NCBI GenBank assembly: GCA_965662845.1
Contig: CBFIJD010000011.1
Coordinates: 10,002-74,001, forward strand
Length of the DNA: 64,000 nucleotides
Direction of reading: 5' to 3'
Origin: an uncultured bacterium
GTDB taxonomy: Bacteria > SAR324 > NAC60-12
Shown: piece after piece, positions 1 to 64,000 of the stretch
Position numbering within the stretch: position 1 is the stretch's first letter
Layout: each line of letters begins with the position of its first letter
The notes under the pieces: model-generated
Databases searched by the model: none
What the model saw: only the letters and a program-made list of their open reading frames with translations
Told to the model about the DNA's origin: nothing
Made by a program: the position numbers and the translations under genes

Positions 1-18
1 AAAATTCTTGGAGGCACT

Positions 19-123
19 ATGCAAGTCATCAAAACAGCCGGCTACAGCATCCTCTTCGTGGTAGGAGTGAGCGTCACTTGGACTACAGTGCAAGTCGTAG
101 AGCACCTACAGCGGTACCTGTGA
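19..123 (+). CDS. small putative single-pass membrane protein (34 aa)
   Basis: GGAGG SD 5 nt upstream of ATG19. Translation MQVIKTAGYSILFVVGVSVTWTTVQVVEHLQRYL has one hydrophobic stretch. Below the ORF-track cutoff. Confidence 0.5.
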   Translation: MQVIKTAGYSILFVVGVSVTWTTVQVVEHLQRYL

Positions 124-368
124 TTCTGAGCTCTCTGCGACGAAGGCCAGCGGCCAGAAGCAAGGGGCTGGCCGGTTCCTCGGTTGGCTTTTTCTGTTCA
201 AAATCCACCCTCGCTCTCTGAACCACTCAGGGAGTAGATTTCTCGCAGCGGCAAGTCCGCTCTGGGGCCGAGTCTCTTCGAGCGGGCTGAAGTTTGTGGG
301 AAGAAAGGTGAGTGAACAGGAGAGCAACGGCGCTTGTGAGCGGCGCCGTCTGCGGGGAAGAGAGGTCG

Positions 369-3300
369 TTAATTTGGCATGACGGGTTCCAAGACGAAGA
401 GCAAGTCGCCTTGATTGACGGTCTGCTGGTCTTCGGCGAGGATGCGCGTCACGCGAAATTGTTGATCTTTAGGATACAGGCATTCGCCATCAGCGGTCTT
501 ATAGTATCCCAAGGAAAGCTCGGTGAAGACCTTCATGGACTCGAGCAAACACAGGGGCGTCTCCAAATTGATGACGCTCCCTTCTTCCACCAGCAGCTCG
601 GCTTCGGGAGAAGGAGAACGGTAGAACCCGCCCATCTGTGGTGAGAGCACCTTCCACTCATCACTGTCTTCAAACTTGATAGCGTTCACATCCAACGAGC
701 CCAAACCTGAGCCAGACTCTTGCTTTGTTTTTTGGATCAACTCTTGAGCGTCAATGCGTTTGAGGAAGCCCTTGAGAAAGTTCGTGTCAAACTCTCCTCT
801 ACGGAAGTCGGAGTCTTGTAGGATCAACTGCGCGAGGACTTTGTTCGTAGAGATCCCATGAATGCGAACGCGGTCTAAGTAGTCGATCAACACATCCAAG
901 ACTTCGTCGCGAGTGTTCCCCCAGGCGATGATCTGTGCGACGAGGGAGTCATAGTAGGGCGAAACCACGGAGCCTTTCGCAACGGCTTGCACAACGCGTA
1001 CTTTCTGGTCTGTGGGGAAATAGGCTTCGGTCACATGCCCAGGGTCAGGGACGAACTTCAACTTGCCGCTGTTGTCCAACTCCACACGCTCGGCGTTGAT
1101 GCGCAGCTCCATGGCGTGTCCATCTTGTTGGACGTCCAAATCAGCAATGTCTTCGCCTTCGGCCACTCCAAATTGTTTCCGCACGAGATCGACGCGGGTG
1201 ACCATCTCAGATACGGGGTGTTCCACCTGAAGACGCGTGTTCATCTCCATGAAGTAGACCTTTTGTTCGGTCAAGTCATAGATGAACTCAACGGTGCCTG
1301 CGCCGATATAGTCAATCTCTTGCACCAGTTTGCGAGTGTGCTGGTAGAGTTCGTCTCGAATGGCTTCAGGCAGCTCAAAGGCAGCTTCTTCGATCAACTT
1401 CTGGTAGTTGCGCTGTACGGAGCAGTCACGAATGCCAAGTAATTTTGCGTTGCCATGCTGGTCGCGAAGCACTTGCACTTCTAGGTGGCGCATGGAGCGA
1501 ATGAACTTCTCCAAATAGAGGTCGCCATTCCCAAAGGCATTGAGCGCCTCTTTAGACATGCGTGTGAACATGGACTCCAACTGGGGGGGACGCTCCACCA
1601 CCGCAATGCCCTTGCCGCCACCGCCGTGCGCGGCCTTGATCAGCACAGGGAATTCAATTTCTTCGGCTACCATTTGCGCTTCTGCAGGGTCGGCTAGGGC
1701 GCCTTCGCTACCCGGCACCACGGGAATTTCAAGGCGCTTGGCTGTATTGATGGCGTTGGACTTGTTGCCCATCAAATCCATGTTGCCGGCACGCGGTCCC
1801 ACGAAGTTGAGACCATGCTCTCGGCAAATCCGCGCATATTGTGGCGACTCCGAAAGGAAGCCAATGCCAGGGTGGATCGCGTCGACCTCTTCTTGTTCTG
1901 CGATACGAATGACGCTCATCGCGTTCAGATAGCTCTCTTGGGGAGTGTTGCCTCCCAAGCAAATCACGCGATCATTCTCTTGCAGCAGCTGTGTGGGATA
2001 GCTCTCCATGTCGGGATCGGACTGCACCAGCACCACCTCCAGACCGTAGTCGTGGGCTCCTTGAATGAGCCGAGCGGCGGTGCAACCACGGGCATGGATG
2101 AGCACGCGCTTGATGGCGCTCTGCATCAGTTCTGGCTGCACGAGTCCTTCGGTTTGGGCTTCGGCAGAGAGGTGATATTCCCCCGTCAGGGTGCGCGCGA
2201 TGACCTCTGCGATCGTCAGCTTCGCTTGGGGAATGCTGGGGTCAATGGCGCTGAGTTGTGCGTCAATGTCAGCGTCGAAGGGGTTCTGGACTAGGCCGTC
2301 CATGGTGCCTTCTTTGGCAGAGAGATAGTTGGCGAGCGTAGCGGCTGCGGGCAAGTGGCTCTCGACGACGAGTTGGCCCGCGAAGGGAATCTGGGCGCCT
2401 GAGAGATAGTAAGTTTTCACTAACAAATGCGTCACAAAGCTGGCTTGGGCCCCGCCGACACAATCGCGGAAGCCGAAGCAGATCACCGGCAAGTCATGGT
2501 CTTTGACAAAGCGCGTCAGGCGGTCGTTCATCACGGCCATTGAAAAGAGAGAGCCTGCGCCTTCTTTGGTCTGCATGCCTGCAGAGGAGATGAAGAGGAT
2601 CACCGGCAGCTTGCGCTGGGCACACTCGTCGAGCAGTAAGCACACCTTCTCACAGCTAGCCATGTCGAAAGCACCGGCTTGAAAGCGAGTGTTGCTGATG
2701 ACGATGCCAGCCTTGGCTTGAACCGTCTCGGATTCAAAGCTCCCGATGCCCGTGATCACGCCGCAGGGGACGACCCCCCGATCGAGGGCTTGCTCGACAG
2801 CTTGCCGAAATCCCGGAAAATTCACAGGGTTGGCTGTGATCCGCTCGGCGTGCAACTCTTGAAAATCTGTGAAGTATTTCTCCAAGATCTGCTGCGGCTG
2901 GATGTGTTGCTTCTTGTATTCTCGGAGCAGGTTTTGGATCAACAGATCTTTGTAACCCTGATCCAGCCGGTTCCAGAAGTCTTTGATGCCAATGTTGCGC
3001 GGCGTGATCTTGCCGTTGAATTTGCCGTCTCCTTGCTGCGCTTTGTAGAGGGAGGGCAGCAACCCAGAGAAGTAATAGCGCACTACTCCGAAGAGCGGGG
3101 GACTCATGCGGGGGTATACGATGCGTTTCCAACTACTGATGGTGCCCATCACAGCGTCGCAACTTTTCATGTCGATAAAGCTGGCCAGCCACTTGAAGAA
3201 TTGCTGACGCACCCAATCGCTCTCCAGCTGCAATTCGACTTTCTCGAACTCTTTCATGGCAATGCCCAAGGAGTTCTCAAAGAGTTTTTCGACAGACTGT

Positions 3301-4844
3301 TGGGAGATGTGGTTGGTGCCTTTTAGCTCTCCAGCAATCATTGGCAGGCTCTCGATCACGCCGTCATAGAGCATGTCGAACAATAAGATGTTTTGAAAGT
3401 TTTGCTGCATGCTCTGGTTGACCTCAGGGACCAGCAAAATATCCAATAAAGTGGGGTTGTCGTGAACCTCGGAGAGGGTGGCTTCTTTGAGGTGTTCGTG
3501 CAGGAGCACCATGTTCTCGCGGGTGCTGTCTTTCCAAAAGTTGTAGAGGTGGAGCAGCACTTCCATGGTCAACTCTTCGAGCGCCTTCTCAAAGTTGTCG
3601 CGGGGGTCTCCTACGAAGAAGGCAAATAAGCGCGTGCGCTCTACGTCTCGCTCGGCTTTGGTCTCCAAGAACCGCTGGTAGCGCTTTTGGAGTTCTTCTT
3701 GATAGCGCAGCTCTACCGGCGATCGCAGCCACTTGTCGAACTTCTCGCGGCGTTCGCGCTGCTGCCGCTCTGCCAGTGTGCCGGTGGGGTCTTTGACCGT
3801 GCGATTGCTCAGGCGAGTGTAGTTGTGAATAGACTCACTTTGGAGGCGTTGCCGCAATTTCAGGCCACGCATGAAGCGATATGCGGCCCCGAACACGTTG
3901 AGCGTTCCCGTGGTCGGCTTGTGAGTCATCCGGTTGGCGACAATGGAAAGCTCGGACGGGTTCAAGTAGTGGTTGATGTTTTCCCGATAGTGCTCGAACA
4001 GGAAGTCGTGCTCTTTGAGGAAGAGGCGGGAGTTGTTCTCGGTGGTTTCAATTGCCGAGAGGATCGCTTCACGCAGATTGTTGAGCTTGCTCGGCTGGTC
4101 TAAAGAAAAGTCGATGATGCCGTCAAAGTAGCCATTGGCATAGAGTTCATACGACGAGACGCCGATGTATTTGGCGCATTCTTGCCAAGAGAGGTTGTAT
4201 TTGCGCGCGATGTTGCTGAGTCCTTTGGGGTGGATGGTGTTGAAGACGCCATCTTTCGTGGAGAGCAGCATGTTGGTCGTCGCGAGCGGAATTGCTCCCC
4301 CGCTATATCCGGCCCCGAACACAACGCCAACGGTGGGCAGCTGCAAGTTGGCCATCTCGGATATGAAAAACGAGATGGCGTGGGACTGGTTGTCGAGATT
4401 GGCCTCTGCGTTGGCCATCGCCCCGGGAGTGTCCATGAAGGTTACCAGTGGCATCGCATGGATCGCAAAGAAGCCCAGCTTCTCAGCGGCTTTGCGGTGA
4501 TGCTGAGGTTCCCAAGCCCCGTGCTGAGCGCGGAAGTTTTGAGCGATGAACCCGATCCGCCTTGGGCCTTCGGCCACTTGGAACTCGACCTCTGCCAAAT
4601 AGAGAGGGCCTTCGGCTTCCTCTTGAATGACATTGCCTCCCAGTTGTTGAATGACTTCCGGCGCGCTCATACGCTTCGGGTTTTCCGAAGGGCTCACGAC
4701 GCGTTGAATGTAGCTGTCTACATCGAGGCGACGGAGCCATTCGATCTGTTCATCAATTGCGCTCTGGGTCAACAGACCACGCATGGTCGAGTTATCAAAG
4801 TAGGCCGGGCGTTTGCCCGGTAAGAGTGAGAGGTCGTGAGACAT
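369..4844 (-). CDS. single-chain biotin-dependent acyl(acetyl)-CoA carboxylase: CT-alpha, insert, CT-beta, biotin carboxylase, BCCP
   Basis: AccA-like FMDTPGA...GYSGGA. AccD-like FQAGAFDMASCEK...FISSAGMQTKEG. BC motifs IHPGIGFLSES, GGGGKGI, EMNTRLQVEHPVSE. C-terminal biotinylation motif ESMKV. ORF is open to 4913; Met at 4844 preferred. Confidence 0.9.
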   Translation of the reverse strand: MSHDLSLLPGKRPAYFDNSTMRGLLTQSAIDEQIEWLRRLDVDSYIQRVVSPSENPKRMSAPEVIQQLGGNVIQEEAEGPLYLAEVEFQVAEGPRRIGFIAQNFRAQHGAWEPQHHRKAAEKLGFFAIHAMPLVTFMDTPGAMANAEANLDNQSHAISFFISEMANLQLPTVGVVFGAGYSGGAIPLATTNMLLSTKDGVFNTIHPKGLSNIARKYNLSWQECAKYIGVSSYELYANGYFDGIIDFSLDQPSKLNNLREAILSAIETTENNSRLFLKEHDFLFEHYRENINHYLNPSELSIVANRMTHKPTTGTLNVFGAAYRFMRGLKLRQRLQSESIHNYTRLSNRTVKDPTGTLAERQQRERREKFDKWLRSPVELRYQEELQKRYQRFLETKAERDVERTRLFAFFVGDPRDNFEKALEELTMEVLLHLYNFWKDSTRENMVLLHEHLKEATLSEVHDNPTLLDILLVPEVNQSMQQNFQNILLFDMLYDGVIESLPMIAGELKGTNHISQQSVEKLFENSLGIAMKEFEKVELQLESDWVRQQFFKWLASFIDMKSCDAVMGTISSWKRIVYPRMSPPLFGVVRYYFSGLLPSLYKAQQGDGKFNGKITPRNIGIKDFWNRLDQGYKDLLIQNLLREYKKQHIQPQQILEKYFTDFQELHAERITANPVNFPGFRQAVEQALDRGVVPCGVITGIGSFESETVQAKAGIVISNTRFQAGAFDMASCEKVCLLLDECAQRKLPVILFISSAGMQTKEGAGSLFSMAVMNDRLTRFVKDHDLPVICFGFRDCVGGAQASFVTHLLVKTYYLSGAQIPFAGQLVVESHLPAAATLANYLSAKEGTMDGLVQNPFDADIDAQLSAIDPSIPQAKLTIAEVIARTLTGEYHLSAEAQTEGLVQPELMQSAIKRVLIHARGCTAARLIQGAHDYGLEVVLVQSDPDMESYPTQLLQENDRVICLGGNTPQESYLNAMSVIRIAEQEEVDAIHPGIGFLSESPQYARICREHGLNFVGPRAGNMDLMGNKSNAINTAKRLEIPVVPGSEGALADPAEAQMVAEEIEFPVLIKAAHGGGGKGIAVVERPPQLESMFTRMSKEALNAFGNGDLYLEKFIRSMRHLEVQVLRDQHGNAKLLGIRDCSVQRNYQKLIEEAAFELPEAIRDELYQHTRKLVQEIDYIGAGTVEFIYDLTEQKVYFMEMNTRLQVEHPVSEMVTRVDLVRKQFGVAEGEDIADLDVQQDGHAMELRINAERVELDNSGKLKFVPDPGHVTEAYFPTDQKVRVVQAVAKGSVVSPYYDSLVAQIIAWGNTRDEVLDVLIDYLDRVRIHGISTNKVLAQLILQDSDFRRGEFDTNFLKGFLKRIDAQELIQKTKQESGSGLGSLDVNAIKFEDSDEWKVLSPQMGGFYRSPSPEAELLVEEGSVINLETPLCLLESMKVFTELSLGYYKTADGECLYPKDQQFRVTRILAEDQQTVNQGDLLFVLEPVMPN

Positions 4845-4939
4845 GGCCTCGGCGCGGCAAAAGGCCGAGAGTTTGCGGGATGCCTTGCGAGCAGACATAG
4901 CGGGGGGATGCATGCAGGTTGTGTGATGTAAGGGTTGGA

Positions 4940-5689
4940 TTACCAGGAGGGAAGATGAGCTTTCACCTCGTCCCAGAGTTCTTGGTAGGCCACAGCAGAT
5001 TTACTCTTGGCGGCGAAACCGGCCACCGGCGTGCGTTCGATGCCCATGCGCTCCACTTCGGTCGCGTAAGGAATGTGCGCTTTGAGGAAGTCTGGGTATT
5101 TCTCCGGCAGCGCGTCCATCAAATCGCGGTGTAGCTGTTTGCGCCGATCGGCCATCGAGAAGAATACGAGCATCTTGAAATTTCGCAATTTGTTCTTGCG
5201 CTTGAACTCTAGCAATTGTCGCAGCGTCCGCAGTGAGAGCGAGGTCGGAATCACAGGCACCACGAGCACCTGTGCCGCGTTAAAGATGCTCTCAGAGAGC
5301 AGGGTCAGCCCAGGCGGACAGTCCAAGAATACATAGTCGTAGTCTGCCGCCAAAGGCGCCAGCAATTGCTTCAAGCGCTCCGTTGGATTTTTCGACCCAT
5401 CAAGGAGCAGATCCATCGTGCGATAAGAGAAGTCTGAGGGCAGCAAATCGAGGTTTTCAAAGTCAGTGCCTTTGATGAGCTCTGCAAGTTCACGTTGTCC
5501 TTGTAACAGCGCTTTGGAGCCGCCTTTGACCTTGGGGCGGATGCGAAAATAGAAGGTTGCTGCGCCCTGAGGATCGAGATCCCAGATCAAGGTGCGGGCG
5601 CCTTCGTGTGCAGAGAGATACGAAAGATTGACCGCGGTCGCCGTTTTGCCGACGCCGCCTTTGATGTTGTAGGAGGCAAGAATTTTCAT
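4940..5689 (-). CDS. ParA/MinD-family ATPase
   Basis: Deviant Walker A KGGVGKT, DLDPQG and DCPP motifs. ATGA overlap with the upstream CHAD gene. Confidence 0.9.
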   Translation of the reverse strand: MKILASYNIKGGVGKTATAVNLSYLSAHEGARTLIWDLDPQGAATFYFRIRPKVKGGSKALLQGQRELAELIKGTDFENLDLLPSDFSYRTMDLLLDGSKNPTERLKQLLAPLAADYDYVFLDCPPGLTLLSESIFNAAQVLVVPVIPTSLSLRTLRQLLEFKRKNKLRNFKMLVFFSMADRRKQLHRDLMDALPEKYPDFLKAHIPYATEVERMGIERTPVAGFAAKSKSAVAYQELWDEVKAHLPSW

Positions 5690-7272
5690 GAGGCATTTCC
5701 TTCGACCGTGTTGTTCTTAAAGAGCTGCTGGCACTTCTGGCGATATTTCGCGGAGGCAAATTCATGGAATCGTTCTCGAAACTCGTGGCGAGATTGATGT
5801 TTGCGCTGGTGCAGCTCGCCCACGAGCATCCCCATGGCGAGGAGAGTGTCGACCGGCGTTTGCGCTTGCTCTGCCAGCATTTTGCTGTAGTGCGCTAAGG
5901 ACTCCTGCTGCACGGAGCAGTCATTGAATTCGCCTAAATTTTCTTGCAGCACTTTTAAGGTTTTCACCACGCTCTGCAGCTCTTTCGAAGGAAAAAGACT
6001 GGAGAAAAACTCAAGCAAGTATCGGAACTTTTTGCAGGTCTTTCGGAGCTCGTGTAGGGCTTCGTCTGGCGAGTCGTCTTCGATGGCTTGGCCTTGTTGC
6101 ACACACTTGCGGTAGCTCTGCCACAGCTGCTCCGTTGCGCTCTGCCAGACGGCTTGGGCGCCCATGGCGGTGCTGGACTCTTCCTTCTCGTCTAAGAACT
6201 CATCCCAGCGCTTGCGAAAGTCTTGATATCTCTCCGACTGCAGCGCCTCGGCTAATTTCTGCTGTTCTTTCGTTTGTTCACTCTGCAACAGCGCGCGGAA
6301 GGGCTCCAAGCTGGCTCGTTGCTCTGCGGGGAGCTGGGCTTGGTAGCTGTTGAATTGCAAGAGATACACGTCCAAGTCGCGGGTTGGGCCGGTCATGTCG
6401 CTCAGCCACGAAAAGTCTTCGCGGAACGCAGCGATACGCTGCTTGGGGAAGGCGCCCCGTAACAGGTTCAACGCGGAGCGGGCGCGGCGACAGGAAACCC
6501 GATAATCGTGCAGAAATTCGGGGTCATGATCGGCGAGCGTGCCGGCTAGGTTTTGATCCATGATTTCGGTGCTAGCGCGCAAAATGGCGCGGAGGGATTG
6601 ATCGGTGCGGTGTTGCGGTTTGAGCGTGACTTTCGGCTTAGCGGAATATCGCAGCGTTCCCCCCGGTTGCTTGCTGTGCGCGGCGACGAAGAGTTCTTCC
6701 ACGACGTCGGGCAAGAAGAGTTTGTGGCGGCAGAACTCTAAGGCTTGTTTGAGCGGCTTCGGGTAGCCCTTCACAGGGATGACATAGAGCCGCAGATCAA
6801 TCGGTGGTGTAGACTCTTCTTCAGCTACTTGGAAGTGCGATGCTTCTGCAACCATCCGCAGAGTGGTTTTTTGGTCTTTGTTGACCCAAATCCACGGTTG
6901 GTGCTTCACGTCCAGCGTGAGGCGAGGCAGCAGCGCTCGCGGATGCAAGCGATCTGCGAGGAGCGTGCGCAGCGGTGTCTCAGGAAGTTCGCGGATGATG
7001 CTGGGGAGCTCTGGCGCTCGACCGCGATGAATGATCTGGGTGCCGTCCAAACTGAGTAGGGTCAGCCAGCGGTCTTCGGAGTCCTCGGTGTTTTGCTCCA
7101 GACGCAAGACGCGGTCTTGCGCGTAGACGCGGCCATCAAACGTGTCGTAATACGTTAGCTTCCAATGCTGTAGGGGGGACGCTTGCAGGGAGAATTTTTT
7201 GAGCAGTTGCTCCTCTAAGTGGGACAGCAACTGCTCGTTGGGAATGCGGAATTGGTGTCGCGTCATCGACAT
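5686..7272 (-). CDS. CHAD-domain (polyphosphate-binding) protein with N-terminal CYTH-like region
   Basis: LHDYRVSCRRARS, TRDLDV, LHELRKTCKKFRYLLEF and LQENLGEFND are CHAD signatures. N-terminal TYYDTFD. Confidence 0.85.
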   Translation of the reverse strand: MSMTRHQFRIPNEQLLSHLEEQLLKKFSLQASPLQHWKLTYYDTFDGRVYAQDRVLRLEQNTEDSEDRWLTLLSLDGTQIIHRGRAPELPSIIRELPETPLRTLLADRLHPRALLPRLTLDVKHQPWIWVNKDQKTTLRMVAEASHFQVAEEESTPPIDLRLYVIPVKGYPKPLKQALEFCRHKLFLPDVVEELFVAAHSKQPGGTLRYSAKPKVTLKPQHRTDQSLRAILRASTEIMDQNLAGTLADHDPEFLHDYRVSCRRARSALNLLRGAFPKQRIAAFREDFSWLSDMTGPTRDLDVYLLQFNSYQAQLPAEQRASLEPFRALLQSEQTKEQQKLAEALQSERYQDFRKRWDEFLDEKEESSTAMGAQAVWQSATEQLWQSYRKCVQQGQAIEDDSPDEALHELRKTCKKFRYLLEFFSSLFPSKELQSVVKTLKVLQENLGEFNDCSVQQESLAHYSKMLAEQAQTPVDTLLAMGMLVGELHQRKHQSRHEFRERFHEFASAKYRQKCQQLFKNNTVEGNAS

Positions 7273-7342
7273 GGCCCTCACGTTAAGTGCGATTCAATCC
7301 ATGAACCGCGTAGTTAGAAAAGGCCAATACGCTATCAAAGAG

Positions 7343-7404
7343 ACGCCCCAAAATCAAGGATTTTGAATATCTATTGAATATTTCTTTTGTATTTTAGGGG
7401 GCGT
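7343..7404. promoter_or_regulatory. AT-rich imperfect inverted repeat enclosing two TTGAATAT direct repeats 11 bp apart, upstream of CHAD-ParA
   Basis: ACGCCCC-AAAAT...ATTTT-AGGGGGCGT arms. TTGAATAT at 7363-7370 and 7374-7381. Confidence 0.35.
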
Positions 7405-7414
7405 TGGGGTGCAA

Positions 7415-8500
7415 TTAGCTTGGATTGGAGAGCGCGAGTCGAAGGCAGCCACGAGAGTGAATGGGGCGTGTTCCACACGAAGAATACTCGACGAAAGCCT
7501 GCCAATGTATGGTGCCAAGGGGCAGCTGAAAAGAACCTTGAATGTGCTCTTGTTGCCGCTTCCACTGATGAGTCAAGGTTGCGTGCCAAGCCCGACGAGG
7601 CTCCTCGGGAAGTTCCAGCAACAGTTGAGGCCAACTCCAACTTGGAGTCGAGACCCCCAGCAGCCGCTGGGCGGTTTCAGAGAGCCAAAGTTGCTCTGTG
7701 TTGTGATCCCACGTCCAGACCCCGATGCCTTCCAGCCGCCCCAAGACCTCCAACATATCCTGTTGTTTGGCTTGCTGACGACGCAGTTCTACCTTGTCGT
7801 CTTCAGGAATGATGGTCGCCAAGAAGGTCAACTGCTGCCGGAACAGGAATTGCCAGACGGAGATTTCGCACTCATGCAGAGTGCCTTTGCGCGAGCGGAT
7901 CTGGACGGGGCGGCGCAGCACGTGGCCATGTTCATACACATCTTGGATGTGCTGTAAGGTGTCTTCGGTGTTGATGGCATAGTCAAACGGCGTGTTGCGC
8001 TGTAGCTCAGAGAAGCTCACATCTAGCAGCTCACAAGCAGCTCGATTTGCATAGACGAAGTGACCCGTCTCTACGCTGTTCGCTACAATCGGAACGTTGA
8101 TCGCGTCCAACAACTGTTGCCAAGCCTCATCCTCTTGAGGAAGAGGGAAGGTCTCTTGCGGGGCTAACATCACAAAGAGCAGCTCTTGGGCGCTGGTGTC
8201 ATGAACGCGCCAGCTGTGCACTTCGAGGTGAGCGCGCATGCCACAGCCTTCTTTCACGGTCATACTCTCGGGGCGCTCTTCGACGCTACGCCAGCTCGCA
8301 CGGAGCCGATCTTGTTGAGACGGTTCAAACGCGTCTAGCAGGTTTCGTACGGGCAGAGCACGCTCGGCAAACCAGTGAGCTGCAGCAGGATTGCCCTGAA
8401 TCACGCCGCCATCCTCTCGCAAGACCAAGCAAGGTTGAGAGTGCAGGCGCAGCAGATGCTGCCAACTATTTTGCAATGCAGAGGGAGAAAGTGTGCTCAT
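7415..8500 (-). CDS. PAS-domain protein with no recognisable output domain
   Basis: PAS-like segments (GGVIQGNPAA; FVYANRAACELL; GIGVWTWDHNTEQLWLSE). No HisKA, GGDEF or HTH after them. Confidence 0.65.
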   Translation of the reverse strand: MSTLSPSALQNSWQHLLRLHSQPCLVLREDGGVIQGNPAAAHWFAERALPVRNLLDAFEPSQQDRLRASWRSVEERPESMTVKEGCGMRAHLEVHSWRVHDTSAQELLFVMLAPQETFPLPQEDEAWQQLLDAINVPIVANSVETGHFVYANRAACELLDVSFSELQRNTPFDYAINTEDTLQHIQDVYEHGHVLRRPVQIRSRKGTLHECEISVWQFLFRQQLTFLATIIPEDDKVELRRQQAKQQDMLEVLGRLEGIGVWTWDHNTEQLWLSETAQRLLGVSTPSWSWPQLLLELPEEPRRAWHATLTHQWKRQQEHIQGSFQLPLGTIHWQAFVEYSSCGTRPIHSRGCLRLALSNPS

Positions 8501-8673
8501 GGGGATGTGCTTCGTAGAGGAAGATAATAGTTGCTTGAGTGATGATTCTTCAGAAAAAGCGCGACGCTCTGGCGAAGAGCGTGCTAACTTGGAGAGCCAT
8601 TTGTCGATTGGTTTGCTGGTTCACCCTCGGGAATAGATGTTCCCGACCAATGACTCCTCCGACTGGACGTGTT

Positions 8674-9183
8674 ATGGCTTTCAGCTTTCCCCGTGTCAAG
8701 GTTCCCGAGGTCTTTGCAAAGGCCAACTCCGGCTGGCGCGAACGACTCTTCAAGGCGGACAAAGAGTTCGCAAAGCGCCCCACAGGGGTCGTCCGGTTCG
8801 TCAAACTTGGCGACAGCGGAATGTACCGCGAGTGGATGCGGCGCTTCTACTCCACCCTGAGTGAGACCGACCTGCAGAAGCGCTTTGGGCGCGTCGTGAC
8901 CGCCGAGCAAGCGCTGGATCTTGTGAAAGGATTGCGGCACTTCGGCTTGATGCACCACTTTGAGTTTCGCAGCGAGCTGGTCGCTGTCGCCGATATTGTC
9001 CCCGAAGACGGAGAGCTGGGCATCGCGGTGCATCCGAAATATCGCAAGCTAGGCTACGGTGGATTCCTCCTAGACGAGATCCGCAAGGTCTATCCCGACA
9101 CTATTCGCGTTTGTGTGTATGACACAAATGTGCACATGATTCGCTTCGCCCGCAAACACCAGCTGCCCCTAGAAATCATTTAG
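8674..9183 (+). CDS. GNAT-family N-acetyltransferase, resembling the Pat GNAT domain
   Basis: FYSTLSETDLQKRF. Acetyl-CoA motif A ELGIAVHPKYRKLGYG and NVHMIRFARK. Start uncertain (8650 or 8674). Confidence 0.7.
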   Translation: MAFSFPRVKVPEVFAKANSGWRERLFKADKEFAKRPTGVVRFVKLGDSGMYREWMRRFYSTLSETDLQKRFGRVVTAEQALDLVKGLRHFGLMHHFEFRSELVAVADIVPEDGELGIAVHPKYRKLGYGGFLLDEIRKVYPDTIRVCVYDTNVHMIRFARKHQLPLEII

Positions 9184-9197
9184 CACCCTCTCCTTTT

Positions 9198-10016
9198 ATG
9201 CCAGAACTCCCCTCTGCCCTACAAAACGCTTGGCGACAAGCCGCGATCTCAGGACAAATCACAGCCCTCACGGGAGCCGGAATTTCCGCTGAGAGTGGCA
9301 TCCCCACATTTCGTGGGAAAGACGGCTATTGGACGGTCGGCTCCGCGGTGTACACTCCGACAGAAATGGCTACGATAGCGCGGTTTCGCGAGATCCCGTG
9401 GGACGTGTGGCACTGGTATCTTTATCGGTGCAACATCTGTCATAGCGCGAAGCCCAACGCAGGGCACGCGGCCCTCGTCGAATTAGAACAGCGCCTACAA
9501 GAGCGCTTCTGCCTGATCACCCAAAATGTGGACGGTTTGCACCTCGCCGCAGGCAGTTCTCCCGAACGAACCTATGAAATTCACGGCAATATCTCTTTTA
9601 TGCGCCGAGTGGATGAGGACAGGGCCCCGCTGGTGAGAATCCCCCCAGAGTGCCTCAAGGTCTCACAGGCAGAACCACTCTCCCAAGAAATCCGAAACCG
9701 GCTGCAAGATGCTGACGGCACTCTGATGCGTCCCCACGTGCTGTGGTTTGACGAATATTACAATGAGCATCACTTTCGGTTTCAGAGTTCGATTCAGCGG
9801 GCGCTGCAGACCGATGTGCTGGTGACGATCGGCACAACTGGAGCGACGAATCTTCCGCGTCAAATTGTTGCGCAGGTACTCGAGCGCGGCGGAACCGTGA
9901 TTGACATCAATCCGGAGGAGAACGTGTTTGCGACGATGGCGCAGCGGGAGGGTGGCTTTTTTCTGCAAGGAAGCAGCGGCGAGCTATTGCCGCGGTTGGT
10001 GGAGCTGCTCAAATAA
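9198..10016 (+). CDS. cobB: Sir2-family NAD-dependent protein deacylase (CobB-like)
   Basis: TGAGISAESGIPTFRG, TQNVDGLH, EIHGN, RPHVLWFDE and IGT motifs. Confidence 0.9.
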   Translation: MPELPSALQNAWRQAAISGQITALTGAGISAESGIPTFRGKDGYWTVGSAVYTPTEMATIARFREIPWDVWHWYLYRCNICHSAKPNAGHAALVELEQRLQERFCLITQNVDGLHLAAGSSPERTYEIHGNISFMRRVDEDRAPLVRIPPECLKVSQAEPLSQEIRNRLQDADGTLMRPHVLWFDEYYNEHHFRFQSSIQRALQTDVLVTIGTTGATNLPRQIVAQVLERGGTVIDINPEENVFATMAQREGGFFLQGSSGELLPRLVELLK

Positions 10017-10929
10017 GTTCGGCGAGCTGGCGCAGGCGTTTCTTCTCCAGTTCAGTTGCGAGATAGCGCGGCGCCCAAGCGACCAACTCTTTGACGTAAG
10101 ATTCTGGGAACCCTAGGTGCTGAGCGGCTTTCGTGAAGTAGGCAAGCTCAGAGTCTACAATGCGACCATCCACCGCCGCCACACGGATCAAAAGCAGCAA
10201 CAGCTCAAAGGCTTTAGAGCGCTCTACCTCGATCTCCGGAAGCTCGGCCTGCTGTCGTTTGCGCAACAAATCAGCGATCATTTCGGTTTCTTCATGGGCT
10301 TCCATCGACTTGAGGAGACTCTCCAACAATTCGGCTTCTTCTGATTCCACAATCCCGTCTGCCAGCACGATGCTGCCTGCCGCCGCTAAAAACCACTGCC
10401 GCTCCTGCTCGGTCAACGAAGAGAGAAACAAGCTGTCTTGATCGGTTTTGAGAGAACGCTGTGTGGTAATCATGCGGGAGGTGTTCATGACCAAGCGGCG
10501 ATGCAACCGTTGGTTGAGCGAGGTGATTTGATCGCTCATCCGATGAAGCGTGAGGTGGGTCGCGATGCGCATGCGGACTTCGTCTAGTTGCAGCGGTTTG
10601 GTGAGATAGTCTAACCCGCCCACTTCATAGCCTGTGCGTTTGTCTTCTGCTTCGCCCAGCGCCGTGAGAAAAATGACCGGAACTTCGCTCGTCAGCGGAT
10701 CTTCTTTGAGACGTTTGCAAGTGGTGTAGCCGTCAATGCCCGGCATCGTCACATCGATTAACATCAGTTCAGGTTGATGTTCACGTGCGAGATCCAGCCC
10801 CCGATAGCCGTTATTGGCAACCAAGACTTCATAGCCGTCGCTACGGAGCATGTTGGGTAACACGTCAGCGTCCTGCATGTTGTCATCCACAATCAAAATG
10901 CGTCCCTGATAGTTGATCGCGTTCGGCAT
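10009..10929 (-). CDS. response regulator: receiver domain fused to a C-terminal TerB-like domain
   Basis: ILIVDD, DVTMPGIDG, FLTA and YLTKP receiver motifs. C-terminal LADGIVESEE...AAVDGRIVDSE is a TerB-like pair. Confidence 0.8.
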   Translation of the reverse strand: MPNAINYQGRILIVDDNMQDADVLPNMLRSDGYEVLVANNGYRGLDLAREHQPELMLIDVTMPGIDGYTTCKRLKEDPLTSEVPVIFLTALGEAEDKRTGYEVGGLDYLTKPLQLDEVRMRIATHLTLHRMSDQITSLNQRLHRRLVMNTSRMITTQRSLKTDQDSLFLSSLTEQERQWFLAAAGSIVLADGIVESEEAELLESLLKSMEAHEETEMIADLLRKRQQAELPEIEVERSKAFELLLLLIRVAAVDGRIVDSELAYFTKAAQHLGFPESYVKELVAWAPRYLATELEKKRLRQLAELI

Positions 10930-10977
10930 AAGTTTTGTCTCAGAAAGGTAGGCTTAGCGGCGCGGAGAAGTGCGTGG

Positions 10978-12177
10978 CTAGCGCCATCGGGTTGGATATT
11001 TGCGTGGCTGCGCTCGCAGTTGAGAAGCAGTATCAGTAGCAAACCTCTTCGATAGGGCAAGGCGAATTTCCTGACGGACTGCTTCGGTGGGCTCGATGCG
11101 CAAGCGTTTTCGTAAGGCTTGCTGCGCTACGTTTTGACGAAACTTTCCAAGCGCCCATGCTGCGTGACCGCGCACCAGCTCCTCCGAGTCGTGCAACGCT
11201 TTGCACAAGACGGGCAGCGCTTGGGGATGTCGGGCGTTGCCGAGCGCCACGGCGACATTCCGCAGCAGACCACGGCGCTTGGTGCGTTTGACCGGGCTGT
11301 GCTGAAACATAGCTGAGAACTCGCTCTGCGTGAGCGTCATCCAGCGTCGTAAGTCTCGCTGTTGCACCACGGGACGGGCCTCCCAAATCGAGTCGGCGCT
11401 CAGCGGAGACTTGCGGTTCCACGGGCAGACTTCCTGGCAAACATCACACCCGAAGATCCAATTAGACATCGAAGAACGCAGCGCTTGTGGGATCGCTGTC
11501 TTGAGTTCAATCGTGAGATAAGAGATGCAGCGCCGAGCATCCACGGTGCGGTCGGCTACAATCGCCTGCGTAGGGCAGGCAGAGATGCAGCGGGTGCAGG
11601 AGCCACAGTCAATGCCTGCGAAAGGAGCCTCCGTGGGCAAGGCTCGGTCAATCAAAATCTCTGTCAAAAAGAGCCAAGATCCCAACTTTGGATGAATCAC
11701 ATTCGAGTGTTTGCCAAACCAGCCGAGCCCCGCTTTCCAAGCCATCTCTCGCTCTAAAATGGGGCCAGTGTCGACATACACGCGTGTGCCCTCATACTCG
11801 TGAGCAAAGGCGCTGTTCAAAAGAAACTGCCGCATTTGCTCCAAGCGCTCGCGCAAGATGAGATGATAGTCAGCGCCGTGGGCGTAGCGACTGAATTTTC
11901 CTTGCAGGCTGGAGCGCTTGGCGATGGCCGTGTTGTGCCCTCGGTTGTAGTTGCAAGCGAGGACAATCACCGTGAGCGCGGAGGGCACAATCCGCCGTGG
12001 GTCGGCCTTCTGTTCTGCGTGACGGCGCAAATATTCCATGGCGCCAGCGTGTCCTTGTTCCAGCCAGCGCTCATAGTGGGCAAGGGTTTGGCTGGGTTCG
12101 ACCGGCGCAAAGCCACACCAGTCAAAGCCCAACGCCGAGGCTTGCTGCCGAATCGCTTCTGGGGCTGTTAGCTCCAT
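10978..12177 (-). CDS. queG: tRNA epoxyqueuosine(34) reductase
   Basis: YVDTGPILER, AGLGWFGK, CGSCTRCISACPT, CISYLTIE, GCDVCQEVCPWN and a C-terminal HEAT repeat. ORF is open to 12210. Confidence 0.95.
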   Translation of the reverse strand: MELTAPEAIRQQASALGFDWCGFAPVEPSQTLAHYERWLEQGHAGAMEYLRRHAEQKADPRRIVPSALTVIVLACNYNRGHNTAIAKRSSLQGKFSRYAHGADYHLILRERLEQMRQFLLNSAFAHEYEGTRVYVDTGPILEREMAWKAGLGWFGKHSNVIHPKLGSWLFLTEILIDRALPTEAPFAGIDCGSCTRCISACPTQAIVADRTVDARRCISYLTIELKTAIPQALRSSMSNWIFGCDVCQEVCPWNRKSPLSADSIWEARPVVQQRDLRRWMTLTQSEFSAMFQHSPVKRTKRRGLLRNVAVALGNARHPQALPVLCKALHDSEELVRGHAAWALGKFRQNVAQQALRKRLRIEPTEAVRQEIRLALSKRFATDTASQLRAQPRKYPTRWR

Positions 12178-12210
12178 TCTTCTCGTTGAGCCGTTCTCTT
12201 TGGAATCCAT

Positions 12211-13383
12211 ATGTTCACGTGGTTAGATGCTCTGTTTTCTGTATCGCTGGCGATGGGTTGTGTGGCGTGGTGGGGCCTCGGCTGGTGCGTCAACCGGTGC
12301 TGGCAAATCATCCCTGCTTTGTGCGATCAAACTCTTGAACCTCGGACCCACTGGCCACGCCTGAGTGTCGTCGTTCCGGCGCGGGACGAAGCGGCGACCT
12401 TGCGAGAGGCGATGCGCTCGTTACAAGCATCGACCTATCCCAACTTGGAGCTGATTTTGGTAAATGACCGCTCCACAGATGCGACAGGGGCCATGATGGA
12501 AGAGCTGGCTGCTGCAGATGAACGCATACGGGTGCAGCATGTCACAGCGCTGCCCGCAGGCTGGTTGGGGAAGGTACACGCTTTGGAGGTCGGACGCCAA
12601 CAAGCGAGTGGCGAATGGCTGGTGTTCACGGATGCCGATGTGCACTTTGCACCCGATGCGCTGAGCAAAGCCGTGTGTTGGGCCGAGCGCCAGGAGCGCG
12701 ATTTTGTGTCTGTCATTCCCGAAGTGCTGGCGCCAAGTGCGTTGCACCGCAGCGTATACACGTTCCTGTTGAGCGGGTTCTTCTTAGGAACCCGAGCTTG
12801 GCAAGTCAACGCAGATCAGAGCTTTGTGGGCGCCGGCGCCTTTGGGATGGTTCGGCGAGAGCTGCTGGAGCGTTCGCCCGGTTTTGCCTGGCTGCGTTTA
12901 GAAGTCTTGGATGACATTGGCTTAGCCCAGACGATGTTTCAGGAGGGGGCTCGGTGCGGCGTTTTGTGGGGACGCCCGGCGATCTCGCTGGAGTGGTATC
13001 CTTCGATTCTCAAGCTGTTGCAGGGGCTGGAAAAAAATCTGTTCGCTGCGGCCTGTCAATATCGCTATGAGCGCGCCGTGGGCGTGATTGTGTTGACGCT
13101 GTGGATCGGCATCGCCCCATGGCTTGCGCTGGCGAGTGGTGGGGGATGGGGGGTGTTGGGGCTCTCGGCGCTCGTCAGCTATGGCTGGTCTTGGCGCAAA
13201 GGAGATTTGGTGCAGCGTGCCACATGGCGAGAACGCGCCCTGAGTCTGTTGTTATTCCCGATGTTCCCGCTTGCGTTAGGGCTCTCTGTGAGGGCTTGCT
13301 GGCGCCATGATGGCGTTGTCTGGCGTGGGACGCGTTACGCCTTGTCATCCTTGCGACGTGGCCGGCGTCTGCAGCTGTGGTAA
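12211..13383 (+). CDS. family 2 glycosyltransferase (membrane-bound)
   Basis: SVVVPARDE, NDRSTDAT, GWLGK and FTDAD (DxD). C-terminal TMs and WRG. Start uncertain. Confidence 0.85.
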   Translation: MFTWLDALFSVSLAMGCVAWWGLGWCVNRCWQIIPALCDQTLEPRTHWPRLSVVVPARDEAATLREAMRSLQASTYPNLELILVNDRSTDATGAMMEELAAADERIRVQHVTALPAGWLGKVHALEVGRQQASGEWLVFTDADVHFAPDALSKAVCWAERQERDFVSVIPEVLAPSALHRSVYTFLLSGFFLGTRAWQVNADQSFVGAGAFGMVRRELLERSPGFAWLRLEVLDDIGLAQTMFQEGARCGVLWGRPAISLEWYPSILKLLQGLEKNLFAAACQYRYERAVGVIVLTLWIGIAPWLALASGGGWGVLGLSALVSYGWSWRKGDLVQRATWRERALSLLLFPMFPLALGLSVRACWRHDGVVWRGTRYALSSLRRGRRLQLW

Positions 13384-13444
13384 ACCGCTGCCCCTTCTTC
13401 CTTCCCCTTTGAGTAATTTGACCAATCTTTGACGGAGCTTCTCT

Positions 13445-13804
13445 GTGATCCAAGGTCTTGACCATGTGAACGTGCGCACCATCAATCTGGAAGCGACAGT
13501 ACAGTTTTATCAAGAACTCCTTGAGTTGCAGACGGGGCCTCGCCCTCCGCTAGCTTCTGCAGGAGTGTGGCTCTACGCGGGAGAGAAACCGCTGATTCAT
13601 GTGAGCGTCGTGTCAGAGCTTCCGACAGGCGAGAGCGCGTTGAATCACTTTGCGCTGTTGATTACCGATTACGATGCGATGCGAAGACGGTTGCTCGACC
13701 ACCATTTGTCTTTTCAGGAGGTGGAGACCCCCGCTTGGGGGATGCGCCAAATCTTTGTGCAGGATCCGAACGGTGTGCGGATTGAACTACAGGCGAGAGA
13801 GTGA
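13445..13804 (+). CDS. VOC/glyoxalase-family protein
   Basis: LDHVNV...FY..LL, NHFAL and QIFVQDPNGVRIEL. Confidence 0.85.
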   Translation: MIQGLDHVNVRTINLEATVQFYQELLELQTGPRPPLASAGVWLYAGEKPLIHVSVVSELPTGESALNHFALLITDYDAMRRRLLDHHLSFQEVETPAWGMRQIFVQDPNGVRIELQARE

Positions 13805-13864
13805 TCGAGACCGGTGGAGAAGTGCCCCTCCCCAAGAGAGGGTGGGGGCGTAGATCGGGGAGAG

Positions 13865-15553
13865 TTAGTTCGGCAGGAGGTTTGTGCCCGTGAAGTTGTC
13901 TTGCTCAGAAAGAATGTGGAACTGGCGCACTTGATGCGACATAAAATCGGCTTGTTCCTTGAGTGTGTTGCTTGCCATCGTCGTTTGCCCCACACCGAAC
14001 TGCGTCTGTTGGATCCCATCATTGAGTTGCTTCAGCCCCAGATAGATCTCCTCGGCTCCTTTGGCCTGCTGCCCGCTCGCTTCGGAAATGTTGCGGACCA
14101 CGCTGCCGACTTTCTCCATTCCTTCCACAATGGTGCGCAGTTGATCTGAGGTCTCATCGGAGAGCTTCACGCCTCGTTCGATGGAAGACACGGACTTTTG
14201 CACCAGCTCGGTGATCTCGTGCGCCGCTTGTGCGCTGTGCTGGGCGAGTGCGCGCACCTCTTCGGCCACCACTGCGAAGCCTTTGCCGTGTTCTCCTGCG
14301 CGAGCCGCTTCTACAGAGGCGTTGATGGCAAGCACGTTGGTTTGAAAGGCGATTTCTTCGATCGTCTTGATGATGCGCGAAATGTTCTCGGAGTTGTTCT
14401 GAATCTCGTGTACGGCTTCGACCATCTGGTTCATTTGCTGCTGCCCTTGTTCGGCTTTGCGTTGGGCGTCGGTGGCGAGTTCGTCTGCTTCTGAGGAATA
14501 GTCCGAGTTTTGTTGGGCTTGTTCTGAGATCTCGCGCATGGAAGCGGAGATCTCTTCCAGACTGGCAGCCTGGGTTGTTGAGGCCTGTTCGAGTTGTTGG
14601 CTGGACTGCAGCAAGCTCACCGCGCTGCTGTTGAACTCTTCGCTGTGATGCTGAATGTTGCGGATGATCTGGGTGAGGCTCTGGTTGGTTTGACGAAGAT
14701 AGTCGCGAATCACACCACGCGCTTCAAAAGTGAAGTCTCCCGAAGACAGGCGTGAGAACGCGGCGAGGACGTCATCTTGAAGATTTGCGGCGAGGCGATC
14801 AACGGCTTTCGCGACCTGCCCGACTTCGTCTTGGGACTCAATCTCTGTGCGCTTGTCGAGCTGGCCACGGTCGATGCTGGTCACGACATCGAGCACTTTG
14901 CGCAAGGGACGAGAGACTTGGAACGCGTTGAACACGGCGAAGCCCATCGCGGCGACGCTCAACAACCCGATGACGACTCCGAGCCATGTGAGCGAATCAA
15001 TAATCGCTGCGTCTGGCGTGTCGGCTGTGTAGACGCCGTATGTGAGCGTCCAGCCCCACGGAGCGAAGTAGCGCCCATAGCTCAGCTTCTCATGCAAGCC
15101 GTCTATACCGGGCTTGTTCCACATGTAGTACAAGAACCCCTCCCCCTCATTCCTAGCCATACGGGTCAAGTCCGCTACGATGCGTACGCCGTTCTCATCT
15201 TTGAGGTTGCTGAGGTTCTTGCCTACTAAGCTGGGTTGAGCTGGGTGGATGACCATGTTCATGTCTTGATCAGTGACAAAAACATAAGATTGCCGGTAGC
15301 GGAAGTTGTTGATGATCTGCGTGGCTTGACGCTTTGCCTCTTCGTCGGTGATCGTGCCGCTGCGCACTTGAGAAACAAGCTGGTCAAGTACGGCACTTAA
15401 CTGCAGCACAGGGATGCGCAAATTCTCTTTTTGGGATTCTTCGGTCTCATCCAAGATGAGCGGCAGACCAATGCCGAAAAAGCCGATGAGCGGCAGCAGC
15501 AAGGTCAAGGATGCGATGACCATGATTTTGTTGAAGATGCTCAGGTTCTTCAC
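13865..15553 (-). CDS. methyl-accepting chemotaxis protein with periplasmic Cache_2-type sensor and HAMP
   Basis: TM, Cache (MVIHP, DENG, GFLYYMWNKPG), TM, HAMP (DEVGQVA). Signalling hairpin IAFQTNVLAINASVEAARAGEHGKGFAVVAEEVR. Confidence 0.93.
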   Translation of the reverse strand: MKNLSIFNKIMVIASLTLLLPLIGFFGIGLPLILDETEESQKENLRIPVLQLSAVLDQLVSQVRSGTITDEEAKRQATQIINNFRYRQSYVFVTDQDMNMVIHPAQPSLVGKNLSNLKDENGVRIVADLTRMARNEGEGFLYYMWNKPGIDGLHEKLSYGRYFAPWGWTLTYGVYTADTPDAAIIDSLTWLGVVIGLLSVAAMGFAVFNAFQVSRPLRKVLDVVTSIDRGQLDKRTEIESQDEVGQVAKAVDRLAANLQDDVLAAFSRLSSGDFTFEARGVIRDYLRQTNQSLTQIIRNIQHHSEEFNSSAVSLLQSSQQLEQASTTQAASLEEISASMREISEQAQQNSDYSSEADELATDAQRKAEQGQQQMNQMVEAVHEIQNNSENISRIIKTIEEIAFQTNVLAINASVEAARAGEHGKGFAVVAEEVRALAQHSAQAAHEITELVQKSVSSIERGVKLSDETSDQLRTIVEGMEKVGSVVRNISEASGQQAKGAEEIYLGLKQLNDGIQQTQFGVGQTTMASNTLKEQADFMSHQVRQFHILSEQDNFTGTNLLPN

Positions 15554-16017
15554 GATTTCCTTTCCCCGTCAGGGTGTTTGGAGGGGGTTTAGTGACAGAT
15601 GACGTCTTGTCTAAGCTTTCGTAAGTTGCGAAGCAAATCGGGGCACAACTATGAAAATAATGCTCAAAAAGCAAGCTGCATTCTTTGTAAAGATTGCTGT
15701 GAAAAGTCTCTAAAATAAATCCAAAAACGAGCAGAAATTTGATTTTAACTAAGCTCTAACACTATCCTAACTATTCGCTAACAAACGGGAGCCTTGGGGA
15801 GGAAACAACGCGGTCTTTCTCCAGCTTAGTCTCTGACTGGATATACAGAGAAAAAACGATAACAGCACAATGGAATTGTCATCCCTCTGCAACTGTGCCA
15901 GATTCTTCGGCTTTGATGTCGCCCTGCCTCGCAAAAGGATGGCCGACAGCTACGCTGTGTTTCTGTCTGTAAAATGAGATATTTTGTGCTTCAACCACAT
16001 CTTACGGATTCTTTGTT

Positions 16018-16461
16018 ATGAACCCTCAAGAGATTTGCGTACAACTGACCAAAGACAAGCACCTTGCGCATTGGACGCCTGACGAATGGAAGGCGCTATT
16101 GCGCGTGTTGTATGGTCTTTACAAAGCGGATGGGAATGTGTCTGAGGAAGAGATGCAGGACTTGCAGCACCGCATGGCGATCATGGGGATAGAAGCGGGG
16201 CACTGGGAGCGGCTGACCCTGAAGCAGGCTTTGATGGTGCTGAAGGAAGACAAAGCCAAGCACGAGCTGATGTATTTGATTTTAGCGACCGCAGTCTTTC
16301 AGGACGGACGCTACACAGATGAGGAACAAGATTATTTGGAGCGACTGATCGAGGAATACGGGCTCAGCCGAACGCGCATGGATCGTCATTTACGAGCCGT
16401 GCAGGCGACGCATGTCTCAACCCTGCTTGAAGAGTGGCTGAAAGAGCACACCCCGAGCTAG
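16018..16461 (+). CDS. TerB-like protein
   Basis: Two helical repeats with KADGNVSEEE and FQDGRYTDEE motifs. Confidence 0.65.
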   Translation: MNPQEICVQLTKDKHLAHWTPDEWKALLRVLYGLYKADGNVSEEEMQDLQHRMAIMGIEAGHWERLTLKQALMVLKEDKAKHELMYLILATAVFQDGRYTDEEQDYLERLIEEYGLSRTRMDRHLRAVQATHVSTLLEEWLKEHTPS

Positions 16462-17372
16462 GAGCCTTGCAGCTGGCGGAACTGCGCGCGGTGAAAAAAG
16501 GTGATGGGAATGAGTAAGAAGCCGAGCATCACCATGGCAACCGCCGAGGCAATCGGCCAGTCGCGATTATTGAAGAATTCCTGCCACAAGACCTTCCCAA
16601 TCATCAACGTCCCTGGCCCACCCAACAGCTCGGGGATCACAAACTCCCCCACAGCTGGAATGAAAACTAATAAAGATCCCGCGATGATGCCCGAACGGCT
16701 CAACGGTAGCGTGACTCGCACAAACACTTTCCAAGGCCGAGCGCCCAAGTCAGCTGCCGCTTCCAGCAGCGTCGTGTCAAGCTTGACAAGGTTTGTGTAT
16801 AGGGGCAGCACCATGAACGGCAGATAGGCATAAACAATCCCCAGATAAACCGCGAACTCTGTGTGCAAAAGCTGCAGCGGCTCCTCAAGCACGCCGAGCC
16901 AGAGGAGTAGGTTGTTGAGTAGTCCGTTATTTTTGAGGATGCCAATCCACGCGTAAATCCGGATGAGAAAAGACGTCCACGACGGCAAGATAATCGCCAG
17001 CAACCAGATGTTGCGAGAGTTCGGAGGCATACGGGCAATGGCATAAGCCATCGGATAGCCCAACAACAAGCACAGGAAGGTGGAGATGGCAGCGACCTTG
17101 ACCGAGTTGAGATAGGCCAACAGATAAAGCGGATCGCTGAGCAAAAATTGATAGTTGCCCAGCTGCAATGTGACACGTAACGCAGAGCCGTCCCACTGCC
17201 ACAGCTCGGTGAATGGAGGCAAAGCGATCTCGGCCATTGCCAAGCTGATCTTGAGGACAAAGCCGAAGGGCACCAGCAGAAACAACAACAGCCACCCATA
17301 GGGGATGCTGATCAGCAGTCGTTTGCCGCTGGGAATCCAGTGGCGAGGTTGTAACCAAAGGGGAGCTTTCAT
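16458..17372 (-). CDS. potH: putrescine ABC transporter permease PotH-like
   Basis: PSWTSFLIRIYAW, EAA motif LLEAAADLGA, FFNNRDWP. ATGA overlap with potG. Confidence 0.9.
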   Translation of the reverse strand: MKAPLWLQPRHWIPSGKRLLISIPYGWLLLFLLVPFGFVLKISLAMAEIALPPFTELWQWDGSALRVTLQLGNYQFLLSDPLYLLAYLNSVKVAAISTFLCLLLGYPMAYAIARMPPNSRNIWLLAIILPSWTSFLIRIYAWIGILKNNGLLNNLLLWLGVLEEPLQLLHTEFAVYLGIVYAYLPFMVLPLYTNLVKLDTTLLEAAADLGARPWKVFVRVTLPLSRSGIIAGSLLVFIPAVGEFVIPELLGGPGTLMIGKVLWQEFFNNRDWPIASAVAMVMLGFLLIPITFFHRAQFRQLQGS

Positions 17373-18475
17373 TGCGTCAAGACCACACCGCTGTTGGGTT
17401 GCCAGTGCAGATACACGGTGTCTTCCCAAGTTGGAGGTTCCGCCCAGCGCTCAAGGTTTTGGACGAGCGCTCGCACGATTTTTCCCGTCGCCAATTGGAC
17501 GTGGTAGATCGAGTGGCTGCCCAAGTAGGCGATGTCATGCACGATGCCTTGCGCGAAGTTGTACTTTGTGTCCTCTGGAGGTTCGGTCGAAAGCGCGGTC
17601 TTCTCAGGCCGCAACGCAATCCACACGGGCATGCCTTCGACCCCTGTGATGCCATGGTCGACATAAATCTCTGTTGGGAACTCAGGAGACGTCACGATGA
17701 CATGATCGGGTTCATCCACCGTCAGAGTCCCCGCCAGCAGATTGACCGATCCAATGAACTCAGCAGTGAAGCGACAGTTGGGGGTCTCATACACATCACG
17801 TGGTGTGCCCACTTGCAGCAGACGACCGTCGTTCATGATCCCGATGCGGGTCGCCATCGTCATCGCTTCTTCTTGATCATGCGTGACCATGATGCATGTT
17901 GCGCCCACGCCTTCCAAGATATCTACGACTTCTAGCTGCATTCGCTCGCGCAACTTTTTGTCGAGAGCCCCCATGGGTTCATCGAGGAGCAGCAGCTTGG
18001 GGCGTTTCGCCAGAATACGCGCCAGCGCGATGCGCTGCTTTTGCCCGCCCGAGAGCTGGTCGGGGCGACGCGCGGCGAATTTTCCCATCTGCACAAGCTC
18101 TAGGGATTCGGCAACGCGCTGCTTGATCTCAGGCTGTGGCAGCTTCTCTTGTTCCAAGCCAAAGGCGACGTTTTTCGCGACGCTCAAGTGGGGAAATAAG
18201 GCGTAAGACTGAAACATCATGTTCACAGGGCGCAGGTGCGGCGGAATCCCAGACATGTCGAGTCCATCAATCTGGATCTTGCCTGCGGTTGGAATTTCGA
18301 GCCCGGCGAGCATGCGCAACAGCGTGGATTTGCCGCATCCTGAACTCCCGAGCAACGCGAAAATCTCCCCCTTGTGAACCTCCAAATCCACGGTTTCGAC
18401 GACCGTTTGACCATCAAAGCTTTTGCTGATTTTTTGCACTTGAACGTAAGGCGGAGGGGGCTCTTGCGACGACAT
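17369..18475 (-). CDS. potG: putrescine ABC transporter ATP-binding protein
   Basis: GSSGCGKST, NMMFQSYALFPH, LSGGQ, LLLDEP and C-terminal TOBE. Confidence 0.92.
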   Translation of the reverse strand: MSSQEPPPPYVQVQKISKSFDGQTVVETVDLEVHKGEIFALLGSSGCGKSTLLRMLAGLEIPTAGKIQIDGLDMSGIPPHLRPVNMMFQSYALFPHLSVAKNVAFGLEQEKLPQPEIKQRVAESLELVQMGKFAARRPDQLSGGQKQRIALARILAKRPKLLLLDEPMGALDKKLRERMQLEVVDILEGVGATCIMVTHDQEEAMTMATRIGIMNDGRLLQVGTPRDVYETPNCRFTAEFIGSVNLLAGTLTVDEPDHVIVTSPEFPTEIYVDHGITGVEGMPVWIALRPEKTALSTEPPEDTKYNFAQGIVHDIAYLGSHSIYHVQLATGKIVRALVQNLERWAEPPTWEDTVYLHWQPNSGVVLTQ

Positions 18476-18541
18476 AAAGCTGCATGTAACGAGAGGGAAG
18501 AGCGCTCCGGCAAGGAACCGGAGCAGAGTGGGAACCGTGGC

Positions 18542-19711
<1,170 letters not shown>

Positions 19712-19786
19712 CTAAGATCTTTCCCTAAATCTACAAGGGAATCTTTTCAGACCTTTGCAAGGCTGTGGGAGAGGGAGGAGGGAGGC

Positions 19787-21370
19787 TCACCGACGGATCG
19801 AACGCAAGAGTTGGCGCAGCTGCTCGTCTCGAACTCTCCAGAGCAACAGCAAATAAAACAGCGCCGCGCTGCTGATCAATGTGAGAAACCAAAACCAGTT
19901 GCTCCAAGCGAAGGGCCCGGCCTCCCATGATCGCCATTGACTGCCAAACCAAGTCATCCCTCCCAGAACGCTGGCTCCCCCAACGTAGATCCCAACGGCG
20001 CGAACTTCCCAAATCTGGGCGAGCGCGAACGGGCGCTTTTTTAAGAACCACAACAAGGCCCCCAGCTGCGCAAAGGTCCCGACAGAGAGAGCTAGCGCCA
20101 GCCCGACGACCTGTAGAGATTGGCTCCACCACCACCCTAACGTGGTCGTCAATACCAAACTGAAAAGGGACGCGCGGACAGGCGTCTTGGTGTCTTGCAG
20201 AGCATAAAATAAAGAGACGACCAAACGGACGAGCGCGACAGCAGGAATGCTCAGCGCAAAGGCCTGTAGCGTCTCGGCAGTGATTTGCACATCTGCCCAC
20301 GTGAAGGCTCCATGCCGATACAGCATGCTCACGATGGGTTCCGCTAGACCGATCAGGCCGGCGGTGGCTGGAAGCACAATGAAGAGAGTAGAGAGCAAAC
20401 TGGTACGCAGAGTCCCTAAGACGCGCTCGGATTCGTCCCGCGCTTGTTGTGCGCTTAAATCTGGAAAACTCGCAGTCGTGATGGCGAACGCAAAGACGCC
20501 CAGCACCAGCTCGGTCAGTCGGCTGGCGTTGTAATAATAGGTGACTTGTCCTTCGGGTAAGAAGCTAGCGAGGTTGCGGAGGATGATAATATTGAGTTGA
20601 TAGACCGCGACTCCGAGCAAGGACGGCCCCAAGAGCCGCAGCAAGCGTCGCACGTCTGCATTGCGCCAGAAGGCTCTGGGCCGCACAGGTTGAGTGATTT
20701 TTTGCAGTGACGGCAGCTGCAAGATCACTTGCGCCAGCCCCCCAAACAGGACCCCCCAAGCAACCGCTTCAATCGGCTGCGAGAAAAGATCAGAAAATCC
20801 CCAAGCCGCGACAATAATGGCGACATTGAGAAACAGCGGGGCTGCGGCTGGAGCGGCAAAGCGCTTCTCTGCGTTCAAGACTCCCATGGCCCAAGCGACT
20901 ACAGAGACAAGGATGAGGTAGGGGAACATCACGCGATTGAGCGCGCTAGTCAGGGCAAACTTCTCAGGATCATCGGCGAAACCTGCGGCGAACAACCACA
21001 CTAGCTGCGGGCTGAAGAGTATGCCCAGCGCTGAAATCATGCCTGTCCCAGCGAGAACAAGACCCAACACACGGGCGGCAAACAAGCGGGCCTCCTCGGC
21101 CGAGCGCTGTTCCCGGATTTCGGTATAGAGTGGCAAAAAGGCGAGGGTCATGGAGCCTTCGGCGGTCAACCGACGGAACACATTCGGGATCGTAAACGCT
21201 TGGATGAAAGCGTCCATCGCGAGTCCTGCTCCGAAGAGATGGGCAAGAACCAGATCACGGACGGCGCCAAGAATGCGAGAGAGCAGCGTGAAGAAGGTGA
21301 TGACTCCAGCACGCTGCCAAAGAGAGGAGCCCCTCGGGAGAGAGGCGGAAGAGGGAGGAGATTCGCTCAA
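19787..21370 (-). CDS. murJ: lipid II flippase MurJ
   Basis: [27 protein letters not shown] and [10 protein letters not shown]. About 13-14 TMs. Confidence 0.95.
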
Positions 21371-22959
21371 TTCGCGCGTGGTCCAGCGTTGATGATGGCT
21401 TCACTGGAGCCGGCTTTGAATTGATCAAAGTTTTTCTCGAAGAGACCAGCCAACTTGAGGCGTGTCGCCGCGTAAGCGGTCTTGTCGCTCCAAGTGTTTT
21501 CTGGCCACATAACCTCTGAGGGCACATGAGGGCATTCCGTTGGAACCTCGAAACCGAAGACCTCGTCCAAGCGAGTTGGGGCGTCTTTCAACTGCCCTCC
21601 TAGAATGGCATCGATGATGGAACGCGTGTGCTTGAGAGACATGCGCTCGCCCACACCATAACCACCGCCACTCCAGCCGGTGTTGACCAACCAGACATTG
21701 GCGTTGTTGTCTTCAATGCGCTTAGCGAGCAGCTCGGCATACTTGCTTGGATGCCAAACCATGAACGCTGCGCCAAAGCAAGCAGAGAAGGTCGCTTGAG
21801 GTTCGGTCACTCCCATTTCGGTGCCGGCCACTTTGGCGGTGTATCCACTGATGAAGTGATACATCGCTTGTTCTGGCGTCAGTTTGCTCACGGGAGGCAA
21901 CACACCAAACGCGTCGCATGTGAGGAAGATCACGTTCTGAGGGTGGCCTCCGGTGCAGAACTCTTTTGCGTTGGGGATGTGGTGAATGGGATAAGAGGCG
22001 CGCGTGTTCTCTGTGAGAGAGGTGTCATCGTAGTCAACCTCGTGTGTGCGATCGTTGTAGACCACGTTTTCCAGCAAGGTGCCGTAGCGGATCGCATCAA
22101 AGATTTCGGGTTCCTTCTCAGCGGAGAGGTTGATGCACTTGGCATAGCAGCCCCCTTCAATATTGAAGACACCGTCGTCGGTCCAGCAGTGCTCATCGTC
22201 GCCAATCAGCGCGCGCTTGGGATCAGCCGAGAGGGTCGTCTTGCCCGTACCCGAGAGCCCAAAAAATAGCGCGACGTCTCCGTCCTCGCCTTCATTGGCT
22301 GAGCTGTGCATCGAGACGATGCCCTGCTTCGGCATGATGTAGTTCATGATTGTGAAGACCCCCTTCTTCATCTCGCCAGCGTATTCCGTTCCTAAAATGA
22401 CAAACTCTTTGCGTGCAAAGCTCAAATCCACGCTGGTAGCAGAGGTCATGTGCGAGGTGTAGCGGTTCGCGGGGAACGCTCCTGCGTTGTAGATCACATA
22501 GTCGGGTTCGCCAAAGTTCGCTAGCTCGGCTTCGGAAGGGCGAATCAGCATGTTATACATGAACAGACAGTGGTAGGGACGAGAGACGATCACGCGGACT
22601 TTGAGGCGATATTTCGGATCCCAACCTGCGTAACCGTCCATCACATATAGGCGGTCACGCGTATTGAGGTAGTCGATCGCTCGTTCGCGGTTGATTTGAA
22701 AGGTTCGGTCGTCAAGGGGGATGTTGATGTCGCCCCACCAAATGTCTTCGCTGGACTCAGGTTCTTGGACAATGCGTTTGTCTTTGGGGCTGCGCCCTGT
22801 TTTCTCATATGACGAAACGATGAGCGCGCCTTTGTCTGAAATCGCGCAGTCGGGCTCCCGCAAGAGAGCTTCTTGGTATAAGCGTGACGGGTGAGGGTTC
22901 CGCAAAATATCGGTGGCGTGGATTCCGTACTGTTCGAGGTGGAAGGCTTGCTCGGGCAT
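21367..22959 (-). CDS. pckA: phosphoenolpyruvate carboxykinase (ATP)
   Basis: [35 protein letters not shown] and NIEGGCYAK. Confidence 0.97.
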
Positions 22960-23090
22960 CGTTCCTCTGGTGTTATTGGGTCGGGTCGTTTTGGCCTAGC
23001 GGGGAGCGCTTTTTGCGGACGAAGAAGCGTCACACAAGAAGACTCCGTGCAAAGAAAAGCTCAAAACTATATGTGGGTTTAGACGAAAGT

Positions 23091-24023
23091 TCAATCAATT
23101 TTAGCGAAATTTCGCTGGCAGAAAGATTCCGCTTTTTCAATTGCCGAACTTTGCTGGTCTCGAGAGATCCACTGGATGTGTGCCTCTTTGCGAAACCACG
23201 TGAGTTGGCGCTTGGCAAAGTTGCGGGTCTTTTGTTGGATGAGAGCGCGGGTTTCGTCGTAAGAGCAAACGCCATCGAGGTATTGATGAATCTGCGCGTA
23301 GCCCAGAGCCTGCATGGGCAAGAGGCTTTTGTCGTAGCGTTCGCGCAGCTGGGACACCTCCTCAATCCAACCGTGTTGCAACATTTTCTCTGTCCGAAGA
23401 TTGATGCGCTCATAAAGCACAGCGCGTTCCTCGGTGTATGCGAAAATCAACGCGGGGAAGCGAGGTCGTGAAAAATCCTGCATTTTTTGCAGTTGACTCA
23501 TCATTTTTCCGCTGGCAGCGAAGATTTCCAGCGCGCGTGTGACGCGGTGCGTATCGTTGGGGTGCAGGCGCTGCGCGGTCTGGGGGTCAATTTTCTGCAA
23601 TTCTTCAAAACAGTGCTGGGACCCCTTTTCTGCGCACTGCTGGAGAATGGTCTGTCGGATGTGTGCCGGAACCTGGGGCATTTCATCTAGACCATACACG
23701 ACAGCCCGGTAATATAGCCCCGAACCTCCAACGAGGACGGGCATGCGTTGACGCTGCCAAATTTGCCGAAGCGTGGTCTCAGCGTCCCGAGCGTACTGAC
23801 CCGCCGAGTAAGACTGGTCGGGGTACACAAGGTCAATCTGATGGTGCGGGACGAGAGACTGTTCCGCAGGGGTGGGCTTCGCCGTGCCGATGTCCATGCC
23901 TATGTAGACCTGCATCGAATCTGTGCAGACGATCTCTCCCCCAATGCGCTGGGCGACTGCAAGAGCTAAGTCACTCTTACCGCTGGCTGTTGGGCCTGTG
24001 ATGATAATGGCTGGCGGAAGCAA
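23091..24023 (-). CDS. miaA: tRNA dimethylallyltransferase
   Basis: GPTASGKS, DSMQVY.GMDIGTAKP, VGGSGLY and TRNFAKRQLTWF. Confidence 0.96.
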   Translation of the reverse strand: MLPPAIIITGPTASGKSDLALAVAQRIGGEIVCTDSMQVYIGMDIGTAKPTPAEQSLVPHHQIDLVYPDQSYSAGQYARDAETTLRQIWQRQRMPVLVGGSGLYYRAVVYGLDEMPQVPAHIRQTILQQCAEKGSQHCFEELQKIDPQTAQRLHPNDTHRVTRALEIFAASGKMMSQLQKMQDFSRPRFPALIFAYTEERAVLYERINLRTEKMLQHGWIEEVSQLRERYDKSLLPMQALGYAQIHQYLDGVCSYDETRALIQQKTRNFAKRQLTWFRKEAHIQWISRDQQSSAIEKAESFCQRNFAKID

Positions 24024-24041
24024 AAAAGATTGAAGGAAAAG

Positions 24042-24069
24042 TTGTCAAGAACCAAAAATCTGATATATT
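24042..24069 (+). promoter_or_regulatory. putative sigma70 promoter for rpsU
   Basis: TTGTCA, 16 nt, TATATT, with extended -10 TGn. Confidence 0.5.
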
Positions 24070-24120
24070 GGCGAATTTTTTTCACCAAGTCTAACTCAGA
24101 AGATTTAACCGACGAGAAGA

Positions 24121-24339
24121 ATGCCAATATCTATTGAAGTGAAGGACGGAAACGTATCGAAGTCCATGATGCAACTCAAGCGCACCTTGATCCGCGAGGG
24201 GCTGTTCAAAGAATTGAAGAAGCGAAAACACTACATGAAGCCCTCTGTCGCCAAGCGAATCAAGCGCGAAGCCGCCGAAAAGCAGCGGAACAAAGACCTC
24301 AAGCGTGAACTCCGCGCCGCACAGAAAGCGGACTTCTAA
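24121..24339 (+). CDS. rpsU: 30S ribosomal protein S21
   Basis: LKR...REGLFKELKKRKHYMKPS. 72 aa, basic. Confidence 0.93.
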   Translation: MPISIEVKDGNVSKSMMQLKRTLIREGLFKELKKRKHYMKPSVAKRIKREAAEKQRNKDLKRELRAAQKADF

Positions 24340-24512
24340 GGCCACCTCACTCGGAGCGCTGGCCAACGCAGCCCTAGCGCTCTCCTCCCCCACACGTCCT
24401 GCGCAACACTCTGCAAAATCTGCGCGACGCGCTCTCTGAAAGCCCCTTGCGGTTTGGTCCCACACTTCTGATACTATTTCGAGTTAACCAAACTCAAACA
24501 TAAGGGTCCTCC

Positions 24513-25082
24513 ATGCGTTTGCTATTCATCTCACTATTGTTGGTGCTCGGCACAACGACTGCGACCGCAGAGAAGCTAGACGTTTATGACACCTTGGGAG
24601 GGGACTTTTCGCTGCGCAGTACGCTCGGCAAAGAGGCTGGCCCCCAAGATTTCCGTGGGAAAGTCTTGCTGCTGTTCTTTGGCTACTTGTCTTGCCCTGA
24701 CATTTGCCCCGTCTCTATGGCAACGATCCGTGATGCCCTAAGCCAACTTCCAGAGTCGGAAGCCGCACAAGTGCAACCGATGTTTGTCTCGGTCGACCCC
24801 GAGCGTGACAGAGTGGACGCGCTTCGCGAGTTTGTGACGTATTTCCACCCCAACTTCGTCGGGTTCACGGGAGAGCACGAGAAACTTCGCCGCATCATCC
24901 GCATGTATGGCGGAGCTTACATGAAAGATACTCGGACAAAGACAGACTCTGGCTATCTCGTGGCTCACTCCGGCTATGTGTATCTGATGGATCAGAAAGG
25001 CCAAATCCGCGCGCTGTACAAAACAGACACCAGCGCCGACACGATGGCCGAAGGCATCCGAACCCTCCTGAACGAATCCTAA
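24513..25082 (+). CDS. SCO1/SenC-family copper chaperone
   Basis: Signal peptide, GGDFSL, FGYLSCPDICP (CxxxC), VSVDPERD and the conserved His in VAHSGYVYL. Confidence 0.92.
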   Translation: MRLLFISLLLVLGTTTATAEKLDVYDTLGGDFSLRSTLGKEAGPQDFRGKVLLLFFGYLSCPDICPVSMATIRDALSQLPESEAAQVQPMFVSVDPERDRVDALREFVTYFHPNFVGFTGEHEKLRRIIRMYGGAYMKDTRTKTDSGYLVAHSGYVYLMDQKGQIRALYKTDTSADTMAEGIRTLLNES

Positions 25083-25083
25083 C

Positions 25084-26121
25084 ATGAGCGTCCCTCGCAA
25101 GGCTTTTATGTGGGTTGCTGTCGGAGTCCTCACCGTTTGGGCGGTGTATATCGGAAACAACCTGGTGAACCCCAATCAACTCGACAAAACCGTCCACATC
25201 GAACCTAAGTCGCTTCATGAGGAGTGCATCCAACTTCATCCCGACCAAAAGTTAAACTTAGAGTTTACCGCAGCCTCGGCAGTGCAATTCGACATTCACT
25301 CTCACCCCAGCGGCGCTGTGCGGTATTATCTCTTTGAAGCCGAAGTCACTCAGCAGAAGCGGGCCTTTCAGCCGGATGCAGAAGGACTCTACTGCGCGCT
25401 GTGGGAAAATAAGTCCTCTGCTGAAGTCCAACTCAGCTACCAGTGGCAGCGTGTTGCGGCAGACCCAACCGCCGACTATGTGAGGGTGAGCGCCTACTTT
25501 CGGGTTCCAGAAAACCAACGACAAATCAACGTGGTCGACGCGGCAAACTCTGAAGTGCTCCACACGCTGCCCTTCGCAGAGAAGATCCTGAATTTTGCGC
25601 TCAACCAGCAAAACGACCAACTGGCGGTGTTGACCGCCGGAGAGCTGCAAATGGTAGATGTGCGTTCGGGAGCAACGCAGAAGCGCATCCCCTTCGACGC
25701 GGTGCCGCGCTTTTTGGCATTCTCAGCCGACAATCGCTTTTTGGCGTTGGCAGATGAACATGAAGCTCAAGTCAGTGTTTTGAACTTGGAGACCCTAGAG
25801 ACTTCTACGATCGAACTCACAGCGGTGCCGCAGTCTGTGCGAAGAGACGAACAGAGTGAGCAAGAGGGCCACTTTTTAGTACGCACCGAGGATGAAATCT
25901 TTCGCTTGCAGTTCAATCCCCTGCAGCTGGTAGAGCGCAACGCGAAAATTCCGATCGATTTTGGCGGCGAGGTCCAAATGGTCGACCCCAACGCGTGGTG
26001 CTTTGTACACGGCGTTCCCCACCCTCTCTATGCCCCGATTCCGCCAGCTATGAGCGAGACAGGGCTCCCTGGCTACTGGTTCCAACCCGCCTCCCTGACA
26101 GCCAACCTCGAACGCCCATGA
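25084..26121 (+). CDS. hypothetical membrane-anchored protein: beta-sandwich (GOLD-like) domain plus partial beta-propeller
   Basis: N-terminal TM. HEEC...FDIHSH...YCALWEN. YVTN/WD-like repeats. C-terminal WCFVHGVPH. Starts 1 nt after the SCO stop. Confidence 0.6.
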   Translation: MSVPRKAFMWVAVGVLTVWAVYIGNNLVNPNQLDKTVHIEPKSLHEECIQLHPDQKLNLEFTAASAVQFDIHSHPSGAVRYYLFEAEVTQQKRAFQPDAEGLYCALWENKSSAEVQLSYQWQRVAADPTADYVRVSAYFRVPENQRQINVVDAANSEVLHTLPFAEKILNFALNQQNDQLAVLTAGELQMVDVRSGATQKRIPFDAVPRFLAFSADNRFLALADEHEAQVSVLNLETLETSTIELTAVPQSVRRDEQSEQEGHFLVRTEDEIFRLQFNPLQLVERNAKIPIDFGGEVQMVDPNAWCFVHGVPHPLYAPIPPAMSETGLPGYWFQPASLTANLERP

Positions 26122-27689
26122 TTGAGATCTCCAATCTGCGGGTGCGTTTCGTTCAAGGCGACCGTGTGACTCCAGCCGTGAACGGCCTCTCCTTTTCGAT
26201 CCCTGCCCAACAAACCATCGCCCTCGTCGGAGAGAGCGGGTCCGGCAAGTCGGTCACTGCCCACGCCATGCTCCGTCTGCTCCCCCCGCAAGCCGAAATT
26301 GAGGGCGCCATCCACATGAAGGGCGAAGATCTGCTGACCGTTTCGGAGAGGCGGATGCGGCAAATTCGTGGTGAAGAAATCGGGATGATCTTTCAAGAAC
26401 CGATGTCGTCACTGAACCCGCTGCACCCGATCGGGAAACAGATCAGCGAAGCGGTGCTGTGGCACCAAGGTGTCAGCCAGGCAGAGGCAGAACGGCTCGC
26501 GCTCGAGTGGTTGGAGCGCGTCGAAATCCCAGACCCCAAACGACGTCTGCACTCTTACCCGCACGAACTCTCAGGAGGGCAGCGGCAACGGGTGATGATC
26601 GCGATGGCGCTGGTCAATCGCCCACGGTTGTTGATCGCCGATGAACCGACCACCGCCCTCGATGTGACGATTCAGGCGCAGATCTTACGTCTCTTGCGCG
26701 AGCTGCAACGCGAACTCGACATGTCAGTGCTACTGATTACGCATGATCTGGGCGTGGTTCGGCATTTCTCAGATCGTGTGGTGGTGTTGTTTCGGGGAGA
26801 TTTGCAGGAAGAAAATGCCACGTCCGCGCTGTTTGCGGAGCCTCAACGAGACTATACGCGGGAGCTGCTGAACTCTGAGCCTCAAGGGGAGCCGGTGCCT
26901 TTGGCTGAAAACGCGGAGACGTTGTTGGAAGCAGAGGAGGTCAAAGTTTGGTTCCCCATCAAAAAAGGCTTGTTGCAGAGCACCGTTGGACACGTGAAAG
27001 CAGTAGACGGAGTCTCTTTTACGCTACGGGAAGGGGAGGCGCTCGGTGTGGTCGGGGAGAGTGGCTCTGGGAAGTCTACGCTGGGGATGGCGCTGTTGCG
27101 TCTGGTTGACAGCTCGGGCTCCATGCGCCTGCAAGGGCAGGAGCTTCAAGGCCTGGGGCGGACGGAGATGCGTCCGTATCGGCGCTTGTTGCAAGTGGTG
27201 TTTCAAGATCCTTTTGGCAGCCTGAGCCCGCGCCTGTCGGTTGGAGAGATCATCGCAGAAGGGCTGCGCTTGCATCACTCCGCCTCGCCCGAGGAATTGG
27301 AGCAGCGAGTCGTGCAGGCTCTCGACGATGTGGGTTTGCAACCGGAAATGCGCTTTCGTTATCCCCACGAGTTCTCTGGCGGACAGCGCCAACGCATCGC
27401 GATCGCACGCGCTCTCATCCTACAGCCTCGTTTTGTTTTGCTGGATGAACCAACTTCTTCGCTAGATCGTTCGGTGCAGGCGCAGGTGCTGCATTTGCTC
27501 CGATCCTTACAAGAACGTTACAAATTGACCTACCTCTTCATTTCCCATGATCTCAAAGTAGTCCGGACGCTTTGTCACACAATTTTGGTGATGAAAGAAG
27601 GGAAGGTTGTGGAAGCGGGCCCCGCTCATGAAGTGTTGGAGCGGCCGCGCAACGAATACACCAAATTGCTGCTGGAAGCTGCGGTGTAA
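26118..27689 (+). CDS. dual-ATPase peptide ABC transporter ATP-binding protein (YejF/OppDF-like)
   Basis: Two GESGSGKS Walker A motifs, YPHELSGGQ and YPHEFSGGQ. Confidence 0.92.
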
Positions 27690-27710
27690 CTCCTCTTTTG
27701 AAGAGCCACG

Positions 27711-28784
27711 ATGGCAGCAGAAAACGACGGTCAGGAGAAAACCGAGGCCCCGACGGAGCGCAAGCGGGAGAAGTCTCGCGAAGAAGGACAAGTTGCGTTC
27801 AGTCGGGAGTTGCCCTCTGCGGCCTTGTTAGCCGCCGCAGCGGTGACCTTTGCCGTGACAGGCGGGGCCTTGCTGCAGGCGAGCGAGGCGCTCTTTGCCG
27901 ACATCTTCCGCAATTTGGTCTTGCCGGAAGATATGACGATCAACACTCTCTACAACCTGTTGCGCACCTCTCTCGCCACCGTCATCGTGCCCCTCATTCC
28001 ATTTGGTGCTCTGATCATCGTCGTTGGGATCTTCTCTTCCGTACTGCAAGTTGGGTTTCGGCTCACCCCCAAAGCCATCGCTCCCAAATTTAGCAAGCTC
28101 AGCCCTGCCCAAGGGCTCAAGCGCATCTTTGGCACACAGGGGCTCGTGGAGCTGCTGAAGAGCATGGCGAAGCTCATCATCATCGGCTTCATCGGCTTCA
28201 TGATGTACCGCGATGAAATGCTGAGAATTAACAGCCTAGCGGTGACCTCACCAGAAAATGTGGTGATTTACAGTTTTGAAACGATTGCCGATATCACGCT
28301 GCAAATGGTTTTGGCGCTAGTGGCGATCGCGCTGTTCGATTTTTTCTATCAGCGCTGGAAGCACGAGCAAGACCTGCGCATGACCAAGCAAGAGGTCAAA
28401 GACGAGAACAAGCAGACGGAGGGCGACCCGCAGCTCAAATCGCGCATTCGCCAGATTCAGCGTGAAATGTCTAACGCGCGGATGATGCAAGAAGTCCCCA
28501 AAGCGGACGCCGTCGTCGTCAATCCAACGCACTTTGCGGTCGCGATCAAATATGATCGAGAGACCATGGCGGCCCCTGAGGTGATCGCCAAGGGGATCGA
28601 TTACATGGCGTTACGGATCAAGAAAGTGGCGAAAGAGCATGACGTCGCTGTGTTAGAGCGACCACAACTAGCGCGGGAGATGTACGCTGCGATCGAGATC
28701 GGTCAACCCATCCCAGAGCGCTTCTTCAAAGCAGTTGCAGAAATTCTTGCCTATGTTTATCGTCTCCGCAAAAAGAAGAAATGA
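27711..28784 (+). CDS. flhB: flagellar export protein FlhB
   Basis: EKTEAPT, MTKQEVKDE.KQTEGDP and the NPTH autocleavage motif. Confidence 0.97.
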   Translation: MAAENDGQEKTEAPTERKREKSREEGQVAFSRELPSAALLAAAAVTFAVTGGALLQASEALFADIFRNLVLPEDMTINTLYNLLRTSLATVIVPLIPFGALIIVVGIFSSVLQVGFRLTPKAIAPKFSKLSPAQGLKRIFGTQGLVELLKSMAKLIIIGFIGFMMYRDEMLRINSLAVTSPENVVIYSFETIADITLQMVLALVAIALFDFFYQRWKHEQDLRMTKQEVKDENKQTEGDPQLKSRIRQIQREMSNARMMQEVPKADAVVVNPTHFAVAIKYDRETMAAPEVIAKGIDYMALRIKKVAKEHDVAVLERPQLAREMYAAIEIGQPIPERFFKAVAEILAYVYRLRKKKK

Positions 28785-28932
28785 GTTTGACTTGCCATTT
28801 GCTCAGCATTTTTGTCGCGAGCGGGCCTTCATTTTGGGGTGAACTTTGCAAGTTGCCGACGGTATAAAACCGTCCTAGCAAAGCGCGACACGCACGAGCA
28901 CTCAACACAATCCTCTTCTCCAAAACAGACTT

Positions 28933-31029
28933 GTGGCCGCAGGAAGCAATTCCCTCTCTGTAAATAATTTGGCGCGCAACTCCGATATCCTGCTCGCGGC
29001 AGGAGTGATCGGCATGCTGATGATCATCGTGGTGCCGCTGCCTGAGATCATCCTTGATCTGTTGCTGGCAATGAGCATCACGTTGGGATTGCTGATCCTC
29101 TTCGTCTCTCTCTTCACGGCCAACGCGCTAGAGTTCTCCTCGTTTCCCACGGTCTTACTGATCTCCACGCTGTTTAGGCTCTCTCTGAATATCGCGTCAA
29201 CTCGTCTCATTTTGTTAAATGGGAATAAAGGATTAGATGCGGCTGGTTCGGTGATTAAATCGTTCGGGGAGTTTGTGGTCGGGGGCAATCAGATTGTCGG
29301 GATTATCATCTTTTTGATCTTGGTCATCATCAACTTCGTCGTGATTACCAAAGGAGCGACGCGTATCGCCGAGGTCGCCGCGCGTTTCACCTTGGACGCC
29401 ATGCCTGGTAAGCAGATGGCGATTGATGCGGACTTGAACGCGGGGTTGATTGATGAGACACAGGCGCGCAACCGTCGACAGACGATCCAGCGTGAATCCG
29501 ATTTTTACGGGGCGATGGACGGGGCGAGTAAGTTCGTGCGTGGGGACGCGATTGCGGGCTTGATCATTACGTTCATCAATATTCTCGGCGGGCTGCTGGT
29601 TGGGATCACGCAGTATGGGATGACCTCTGGAGACGCGTTCGAGACGTACTCGATTTTAACGATTGGGGATGGCTTGGTCTCGCAGATCCCATCCCTGATC
29701 ATTTCGATCGCGGCGGGTATCGCGGTCACCAAAGCTTCTGCTGAGAACAAGCTCTCTGTTGACCTCTCTGAGCAAATTTTTCGCAACACCCAAGCGCTTT
29801 ATGTCTCCTCTGCGATCTTGGTCGCCTTTGGCCTGATCCCTGGGCTGCCGACCGTCCCATTCTTGTTGTTATCTGCCATGACCTTCGGGCTGGCCTATGC
29901 CGCGAAACAGAGCGCCGCGCGCTTGGCGATCGCGGAACAAGAAGCGACGCAAATTCAACTGCAACAGGAGATTGAAGAAGAGCCGGAGAACATCGAATCG
30001 CTGCTGCCGATTGACTTGCTGGGCTTGGAGTTGGGATATGGGCTCATCCCGCTGGTAGATGAAGAACAAGACGGAGAGTTGTTAAAGCGCATCAAAGCGA
30101 TCCGACGTCAAATGGCGACTGATTATGGGTATGTGGTGCCGCCGATGCACATCAAGGATAACCTTGAGCTGTCACCCGGCGAATACTCCATCACGATTAA
30201 GGGCATTGAGGTTGCGCGAGCAGAGCTGATGGTGGGACATTTTCTAGCGATGAAGACTGGAGATGTGGACGAAGACATCCACGGGGTAGACACTGTGGAG
30301 CCCGCGTTTGGCTTGCCTGCGATCTGGATCTCTGCTGATGACGAAGAACGCGCCCAATTTGCAGGATACACGGTTGTTGATCTACCAACCGTGCTGGCCA
30401 CCCACATTACGGAAGTGCTCAAAAACCACGCCCATGAGTTCTTGGGGCGCCAGGAAACTCAGAAATTGTTGGATACTTTTGGGCAATCCAATCCCAAGGT
30501 CGTGGAAGAATTGGTGCCTGGACAACTCAACCTTGGGGTCGTCCAGAAGGTCTTGCAGAATCTCTTGCGCGAGCAAGTCTCGATTCGCGATTTGCACACG
30601 GTCTTGGAGACCCTCGCGGATGTCTCCAACTTAACCAAAGACCCCGACTTGCTCACAGAGCATGTGCGTCAGGCCCTGTCGCGTCAACTAACACGCCAGT
30701 ATCAAACCCCTGACGGCACCCTGCCGCTGATCACGATGAGCCAAGAGCTCGAAAATCAAATCGCCTCTGCTATCCAAGATACTGGCCATGGCACCTATCT
30801 TGGGCTGAACCCAAACATGGCCCAGTTGATCATCAACAGCACCGAGGCGCTGATCGAGCAGTTCGAGATCAACAATTACCAACCTGTCTTGCTTTGTTCG
30901 CCGCTGATTCGACCACACGTCAAGAAATTGCTCGAACGCTTCATCCCGAACCTTGTCGTGCTCTCGCACAATGAAGTTTCGCCAGATGTGCGCATCGAAG
31001 CCCTTGGCGTCGTGGAACTGAATACCTAA
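28933..31029 (+). CDS. flhA: flagellar export protein FlhA
   Basis: RIAEVAARFTLDAMPGKQMAIDADLNAG and FYGAMDGASKFVRGD. Confidence 0.97.
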   Translation: MAAGSNSLSVNNLARNSDILLAAGVIGMLMIIVVPLPEIILDLLLAMSITLGLLILFVSLFTANALEFSSFPTVLLISTLFRLSLNIASTRLILLNGNKGLDAAGSVIKSFGEFVVGGNQIVGIIIFLILVIINFVVITKGATRIAEVAARFTLDAMPGKQMAIDADLNAGLIDETQARNRRQTIQRESDFYGAMDGASKFVRGDAIAGLIITFINILGGLLVGITQYGMTSGDAFETYSILTIGDGLVSQIPSLIISIAAGIAVTKASAENKLSVDLSEQIFRNTQALYVSSAILVAFGLIPGLPTVPFLLLSAMTFGLAYAAKQSAARLAIAEQEATQIQLQQEIEEEPENIESLLPIDLLGLELGYGLIPLVDEEQDGELLKRIKAIRRQMATDYGYVVPPMHIKDNLELSPGEYSITIKGIEVARAELMVGHFLAMKTGDVDEDIHGVDTVEPAFGLPAIWISADDEERAQFAGYTVVDLPTVLATHITEVLKNHAHEFLGRQETQKLLDTFGQSNPKVVEELVPGQLNLGVVQKVLQNLLREQVSIRDLHTVLETLADVSNLTKDPDLLTEHVRQALSRQLTRQYQTPDGTLPLITMSQELENQIASAIQDTGHGTYLGLNPNMAQLIINSTEALIEQFEINNYQPVLLCSPLIRPHVKKLLERFIPNLVVLSHNEVSPDVRIEALGVVELNT

Positions 31030-31051
31030 TTTTTGACCTACCGGAAGATTC

Positions 31052-32389
31052 ATGAACCTCAAACGCTATCGCGTCCAAAACATCCAGGAAGCGCTTCAGC
31101 TCATCAAAAAAGACCTTGGCCCCGAAGCCGTAATCGTCTCCACTCGTCAAGTGAAAGAAGGCAACAAAACCTTCGGCCTCTTCGCGAAGACAATGCTTGA
31201 AGTGACCGCTGCTAAAGACGACAAAAGCTCTCCAAAACCAGCCTCAGCTGCGAACCTCACCGGCTATCGCGCAACGGTCAATGGGGCGCCTAAGCCCGAC
31301 GGTGTCACGACTCCCACAGCGACAGCAACGCAACCACCGGTGGCCAAAGCGCCTGCGTCGGCCCCTGCCGTGCACACGAACCCTTCTAGCAACCCGCTCT
31401 CTGCCGACTCACAACGGATGCTGCAGCCCCTGCGTCAAGAGATTCAGGACTTGCGCGAGATGATCCGAACGTTAGGCGATCGCTCCGCCAGCTACGAAGA
31501 GCAGACGGTCGCTCAGCTCAAGCAAGAGCTTGGGGAAATGCGCTACATGCTGCACTCGCTCGCTTCGCGCTCCTCCTTGCAAGATGATCTGCAGCTTCCA
31601 GAAAATTTGATGGTGCTCTATCAGCAGCTGCGTTTCAGCGGCATGGAAGACAAGTTTGCCAGACGCCTGATGCTGGAGGCCCAGAAGAATATTGCGGAAG
31701 AAGATCTGCAAAACTTTTCGTATGTCAAAATTTTCATTGCGCGCATGCTGATGAAAATTGTGAAGACAACGCGAGGCGTCGAGAACATTACGTCTCCACA
31801 AAAGATTTTCTCGCTGATTGGGCCGACCGGCGTGGGCAAAACAACGACTGCGGCAAAGATCGCTTCAGAGCAATTGCTGCGCTACAAGCGCCGGGTCGCT
31901 CTCATCACGATTGATACCTTCCGCATCGCCGCCGTTGAGCAGCTGCGCACGTACGCCAAGATCATCAATGTCCCGTTGAGCATTGTTGCCGACAAAGCGG
32001 ATTTAGATCGCGCGATCGCGAGCTACTCAGATTATGACGTGATCGTGATTGACACAGGGGGCTGTTCCCAGCGGGATGACGCGCAGATGTTCGAGTTGAG
32101 AGAAATGTTCGACGAGCGCGGGCGTCTGCACAACATCTTAGTGCTGAGCACAACGACCAAAGACAGCGACATGAATGAGATCACGCGGCGCTTTGGCATC
32201 ATCCCCATCGACGGCGTGATCTTCACGAAACTTGACGAGAGTTCATCTTATGGCTCGATCTTCAATCATTCGATCCGCTTCAAAAAACCAATCTCTTTTC
32301 TAACGACTGGCCAAAAAGTACCCGAAGATATTGAGGTCGCGACCAAAGAGAGGTTAGTTGACTTGATGCTGAACATTTCTGGCAACTGA
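31052..32389 (+). CDS. flhF: SRP-type GTPase FlhF
   Basis: LGPEAVIVSTR, GPTGVGKTTT, DTFRIAAVEQL, TKLDE and GQKVPEDI. Confidence 0.95.
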   Translation: MNLKRYRVQNIQEALQLIKKDLGPEAVIVSTRQVKEGNKTFGLFAKTMLEVTAAKDDKSSPKPASAANLTGYRATVNGAPKPDGVTTPTATATQPPVAKAPASAPAVHTNPSSNPLSADSQRMLQPLRQEIQDLREMIRTLGDRSASYEEQTVAQLKQELGEMRYMLHSLASRSSLQDDLQLPENLMVLYQQLRFSGMEDKFARRLMLEAQKNIAEEDLQNFSYVKIFIARMLMKIVKTTRGVENITSPQKIFSLIGPTGVGKTTTAAKIASEQLLRYKRRVALITIDTFRIAAVEQLRTYAKIINVPLSIVADKADLDRAIASYSDYDVIVIDTGGCSQRDDAQMFELREMFDERGRLHNILVLSTTTKDSDMNEITRRFGIIPIDGVIFTKLDESSSYGSIFNHSIRFKKPISFLTTGQKVPEDIEVATKERLVDLMLNISGN

Positions 32390-32413
32390 CGCACTCCATC
32401 GTAAACACACTCC

Positions 32414-33301
32414 ATGAACGATCAGGCAAGTTCCTTGCGACGCATTGTGGGAGAAACAACGACCGCGTCCGCTTCGACGCGGGTGCGTGTGATGTGCATC
32501 ACCAGCGGCAAAGGGGGGGTCGGTAAAACCAACATCTCCATCAATCTCGCGATTGCGCTCGCTTCGCTCAATCGTCGTGTTTTCCTGTTAGACGCCGACC
32601 TAGGCTTGGCAAATGTCGATGTATTGCTAAACCTCACTCCGATGTACACGATGGAACACGTGATGTCGGGCGAGAAGGGAATCAACGACATCATCTTGGA
32701 TGGACCGGGCAACATCAAAATTCTGCCCTCCAGCTCCGGGGTGGTGGAAATGACAGAGCTTGACCGCGAGCAGCAGGTTCATTTGTTCCGCAAGTTGGGA
32801 GAAATTGAGCGCGAAATTGACTATCTGATCATTGACACCGGCGCCGGCATTGCTCCCCATACGCTGCGCTTTGTGGCCAATTCGGACGAGATTTTGATTG
32901 TGGCAACTCCAGAGCCCTCGTCGATGACAGACGCCTATTCTTTGATCAAAATCATGATCACTCGCTATCAAATCACTCGCTTCCGCGTCATCTCGAACAA
33001 CGTGGTCTCCGCCGCGGAAGGTCGCCAAGTCTATGAACGGCTCCAAAAGGTGACGCGAGACTTCTTGAAAACCGAGATTGACTATGTGGGCTATGTGTTG
33101 AAAGACCCCCTGCTGGTGAAATCAGTCAGGGCACAACGTCCGTTGCTGGAAGCTTATCCTGACGCCCCCGCTGCTCGATGTATCATGGCGCTGGCGCGGT
33201 ATTTGGAACATTTGGAAGTCCCCGACGTCGAGAGCTTAGCCTCGAAAACCGGGGCTCGCCGCAGCTTTTGGGAGCGCCTAGTGCGCTGGCAGCGCAAATG
33301 A
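32414..33301 (+). CDS. flhG: MinD-like flagellar number regulator FlhG/FleN
   Basis: DQASSLR, SGKGGVGKT, DADLGLANVD and DTGAG. Directly downstream of flhF. Confidence 0.93.
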   Translation: MNDQASSLRRIVGETTTASASTRVRVMCITSGKGGVGKTNISINLAIALASLNRRVFLLDADLGLANVDVLLNLTPMYTMEHVMSGEKGINDIILDGPGNIKILPSSSGVVEMTELDREQQVHLFRKLGEIEREIDYLIIDTGAGIAPHTLRFVANSDEILIVATPEPSSMTDAYSLIKIMITRYQITRFRVISNNVVSAAEGRQVYERLQKVTRDFLKTEIDYVGYVLKDPLLVKSVRAQRPLLEAYPDAPAARCIMALARYLEHLEVPDVESLASKTGARRSFWERLVRWQRK

Positions 33302-33347
33302 ACGAACTCTGCAAGGAAGCAGAGCCCACGAATTTTCGAGATCGCAC

Positions 33348-34121
33348 ATGCTAAGGACTGCTGTGAAATCTAACCCCTACGCCGACAAATCGCAGCAAAC
33401 ACGCGAACAACTTGTGTTGAAATATGCACCGCTGTTGAAGCGCATCGTGAGCCGGATGGCTGCTCGTTTTCCCCCTGAGGTGGATCACGAAGAAGTCTAC
33501 CAAGCTGGCATGATCGGACTCCTCGATGCGGTCGATAAATATGACCCTAGCAAAGACACGCAGTTCCAGACCTATGCGGAATATCGCATCAAAGGCAGCA
33601 TTCTAGACGAACTGCGCGCGTTAGACTGGGTCCCCCGCAGTGTGCGCTCGGCAGCAACCGAGTGGGAAAAAACATGGAATGAACAGTGTAGTACCTTGGG
33701 AAGAGAGCCTACTGATCAAGAAATGGCGGGAAAGCTTGATCTGAATTTGAGCGATTATCACGACTTTGTGAGCCACGCGAGCCCGCTCTCTTTGGTTTCT
33801 ATTGACAATTTAGGTGGAGGCGGTGACGAAGGTGATGAAGGCCAAAGCCTGCTGGATGTGCTGCGAGATCCCGACGGTTCCGACCCGTTCTCCGAGCTGT
33901 CGATGCACCACCTCAAAACGCGCCTTCAAGATGCCATTGAAGAGCTGACAGAGAGAGAACAGACGATCCTCTCTCTCTATTACATCGAAGAGTTAAATAT
34001 GAAGGAAATTGCCGCCGTTTTAGGAGTTGGCGAAGCCCGTGTTTCACAGATCCACACGAAAATTATTTTGAAATTACGAGCGAAATTGAGAAGAGTGCTG
34101 GAAGTAGAAAAAGCAGCCTAA
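33348..34121 (+). CDS. fliA: RNA polymerase sigma-28 factor FliA
   Basis: GLLDAVDKYDP, YAEYRIKGSILDELRALDWVPRSVR and EARVSQIH. Confidence 0.96.
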   Translation: MLRTAVKSNPYADKSQQTREQLVLKYAPLLKRIVSRMAARFPPEVDHEEVYQAGMIGLLDAVDKYDPSKDTQFQTYAEYRIKGSILDELRALDWVPRSVRSAATEWEKTWNEQCSTLGREPTDQEMAGKLDLNLSDYHDFVSHASPLSLVSIDNLGGGGDEGDEGQSLLDVLRDPDGSDPFSELSMHHLKTRLQDAIEELTEREQTILSLYYIEELNMKEIAAVLGVGEARVSQIHTKIILKLRAKLRRVLEVEKAA

Positions 34122-34143
34122 CTTAACCAGCAACGAGGCCACT

Positions 34144-34365
34144 ATGAAAGCAGATTTTGCGGACACAACGCTGCAGGAAATGATTGACCATCAGCGCGCT
34201 AAGGTGCTCCGCCTTGCACGTGAGATTCACCCCGGAGCCACCCCCGAAGACCTCCGCAATCCTCAAGACCTGCCAGCGCTCAACACAGATCCCTATTTCA
34301 ACTACGAAGATGGGATTCTCGCCGGCTACATTGCAGCTCAAATTGCGCTCCGTAGCCGCGCATGA
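34144..34365 (+). CDS. conserved-looking small hypothetical protein
   Basis: 73 aa with GAGG SD, in operon position after fliA. Motif TPEDLRNPQD.P.L...FNYEDGILAG. Confidence 0.65.
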   Translation: MKADFADTTLQEMIDHQRAKVLRLAREIHPGATPEDLRNPQDLPALNTDPYFNYEDGILAGYIAAQIALRSRA

Positions 34366-34691
34366 AAGATGTCCGCTGGAGCCGCTCTCTGTTAGTTGAG
34401 TTCCTCCGAAATCACCCATTTCAACCTCTTTTGCTGGAAGATCAGCGCACTCAGGCCCGCCTCAGAGGGCAGGTGCCTCTGGTCAACGACTTAGATGTAT
34501 GCAGTGGAATTTTGGCGGAAGCTCCCTGGTATATGGAGCCCAATCTATTGGATATTTCTCTCACGTTTCACGATCAATTTATCGGTGTGCACGTCATGTT
34601 AGAACAGCCTGAGACGGGAGAACTCGCGCTTTCACTGCCTTGGGAAATCCCCTACGTTGACCTACATATTGAATTACTATCAGCCACCTGA
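34362..34691 (+). CDS. hypothetical protein
   Basis: ATGA overlap with the preceding gene. Fills the gap before the aminotransferase. Confidence 0.55.
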   Translation: MKDVRWSRSLLVEFLRNHPFQPLLLEDQRTQARLRGQVPLVNDLDVCSGILAEAPWYMEPNLLDISLTFHDQFIGVHVMLEQPETGELALSLPWEIPYVDLHIELLSAT

Positions 34692-34719
34692 CCTCCCACT
34701 ATTTTGTCAAGGATCTCAT

Positions 34720-35952
34720 ATGGAAACCATGATCCCGAGTTTTTCCACAGATATTCACCCACCGAACACAGAACAGCTCTCATCTATTTTGCCATCAGAG
34801 CCTCTATTGCTGATGGGCGCGGGGCCTGTACCCATCTCACACGCGGTCGCTCGTGCTAACGGCGTGGTGATTAACCACCTTGGCGAGACCATGGATCGAG
34901 TGATCAGCAATTTGAAGTCGATGGCCGCGTATGCTTATCAAACCAAGAGCAGCAAGGTGCTGGGCGTCTCTGGACCGGCTTCGGCCGCGATCGAGATGGC
35001 GATCACCAACTTGTTGTGGCCGGGGCGCAAGGCGTTGATTTTAAAGATTGGCACCTTCAGCGGACGCATGGGAGAAATGGCCGAAGGCGTCGGAGCTGAC
35101 GTAGACATTTTGGAACGCACAGATGCCCGACCAGTCAGCGCCGAAATGGTAGAGCAGGCTTTTCGCAAGAAGAAGTATGATGTCCTGACCATGGTGCAGG
35201 GCGAGACCTCTTGTGGGGTCAAAACCGTGGATTTTCCAGAGATCGCCCGCATCGCCAAAGAAAATGGCGCGATGGTAATCGGTGACGCGGTCTGCACGCT
35301 GACTACCATGCCAATGGAGATGGATAATTGGGGGCTGGACGCCGTCATTGCCGGAGGACAGAAGGGGTTATCATCGATTCCAGGCGTATCGTTGATCGCC
35401 TTCTCTGAAGAAGCATGGAATCTGATTGAACAGCGGCCTGTCCGCCAACCGCACTGGTGTTTTGACGCGGTCCGCTCCCAGCGCTTTTGGGGAGGGCAGC
35501 AATATCACTACACAGCCCCCGTTCCCGGAATCTTAGCGCTGCATGAAGCGATGCGTCAGATCTGTGAAGAGGGACTGCCAGAGCGGTTCCAACGACACCT
35601 CGTGAACTCAAAAGCCTTGCAAGCAGGCATCGAAGCGATGGGGCTAGAGCTGTTCATTCCGGAAGATGTGCGGTTGAATTCCGTCGTCTCCATCAAAGTT
35701 CCTGAGAGCGCGGAGAGTTCGCGCATCCGTAAGCACATGGTGGACATGTTTCAGGTAGAGATCTCCGGAGCCTTCGGACTGAACATTGTGAGGATCGGTC
35801 AAATGGGCGAGCAGTGTCGCGCACACAACCTCTTCCGGGTGCTATACGCACTTGGAATGGCCTGTGTGCGAGAAGGCATCAACCTAGACGTGAGCACCGG
35901 CATGGCCGTCTTAGAGAAGAACCTGCAACACCCGGTGTTGCTCGCCAACTGA
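34720..35952 (+). CDS. class V PLP aminotransferase (alanine-glyoxylate/serine-pyruvate/PucG-like)
   Basis: LLMGAGP, VQGETSCGV, DAVCT, GQKGL (PLP Lys), YHYTAP and RIGQMG. Confidence 0.9.
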   Translation: METMIPSFSTDIHPPNTEQLSSILPSEPLLLMGAGPVPISHAVARANGVVINHLGETMDRVISNLKSMAAYAYQTKSSKVLGVSGPASAAIEMAITNLLWPGRKALILKIGTFSGRMGEMAEGVGADVDILERTDARPVSAEMVEQAFRKKKYDVLTMVQGETSCGVKTVDFPEIARIAKENGAMVIGDAVCTLTTMPMEMDNWGLDAVIAGGQKGLSSIPGVSLIAFSEEAWNLIEQRPVRQPHWCFDAVRSQRFWGGQQYHYTAPVPGILALHEAMRQICEEGLPERFQRHLVNSKALQAGIEAMGLELFIPEDVRLNSVVSIKVPESAESSRIRKHMVDMFQVEISGAFGLNIVRIGQMGEQCRAHNLFRVLYALGMACVREGINLDVSTGMAVLEKNLQHPVLLAN

Positions 35953-37331
35953 TGAAGGCGATTGAACTGCACTTCGATCGAGGCTCCCTGCAGCTGAGCG
36001 GGATCACCGACGAAGTGCGCTCCCTACTCCCCGCCTTACAGTGGGACGACCGAATCGAACGCTTCCGCGCTCCCGCTTACTCTTATCACGACATCGCGCT
36101 CGCCCTTCACCGTCGGCAACTGCCTTTCGTTGACAACGCTCGTCAATTTGCTCCCTGCTCCTTTCAGCTCAAGCAACACATCCAGCCCCGAAGTTACCAA
36201 GAAGAAGCCCTCACGGCGTGGTGGCAGTCTGGAAAACGTGGTGTGGTGACGCTCCCGACCGGCGCTGGGAAAACCATCCTCGCGATCCTCGCCATTGCTC
36301 GTACGGAACGCCCCGCGCTGATACACGTCCCTACCATTGATCTGCTGCATCAGTGGCATCAACTGTTAGAGCGCTTCTTTGGGGAGAAGGTGGGGCGAAT
36401 TGGTGGAGGCTATAAGGAATGGGAGCGGCTTACCGTTTCGACTTACGACTCAGCGTTGCTGCACGTGGAGTATCGCGGGAATCAATTTGGCTTGCTGGTG
36501 TTTGACGAGTGCCATCACCTCCCTGGTGAGCAGCTGCAATACACCGCCGTTGCTTCTCTGGCTCCGTTTCGTCTCGGACTCACCGCGACGCCTGAGCGCT
36601 CTGATGGCCGAGAACAACACCTCTATCAAATTTGTGGGCCACTCTGCTACGAGGCGCATATCGACGAATTAGAAGGGCAAACTCTGGCTCCATATCGCGT
36701 CCACACGATCGAGGTGGATATGTTGCCGGAAGAGGCGGAGCAATATCAGGAGCTGCGGCAACAGTACCTGCAGTTCGTGCGACAAGAAAGAATCCGGTTC
36801 GACACTCCTGATGGTTGGCAACAGTTTGTATTTCGTAGCTCGCGCACGCCGGAAGGACGCCAGGCTTTTCAAGCGTATTTGGCGCAAAAGCAGCTCAGCC
36901 AAGCTTCTCAAGCAAAACTAGGCTGGATCTGGCGACTGTTGACGCAACATGTCGAGGATCGGTTGCTGATTTTCACGCAAGATAACGAGATGGCTTACCA
37001 AATTGGACGCCGTTTCCTGTTGCCTGTGTTGACACATCACACCAAAACCAATGAGCGAGCTCAGTTTCTGAGCAAGTTTCGAGATGGGAGTTATCCGACG
37101 TTAGTGACGTCGAAAGTGCTGAACGAGGGGGTTGATGTGCCAGAGGCCAACGTGGCGGTTGTGGTCTCAGGAAGCGGCAGCATCCGGGAGCATGTGCAGA
37201 GGTTAGGAAGAATTTTGCGGGCAAAGCCGGGGAAAGAGGCCGTGTTGTATGAGTTGATTTCAAGAGGAACCGCCGAGCTGTATGTGAACCAGCGCCGACG
37301 GCAGCATCGCGCGTATGATCGTCAGCGATAG
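35952..37331 (+). CDS. XPB/Rad25-like SF2 helicase
   Basis: PRSYQEEAL, LPTGAGKT, DECHH, LGLTATPER, LNEGVDVP and QRLGRILR. Confidence 0.9.
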   Translation: MKAIELHFDRGSLQLSGITDEVRSLLPALQWDDRIERFRAPAYSYHDIALALHRRQLPFVDNARQFAPCSFQLKQHIQPRSYQEEALTAWWQSGKRGVVTLPTGAGKTILAILAIARTERPALIHVPTIDLLHQWHQLLERFFGEKVGRIGGGYKEWERLTVSTYDSALLHVEYRGNQFGLLVFDECHHLPGEQLQYTAVASLAPFRLGLTATPERSDGREQHLYQICGPLCYEAHIDELEGQTLAPYRVHTIEVDMLPEEAEQYQELRQQYLQFVRQERIRFDTPDGWQQFVFRSSRTPEGRQAFQAYLAQKQLSQASQAKLGWIWRLLTQHVEDRLLIFTQDNEMAYQIGRRFLLPVLTHHTKTNERAQFLSKFRDGSYPTLVTSKVLNEGVDVPEANVAVVVSGSGSIREHVQRLGRILRAKPGKEAVLYELISRGTAELYVNQRRRQHRAYDRQR

Positions 37332-38401
37332 CGGTCCATGCCTCCCATTCGCTTCACGCGATCAGCCGGAGGGATAATTTCAGTGACGCGCGCTCCAAAC
37401 TTCTCTTTGTAGACCACGACTTCGCCGCGAGCGACTAGCTTCCCGTTAACAAAGACATCGAGGTCTTCTCCAACGAGACGATGCAACTCCAGCACAGAGC
37501 CTTGCCCGAGAGACAGCAAGTCGCTGATGCTCATCTTGGCTCGACCCACTTCAAAGGTCACCGTTAGCGGCATCTCGAGCAAGAAGTTGACATCCAAGTT
37601 GGGGGCTTCCTCGACGTCTCCGCCTGCGTCTCCGCCACCAGTTTGTTGCTCTACCATGTCCAGCACGTTTTGAACGTTGCCTGGGCTGACTTGGCTAGGG
37701 TCTCCTCCAGTGAGACCTCCCAAATCCATGCCGCTCGTTGGAGCGATTTTTGAGGAACTCTCAGCGAATTTTGCCGCTGCTTGCATCTGTCGCTCTTCTT
37801 CCATTTCTGGCCCATCCTCGACAGCTATTTGCCCTACACCTGCGCCCGCGCTGGCTTGGTCAAACATACTGTCAATGTCGCCTTGAGAAGTCGGCCCACT
37901 CGCGGGAGGCGCTTGGAGTTTGGAGTCGTCAAAAGCGTCGGGACTAGCTTGCACGTTGGCGAAGAGGTCATCTACGCCTGACTGCGAGGCGACATCGCCG
38001 CTGCCTGTGCTTGGCGCGGGTGAGCCCCCAGAGCCGGCTTGATCAAACAAGTCGTCGATGGAGTCTTGGGAGACGGTGCCGCTGGTGTTCGTTTTCAGCT
38101 CTGGTTCTGCGCTACCGCCGCCATCGAACAAGGCGTCAATCCCTTCCTGCCCCATGGAGCCGTCGCTCTCTATGTTCGTGGCCAAGCCACCACCGCCGCC
38201 GTCAAAGAGGGCGTCGATGTCGCCCTGTGAGGTCGGTTCGTTTGGGTTCGTAGCGGGAGCGTCGTTCTGAGCGTTATCGAACATGCTGTCGATGTCATTC
38301 TGCGAAGCCGAGCCTCCACTTGGAGCCGCGGGTTCGGGTTTAGAGTCTCCACCGCTGGGTCCAAACAGCGCGTCGATTTCGTCTTGCGACATTTCAGCCA
38401 T
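37322..38401 (-). CDS. fliN: flagellar motor switch protein FliN with a long N-terminal extension of repeated CheY-binding-like motifs
   Basis: C-terminal SpoA domain (LLEMPLTVTFEVGR...LGQGSVLEL...VNGKLVARGEVVV...FGARVTEII). GAAGGA SD before ATG38401. Confidence 0.9.
   Translation of the reverse strand: MAEMSQDEIDALFGPSGGDSKPEPAAPSGGSASQNDIDSMFDNAQNDAPATNPNEPTSQGDIDALFDGGGGGLATNIESDGSMGQEGIDALFDGGGSAEPELKTNTSGTVSQDSIDDLFDQAGSGGSPAPSTGSGDVASQSGVDDLFANVQASPDAFDDSKLQAPPASGPTSQGDIDSMFDQASAGAGVGQIAVEDGPEMEEERQMQAAAKFAESSSKIAPTSGMDLGGLTGGDPSQVSPGNVQNVLDMVEQQTGGGDAGGDVEEAPNLDVNFLLEMPLTVTFEVGRAKMSISDLLSLGQGSVLELHRLVGEDLDVFVNGKLVARGEVVVYKEKFGARVTEIIPPADRVKRMGGMDRYR
37862..38389 (-). repeat. seven degenerate protein-level repeats [SG]QxxIDxLF within fliN
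   Basis: SQDEIDALF, SQNDIDSMF, SQGDIDALF, GQEGIDALF, SQDSIDDLF, SQSGVDDLF, SQGDIDSMF. Spaced 25-33 aa by G/S/P-rich linkers. Confidence 0.9.
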
Positions 38402-38421
38402 GTTTCCTTCTCCGTTGGGGC

Positions 38422-39330
38422 TCAATCATGGAACGCAAGGGGTTGCAGCGACTCGCGAACCCAGAGCTTGCGGGGTTGTTCTAGGGATAGGTCTTCGCAG
38501 GAAGTTGGGCCTACAAATTCTTGTTGTCGTAAAATCAGTTTCCAAGCGGAAAAATCTTGCGCTCCTACCCGGAAGGCGACCTCTACGCGGCCCTCTACCG
38601 GCGCGGGGTCATCTGCGATTTGCACGTCTCCGCGCAGCTGATGGGTTCGGCAGTGTTGACGAATGTGTGTCTCTACTGCCTGCAACCAAGGAGGGCGAAA
38701 AGAGCACCCTCGGTACAATTCAGGAGGAACTTCGCCGGCAAGCAGTGACGGGGCCTGTTCTGGGGTCACTCTCCCATACATGTGACCGCTGGGAAATTCC
38801 AAAAGCGTGGCGGCGAAGCGATGGCCACCTAAGTGCGTTGCTTCCCAGATCTCTGCTGGAATGTGCGCTTGCTGTGCGCTTGCACTCAAGGCTTGGAAGA
38901 CTCTCTGACCAAACTTTGCACAGCATTTATCATGCCTTCCGTGGGTGCAGACAAAGAACTGGCGTGGGCTTTCGATCGGTTTTCCATAGGCTTCAGACAT
39001 TCGCCCTTGGAGATGGGCTTCTAACACGGCGTAGATCTCTTCACGGGGAACATCCACATACTGCACTTGAGCGGGATAGGCATAGATGGTGACCGTTGCG
39101 CTAGAGGTGACTTCGGGGCTGCTGATCAACCGTGTTAAAATCTTGCCGTATTTCTCGCTATTTTCATCGAGCCACTCGCGAAAGTGGGGGGGGAAGCCCC
39201 CTTTAGAATTGACCAAAGCCTTGTCGCCCCAACAGGTTTTGGGCCAAGTGATGAAGAAGAAATGTTCGGCAAAGGGAGCCGTTCCCGCGAGGGGTTCTTG
39301 TTGTTCTGAGGACAATTGGCTGCAATACAT
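38422..39330 (-). CDS. sucrase/ferredoxin-like protein (Apd1/Aim32-type His2Cys2 [2Fe-2S])
   Basis: VCTHGRHDKCCAKFG and WEATHLGGHRFAAT motifs. Confidence 0.85.
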   Translation of the reverse strand: MYCSQLSSEQQEPLAGTAPFAEHFFFITWPKTCWGDKALVNSKGGFPPHFREWLDENSEKYGKILTRLISSPEVTSSATVTIYAYPAQVQYVDVPREEIYAVLEAHLQGRMSEAYGKPIESPRQFFVCTHGRHDKCCAKFGQRVFQALSASAQQAHIPAEIWEATHLGGHRFAATLLEFPSGHMYGRVTPEQAPSLLAGEVPPELYRGCSFRPPWLQAVETHIRQHCRTHQLRGDVQIADDPAPVEGRVEVAFRVGAQDFSAWKLILRQQEFVGPTSCEDLSLEQPRKLWVRESLQPLAFHD

Positions 39331-39336
39331 AAGGGA

Positions 39337-40158
39337 TTACTCAGAAGCTGGGTTAGCAGTGCCGCGCCAAGTCATTAGATTTGCCTCAAACTCAGGGTGT
39401 GGCAAACAGTGAATCGGGCCGAAGGTTTCAATTTGGGTAACACGTAAAAGCCGATGTTTGATCAGCTCCAAGAGCGCCATAAACGTTAACACCAACAAAC
39501 TACGTGAGGCTCGCGCGGGAAACAACTGCTCAACCGCTAGCGACTTCTGCCGTAACAGCTCACCCAGTAGCTCCTCCATTCGATCTTCAATGCGATACGA
39601 CTCCGTCTCTACGCGGTGTTCATGTATGCGTGGTCGGCGGGCCATGACTTGTTGAAACGTCGTTAGCAAATCGAACACCGAAAGCTCTTCAAACTCTTCC
39701 TCTTCTTGCTTGGCCGCGTCTGGCAACTCCTCTGCGGCTGGTGGGCGTTGGAAAACGTCTCGCCCCAATAGATCTCGGGTGCCTAGCGCAAAGGCGGCTT
39801 CTTTGAAACGCTGATATTCCAGCAACCGCTGCCGCAAGAGTTCCTCCGGGTCTTCGTCTGGCTCTTCATCGTCGTCTGATGGTGGGCGGGGGAGCAGTGC
39901 GCGCGACTTGATCAAGATCAGCGTGGCCGCAATGTCGAGAAATTCACTAGCTAGGTCTAAATTCACCGATTGCATGGCTTCCAGATATTCCAGATAAGAA
40001 GCGGTCAAATCGGCTAATCGGACCTCGGCGATTTCAAGTTTTTTGCGACGAATGAGATGCAGGAGCAGGTCAAGGGGCCCCTCAAAAAAGTTCAGTCGAA
40101 CTTCGAGGGGGTTCTCAGGATTGGGAAAAATCGACAGTTGAGGAGAGGGGTCATTCAC
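39337..40158 (-). CDS. scpA: segregation and condensation protein A (kleisin)
   Basis: FEGPLDLLLHLI, IKSRALLP, FMALLELIK and QIETFGPI. Confidence 0.95.
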   Translation of the reverse strand: MNDPSPQLSIFPNPENPLEVRLNFFEGPLDLLLHLIRRKKLEIAEVRLADLTASYLEYLEAMQSVNLDLASEFLDIAATLILIKSRALLPRPPSDDDEEPDEDPEELLRQRLLEYQRFKEAAFALGTRDLLGRDVFQRPPAAEELPDAAKQEEEEFEELSVFDLLTTFQQVMARRPRIHEHRVETESYRIEDRMEELLGELLRQKSLAVEQLFPARASRSLLVLTFMALLELIKHRLLRVTQIETFGPIHCLPHPEFEANLMTWRGTANPASE

Positions 40159-40159
40159 A

Positions 40160-42853
40160 TCACTCCAGGTTCAAATCGCGGAGCAGTTTTTCGCGGGAGT
40201 CGGGCTCTTGTCCTTGTTGATAGCGCTGGCGGGCGCCCCGCGTGATTTCTCGTAAATCTTCTTGGGTACGGATGATTTTCGGCCGAATGAACAGCAACAG
40301 GTTGGTCTTGTCGATGCTGTTGTTGCTTCCGGCAAATAAGCCGCCGAGCAGAGGCAGGTCCCGAAAACCAGGCACCGAATTTTCCGAGTTTCTGCGCGTC
40401 TCATCGATGAGACCACCCAACACGACGATCTCATTGTCACGAGTGACCACCGTGGTGTTGAGCTCTCGCTTAAATGTGGTGATGGCGGTCTCTGAGGTGG
40501 CTTGCGTGCTGGTGACGATGTTGCTGGACTCTTGGGCAATCTCTAAACGAATGCTGTCCGTTCCACTGATTTGCGGCTTGATGGTCAGCTTGATTCCGAT
40601 GTCTTTGAACTCCGTCTCGGTTGTGGAGACCCCATTTGAATTGGTCACCGTCCGCGTTGAAACCGGAGTGTTCGTGGTGACGTTGATGCTGGAAGAGACG
40701 TTGTTGAGCATCATGATCTGGGGATTTGCCAAGACATTCACGTCCTGATCTGTCTGAGTCGCACGAATAAAAGCTCCAAAGCTGAAGTAGGTCTGGTCAC
40801 CAAAGGTGATTTCTCCCCCCACGATGCCGAAGGTGGACTCATTGGTTGCGGAGGTGAGCGTCTCGGACGTGAGAGGGGTGGTGTTTGGGAACCCTCCGCC
40901 GATGAGGCGCCCGTCTCTCTCGCCTGCCGCACGCCAGTTGATCCCTAAGTCCAAACTTTTGGTGAGCGTGACTTCCATGAGCAAGGCTTCTACATAGACC
41001 TGCAACCGTGGGACATCTAAGCGCGCAATGATGTCTTCTAAAGTAGGGAGCGTCTCAGGTGACGCGAAAATCAACAGGGAGTTTGTGGCTTCATCGGCGG
41101 TGATGGAAATGTCAGCTTGTTCGTTTGCTTTTTGGGTGGGCTGATCTTCGGCCGTCTGTTTGTTTTCGGCTTCTGTCTGGGCAATTTCTGTGATGCGCCC
41201 GGTCAATTCTAGCAACAGAGGCGCAAGGTCTTTCGCTACAGCGAATTTCAGCGGATAGAGCCGGAAGTTGCTGGTGGTGCGCTCTTCTTCTTGGAACACG
41301 TCCAACTCTTTGAGCAGCTCTCGCAGTTGCTCTAATTTTTGCTTGTCAGAAATCACAATCAAAGCGTTGAGGCGAGGCTCAGGGATAATTTTTAAGGACT
41401 CTACCACCTCTTTTTTCTCCACCTCTTTCTCAGAAGTTTTGATCTCACTGAACACTTTAGTGAGCAATCCGCTCATCGTTTCGGCTTCTGTGAATTGTAG
41501 CGGGATCAACTCATAGATGATTTCTCCTTCGGCTTGCTGCGGAATGTCGAGCTTGCCTGCCAACGAAAGAATCCGCTCGGTGACAACCCGATCTGCCAGT
41601 AAAATCAGCGCGTTGAGCCTCGCTTCAGGGATGATTTTGACCGGGCTAGATTTCGCGGTCTCTCCTTTGTCCTGACCTTGGACAATCTGATCAGTAAAGA
41701 TGGTCGAGAGCAGCTGGCCCAAGGCCGCCGCTTCTGCATATTTGACCGGATAGATCGTGATTTCAACGCCCCGTTCTCGCTCGACGTCAAGTTGCTCAAC
41801 CAGCTGCTGAATGTCGCGGGTGGTGGTTTCGTTGGCAAGGATGACAATCGCATTCATTGGAGGAAAGGGGATCAGCTGAATCGAGGCGGTCTTGGGGAAG
41901 ACATTCTGCAGCAGAGAAATGACCTCTTGCGGATTCAGGAAACGCAAGCGCTGGATCGTGAGGGTTCGCCCTTCCACAGGGACGTCGATGCTGTCTAAGA
42001 AGCTGACCAGCTCTTCGGTGACCTCTGGTAGCGCGATAATGAACATAGAGTTGGAGCGATCTTCGATCACCAACTTGAACGTGAAGGCTTTGCCGCTCCG
42101 CTGAAGATTTGCGTATAAGTCGGTGACGGTCTTGTGCAGCTCTTTGATGTCGTTGTGGCGTGGGGTGTAACGAGTGATGGTCTGACGAATCCCTTCGGGC
42201 TCAGGTACATCTAGCAGCGCAATGATCTCTTCGATGCGCGCAATGTTAGCGGCGTTGTCGAGTACGATGAGCATGTTCAGCGGTTCATACAGCAGCATCG
42301 CGCCAGACTTAGAAAAAATGGGCTGCACTGTGGATTGCACTCGCTTCAAATCGGCATGCTCAATTTGAATCAGGCGCATCACAAACTCTTGATCTGCGTC
42401 TAGGGGGACGTCTTGGGAGATGTCCAACTTCAGAAACCGCGCATCGCCGGCGGGTAAAATTTCCACCACATTGCTGTTGGTGCGGGGAACAAGCGCGAGC
42501 CCCTGCGTTTGTAGAATTTTCTCAAAGAAGTAGAGCGCGTCACGGGCCGAAACCTTCAAGTTCGCCGGGGCTGTAATCGACATTTGCCCACGCAGGTTCT
42601 TGTCTTCATATAAGAAGACCGTATTGGTCGACTGCGCGATGATCTTGATGAACTCTTGCAGCACAATTGTTGGCGGCAGATTGATGCTGACCTCATCAGA
42701 GAGCTCGGCAAAGCGCTGTCGCATCTCCCGAGTCGCATTGTCGAGGCTCAGCGGGGTTTCAGGCGTTTGGGCGAAGATCGGGTGAGAGAGGCAGAACAGG
42801 AGCAGGATGAGGACGGCCTGGCGGCCACCACGCAATGCGGCGTGAATGATCAT
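40160..42853 (-). CDS. gspD: GspD-like type II secretion secretin with extra N-domain repeats
   Basis: N0 domain, six KH-like N repeats, LDVPRLQVYVEA, secretin core (DIGIKLTIKPQI, VLGGLI, VPG..DLPLLGGLF, KTNLLLFIRPKII). Confidence 0.88.
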   Translation of the reverse strand: MIIHAALRGGRQAVLILLLFCLSHPIFAQTPETPLSLDNATREMRQRFAELSDEVSINLPPTIVLQEFIKIIAQSTNTVFLYEDKNLRGQMSITAPANLKVSARDALYFFEKILQTQGLALVPRTNSNVVEILPAGDARFLKLDISQDVPLDADQEFVMRLIQIEHADLKRVQSTVQPIFSKSGAMLLYEPLNMLIVLDNAANIARIEEIIALLDVPEPEGIRQTITRYTPRHNDIKELHKTVTDLYANLQRSGKAFTFKLVIEDRSNSMFIIALPEVTEELVSFLDSIDVPVEGRTLTIQRLRFLNPQEVISLLQNVFPKTASIQLIPFPPMNAIVILANETTTRDIQQLVEQLDVERERGVEITIYPVKYAEAAALGQLLSTIFTDQIVQGQDKGETAKSSPVKIIPEARLNALILLADRVVTERILSLAGKLDIPQQAEGEIIYELIPLQFTEAETMSGLLTKVFSEIKTSEKEVEKKEVVESLKIIPEPRLNALIVISDKQKLEQLRELLKELDVFQEEERTTSNFRLYPLKFAVAKDLAPLLLELTGRITEIAQTEAENKQTAEDQPTQKANEQADISITADEATNSLLIFASPETLPTLEDIIARLDVPRLQVYVEALLMEVTLTKSLDLGINWRAAGERDGRLIGGGFPNTTPLTSETLTSATNESTFGIVGGEITFGDQTYFSFGAFIRATQTDQDVNVLANPQIMMLNNVSSSINVTTNTPVSTRTVTNSNGVSTTETEFKDIGIKLTIKPQISGTDSIRLEIAQESSNIVTSTQATSETAITTFKRELNTTVVTRDNEIVVLGGLIDETRRNSENSVPGFRDLPLLGGLFAGSNNSIDKTNLLLFIRPKIIRTQEDLREITRGARQRYQQGQEPDSREKLLRDLNLE

Positions 42854-42861
42854 GGGGTCAG

Positions 42862-43551
42862 TTACGTTGGCAAGTTGAGCGTTTGTGAAAGTAGAAAGCG
42901 AGCAAATTGAAGGTCAAGCGGTGTGGTGATTTTCAGGTTTGTCTCTTCGCCATCGACTACGTGCAGGGGAACTCCGGCTTTCTCAAGCAAAGATGCGTCA
43001 TCTGTCACAGACCAGTTTTCGAGTTGAGCCTGTCGAGTCGCGTGAAGATATGGTTCCAGACGGAAGCCCTGAGGCGTTTGGGTCGCGACGAGTTCACTGC
43101 GATCAACCAACGAGACGTGCTCGCCCTGGACTTTGCGGATCGTGTCTTTGAGAGCGATGACTGGAATCACCGCTGGGTGCTGTTCCAATGCCGAAGCCAC
43201 CCTTGCGATCAGAGTTGGGGAGCACAGAGGACGGGCGGCATCGTGCACGAGCACGGCCTCATCTTTTTCGTCAGCGTTCACCTGTCGGAGCGCGTTGGCG
43301 ACGGAGTCTTGTCGCCGAGGCCCGCCAGCAACAAGTGTGACATCTGGCAAAGATGCAAAGGGCGCAATACTAGCCTGATCCTCTGGTGCAAAAACAAGAT
43401 AAATGTGACGAATTGACGGATGTTCTCGCAGCTTTGCTAGGCTGTGTTCCAAAATAGACGCTGTGTGCAGAGGCAAGAGCAGCTTGTTGCGATCTGCTCC
43501 CATGCGTTGGCCACGTCCAGCGGCGGGGAGGATCGCGGAGAGAGAAAGCAT
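42862..43551 (-). CDS. ispD: 2-C-methyl-D-erythritol 4-phosphate cytidylyltransferase
   Basis: AAGRGQRMG, RQDSV, VHDAARP, QTPQGF, TDDASL and NLKITTPLDL. Confidence 0.96.
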   Translation of the reverse strand: MLSLSAILPAAGRGQRMGADRNKLLLPLHTASILEHSLAKLREHPSIRHIYLVFAPEDQASIAPFASLPDVTLVAGGPRRQDSVANALRQVNADEKDEAVLVHDAARPLCSPTLIARVASALEQHPAVIPVIALKDTIRKVQGEHVSLVDRSELVATQTPQGFRLEPYLHATRQAQLENWSVTDDASLLEKAGVPLHVVDGEETNLKITTPLDLQFARFLLSQTLNLPT

Positions 43552-43580
43552 CGTGCTTCCAAAGCAAGAGGAATGTGAAT

Positions 43581-44930
43581 TTAGAAAGCGAAGCGGAGCT
43601 GAATGACGTCGCGGACGTTGGGCTTGTCGCCGATTTCTTGTCCCATTTCTTCGGTATAGTGGGCGTATTCCAGCGTGAAGAATCGAAAGATCACAAAGGG
43701 ATTGAGCTCGAAGCCATAAGTCGGCTTGCTCTGGCTGACTCCAGCGCGCACAGAGATGAAGTTGGACGCAGAGTCAATGGGGAGAAAACCAAGTTCAACG
43801 CCGTAGTGCAGTCGCTTTTGGAAGCAGCTCGGGTGTCCTTTGTTCTGTCGACAGTACGTGTCGTTAGGGTTGGCGTACCCAACGTCTTTTATGTCAAGAG
43901 CCATGAGCAAGCGTAGGGGGCCCAAACGGGGCTGGGCCGAGACCCCGATGTCATATTCTGGTTGGTGATTGCGTGGGCAGTTGTCGTCTTGCCCGAAGTT
44001 GAGCTCTTGCACGTTGTGGGCGACGGCGCCGAGCGTCATGCGCATGCTTGGAAGCGAAACCAGCCGCTTTTGGACCCCCAGCGAGTAGGAGGTGGTCTCT
44101 TGGTTCGAGGTGTAGCAAGAGAGGAGAGTTTGGGCGTTTTCTAAGATCTCGTCGGTCTCCAAGTCGCTCAGTGCCGTTTCTACTTTAGTGACCGTAGCGT
44201 TGTCGGCAGCACTGAAAGTCGCGAGTATGGCGATCTTCTCCGCGTCTGTGGTGGCGTTGTTATACGCCTCCAATTTTGTTTGGATGTCTTGGAAATTCTG
44301 AAGATCTTCGGCCGTGAGGGCATCGCCTGCGAGGTCAAGAAACGACAAAGTTGTGAAGGGTTGTTCTTTACGCTTGGTGTAATTGAGTTGTGCTCCCAAG
44401 ACCCATTTGCCGGCCCCAGGGGCTACAGCGAGACCGTAGCGCGTATTCACATCCTCTCGGACTCCCACGCCAATGCTGCTGTTTGTGATGGTATCAATGT
44501 CTTCGCCGGTGTTGTCGATGGTTGCTTCGAGGTCATAAGTGTTTTCATAGGAGAAGATTCCACCGAATGTGAACAGATCCCCGAAGGGGACAATCGCGCT
44601 GAAGGAAAGGAGCCCACGAATGTGCGTCAGTTGAAGGCTGCTAGAGCCGGCGTTGGATAGGGAGTCTTGATATTCGCTCAACTCGCTAATTGCAGGAATC
44701 TCGACCAGTGTGCTGAGGCCGAGCATCAGCGAGTCGACGCCACCGAGACCGGCAGGGTTGTAATAGAGCGCGTTTTCGTCTGCGCTCAAGGCAACCCCTG
44801 TGTTCCCCATCCCCAAATTCCGGATCGCTTGTCCGGGTCGCAAGACGCCCGAAAAGTCGGAGTCGTAAGAATTTGCGAGCGCGAGGGTAGAAAAGCCGCA
44901 CAGCAAAAATAGGATCAGCACTAGTCGCAT
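43581..44930 (-). CDS. outer-membrane beta-barrel protein (FadL/TraF_2-like N-terminus)
   Basis: Signal peptide. RNLGMGNTGVA...ALYYNPAGL motif, amphipathic beta-strands, C-terminal Phe. Confidence 0.7.
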   Translation of the reverse strand: MRLVLILFLLCGFSTLALANSYDSDFSGVLRPGQAIRNLGMGNTGVALSADENALYYNPAGLGGVDSLMLGLSTLVEIPAISELSEYQDSLSNAGSSSLQLTHIRGLLSFSAIVPFGDLFTFGGIFSYENTYDLEATIDNTGEDIDTITNSSIGVGVREDVNTRYGLAVAPGAGKWVLGAQLNYTKRKEQPFTTLSFLDLAGDALTAEDLQNFQDIQTKLEAYNNATTDAEKIAILATFSAADNATVTKVETALSDLETDEILENAQTLLSCYTSNQETTSYSLGVQKRLVSLPSMRMTLGAVAHNVQELNFGQDDNCPRNHQPEYDIGVSAQPRLGPLRLLMALDIKDVGYANPNDTYCRQNKGHPSCFQKRLHYGVELGFLPIDSASNFISVRAGVSQSKPTYGFELNPFVIFRFFTLEYAHYTEEMGQEIGDKPNVRDVIQLRFAF

Positions 44931-45135
44931 GACATCTTTCCCAAAAGTGAAGAGAAGTTTCCCGCAGAATGCAGTCATTGTGCCCCCTAAATGCCGTGGA
45001 AGGTCGTGAATTAGGAGGCGGAACCGCGTTTCTGCAAATAAGCGGCGGAAAGCGGTTTGCATTTTGCTGGGGATCTCTACATACTGCGCGCATTTGAGCA
45101 CGCTTCACCATTTTTCGCGTCTGCAAGGAGCCTGC

Positions 45136-46143
45136 ATGGGTGTTGGAAAATTAACTGGTCCCAAGAAAGCGGCCATTTTGTTGTTGGCCCTCGGCGAAGA
45201 GGGCGCGGCTGAAGTTATGCAGAATCTCGAAGAAGCCGAGATTCAGCAGGTGGGCTATTATATGACCCGCTTTAATGACATTTCTGCGGAAGAGCTTGAT
45301 ACGGTCTTAGAAGAGTTTTACCGCCAGTCCGTCATGAGCGACGGGGGGGTTGACATCAATGCTTCTCCCGATTTCGTTCGCAACGCTCTCGCTAAGGCGC
45401 TCGGCCCTGACAAAGCGAAAGAGATTGGCGAGCAAATGAGCGCTTCGCAGGATGATTCGGGGCTTGATTCTCTCAACTACATCGACCCGATCATGATCTC
45501 GAATTACATTCGCGGGGAGCATCCACAAACGATTGCGCTGATCATCTCCTATCTGAGCAACACCGACCAAGCCGCGACGGTCTTGCGGACGCTCCCAGAG
45601 AATCTTCAAGCGGACGTGGTCTATCGTATGGCGACCCTAGAGAGTATTCCGCCCGGCGTTGTCAACGAATTGAACGACGTCCTCTTCGAGGAAATGAAAG
45701 CCGCAGGTAGCATGGTCACCAAAGTGGGAGGCGTCCAGCCCGTAGCCGAAATTTTGAACGCCATCGACAAAGCTTCCGAGACGCGCATTCTCTCGACCAT
45801 TGAAGAGAGCAATCCTGACTTGGCAGAGCAGATTCGCGAGCTGATGTTTACCTTTGAAGATCTCACGCTCATTGATAGCAAGCAGATGCAGACGATCCTC
45901 AAAGACATCGACAAAGCAGATCTGGCCATGGCCATGAAGACGGCCAGTGATGCGGTCAAAGAGCTGATCTTCAGCTCAATGTCCTCCCGCGCGGCAGAAA
46001 TGCTCCAAGACGACCTTGAGAACATGGGGCCCGTCAAAGTCGCAGACGTCGAAGGCGCTCAGCAAAAAATCATCAAAGTCGTCAAAAAACTCGAAGAAGA
46101 AGGCAAAATCGTGGTCGCCGGTGGTGGCGAAGACATCGTCTGA
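45136..46143 (+). CDS. fliG: flagellar motor switch protein FliG
   Basis: LTGPKKAAILLLALG, EHPQTIALI, GGVQPVAEILN, MFTFEDL and MSSRAA. Confidence 0.97.
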   Translation: MGVGKLTGPKKAAILLLALGEEGAAEVMQNLEEAEIQQVGYYMTRFNDISAEELDTVLEEFYRQSVMSDGGVDINASPDFVRNALAKALGPDKAKEIGEQMSASQDDSGLDSLNYIDPIMISNYIRGEHPQTIALIISYLSNTDQAATVLRTLPENLQADVVYRMATLESIPPGVVNELNDVLFEEMKAAGSMVTKVGGVQPVAEILNAIDKASETRILSTIEESNPDLAEQIRELMFTFEDLTLIDSKQMQTILKDIDKADLAMAMKTASDAVKELIFSSMSSRAAEMLQDDLENMGPVKVADVEGAQQKIIKVVKKLEEEGKIVVAGGGEDIV

Positions 46144-46188
46144 ATTCTCCGAACTCTCCCCTCCTCTTTCACTCTCCAATGATTACGC

Positions 46189-47124
46189 ATGGAAGCAATC
46201 ACAACTGTGCAGGACATCATCATGTCCTTGCACCAATTCTGGGATGAGCAGGGGTGCCTGCTGATGAACCCCTATGATGTCGAAACGGGCGCTGGCACCA
46301 TGAACCCTATGACGACTCTTCGCGCCGTTGGGCCAGAAGAGTGGAGCGTCGCCTACGTAGAACCCTCACGCCGACCCGCAGATGGACGCTATGGGGAGAA
46401 CCCGAACCGCCTCTATCAACACCACCAATATCAAGTGCTGCTCAAGCCTTCCCCGCCGCATGTCCAAGAGCTGTATTTGAAATCCCTTTATGCCTTGGGC
46501 ATTGACCCGCTGGAGCATGATATCCGCTTTGTCGAAGACAACTGGGAGGCGCCAACGCTCGGCGCTTGGGGACTCGGCTGGGAAGTCTGGCTGGACGGCA
46601 TGGAAGTGACGCAATTTACCTATTTTCAGCAGGTCGGAGGCCTCGAGTGTCAGCCCGTCTCTGCTGAGTTGACGTATGGACTAGAGCGCCTCGCTGCTTA
46701 TTTGCAGAACAAAGAGAATGTCTTTGATCTCGAATTCACCAAAGGGGTGAGCTACGCAGCAATTTTTCAGCAACCGGAGTTCGAGCACTCTAAATACACT
46801 TTTGAAATTGCCAACACAGAGCAGATGTTTGCGTGGTTCACTCAATATGAGGCAGAAGCAAACCGCGCCTTAGACGCAGCGCTGGTCTTTCCTGCCTTCG
46901 ACTACATCCTAAAGTGCTCGCACACGTTTAACCAACTGGACGCCGCGAGCGCGATTAGCGTCACAGCGCGCGCAGGTTACATCGCCCGCGTCCGAACCTT
47001 GGCCCAGCGAGTTTGTCGCATGTTCCTCGAAGAACGCCGCAAACTAGGCTTCCCGCTGATGCAAGACCGCGCCGCCGCTGCGCAGTGGGTAGAGCAGCTT
47101 GCCCCGAAGGAGGAGATCGCATGA
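46189..47124 (+). CDS. glyQ: glycine--tRNA ligase alpha subunit
   Basis: [39 protein letters not shown] and TYGLER. Confidence 0.97.
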
Positions 47125-49202
47125 ATACGTTTCTGCTGGAAATCGGCCTCGAAGAAGTCCCCGCGCAGATGGTTCTGCCCTCCTGTGATCAATTGCAACA
47201 ATTTGCTGAGAAGCTCTTAAGCGACCACAAACTGAACGCTCAAATCGCTGTTTTTGGAACGCCGCGCCGCTTTGCTGTTCAGCTGTCAGGAGTGCCTCAG
47301 CAGCAGGCAGATCAAACACTGGAAGTGAAAGGCCCTGCGGCTCAGATGGCTAGAGATGAGCAAGGAAACTGGACTAAAGCCGCGGAAGGGTTCGCACGCA
47401 AGAACGGACTAGCGGCAGAAGCCCTCGAAATTCGTGAATTTGAAGGGCGTGAATATCTCTTTGCTCGCAAACAGATCCCAGGGCGGCCTGTTCCAGACAT
47501 TTTGACCGAGGCTCTGCCTGACTGGGTGCTGGGTCTACGGTTTCCAAAGAGCATGCGTTGGGGCAGCCATAAACTGCGCTTTGTGCGGCCCATTCGGTGG
47601 CTGCTGGCGCTTTGGAATGATCAACCACTCTCTTTTGAATTAGAAATGCTCCAGTCAGGCAGAGAGACGTGGGGACACCGCTTTCTGCATCCAGAACCTG
47701 TGCGAGTAGCCCACGCGAAAGAGTATGTGTCTACCCTAGAGCAGAGGAACGTGATCGCGTCTTTTGCGGAGCGCAAACAACGCATTCTTGAGCAAATTCA
47801 GGCGATTGAGGTGGAGCGGGACTTCAAAGTGGATGTGGAGCCGGAGCTGCTCGTCGAAGTGACCAACTTGGTGGAATGGCCCACGGCGCTGGTCGGAAAC
47901 TTTGAGGAAGAGTTTTTAGCGCTCCCCAGCGAAGTGCTGGTGACGTCTATGGCCGTGCACCAACGCTATTTCCCCGTGTATACGAAAGGGGACACGCGCA
48001 AACTGTTGCCGCACTTTGTGACGGTGCGCAACGGGGATCGTCATGCCTTAGAGACCGTGCAGCGCGGCAACGAAAGAGTGATTCGAGCCCGCCTCAGCGA
48101 TGCCCGCTTCTTCTACCAAGAAGACCAAAAAGCGACCTTCGCGCACTTCCACACCAAAGCGGCCCAAGTCTTATTTTTTCCAGAGCGAGGCACGTTGGGA
48201 CAACGCGTGGAGCGCATTGGAGCCCTGGCTCGTTCGATTGCCCAAAAGCTGGACCTTTCCGACAGGGAACTGGCGACGACATCGCGAATTGCAGAGCTCT
48301 GTAAGTTCGATTTGCAGACCCAAATGGTCTACGAGTTCCCAGAGTTGCAGGGAGTGATGGGGGAACGCTACGCGGGCCTCAAAGGCGAGGCTGAAGAGGT
48401 CTGTCGAGGGATTCGTGAACACTACCTGCCACGAACGGCGGAGGACGGGTTGCCCGAACACCGCAGCACCCTCCCAGTGGCCTTGGCCGACAAGCTGGAC
48501 ACCGTGGCGACCGCTTTCTCACTGAACATGATCCCCACTGGGGCCGCAGACCCTTATGCTCTACGGCGCATGGCGCAGGGATTTATGCAGCTGCTCCTTG
48601 GCGCAGAGTTGCCTCTGTCGCTAAGCGAAATCACAGGCGAAGCCGTGCGTGTGCTTGTCGCGCAACAGGCCTTGGATATTGATCAAGTGAAACTGTCGCA
48701 AAATATTTTGGAGTTTTTAGGGCAACGGCAGAAGTTCCTAATGCAAGAGCAAGAGGGGCTGCGCTACGACCTGGTCAATGCGCTTAGTGGCGGCCAACTG
48801 GCGCCAAGCGAGCAGCTGCGCCTCGCGAGGGAGCTGGCGCCCCAGCTAGAGAGCGTGCCCTTCAAAGCTGGTGTGGAAGCCGTCGTGCGGGCCTTGAACT
48901 TATGGCACAAAAACATCTCAACGCATGCCGAGGGAACACTGGTCGAGGAGTCTTTAGAAGAGGCCGCCGAACAGTCGCTGTGGCACGCCATTCACAAGCT
49001 GCCAGAAGACACGGTTGCCATCGAAAAATTCCTTGATGAACTCTCACGCTTGGAGCCGATCATCACACGCTTTTTCAATGAAGTGATGGTGATGGACGCA
49101 GACCCCGTGAAGCAACAAAACCGCTTGTTTCTCTGCCGTGTCATCAGCGAGTGGTCGCTTCGTTATTTAGACCTGAGAGCGTTAGTTTTTACACGCGGCT
49201 AA
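47121..49202 (+). CDS. glyS: glycine--tRNA ligase beta subunit
   Basis: [34 protein letters not shown] and DPYALRR. Confidence 0.96.
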
Positions 49203-49205
49203 GTC

Positions 49206-50075
49206 TCAAATACTCACCCAATCTTCCTTGGTCGTTGGACTCGCCACGTCTGACAGAGGAACCGCCTGCGCTTCGGTGATTGAGGGTTTCTGTGCAATCG
49301 CTAACTCCTCCACCACCGACAGTCCAAACTCTTGAGCAAGTTGATGCGCATCTTCTAAGTTGGCAGCAACATCTGCGGGATGGTGCGCGTCTGAGTTGCA
49401 GATGACCCGGATCTTGTATTCGGCGGCGATCTCCCAAAAGGGTCTCCAAGGATACGGCGGACGGCGGCCAACGCTGGTGTGGCGCGGTCGCTTACGAAAG
49501 CCATAGCCGTTGATTTCGAGGGGAACCTGAGTCGCCTCAGCCACTTGAAGGATGTCGTGAGCGCAGGCGCTCAAATCATCGTTCCAGTCGTCGTTGCAAC
49601 ATCCAAATAAGTCAGGATGCGCAATAAACGCGAAGAGCCCAGCATACATCATGGTCTCAAGATGACGTGCATAGGCCCTTAATTTTGCAGCGGAGTTCAA
49701 CTCTTCAAAAGAGTTGATCCATTCTCCTCGAAATGGCGTGTAGTGCCCTGCGCCAATCAAATAGTCAAAAGCTCGCCGCTCCAGTAGCTCCTCTTGTAGA
49801 AAACTCTGAAACTCCAGCGCGTATTCGCACTCTAAGCCTTTGAAAATTTGTAGCTGTGGAAAGCGCGCGCGCGCCGTCGCAATCGCCGCCTCATATTCGG
49901 GCAGTTCAAGGTAAGCCATTCGCACGTTGAGCCAGCGGTCATTCGGGAGCGGTGTGTGATCTGACATTCCCAAGGTAATGAGTCCGGCCTCCACTGCAGC
50001 CTGCGCATAGTCAGAGACATCGCCTGTGGCGTGTTTACAACGGAAGGTGTGGGTGTGGTAGTTGCGGTGTCGCAT
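49206..50075 (-). CDS. PHP-family histidinol-phosphatase-like hydrolase
   Basis: NYHTHTFRCKHA, GMSDHTP, AHPDL and NSDAH. GGAGG SD before ATG50075. Confidence 0.88.
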   Translation of the reverse strand: MRHRNYHTHTFRCKHATGDVSDYAQAAVEAGLITLGMSDHTPLPNDRWLNVRMAYLELPEYEAAIATARARFPQLQIFKGLECEYALEFQSFLQEELLERRAFDYLIGAGHYTPFRGEWINSFEELNSAAKLRAYARHLETMMYAGLFAFIAHPDLFGCCNDDWNDDLSACAHDILQVAEATQVPLEINGYGFRKRPRHTSVGRRPPYPWRPFWEIAAEYKIRVICNSDAHHPADVAANLEDAHQLAQEFGLSVVEELAIAQKPSITEAQAVPLSDVASPTTKEDWVSI

Positions 50076-50269
50076 CTTCCTCCATGTTGTGGGGCAAAAC
50101 GTCTTGTTTTGCCAAGTGTGAGGGGGGGCACTGTGAGGATGCAAGCATGAGGAAAAGAGCCCCAAATTCCGAACAAAAAGTTCGCTGCGAGGGCACGGGA
50201 GCGATTTATCGCTAAGCAGAACAGTAGCTTGGGGAGCAACGCGGAATTTTGCGTCACGCGGACGCAGCA

Positions 50270-52708
50270 TCAGCGCGGTGCAGATTGCTCGATACCTAAC
50301 TTACGAGAGATTTGGCTGAGTGCGGGCAGCGCGATTTTGCGCACGTCTTCTTCCCTGCGTCCTACTGCGGCGGCGACTTTCTTCAGATTTCCTAGCTCAG
50401 CGAGCTTCAAAAGCACCTCTCGCGTTGGGCTTTGAAAGTGGCGCGCTTCCTCACGGACCAAGTCCCAAGTGAGCTTGTTGGGTTTCTCGCCATTGGTGGC
50501 AGGTTGTGACGGAGGAAGGGGCGCTTTAAGCTCGTTGTTGACAGGCGCCTGGGGTGCGGGTTCCGCCTTGGGTTCCGCTGGCGCAGGTTCAGGCTCGATG
50601 GGAGAGGGTTGGGTCAAAGACTCGGTTGGCACGTCGACAGGTTCAAAGGCGGTGGCCTCTGACGTGGCGTCAGCGCGCGCGCGGAGCACTTGCTTCGCGG
50701 TGCTCTCGGGGTCTTGCTCTAAGTGCGCTCGTTGTCCATCTGTCAAAGCTTGGTGCTGGATGTTCGCGAGAGATTTTGTGTTGAGCGTTTTGCCCCAGGG
50801 GCCCTCTTCTGGGTTCGCATTTTCCAGGGCATCCAGTGGGTTGATCTCCAAAAGGCGGCGATTTTCTTGCTGGAGCCACTCGTTTTGTTGCTGAAACTTG
50901 AGCAACATGTGGGTGTATCTCTCGGCAGTTTGACGAAGCTCATGCTCTTTGCTGTCCAGACGCTGCAGGGCGCTCCCTTCTCGTTCCTCAATTTTGTGAA
51001 GGTGCTGCTCCAGCAAATCCACTTTTGCCTTCAGCTTGCCTTCTTCAATGACCAAGTCATAGCGCTCTCGTTGAGCGGCTTCGAGGCGTTCTTTCAGGCG
51101 TTCAATTTCGTGCTCTAAGTCTGCTTCTCGTCGCACCAGCCGATCTTCTCGTTCTTGGCTGCGTTGCAACTGATCTTCTAGGGATTCGAGTTGTGCTTGC
51201 AGCTGTTGGACTGCCCGTTGATCTGAGTCAACGCCAAAGCTCATATCCTGCAGTTGGCTCTGCAACGAAGAGATTTCCTCGCGGAGGTGGTGCTCCAACT
51301 TCTTAGCTTGTTGCCGAACGGAGTGCATTTGCTGTCGTTCTTGTTCGTGCCTCTCGTTGCGAGACTGAATGGAGGCTTCGAGGGTGAGGATGCGCTTCTC
51401 AGAGTCTTGTAGCTGTTGTTTCAGGTCGTGCTCGCGGCGGCGCAGCTCACGAATTTCCATTTCTGCGGACTGGGAGCGCTGTCGTGTCTCTTCGAGGCGC
51501 TCTTGCTGTGTTTCGAAGCGCTGCTGCCAGTGTTGACACTCTTGTTCGAGCGCCAGACGTGTGGTGTCCAGCTCCTGCTGCGTTTGTCGGCTTGCTTCCA
51601 GCGACCGCTGCAGCGTCGCAACTTGCTGAGCGGCTTCAGAGTGTTGCTGTTGCCAGCGTTGCAGCTCATCTTGTAGGCCAGAGTGCGTCTGGTGTGTGCT
51701 TTGGTGTAAGGTTTGGGCGGCTTCGAGTTGCTGCTGTAATTCAGCGATGCGGACTTCGGCTTGTTGTTGGGCCTCGTTGGCAGAGATGAGGTCTTCGCAC
51801 AGGCGGTCAATCTCTTGGTTGAGCTCAGCCGTTTGTTGTTGAGTTTGTTGTTGCAAGCGATCCAGTTCCTTCTGCCATTGTGAGCGCTCTTCTTTGTGTT
51901 TTGCTGTTTGCTGGTCCCAGCGCTCGGCTCGAACGTTCCACTCGGCTTGCTCTTTTTGCCACTGTTCTTTCTCGGCTCGCCACTGCTTCTGATCTTGAGA
52001 GTGTTCTTCAAGTTGGCGGCGGAGTTCATTCTTGCGGAGCTGCAGCTTTTGCTGTTCGCTCTCCAGTTCTTGAATGTGCGCTTGCAAGGTCTCATTCTCT
52101 TGCCGCAACAGAGAGTCCTCCGCTGTTGTTTGTTGCTGTCGCGCCTGTTCGGCCTGTTGTTGCCAATGCGCGAGGGCCTGTTGCCATTCCCCTTCTTTTT
52201 GTTGCAGCTCTTGTCGCAGGCTGGCCTCTTTGTGCGCAAACTCTTGTCGGGTCTCCTGCAGTTGATGCCGCAGCATCTCCGCTTGGGTACGCAGTTCGGT
52301 TTCACGCGTCAGCGCCTCTTGCTTCTGCGCTTGTGCTTGTTTGAGGTCGTGTTGCAGGCGCAGCTCTCGCTCTTCCGCTTTTTGCAGTTGCGCCTCTGCT
52401 AACTCTAAACGGGCGCGCAGGGTCTCGTCGGAGTTGCTCGTGTTCGAACGGGTGCGTTTGGCCCCCGAGCGCTGCTGAAACATCAACAGGCCTTCCTTTT
52501 CCCACTGGCGCATCCAGCGTCGAATCGTGTCTTTGCTGTAGTTGCAATATCCTGTGAGCTGCTCTGCAGAGAGCTTTTGCTCCGCGCTCAGGCGAAGGAT
52601 GTGTGCTTGTTGTCTCTGTCTGTCAGGAGTTGCCTCGCCACGTTCCAGAATGTTGAGTTCGCCTAATTCTTCGATAGTGAGGGGCGGCAGGAATTTCTGA
52701 CGGTTCAT
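50270..52708 (-). CDS. HTH, long coiled coil, HTH protein (hypothetical)
   Basis: N-terminal IS630-like HTH (AHILRLS...SKDTIRRWMRQWEKEGL). ~500 aa Q/E/L/R heptad region, Pro-rich linker, C-terminal sigma-r4-like HTH. ORF is open to 52768. Confidence 0.8.
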   Translation of the reverse strand: MNRQKFLPPLTIEELGELNILERGEATPDRQRQQAHILRLSAEQKLSAEQLTGYCNYSKDTIRRWMRQWEKEGLLMFQQRSGAKRTRSNTSNSDETLRARLELAEAQLQKAEERELRLQHDLKQAQAQKQEALTRETELRTQAEMLRHQLQETRQEFAHKEASLRQELQQKEGEWQQALAHWQQQAEQARQQQTTAEDSLLRQENETLQAHIQELESEQQKLQLRKNELRRQLEEHSQDQKQWRAEKEQWQKEQAEWNVRAERWDQQTAKHKEERSQWQKELDRLQQQTQQQTAELNQEIDRLCEDLISANEAQQQAEVRIAELQQQLEAAQTLHQSTHQTHSGLQDELQRWQQQHSEAAQQVATLQRSLEASRQTQQELDTTRLALEQECQHWQQRFETQQERLEETRQRSQSAEMEIRELRRREHDLKQQLQDSEKRILTLEASIQSRNERHEQERQQMHSVRQQAKKLEHHLREEISSLQSQLQDMSFGVDSDQRAVQQLQAQLESLEDQLQRSQEREDRLVRREADLEHEIERLKERLEAAQRERYDLVIEEGKLKAKVDLLEQHLHKIEEREGSALQRLDSKEHELRQTAERYTHMLLKFQQQNEWLQQENRRLLEINPLDALENANPEEGPWGKTLNTKSLANIQHQALTDGQRAHLEQDPESTAKQVLRARADATSEATAFEPVDVPTESLTQPSPIEPEPAPAEPKAEPAPQAPVNNELKAPLPPSQPATNGEKPNKLTWDLVREEARHFQSPTREVLLKLAELGNLKKVAAAVGRREEDVRKIALPALSQISRKLGIEQSAPR

Positions 52709-52841
52709 GCGGTTCCGGTGGAGGTAAGGAGAACAAGCGTCGGCGAAGGAGCGACGGCCATGAGCCACAAAGGAATACAGGTCGTGCGCAAATGTGACAA
52801 GAATGAAAAATTAAGCCCTCGCTGTGAGGGCTCAGAGCGGG

Positions 52842-53603
52842 CTAGGCGGCTGCCACGAGAGGAGAGGTGGTGACGATCGCGTCCCAGAGTTTGATTCGCG
52901 CTTGCAGGGCTTCTCGGGCGGTTTCTTCGGCTTCTTGCCACTTTTGTTGGTCATCGCCACAGATGCTTTGCATCAAGCGTTGGGCGGCGGGGCCGTGTTT
53001 CTCTTCATCCAGATGAAGGTGTTCTTCTAAATAGAAGCGGAAAGTGCTCCAGCGCTCGGGTTGTTGGGAGTCTAGTTGCGCGACTAACCGTCGGAACATG
53101 TCAGGGATGATGTCTTCGCGCCCATAAAAGAACGCGGCTATCACGCGATGAAGAGAGCCTTCCTCAATAATCGCAAAGGTGGTGTGCAAGAACTCCTGAA
53201 TGTGTGATGGCAGGCTGGCCTTGGCCATTGCGAGGGAGAGCGCATCTCCGTCTTGAATGTGTTGCAACAAGTGTCGAATGGGCTGAGTTCCGACGCCGCT
53301 CTGTTCCATCGCGTCCAGATAGAGCTCAAAATGAGAGGCGTGGCCGCCGTCTGGATGTGGCCCACTCTCTTCGTCTAAGACAATTTCGTTGATCAAACGG
53401 CGCGCTTCACGGCTCGTCGTGGGGAGCCAAGGGGTGGTGACACAAGTCAGCTCACGCTGAAGGGCTTTGAGGAGCGATTGAAAATCCCAAACCGCAAAAA
53501 TATGCGAGGCCATGAAGTGGCGCAGTGCGGTCTCATTTTGCAGAGAGTGGTAAAGCTGGCGTTGCAGCAAGGCGTCGCGCAAGTCCTGAACATCGATGGT
53601 CAT
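52842..53603 (-). CDS. DUF3050 heme-oxygenase-like fold protein
   Basis: FMASHIFAVWDFQSLLKALQ, INEIVLDEES, SHFELYLDAM, GREDIIPDMF and HLHLD..HGP. Confidence 0.85.
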   Translation of the reverse strand: MTIDVQDLRDALLQRQLYHSLQNETALRHFMASHIFAVWDFQSLLKALQRELTCVTTPWLPTTSREARRLINEIVLDEESGPHPDGGHASHFELYLDAMEQSGVGTQPIRHLLQHIQDGDALSLAMAKASLPSHIQEFLHTTFAIIEEGSLHRVIAAFFYGREDIIPDMFRRLVAQLDSQQPERWSTFRFYLEEHLHLDEEKHGPAAQRLMQSICGDDQQKWQEAEETAREALQARIKLWDAIVTTSPLVAAA

Positions 53604-53874
53604 GAAAGAAGCTCCAGATGGGGAAAAATTGAAAAAAACAGATTCATTTTAGCGGCGAACCGAAACAGGGGACAAGAGTTTTGCTGGCGAGGATGGGCGC
53701 GCGTTGGGTACACAGGGGCAGAGCTGCGAGGCTAGACCGGCCACTTTTGTCGTCCTGAACCGAAATTTGTGTTGAGTCTTCTACGGACTCTGCTATTTTC
53801 TCGCTCTTTTTTCTGCTGGGTCAATCCCGCTCGCGCTCCCGCCTCACCGCTGACCAACCCCAACCACGCGAACT

Positions 53875-55335
53875 ATGCCGTTTGAAACGCCGTTGTCTGA
53901 ACTCGCTCAACAGATCAAAAGTGGAGCGATCACCGCAGCCTCTGTGATGGAAGCCGTTTATGCTCGCATTGAGGCACACAATGAAAAGCTGAACGCCTAC
54001 CGGCAGGTCTTGCCGCGAGAGGTGGCGATGAACAGAGCTGCAACCATCGATCAGCGCGTCGCCAACGGAGAGCAACTGGGCGCGCTGGCAGGGATTCCGC
54101 TTTCGATCAAAAGCAACCTCTGCGTTCATGATGAGCACTTGCAAACCACCTGCGCCTCAAAAATGTTGGAAGGCTTTCAAGCTCCGTACAACGCGACCGT
54201 TGTGCAGCGAACTTTGGACGCGGATGCGCTGATCATTGGCACCACAAACATGGACGAGTTTGCGATGGGCTCGTCGTCGGAGAATTCGGCCTATGGAGCG
54301 ACCTCGAACCCATGGGACGTCTCGAGAGTCTCTGGGGGCAGCAGTGGCGGGTCGGCGGTCACCGTCGCCACAGGCATGGCGCTCGCGTCTCTGGGCTCAG
54401 ACACAGGGGGGTCTGTGCGTCAGCCCGCTTCATTCTGTGGCGTTACGGGTTTCAAGCCGACGTACGGAGCGCTGTCACGTTACGGATTGGTGGCTTATGG
54501 CTCCTCGCTGGATCAGGTGGGGTGTCTCACGCGCACGGCGGCAGACGCTGAGTTCTTGTTCCAAGCTATCGAAGGCACGGACGATCATGACAGCACTTCG
54601 ATTCGTGAGCGGTTGCCCTCAGCTCCTTCAGACGTCGATCTGTCGGGGCTGACGTTGTGTTTGCCCTTTGAGTATATGGATGAAGAGACGGTGCAGCCGG
54701 ACGTGCTCCAGAGCGTACAGGAGATGGTGGATTGGCTGCAGCTGCAGGGAGCAACCGTCGAGCGGCGCTCTTTGGATTTTCTGCCTTTGTTGATTCCGAC
54801 TTATTATGTGCTGTCCTTCGCCGAGGCCAGCTCGAACCTTGGCCGCTTTGACGGGATCCGCTATGGACAGCGCCGGCTAGGTGAGGGGCTCGAAGGCTTG
54901 TATCGAGCAAGCCGTGAAGAGGGGTTTGGGCCAGAGGTCAAGCGACGCATCATGTTGGGAACCTTCGTGCTCAGCTCTGGATACTATGACGCCTATTATG
55001 GCAAAGCCACACAAGTCCGCGCGCAGATTGAGCAGCAAGTGAAGGCGCTCCTGCAAGAGTTTGACTATTTGATTGGGCCCGTGGCGCCGAGCCCGGCCTT
55101 TCCTCAAGGTGAAAAGAGCAACGACCCGCTCGCGATGTATTTGGAAGACATCTACAGTGTGTTGGCCAATCTGACACGAACTCCCGCGATTTCGATCCCC
55201 GCTCGCAACACACCAACGGGCTTGCCCGTCGGCTTTCAGCTGCTGGGGCGTCCACTCGAGGATCATCGGTTGCTGCGAGTTTGCACACAGATTCAACAAG
55301 GAACGACCTTTCACACCCAACGCCCCCCGCTCTAG
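53875..55335 (+). CDS. gatA: Asp/Glu-tRNA amidotransferase subunit A
   Basis: TNMDEFAMGSS, GGSSGGS, LGSDTGGSVRQPA, SSNLGRFDGIRYG and EVKRRIMLGT. Confidence 0.95.
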   Translation: MPFETPLSELAQQIKSGAITAASVMEAVYARIEAHNEKLNAYRQVLPREVAMNRAATIDQRVANGEQLGALAGIPLSIKSNLCVHDEHLQTTCASKMLEGFQAPYNATVVQRTLDADALIIGTTNMDEFAMGSSSENSAYGATSNPWDVSRVSGGSSGGSAVTVATGMALASLGSDTGGSVRQPASFCGVTGFKPTYGALSRYGLVAYGSSLDQVGCLTRTAADAEFLFQAIEGTDDHDSTSIRERLPSAPSDVDLSGLTLCLPFEYMDEETVQPDVLQSVQEMVDWLQLQGATVERRSLDFLPLLIPTYYVLSFAEASSNLGRFDGIRYGQRRLGEGLEGLYRASREEGFGPEVKRRIMLGTFVLSSGYYDAYYGKATQVRAQIEQQVKALLQEFDYLIGPVAPSPAFPQGEKSNDPLAMYLEDIYSVLANLTRTPAISIPARNTPTGLPVGFQLLGRPLEDHRLLRVCTQIQQGTTFHTQRPPL

Positions 55336-55423
55336 CGACTTTGGGTTCGTCGCGTCCTCCCCACTTGCCGACGAACCATGACCTCCGCACCCCTACTAAC
55401 GTCAACCCCACCCACAGAAGATC

Positions 55424-56692
55424 ATGCTGGACTTACGCTTAATTCGACAAGAGCCCGAACGCATTTCTGCCAACTGCCGTGATCGAGGCTTGCCCGATGT
55501 GGTCTCCCAACTCTTGGAGTGCGACGAACAAGCGCGTCAACTCAAAGGAGAGTTGGATGCTGTTCGGCAGCAGCGCAATGACATCAGTAAGCAAATGAAG
55601 GGGAAGCTCCCGCCGGAAGAGCGTGAGCCGCTCATTGCGGAATCCAAAGCGCTGCGCTCGAAGGAAGAGAAACTCAGTGAACAGCACCAAGCCCTAGAGC
55701 AGCAGCGCACAGACTTGCTGTCCCAGATCCCCAACGTCACGCACCCAGACGCGCCGGTCGGTGCAGATGAAGACAGCAACCGAGTGCTGCGTGAGGTGGG
55801 GACGATCCCAACATTTGATTTCGAGCCCAAAGATCACCTCACTTTGATGGAAGCTCTCGACTTGGTGGACTTTGAAGGGGGCGCCAAGGTGGCTGGGCAG
55901 AAATTCTATTACCTCAAAAATCAGGCGGTCTTTCTGGAATTGGCGCTGGCGCAATATGCGCTCCAGTTGCTTCAGAAAGAAGGGTTTACCGTGCACATGA
56001 CCCCTGACCTAGCGCGAGCCTCGGTGGTGCAAGGGACTGGCTTCAACCCTCGTGGAGAGTCAGCGCAAATTTATGCCATTGAGAACAGCGACTTATGTTT
56101 GATTGCCACAGCTGAGATCACGCTTGGGGGGCTCTTGAGCGATCAGATTCTCAGCGAAGCACAGCTGCCGTTGTTAATGGCAGGCTTCTCCCACTGCTTC
56201 CGTACCGAAGCTGGCGCGGCAGGTCGAGAATCTCGAGGGCTCTATCGTGTGCATCAATTCTCTAAAATTGAGATGTTTGTGTTCACGTTGCCGCAGGACT
56301 CAGACGCCATGCACGAGAAGTTGCTGGCGATTGAGGAGCAGATTTACCAAGACCTCGGCATCCCTTATCGAGTCGTGGACATTTGTACGGGAGACTTGGG
56401 CGCCCCTGCCTATCGCAAGTATGATTTAGAAGCTTGGATGCCGGGTCGCGGACAGTGGGGTGAGATTACTTCCACGTCCAACTGCGCAGACTATCAAGCG
56501 CGCCGCCTGAACATTCGCTACAAAGATGCTGAGAGCGGCAAAAATCAGTTTGTGCACATGCTCAATGGCACGGCCATCGCGGTCTCTCGCACATTGATTG
56601 CCCTCATGGAGCATGGACAGCAAGCCGATGGCTCCATCAAGCTGCCTGCTTGCTTGGGGCTACCAGACATCCCTGCCCGCAACGCCGCATGA
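55424..56692 (+). CDS. serS: serine--tRNA ligase
   Basis: N-terminal coiled-coil arm, LIATAE, CFRTEAG, GLYRVHQF and HMLNGT. Confidence 0.97.
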   Translation: MLDLRLIRQEPERISANCRDRGLPDVVSQLLECDEQARQLKGELDAVRQQRNDISKQMKGKLPPEEREPLIAESKALRSKEEKLSEQHQALEQQRTDLLSQIPNVTHPDAPVGADEDSNRVLREVGTIPTFDFEPKDHLTLMEALDLVDFEGGAKVAGQKFYYLKNQAVFLELALAQYALQLLQKEGFTVHMTPDLARASVVQGTGFNPRGESAQIYAIENSDLCLIATAEITLGGLLSDQILSEAQLPLLMAGFSHCFRTEAGAAGRESRGLYRVHQFSKIEMFVFTLPQDSDAMHEKLLAIEEQIYQDLGIPYRVVDICTGDLGAPAYRKYDLEAWMPGRGQWGEITSTSNCADYQARRLNIRYKDAESGKNQFVHMLNGTAIAVSRTLIALMEHGQQADGSIKLPACLGLPDIPARNAA

Positions 56693-57873
56693 AAGCAGAA
56701 CGTGTCCTTCGCTCGATCAGCGGCTTCCGCTGGGGAGGAATCAAGATCGGATTAAAAGACGAGACGTTAGATTTTGGTTGTCTCTCCGCAGACCGCGTCT
56801 GTCGCGCTGCAGCTGTTTTTACCCGCAATAATTTTCCTGGGGCTCCGATCGTGGTCGGGCGGGAGCACATCGCCAACGGTCGCTTGCAGGCCATTGTGGT
56901 GAATTCCAAAAACGCCAATGTCGCGACAGGCCTGCAAGGCATTGAGGCTGCGCGAAACATGGCCCGTTGGATGGGCGAAAGCCTGAACGTGCGCGCCGAA
57001 GACGTGCTCCCGTCTTCGACCGGTGTGATTGGGAGACCTCTGGACACGAAAAAAATCCAAGAGGGGTGCCGACAGATCGTCCCGCAAATGGGAGAAGACG
57101 CTGCGCACATTGAAGCGTTTGCTCGCGCGATCATGACGACAGACCATCACCCGAAGTGGGCTTCTCTCCAAGTTGGAGACGCGACGCTCATGGGAGTCGC
57201 GAAAGGCGCCGGGATGGTGGAGCCCAACATGGCGACGATGCTTGCCTATATCGTGACGGACGCTGCGGTTCCTGCGGAGCGCTTGCCGTCTCTGCTGCGG
57301 GAGGCAGTAGACGCGAGCTTCAATCGCATCTCAATTGACACAGATACTTCTACCAGTGACACCGCGGTCGTGTTGGCAAATGGCGAAAAAAACGTAGACG
57401 AACAGCAATTTTCCGAGGCTCTGCAAGCGGTTTGTTTAGACCTCGCTCAACAGATCGTCCGCGATGGGGAAGGCGCCACCAAACTCATCGAACTCACGAT
57501 CTCAGGAGCGCCCAACCGAGAAGTCGCGCTGAAGTTTGGGAAAGCTGTCATCAACTCTCCGCTCGTCAAGACGGCGATCTATGGCGCCGATCCGAACTGG
57601 GGACGCCTAGTGATGGCGGTTGGGAAGGTGTTTGAGCATCCCGTGCAATTGGCTGATCTCAAAATTTGGTTTGGCAGTGATGCAGAGGGGAGGCTTTGTA
57701 TGGACACGTCATCGGCCAACGATGCGTCGCTCCTTGAGCCGCTGCGTGAACGGTTGCGCAGAGAGCATGTGTTTCTGGAAATTAGCGTGGGGGCTGGCCC
57801 AGCGAGAGAGACCGTCTGGGGGTGTGATCTGTCAGAAGGATACATCGTTGAGAATGCATACTATACAACTTGA
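56689..57873 (+). CDS. argJ: ornithine acetyltransferase / N-acetylglutamate synthase
   Basis: NSKNAN, STGVIG, AIMTTD, KGAGMVEPNMATML, DGEGATK and DPNWGR. Confidence 0.96.
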   Translation: MKAERVLRSISGFRWGGIKIGLKDETLDFGCLSADRVCRAAAVFTRNNFPGAPIVVGREHIANGRLQAIVVNSKNANVATGLQGIEAARNMARWMGESLNVRAEDVLPSSTGVIGRPLDTKKIQEGCRQIVPQMGEDAAHIEAFARAIMTTDHHPKWASLQVGDATLMGVAKGAGMVEPNMATMLAYIVTDAAVPAERLPSLLREAVDASFNRISIDTDTSTSDTAVVLANGEKNVDEQQFSEALQAVCLDLAQQIVRDGEGATKLIELTISGAPNREVALKFGKAVINSPLVKTAIYGADPNWGRLVMAVGKVFEHPVQLADLKIWFGSDAEGRLCMDTSSANDASLLEPLRERLRREHVFLEISVGAGPARETVWGCDLSEGYIVENAYYTT

Positions 57874-57879
57874 GGGAGA

Positions 57880-58806
57880 ATGAAGCGAGATTTGATTTCG
57901 TTGTTGGATTTTAGTGGGGATGAGCTGCGCGAGTGTCTGCGACTGGCGAAGGAGATGAAAGCGCAGACGAAAGCTGGGGAGTGCCCAAAGCCGCTTGCGG
58001 GCAAAAGCTACGCGCTGATTTTTCACAAGAACTCATTGAGGACGCGCGTCTCTTTTGAAGTGGGCATCAATCAGTTGGGTGGCCACAGCATGTTCCTCAC
58101 CGAGCAAGATTTCAAGATGGGGGAGCGAGAGTCGATCGCGGATGTGGCAAAGGTCATGTCTCGCTATGTGGATGGGATTTTGATTCGCACCTTTGATCAC
58201 GCTGCAGTCCGTGAATTGGCGGAGCATGCTACGGTCCCCGTGGTCAACATGCTGACCGATTTTTGCCATCCCTGCCAAATCGTCGCGGACGCACTCACGA
58301 TACAAGAATGTTTGGGTTCTGTCGAACAGGCGAGGGTGTGCTATCTGGGCGACGGGAACAACATCGCGCACAGTTGGATGAGCCTCGCAGCACGTCTTCC
58401 GTTGCAATTAACCATTGGAACATCAGAGAAAACCTTGCCAGACGCGGAGCTACTGCAGTATGCTCGGAATTCGGGTCTTTCTTCTGTAGAGGTCGTTCAC
58501 TCGGCAACAGAAGCCGTGCGAGGCGTGCAGATTGTGTATACAGACGTCTGGGCTAGCATGGGAGAAAAAGACAAAGCCGAAGAGCGGCAGCGGCTGCTGC
58601 GAGACTTTCAGATAAACGAAGCGCTGCTACAGCATGCTGATCCGTCTGTGAAGGTCATGCACTGCTTGCCGGCGGATCGGGGGCGAGAGATCACCTCCGA
58701 TGTACTTGATGGTCCCCGATCGATTGTGTTGGATCAGGCCGAGAACCGCTTGCACGCCCAGAAAGCGATCTTAGCGATGCTAGATCGTTGGCACCACACC
58801 CCGTGA
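57880..58806 (+). CDS. argF: ornithine carbamoyltransferase
   Basis: SLRTRVSF, HPCQ, GDGNN, TDVWASMG, HCLPA and AENRLH. Confidence 0.95.
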   Translation: MKRDLISLLDFSGDELRECLRLAKEMKAQTKAGECPKPLAGKSYALIFHKNSLRTRVSFEVGINQLGGHSMFLTEQDFKMGERESIADVAKVMSRYVDGILIRTFDHAAVRELAEHATVPVVNMLTDFCHPCQIVADALTIQECLGSVEQARVCYLGDGNNIAHSWMSLAARLPLQLTIGTSEKTLPDAELLQYARNSGLSSVEVVHSATEAVRGVQIVYTDVWASMGEKDKAEERQRLLRDFQINEALLQHADPSVKVMHCLPADRGREITSDVLDGPRSIVLDQAENRLHAQKAILAMLDRWHHTP

Positions 58807-58856
58807 ACCGCTGAATTCCCGATTCAGTCGCTTATCAACACCCATCTGAGTACACC

Positions 58857-60149
58857 ATGTCTGACAAAGCGATCCTGCATTTACCCGGCCGAGAAGAACC
58901 CATTGAACTCCCTGTGTTAGTGGGAACGGAAAACGAGCATGCGATCGACATCTCTAAGCTGCGTGCGCAAAGTGGCTACATCACGATTGATCCCGGTTTT
59001 GTCAACACGGGGTCTTGCACGAGCGCAATTACGTATTTGGACGGTGAAAACGGGATCCTCCGCTATCGTGGATACTCCATTGAAGAACTTGCCGAAAACG
59101 CCACTTTTGTAGAGGTGGCGTATCTGTTGATTCATGGCAACCTGCCGAATCAAGACCAATTGAATGAGTTCTCTGGACGCCTGTCACGCCACTCGATGAT
59201 TCACGAAGACATGAAGCATTTTTATGACGGCTTCTCGAGTAACGCGCACCCAATGGTCTCGCTGTCGGCTATGGTCGCATCGCTGTCAGCATATTACTCG
59301 GAGGCGTCGGGTCGTGCGTCTGTCAAGAACCTAGACATCAATGCCGCACGCATCATGGCCAAAGTTCGCACCATCGCGGCGTTCTCCTATAAGAAGTCCA
59401 TTGGTCAACCGTTCGTCTATCCGCTGGATAAGCTGCCGTACTGCTCGAACTTCTTAAACATGATGTTCTCCGTTCCAGCGCAGGATTATGAAGTTGACGA
59501 AGACATTGTGAAAACCTTGGACTTGTTGCTGATTCTGCATGCAGACCACGAGCAGAACTGTAGCGCTTCGACCGTCAGAGTCGTCGGGTCTAGTCAAGCA
59601 AATGTCTACGCCTCTGTCGCTTCGGGGATTTTGGCGCTGTGGGGCCCTCTTCACGGCGGAGCTAATCAGCAAGTCATTGAAATGCTACGTCAAATTGAAG
59701 AAGACGGCGGCAATGTTGAGAAGTTTATCGAGAAGGCAAAAGACCCAAATGATGACTTCCGGCTGATGGGATTTGGACACCGCGTCTATAAAAACTACGA
59801 CCCGCGCGCGCGCATAATCAAAAAGTATTGCGACAAAGTGCTCGCAAAGGTCGGCCAACAAGACAAGATGCTCGACGTCGCCAAAAAATTGGAAGAGTAC
59901 GCGCTCGCCGACGACTACTTTGTTTCGCGCAAACTCTATCCAAACGTGGATTTCTACAGCGGAATCATCTACCGCGCGATTGGAATCCCAGTCAACATGT
60001 TCACCGTCATGTTTGCGCTGGGTCGCATCCCCGGCTGGATCGCCCAGTGGAAAGAAATGCATGAAGACCCACAGACGCGTATCGCCCGCCCCCGACAAAT
60101 CTATGTGGGGGAAACGGCGCGTCAATACACCCCGATCAACCAACGCTAA
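58857..60149 (+). CDS. gltA: citrate synthase (type II)
   Basis: LHADHEQN, GPLHGGAN, GFGHRVYK and LYPNVDFYSG. Confidence 0.97.
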   Translation: MSDKAILHLPGREEPIELPVLVGTENEHAIDISKLRAQSGYITIDPGFVNTGSCTSAITYLDGENGILRYRGYSIEELAENATFVEVAYLLIHGNLPNQDQLNEFSGRLSRHSMIHEDMKHFYDGFSSNAHPMVSLSAMVASLSAYYSEASGRASVKNLDINAARIMAKVRTIAAFSYKKSIGQPFVYPLDKLPYCSNFLNMMFSVPAQDYEVDEDIVKTLDLLLILHADHEQNCSASTVRVVGSSQANVYASVASGILALWGPLHGGANQQVIEMLRQIEEDGGNVEKFIEKAKDPNDDFRLMGFGHRVYKNYDPRARIIKKYCDKVLAKVGQQDKMLDVAKKLEEYALADDYFVSRKLYPNVDFYSGIIYRAIGIPVNMFTVMFALGRIPGWIAQWKEMHEDPQTRIARPRQIYVGETARQYTPINQR

Positions 60150-60155
60150 TGGATC

Positions 60156-60191
60156 GCGGGCAAAGAAACTTTTGGCTCTTTGCTCGCTTCC
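60156..60191 (+). terminator. putative hairpin/terminator after gltA
   Basis: GCGGGCAAAGA ... TCTTTGCTCGC stem just after the stop. Weak U tract. Confidence 0.4.
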
Positions 60192-60255
60192 GCTTGCATT
60201 GAAAGCGCTCTTCGCTGTATAAGAAGAGTTTTTGCAAAATTCTGAAGGAGAACCG

Positions 60256-60414
60256 ATGTCCCCGAAAAAACGCACCAAGATCATCCGCAAAAACAAAAAA
60301 GTCCCCAACAAAGCCAACTTGAAGAAGAACGAGAAGCGCATTAAAGAGAACATTCGTGTTCTTCAATCCCTCGCTGAAACTGCGAAGCCCGCCGAAGACG
60401 CACCTTCCGAGTGA
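60256..60414 (+). CDS. small Lys-rich basic protein (52 aa)
   Basis: AAGGAG SD. MSPKKRTKIIRKNKKVPNKANLKKNEKRIKENIRVLQSLAE... Upstream TTGCAT-18-TATAAG. GTGA overlap with xth. Confidence 0.7.
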   Translation: MSPKKRTKIIRKNKKVPNKANLKKNEKRIKENIRVLQSLAETAKPAEDAPSE

Positions 60415-61424
60415 CCTCCCCCCTACACGCCCGACTGCAAGCAGGTTCTTCTGTGCGTGACCTCTTTACTCACGGAGACCTCAGTGAACCTGCGGCCCTA
60501 GATTTTCTCTATCAAACTTGGCGAGCCGGCACCCTCGACGTAAAGCGCACTTGGGGGAACGCTGCTGAGCAGGGCCAACCGGTGCCCTATCAACCAGATG
60601 CGTGCTTTTTGCCGGATGACCACTTGCTCTGGACGCCAGAGGCAAAACAGTCTCTGACGATCGCGACTTGGAACATCAACTCTCTGCGCACACGGCTGGA
60701 GTTGATGCTGCAGTGGCTGGCTACGGCGAAGCCGGACGTGGTGGGGCTGCAAGAGACAAAAGTCGAGGACTCGCTGTTCCCGCTGTGGGATGTGCAATCG
60801 GCTGGGTATCAGTGCGCGTTTGCTGGACAAAAAAGTTACAACGGAGTCGCGATTTTCTCGCGTCATGCCCCCGAGGAAATTCGGGTGGGATTTCGCAATG
60901 GCTACGACGCGGACAATCGACGCTTGATTGCCGCCTACATTCAGGGACTCTGGTTTGTGAATGTCTACGTGCCGCAGGGCCAAAGCGCAGACTCCGAAAA
61001 GTTTGCTTACAAATTAGAGTTCTTGGAGCAGCTGCGGGAAGAAGTCGCCCACTATCCAACAGAGAGGTTGGTCTTGATGGGAGACTTGAACATCGCGCTT
61101 GACGAGAGAGACGTTGTAGACCCAGCAGCAATGAGAGATGTGGTGAGCTTTCGGCCCGAAGAGCGAGAATCTTTGCAAAAGGTAATGGCTTTGGGCTTGC
61201 AGGACTCTTTTCGAAAGTTCCACAGAGACGGTGGTCATTATTCTTGGTGGGATTACCGAACTCGCGGCTTTGAGAGAAATGAAGGGATGCGCATCGACCA
61301 CATTTTGATGCCGCCCAAGCTGTGCGAACAACTAACCGATTGCTTCATCGATTTGGAGAACCGCTCTCAGCCAAAACCTTCAGATCACGCTCCAGTGCTC
61401 TGCCATTTGACGATCTCCGAGTAG
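60411..61424 (+). CDS. xth: exodeoxyribonuclease III / AP endonuclease with N-terminal extension
   Basis: ATWNINS, LQETK, YNGVAI, NVYVPQG, GDLNIA, SWWDYR, GMRIDH and SDHAPV. Confidence 0.92.
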   Translation: MTSPLHARLQAGSSVRDLFTHGDLSEPAALDFLYQTWRAGTLDVKRTWGNAAEQGQPVPYQPDACFLPDDHLLWTPEAKQSLTIATWNINSLRTRLELMLQWLATAKPDVVGLQETKVEDSLFPLWDVQSAGYQCAFAGQKSYNGVAIFSRHAPEEIRVGFRNGYDADNRRLIAAYIQGLWFVNVYVPQGQSADSEKFAYKLEFLEQLREEVAHYPTERLVLMGDLNIALDERDVVDPAAMRDVVSFRPEERESLQKVMALGLQDSFRKFHRDGGHYSWWDYRTRGFERNEGMRIDHILMPPKLCEQLTDCFIDLENRSQPKPSDHAPVLCHLTISE

Positions 61425-61428
61425 ACTC

Positions 61429-61764
61429 ATGCGAAATACACGATGGAAGAAGACAATTTTGCTTAGTCTGGTTTTTGCATCTGTGGCATACCAAGTCGTT
61501 GCAAGACCGATGGAGGAACCCGTTCGGCCATCCTCCACAGCGATCATGGTTGATGTCCCCGTCCGCTTGCTGGGAATGGGGCTAACGGTGGTATCGGGCG
61601 CGCTGTTTATCGTCTCTTACCCCTTCGCCTATGCTTCTGACAGCGTCCCAGACACTTGGGATGCGCTGGTGCGAGAGCCCTTGGAATTTACATTTGTGCG
61701 ACCGATGGGACAGTTTGAACGCTGGGATTCTCGGCGCAAGCCTCTAAACGAAACCACAGAGTAG
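61429..61764 (+). CDS. hypothetical secreted/membrane protein
   Basis: Signal peptide, hydrophobic D...VRLLG segment and FTFVRPMG motif. Confidence 0.65.
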   Translation: MRNTRWKKTILLSLVFASVAYQVVARPMEEPVRPSSTAIMVDVPVRLLGMGLTVVSGALFIVSYPFAYASDSVPDTWDALVREPLEFTFVRPMGQFERWDSRRKPLNETTE

Positions 61765-61772
61765 GATCTACA

Positions 61773-62324
61773 ATGAAGAAAACACTGGCGGCCCTGAGCA
61801 CCTTCTTAATGACAACTGTAGCCGGAACTACAGCGATGGCGGACTTGCTCTCCGTGCACGTGGACGTCCCCGTCTCGTTTAGTGCAACGGGAGACGGCGC
61901 GAGCAACCCCGATTCTTTCAGTGGGTTCAAAGCTGGGGTCAGCCTGTTCGTGCTACCACTTGGCGTCGCTTACTCCAATTACACAACAGAGTACGAGGCA
62001 AGCAGCGATCAAACCGAAAGTGAACATACGTACAGTACTGTGGAGCTGTTCGTGAACCTGCCCGTCCCAGTGATCAATATTGCACTTGGCGCAGGGGCAG
62101 GAACGGTCTCGTCTGACATAGCCAATGGTATCTCTGTTGAGGACCAAGCCGTGACCAGCTACTTTGCTTCCGTCGGTTACCCGATCCTGCCTTTAGTTGA
62201 TGTGCATGTAGGCTATCAAGTGATTGACGCACAAGCTGCCGATGCTGAAGTGGCTGGCGCTAAGGTTGGTGAGGTAGACAACTCCGCCAACGTAGCGACT
62301 CTCGGTGTGAAAGTCGGTTTCTAA
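61773..62324 (+). CDS. outer-membrane beta-barrel protein (small, ~8 strands)
   Basis: Signal peptide ending AMA. Alternating beta-strands, C-terminal LGVKVGF. Confidence 0.75.
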   Translation: MKKTLAALSTFLMTTVAGTTAMADLLSVHVDVPVSFSATGDGASNPDSFSGFKAGVSLFVLPLGVAYSNYTTEYEASSDQTESEHTYSTVELFVNLPVPVINIALGAGAGTVSSDIANGISVEDQAVTSYFASVGYPILPLVDVHVGYQVIDAQAADAEVAGAKVGEVDNSANVATLGVKVGF

Positions 62325-62340
62325 GCAAGGACTTGAAACG

Positions 62341-62931
62341 ATGCGAAAATTCATAGTCAGCCTGTTCTTGATTTGTTGGGGAGTGCTTGGGAGCGCTCAA
62401 GCTCAGTTTATCGGCTTCAGCGTCGACACAGCAGTTGACTACACAGCCGCTCCTGACAAAGTGTTTGGTGGAACCGTTGGTATCGTTCACCCGGTGCCTT
62501 TCTTCCCCAATATCGGGTTCACGCAAGTGAGCTTTGATGATGAGAAGCTGACAGTGGACACCACCAACAACACGGAACTCACGACCAGCATAACCATCCA
62601 GTCGGCGCACCTGTTTTGGAACGTCCCGTTTCCTGTGGTCGCCGTCTCTCTAGGTGGTGGAGCGGGACAACTCGTCGCGGAGTCTGAACTCTCCACAGGC
62701 GGGGACAAAGCTGAAAATATCACCCCAGTGATCGAAGGCTTTTTTCGACTGGGGCTGCCGTTCTGGAATTTTCTCGAGTTTCACATCGGCTATCACGCCT
62801 TGAAAACGTCCCAAAAAGTTGACCGAGCGAGAAGCTCCGACACCACGCTTTCCACCCCAACCTACACGAAGAACACCCGCGTCGATTACACGGGGGCCCT
62901 CACGACTGTCGGGCTTCAGTTCGCCTTCTGA
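62341..62931 (+). CDS. outer-membrane beta-barrel protein, paralog of the preceding gene
   Basis: Signal peptide ending AQA. LFWNVPFPVVAVSLGGGAG, C-terminal VGLQFAF. Confidence 0.72.
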   Translation: MRKFIVSLFLICWGVLGSAQAQFIGFSVDTAVDYTAAPDKVFGGTVGIVHPVPFFPNIGFTQVSFDDEKLTVDTTNNTELTTSITIQSAHLFWNVPFPVVAVSLGGGAGQLVAESELSTGGDKAENITPVIEGFFRLGLPFWNFLEFHIGYHALKTSQKVDRARSSDTTLSTPTYTKNTRVDYTGALTTVGLQFAF

Positions 62932-62933
62932 AG

Positions 62934-63599
62934 TTGCTATTTGACCTGCCTGACGACCTCGCCTGCGCGTTCCTAACTAGACTTCCCCCACATTGGCCTC
63001 CGGAACACTTACCGGAGGTCCCGTTCCAAGCCTCCTCATCACGACAAACAGAATTTCAGCTCGGGCGCGTGTGCGCCGTTAGCGCGTTACAGCAACTGAG
63101 ATGTGATGTCCGAGTCATCGGGCGCGACCGCTCTTCGGGGAGTCCGCAGTGGCCTCGTGGTTTCTGTGGGAGCATCAGCCACACTCGCTCGGCGGCGCTC
63201 GCCTTGGTCGGCAGGACGCCTCCGTTTGGGAGTGTCGGCGTGGATCTGGAGCTGGCGGATCGCCAGATTGATCCTCGGGTCGCGCGGCATGTGTGTACTG
63301 GTGCTGAGAAAGACGTCATCGACGCTCTGCCTCAAGAGGCGGGCTCCCGGCTCCTGCTGCGGTTGTTCTCAGCCAAAGAGAGTATTTACAAGTGCTTTGC
63401 GCCGTTGCTGCCAAATGTGACGCTGCGGTTTCAAGACGTGAGCATCTCTGTGGAGCACGAGGGTGTCTGGAGAGCGCAACTTGAAACGGACTGGTCACAA
63501 AGTTGGGGGACGGGCGTCGAATTTGAGGGGAAGTGGGGCGTTTGGGAAGAGTGGATGTGGACGGCGCTATGGTGGCCGTCCGGCGAAAGGCTGGGCTAG
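62934..63599 (+). CDS. 4'-phosphopantetheinyl transferase (EntD/Sfp-like)
   Basis: RQTEFQLGR, PQWPRGFCGSISHT, VGVDLE and FSAKESIYK. Confidence 0.88.
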   Translation: MLFDLPDDLACAFLTRLPPHWPPEHLPEVPFQASSSRQTEFQLGRVCAVSALQQLRCDVRVIGRDRSSGSPQWPRGFCGSISHTRSAALALVGRTPPFGSVGVDLELADRQIDPRVARHVCTGAEKDVIDALPQEAGSRLLLRLFSAKESIYKCFAPLLPNVTLRFQDVSISVEHEGVWRAQLETDWSQSWGTGVEFEGKWGVWEEWMWTALWWPSGERLG

Positions 63600-63775
63600 T
63601 TCTCAACCTGACGTTGCAGCGCTTGGTAGCGCTGTTCGAGTTCAGCATACTCCCGCTGCAGTTGTTCGTAGCGGTCTTCCAGCGAGTCTCGCTCTTTTCG
63701 CAGCTGTAGATGAGCGACCGCCCAAGCCTGTTGTTCCGGGCGTAGAGCGTTCAGGTCGGTTAGGTTGAGTTCCAT
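63596..63775 (-). CDS. small coiled-coil protein (59 aa)
   Basis: AGGAGG SD. MELNLTDLNALRPEQQAWAVAHLQLRKERDSLEDRYEQLQREYAELEQRYQALQRQVEN. Just below the ORF-track cutoff. Confidence 0.65.
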   Translation of the reverse strand: MELNLTDLNALRPEQQAWAVAHLQLRKERDSLEDRYEQLQREYAELEQRYQALQRQVEN

Positions 63776-64000
63776 TGATCCTCCTAAAGTGGTGAGTTCG
63801 CGAATAGCCTACTCAACAGTCAGGCGTTTTTGCAAGTCTAGTTGTACTTACCGCAATCAATCTGGAGCAACCGCAAAGAGGCACGCCGCCTACAATTCCC
63901 GACATTTTCCCCCTGCTGATCGTTGCAATGATTGATCTGGAAATACCGCAAACAATTTGGCTAGTGCCCACGTATACGCCCACGCAATTACGATGACCGC

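What the first reader, a model, noticed from the sequence alone, without database searches (positions are those of the whole stretch)
37322..38401. FliN with seven tandem CheY~P-docking-like peptides on a disordered arm: a possible multivalent CheY antenna on the flagellar C-ring
Seen: the ~270 aa before the SpoA domain are G/S/P/D-rich low complexity and carry seven copies of [SG]Qxx[IV]Dx[LM]F at 25-33 aa spacing. Known: a single LSQxEIDALL peptide at the N-terminus of FliM (and Bacillus FliY), and SQDQVDDLL at the C-terminus of CheZ, bind CheY~P. Canonical FliN is ~100-140 aa with no such motif. No CheC-like phosphatase domain is visible, so this is not a FliY. Inference: each FliN would display a string of CheY-capture sites. 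Multiplied over the many FliN copies per C-ring, this could act as an avidity antenna or CheY~P sponge tuning switch sensitivity. The sequence variants (ALF/SMF/DLF) might bind different CheY paralogs. I do not know of a described multi-copy version, but cannot exclude one.
Basis: partly seen in the sequence, partly recalled or inferred. Interest (0 to 1): 0.82.

Follow-up and report, generated by a model that had tools for sequence, protein, structure and literature searches.

The report
FliN with seven CheY-docking-like repeats
A flagellar motor protein (FliN) in this marine bacterium carries seven conserved copies of the short peptide that normally tethers the chemotaxis signal protein CheY, a design that also recurs in relatives and in CheZ phosphatases and that I did not find described in print.

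Summary
Window 37322-38401 (-) encodes a 359-aa FliN paralogue. It has a C-terminal SpoA domain and a disordered arm with seven [SG]Qxx[IV]DxxF motifs, 25-33 aa apart. The motifs are far beyond chance, are kept through synonymous codon changes, and sit between unconserved linkers. They match this genome's own known-type CheY-docking peptides, FliM N-termini and the CheZ C-terminus. The protein is not unique. Orthologues in related genomes carry 0-12 strict copies. Tandem copies also occur in another FliN, in a FliY, and in the C-terminal tails of alphaproteobacterial CheZ, where the only known ligand is CheY~P. Genomes with three or more strict copies have more CheY paralogues, though kinship and genome size confound this. 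My best reading is a multivalent CheY~P docking array on the C-ring (about 0.6). Binding is untested, and the complex prediction gave no verdict. FlhG, which also binds this motif class and is encoded 4 kb away, is the main rival. Five literature searches found no description of multi-copy versions. I file it as a new variant of a known kind, of moderate-to-high interest.

The parts
37322..38401 (-). Long-arm fliN paralogue, 359 aa plus stop codon (P0001)
   Evidence: Translation has no stops. The only Pfam hit is FliMN_C. Orthologues are found in 57 of 61 related genomes at E<=1e-20, and several sources name them FliN.
38406..38413 (-). Shine-Dalgarno-like GGAGAAGG, 4 nt upstream of ATG 38401
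   Evidence: Read directly from the sequence. The upstream gene's stop codon TGA is at 38422-38424.
38363..38389 (-). Repeat 1, aa 5-13, SQDEIDALF (N-terminal, in the position of FliM_N or FliY_N)
   Evidence: AlphaFold2 predicts a helix at aa 6-13.
38279..38305 (-). Repeat 2, aa 33-41, SQNDIDSMF
   Evidence: AlphaFold2 predicts a helix at aa 34-42.
38204..38230 (-). Repeat 3, aa 58-66, SQGDIDALF
38126..38152 (-). Repeat 4, aa 84-92, GQEGIDALF
   Evidence: AlphaFold2 predicts a helix at aa 86-92.
38045..38071 (-). Repeat 5, aa 111-119, SQDSIDDLF
   Evidence: AlphaFold2 predicts a helix at aa 115-118. One run shows a synonymous TTT>TTC change at 38045.
37961..37987 (-). Repeat 6, aa 139-147, SQSGVDDLF (closest to this genome's CheZ C-terminus, QSDVDDLL)
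37862..37888 (-). Repeat 7, aa 172-180, SQGDIDSMF
37583..37861 (-). Middle region, aa 181-273, low complexity with two predicted helices (aa 200-215 and 243-251)
   Evidence: It has no Pfam hit and its function is unknown.
37373..37582 (-). SpoA / FliMN_C domain, aa 274-343
   Evidence: Pfam E 3.8e-23. The same place was found by the genome search. AlphaFold2 pLDDT is 70-88.
37325..37372 (-). C-terminal tail, aa 344-359 (PPADRVKRMGGMDRYR), conserved as R[VI]KxMxGxD in orthologues
   Evidence: P345 and R348 are nearly invariant. Its function is unknown.
32414..33298 (+). flhG (MinD/ParA-type ATPase), in an flhB-flhA-flhF-flhG-fliA cluster. It encodes the rival ligand and is not part of the fliN gene.
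   Evidence: Pfam hits AAA_31, ParA and CbiA, flanked by SRP54-type FlhF and a sigma factor. Translated.

Best explanation
This is a second, long-arm FliN paralogue of the flagellar C-ring. Its SpoA domain should build it into the FliM/FliN base of the switch. Its roughly 270-aa disordered N-terminal arm displays seven short amphipathic peptides of the FliM_N/CheZ_C ('EIDAL') class, and each is probably able to dock one phosphorylated CheY on its alpha4-beta5-alpha5 face. With tens to about a hundred FliN subunits per ring, the motor would carry hundreds of weak CheY~P docking sites. These sites could concentrate or retain CheY~P beside the real switching sites on FliM and FliN. They could also titrate it, which would set a threshold. 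Several CheY paralogues might compete at one motor in this way. What is shown: the gene, the domain, the repeats, their selective conservation, their identity of type with known docking peptides, and their recurrence in FliN, FliY and CheZ. What is inferred: incorporation into the C-ring, CheY~P binding, multivalent occupancy, and the physiological effect.
For: (1) The protein has a SpoA domain only, and its orthologues are named FliN. The gene lies 3-10 kb from flhB-flhA-flhF-flhG-fliA and 7 kb from fliG. (2) There are seven motifs where chance gives at most one. Q and D are invariant and I and L are at least 90% conserved across 27 repeat units from five genomes, while the flanks are unconserved. 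Within the gene, S uses 4 codons, Q 2, L 3 and F 2. Third-codon-position identity between copies is 0.44, against 0.71 and 0.74 at positions 1 and 2, which points to purifying selection on old copies. (3) The same consensus appears in this genome's two FliM N-termini and its CheZ C-terminus. (4) A search with the arm alone (aa 1-190) gave 4 hits among 3777 candidates. All four are CheZ proteins whose C-terminal tails hold 4-5 tandem SQDDIDSMF-type copies. Of 80 alphaproteobacterial CheZ loci, 37 have two or more copies. The CheZ tail is the CheY~P-binding region (PMC7750401, passages read). (5) A FliY with a CheC domain carries 4-5 copies, and an unrelated FliN carries 5-6. (6) The genome encodes a canonical CheY (E 1e-52 to PDB CheY chains, including the sequence of entry 1f4v) plus paralogues of 53% and 49% identity. 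It has 17 CheW-domain matches, five of them in CheA-sized frames of 657-865 aa, and one CheZ. (7) The six genomes with three or more strict copies have 3, 4, 7, 5, 8 and 4 CheY-type genes. The 27 genomes with one or none have 0-2. (8) AlphaFold2 predicts short helices at motifs 1, 2, 4 and 5 within an otherwise disordered arm.
Against: No binding data exist. EIDAL motifs also bind FlhG, and flhG is present. Relatives in sister families have arms with tandem motifs of other types (LDxDLxxML, 3-5 copies; DPFEAA, 2-4 copies) but only 1-2 CheY-type genes. So multivalency as such does not track the number of CheY paralogues, and the arm's ancestral partner may not be CheY. The copy-number correlation rests on perhaps two independent lineage contrasts, and the high-copy relatives have the larger genomes (5.3-9.7 Mb). 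This genome has ten SpoA-domain genes, including a short FliN in a fliL-fliL-fliN-fliO-fliP cluster, so which of them sit in the C-ring is unknown. The gene itself sits among unrelated genes (ScpA, a sucrase/ferredoxin-like gene, an XPB helicase).
Confidence: 0.6

Rival explanations
1. The arm is an FlhG-recruiting array. The repeats would bind the MinD-like ATPase FlhG, as the EIDAL motif of FliM (Shewanella) or FliY (Bacillus) does, and so control C-ring assembly, flagellar number or flagellar placement rather than chemotactic signalling.
For: The EIDAL motif is described as necessary and sufficient for FlhG interaction in S. putrefaciens FliM (bioRxiv 10.1101/2022.04.21.489128, passages read). 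FlhG binds FliY but not FliM in B. subtilis (PMC12826062, passages read). flhF and flhG lie 4-6 kb from the gene.
Against: The same tandem motif forms the C-terminal tails of CheZ phosphatases, where no FlhG link is known. The strict copy number varies from 0 to 12 among relatives; I did not count flhG in the relatives, and one copy of it lies in this window. The strict copy number follows the CheY-type gene count. CheY and FlhG binding are not mutually exclusive.
Confidence: 0.12
2. The arm is a generic multivalent acidic-amphipathic array whose partner is neither CheY nor FlhG. Candidates are another motor, export (FliH-type) or stator-associated component. Another possibility is an intramolecular mask of the SpoA hydrophobic patch. 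On this view the EIDAL likeness in this lineage is convergent.
For: Orthologues across the order and class all have disordered acidic arms with tandem short motifs, but the motif type differs by family: D[LM][DE]SL[VM], LDxDLxxML, or DPFEAA. This suggests a function older than the strict EIDAL form. The tail R[VI]KxMxGxD and the middle helices are also conserved and unexplained.
Against: In this protein all seven copies keep S/G-Q-x-x-I/V-D-x-L/M-F, the exact signature of this genome's FliM_N and CheZ_C peptides. The motif is interchangeable with the CheZ tail peptide in other bacteria.
Confidence: 0.15
3. The arm is a neutral low-complexity expansion, or it is not translated, and only the SpoA part is functional (for example through an internal start).
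For: The arm is low-complexity and its copy number is evolutionarily labile. Some SpoA proteins of injectisomes use internal starts (recalled, not checked here).
Against: There is a strong Shine-Dalgarno sequence before ATG 38401, and no comparable site before any internal start codon between aa 150 and 280. The N-terminus MAEMSQ is conserved in orthologues. Synonymous variation with amino-acid conservation is seen at every copy. The linkers are unconserved but the motifs are conserved.
Confidence: 0.03

Closest known systems
FliY of Bacillus subtilis / Thermotoga (N-terminal CheY~P-binding peptide + CheC-like phosphatase + SpoA)
   Same: It is a second FliN-type C-ring paralogue. It has an N-terminal EIDAL-type peptide followed by a C-terminal SpoA domain, and it coexists with FliM proteins that keep their own EIDAL motif.
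   Different: It has no CheC or CheX domain, and no CheC family match exists anywhere in the genome (genome 95% complete). It has seven docking motifs instead of one. A FliY that does have 4-5 copies exists elsewhere (P0222).
FliM N-terminal peptide (EIDAL/LSQxEIDALL) and CheZ C-terminal peptide, the two classical CheY~P docking sites
   Same: The consensus S-Q-x-x-I/V-D-x-L-L/F is identical. Repeat 1 is at the extreme N-terminus, as in FliM. Repeats 5 and 6 carry the VDDL/IDDL signature of this genome's CheZ tail.
   Different: The last residue is F in all seven copies (L in this genome's FliM and CheZ peptides). Six of the seven copies are internal. The peptides are attached to FliN, not to FliM or CheZ. 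Binding has not been measured.
Canonical short FliN (E. coli type; this genome's own 144-aa FliN in the fliL-fliL-fliN-fliO-fliP cluster)
   Same: It has the SpoA domain, 49% identical to the short paralogue over aa 254-350.
   Different: It has a 270-aa arm and a 16-aa conserved tail. It is not in a flagellar operon.
Alphaproteobacterial CheZ with tandem C-terminal docking motifs (Terasakiella, Kordiimonas and others; found here, and I found no description in print)
   Same: These carry the same SQDDID[AS][LM]F unit, 20-35 aa apart, in P/A/G-rich linkers, with up to 5 copies.
   Different: The array is C-terminal, and it is attached to a phosphatase with the DxxxQ active-site motif, not to a motor protein.

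Membership tests
FliN (SpoA / Pfam FliMN_C, PF01052) | C-terminal SpoA domain above the curated threshold | tested here: met
   81.6 bits against a cut-off of 23.8, aa 274-343.
FliN (SpoA / Pfam FliMN_C, PF01052) | No FliM middle domain and no CheC-like domain, which separates FliN from FliM and FliY | tested here: met
   PF01052 is the only Pfam hit at E<=0.01.
FliN (SpoA / Pfam FliMN_C, PF01052) | The genome encodes a flagellum, and orthologues are flagellar FliN | tested here: met
   flhB, flhA, flhF, flhG, fliA and fliG are in the window. fliL, fliO, fliP, fliR and fliM are elsewhere in the genome. Sources name the orthologues FliN.
FliN (SpoA / Pfam FliMN_C, PF01052) | Physical incorporation into the C-ring | not testable with these tools
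   The genome has ten SpoA genes. Which of them build the ring is unknown.
FliY (Bacillus/Thermotoga type) | CheC-like phosphatase domain between the N-terminal peptide and the SpoA domain | tested here: not met
   No CheC or CheX hit in the protein. No PF04509 match in the genome.
FliY (Bacillus/Thermotoga type) | N-terminal CheY~P-binding (EIDAL) peptide | tested here: met
   MAEMSQDEIDALF at aa 1-13. This is a sequence match only.
CheY~P docking peptides (FliM_N / CheZ_C, 'EIDAL' class) | Sequence signature S/T-Q-x-x-I/V-D-x-L-L/F in a disordered segment with helical propensity | tested here: met
   Seven matches. The same signature is in this genome's FliM and CheZ. Helices are predicted at 4 of 7 motifs, with disordered linkers.
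CheY~P docking peptides (FliM_N / CheZ_C, 'EIDAL' class) | Phosphorylation-dependent binding to the alpha4-beta5-alpha5 face of CheY | not testable with these tools
   No assay was possible. The one complex prediction returned no verdict (see Tried and rejected).
CheY~P docking peptides (FliM_N / CheZ_C, 'EIDAL' class) | A cognate motor-type CheY is present | tested here: met
   P0267 matches PDB CheY chains at E 1e-52 to 5e-47, including the sequence of entry 1f4v.
FlhG-binding EIDAL motifs | EIDAL motif on a C-ring protein, and FlhG encoded in the genome | tested here: met
   Motifs. The flhF-flhG pair is at window 31052-33298.
FlhG-binding EIDAL motifs | Direct FlhG binding and an effect on flagellar number | not testable with these tools
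   No assay was possible.

The most novel reading that the evidence does not exclude
Tandem arrays of CheY~P-docking peptides are a general, fast-evolving module of bacterial chemotaxis. They are attached to FliN, FliY or CheZ, and their copy number (1 to 12 or more) is tuned by selection. On the motor they would act as a titrating, concentrating cloud of hundreds of weak sites. That cloud would set the threshold and steepness of switching, and it would let several CheY paralogues from different chemosensory pathways compete at one flagellum.
Probability: 0.3. Interest if true: 0.78.

Novelty: new variant of a known kind. Interest (0 to 1): 0.62.

Why it matters
Motor ultrasensitivity, and the integration of several chemosensory pathways at one flagellum, are long-standing questions. 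They have been studied almost only in systems with one docking peptide per FliM. A natural series of FliN arms with 0-12 docking motifs, and of CheZ tails with 1-5, would be a ready-made titration of docking-site valency. The CheZ series includes cultured Terasakiella strains. It would let the roles of tethering, local concentration and decoy titration be tested directly. It also warns annotators that proteins labelled 'FliN' in these lineages are not equivalent to E. coli FliN.

Tried and rejected
(1) Complex prediction of this genome's CheY (alignment A1, 30 rows) with repeat unit 3 (32 aa, alignment A2, 27 rows). The verdict was 'no answer': score 0.03 and 0.02 against a mark of 0.32, and the controls were not run. 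This is no evidence either way. Two earlier hand-ins met a full queue.

(2) RNA evidence. No RNA holder was listed among the four runs found, so nothing can be said about expression.

(3) Pfam PF28396 is precomputed on all 120 listed homologues. It is not in the local Pfam copy, so I could not find out what it describes. It also appears on homologues without EIDAL arms, so it probably does not describe the repeats.

(5) Literature. I ran these searches: 'EIDAL' with FliN and CheY; 'EIDAL' alone (34 papers, 5 relevant); 'CheY-binding motifs/sites/peptides' (2 papers); FliN with CheY-binding, tandem repeats and N-terminal extension (4 irrelevant papers); CheY with multivalent, FliM and disordered (1 irrelevant paper); SAR324 with flagellar, chemotaxis and FliN. 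None describes multi-copy docking motifs. Subscription journals and supplementary files were not searchable.

(6) Internal translation start. No convincing Shine-Dalgarno sequence precedes any in-frame ATG, GTG or TTG between aa 150 and 280. I rejected this idea as unsupported.

(7) Recent slippage or assembly artefact. I rejected this. The copies are only 60-72% identical at the DNA level, and the region is reproduced in separate contigs.

(8) The first repeat finder failed on strand syntax and was repeated correctly.
Full report
WHAT IS THERE

The ORF at window 37322-38401 (minus strand) encodes a 359-aa protein (P0001). Its only Pfam domain is FliMN_C (SpoA) at aa 274-343, at E 3.8e-23. There is no CheC, CheX or FliM middle domain. 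The longest ORF begins at TTG 38425. However, ATG 38401 is preceded by GGAGAAGG at a 4-nt spacing, and orthologues begin MAEMSQ or MADMSQ. No in-frame start codon between aa 150 and 280 has a comparable ribosome-binding site.

THE REPEATS

The pattern [SG]Q..[IV]D..F occurs seven times, at aa 5, 33, 58, 84, 111, 139 and 172. The spacings are 28, 25, 26, 27, 28 and 33 aa. Of 100,000 shuffles of the 270-aa arm, 147 gave one match and none gave two. Of 47,014 six-frame ORFs of 40 aa or more in the genome, only this one has two or more matches. A looser pattern gives ten matches in ORFs of 80 aa or more. Seven are here, one is the N-terminus of a FliM, and two are elsewhere.

At the DNA level the copies are only 60-72% alike. 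Within the nine-codon motif, identity between copies is 0.71 and 0.74 at codon positions 1 and 2, and 0.44 at position 3. Ser uses four codons, Gln two, Leu three and Phe two. The flanking 33-36 nt are 32-36% identical, which is the level of unrelated sequence. So these are old copies, each held by purifying selection, and not a recent slippage product.

AlphaFold2 (32-row alignment, mean pLDDT 57.8) gives pLDDT below 50 for the linkers. It predicts short helices at motifs 1, 2, 4 and 5, two further helices at aa 200-215 and 243-251, and a SpoA fold at pLDDT 70-88.

The region is spanned without gaps by single contigs of two runs from one sample, one of which may be the source of this DNA. The second run differs at one base, 38045, which is a synonymous TTT>TTC change in the Phe of repeat 5. 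Five identical pieces come from a second sample of the same study.

SURROUNDINGS

The window carries these flagellar genes:
- flhB (27711-28781)
- flhA (28933-31026)
- flhF (31052-32386)
- flhG (32414-33298)
- a FliA-type sigma factor (33348-34118)
- fliG (45064-46140)

The fliN gene itself lies between an XPB-type helicase on the other strand and, on its own strand, a sucrase/ferredoxin-like gene, scpA and a secretin.

The genome is 3.2 Mb, in 129 contigs, and 95% complete. Its motility and chemotaxis gene set is as follows.
- It has ten SpoA-domain matches.
- These include a 144-aa FliN in a fliL-fliL-fliN-fliO-fliP cluster.
- Two are FliM proteins with N-termini LSQNEVDALL and LSNDEIHALL.
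- One is a FliM-like protein next to a 288-aa acidic-arm SpoA protein, and several are SpoA proteins of 100-125 aa.
- There are two FliG matches and one FlhA match.
- There are 17 CheW-domain matches, five of them in CheA-sized frames of 657-865 aa.
- There are 76 receiver domains at E<=1e-10.
- No CheC match was found.
- There are two CheX-like matches.
- There is one CheZ, whose C-terminus reads KKNQSDVDDLLNQLGF.
- A canonical CheY (P0267, 126 aa) matches PDB CheY chains at E 1e-52 to 5e-47.
- Two adjacent CheY paralogues on another contig are 53% and 49% identical to it.

RELATIVES

The whole-protein search gave 615 proteins at E<=1e-3 among 8000 scored candidates. The 120 listed are 198-299 aa long, and where a source names them they are FliN of SAR324-cluster or 'Deltaproteobacteria' MAGs. 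In whole genomes, 57 of 61 relatives have a match at E<=1e-20. Most also have a second, short FliN.

I counted the strict motif xQxx[IVL][DN]x[LMI][FLM] in the orthologue's arm. The counts are:
- This genome: 7.
- Five congeners: 1 strict copy, plus two degenerate copies that lack the Q (223 aa).
- Other genera of the same family: 4 (g3), 6 (g7), 5 (g8), 12 (g9, 438 aa) and 3 (g10).
- The four genera g2, g4, g11 and g12: 0 strict copies, but 3-4 copies of D[LM][DE]SL[VM]-like motifs.
- Fourteen genomes of the sister family: 0 strict copies. Many of these arms hold 3-5 tandem LDxDLxxML-type motifs.
- Five genomes of the third family: 0 strict copies, but 2-4 copies of DPFEAA.

I dropped the following rows from these counts:
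- G001, whose gene is cut by a contig end.
- G004 and G006, where only a 288-aa paralogue was found.
- G014, whose arm is masked.
- G013, G022, G039 and G044, which had no match.
- G050, which I did not fetch.

An alignment of 27 repeat units from five genomes has Q and D invariant and I and L at least 90% conserved, with nothing conserved in the flanks.

THE SAME ARRAY ON OTHER PROTEINS

Among the best 150 representatives of a library-wide HMMER search there is a 298-aa FliN with only 43% SpoA identity that has 5-6 copies. There is also a 498-aa FliY, with CheC and CheX hits, that has 4-5 copies.

A search with the arm alone (aa 1-190) gave 4 hits among 3777 candidates. All four are CheZ proteins (PF04344, with the DxxxQ motif present), and their C-terminal tails hold 4-5 tandem SQDDID[AS][LM]F units. 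One cluster member is named CheZ by its source.

A scan of species-representative genomes returned 80 CheZ loci, from Terasakiella (including cultured strains), Kordiimonas, Roseibium, Pleomorphomonas and others. Their motif copy numbers are 0 in 11 loci, 1 in 32, 2 in 24, 3 in 4, 4 in 5, and 5 in 4. One of the six scan patterns was the motif itself, so this sample leans towards proteins that hold the motif.

The C-terminal region of CheZ is the CheY-binding region (PMC7750401, passages read). The fact that the same unit, in tandem, replaces the single CheZ peptide is the strongest indirect argument that the unit's ligand is CheY~P.

COPY NUMBER AND CheY PARALOGUES

Thirty-three genomes have both counts. 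The six with three or more strict copies (G000, G010, G015, G016, G017, G023) have 3, 4, 7, 5, 8 and 4 CheY-type matches at E<=1e-25. The 27 genomes with one copy or none have 0-2. This fits a link to CheY, but it is weak statistically. The high-copy genera may form one clade. Those genomes are larger (5.3-9.7 Mb). Some low-copy genomes are incomplete. The clearest independent contrast is inside the window's own genus: 7 copies with 3 CheY-type genes, against 1 copy with 0-1. There is also evidence against reading too much into this. The sister family has multi-copy arms of a different motif with only 1-2 CheY-type genes.

HOW IT MOST LIKELY WORKS

In E. coli, CheY~P first docks on FliM_N and then acts on two further sites at the switch, one on the FliM middle domain and one on FliN (PMC7957414, abstract and section headings seen). 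An E. coli motor holds 120 +/- 26 FliN molecules (PMC4161238, abstract). If the long FliN occupies even a third of such positions, the ring would display several hundred docking peptides on flexible arms of 16-24-residue linkers.

I infer that these peptides bind CheY~P weakly and independently. They would raise its local concentration and dwell time at the ring (an antenna). Alternatively, they would compete with FliM_N (a decoy or titration buffer that creates a threshold). With several CheY paralogues present, the arms would also be a site of competition between pathways. None of these steps is shown. The single complex prediction returned no verdict and counts neither way.

RIVALS

FlhG also binds EIDAL motifs on FliM or FliY, and it is encoded nearby. 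It may share the sites, or be the true partner (0.12). The drift of motif type across the order suggests an older, possibly different partner (0.15). A neutral or untranslated arm is very unlikely (0.03).

WHAT IS KNOWN

A single EIDAL motif on FliM is textbook knowledge. [quoted passage not shown] The FliY of Bacillus has EIDAL and CheC-like parts (PMC12826062, passages read). I found no paper that describes tandem or multi-copy docking motifs on FliN, FliY or CheZ. Subscription-only papers and supplementary files were not searchable.

VERDICT

The thing is a new variant of a known kind: the known docking peptide and the known FliN and FliY scaffolds, in a multivalent array that recurs in several protein contexts. 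It is a lineage trait, not a unique oddity. Interest is 0.62.

Noticed in passing
L094-L102 (Terasakiella and related genomes); P0269-P0273: Alphaproteobacterial CheZ phosphatases carry 2-5 tandem SQDDID[AS][LM]F docking motifs in their C-terminal tails. Of 80 CheZ loci, 37 have two or more copies. I found no description of this in print.
   Followed up: partly
Own genome G000: C8:81403-81693, C8:76247-76471, C4:116075-116281, C5:80793-80999, C102:670-882, C43:15215-16341, C20:19807-20019, C27:34788-35000: A 3.2-Mb genome with a single FlhA has ten SpoA-domain genes. These are two EIDAL-bearing FliM, a FliM-like/acidic-arm FliN-like pair with no EIDAL motif, and four or five small FliN-like proteins. 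It also has two FliG. Which of these belong to the flagellum is unclear.
   Followed up: partly
L187 (G040), L188 (G053), L198 (G047), L178 (G060), L185, L190, L192, L193: Orthologous long FliN proteins in sister families carry tandem arrays of quite different short motifs (VSLDGDLEDMLAG in 4 copies, ITLDSDLESMLGD in 3 copies, VDPFEAAQA in 2-4 copies). The arm seems to be an ancient multivalent display whose motif has been swapped.
   Followed up: no
L038 (G006), P0061 and about 60 near-identical 288-aa proteins; G000 checked by tblastn: Congeners have a further long FliN paralogue (288 aa, 71% identical in the SpoA domain) with an unrelated, non-EIDAL arm. It was not found in this genome, which is 95% complete.
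   Followed up: partly
window 37325-37372 (-), aa 344-359: A conserved C-terminal tail, R[VI]KxMxG[MF]D, follows the SpoA domain in all long-arm orthologues. It is absent from the short FliN, and its function is unknown.
   Followed up: no
L046 (G016:C57), 438-aa FliN: Three consecutive units, PMDQGNIDALLESAGGGATE, are identical or nearly so. This shows very recent unit duplication in a 12-copy arm, so the array is still expanding in some lineages.
   Followed up: no
window 10012-10929 (-) and 16018-16458 (+): A receiver-domain protein fused to a TerB-like domain, and a second TerB-like ORF, flank an MCP gene (13868-15553). This is an unusual response-regulator output.
   Followed up: no
all 120 homologues listed: These carry a precomputed Pfam label, PF28396.1, that is not in the local Pfam copy. 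Its meaning could not be checked.
   Followed up: partly
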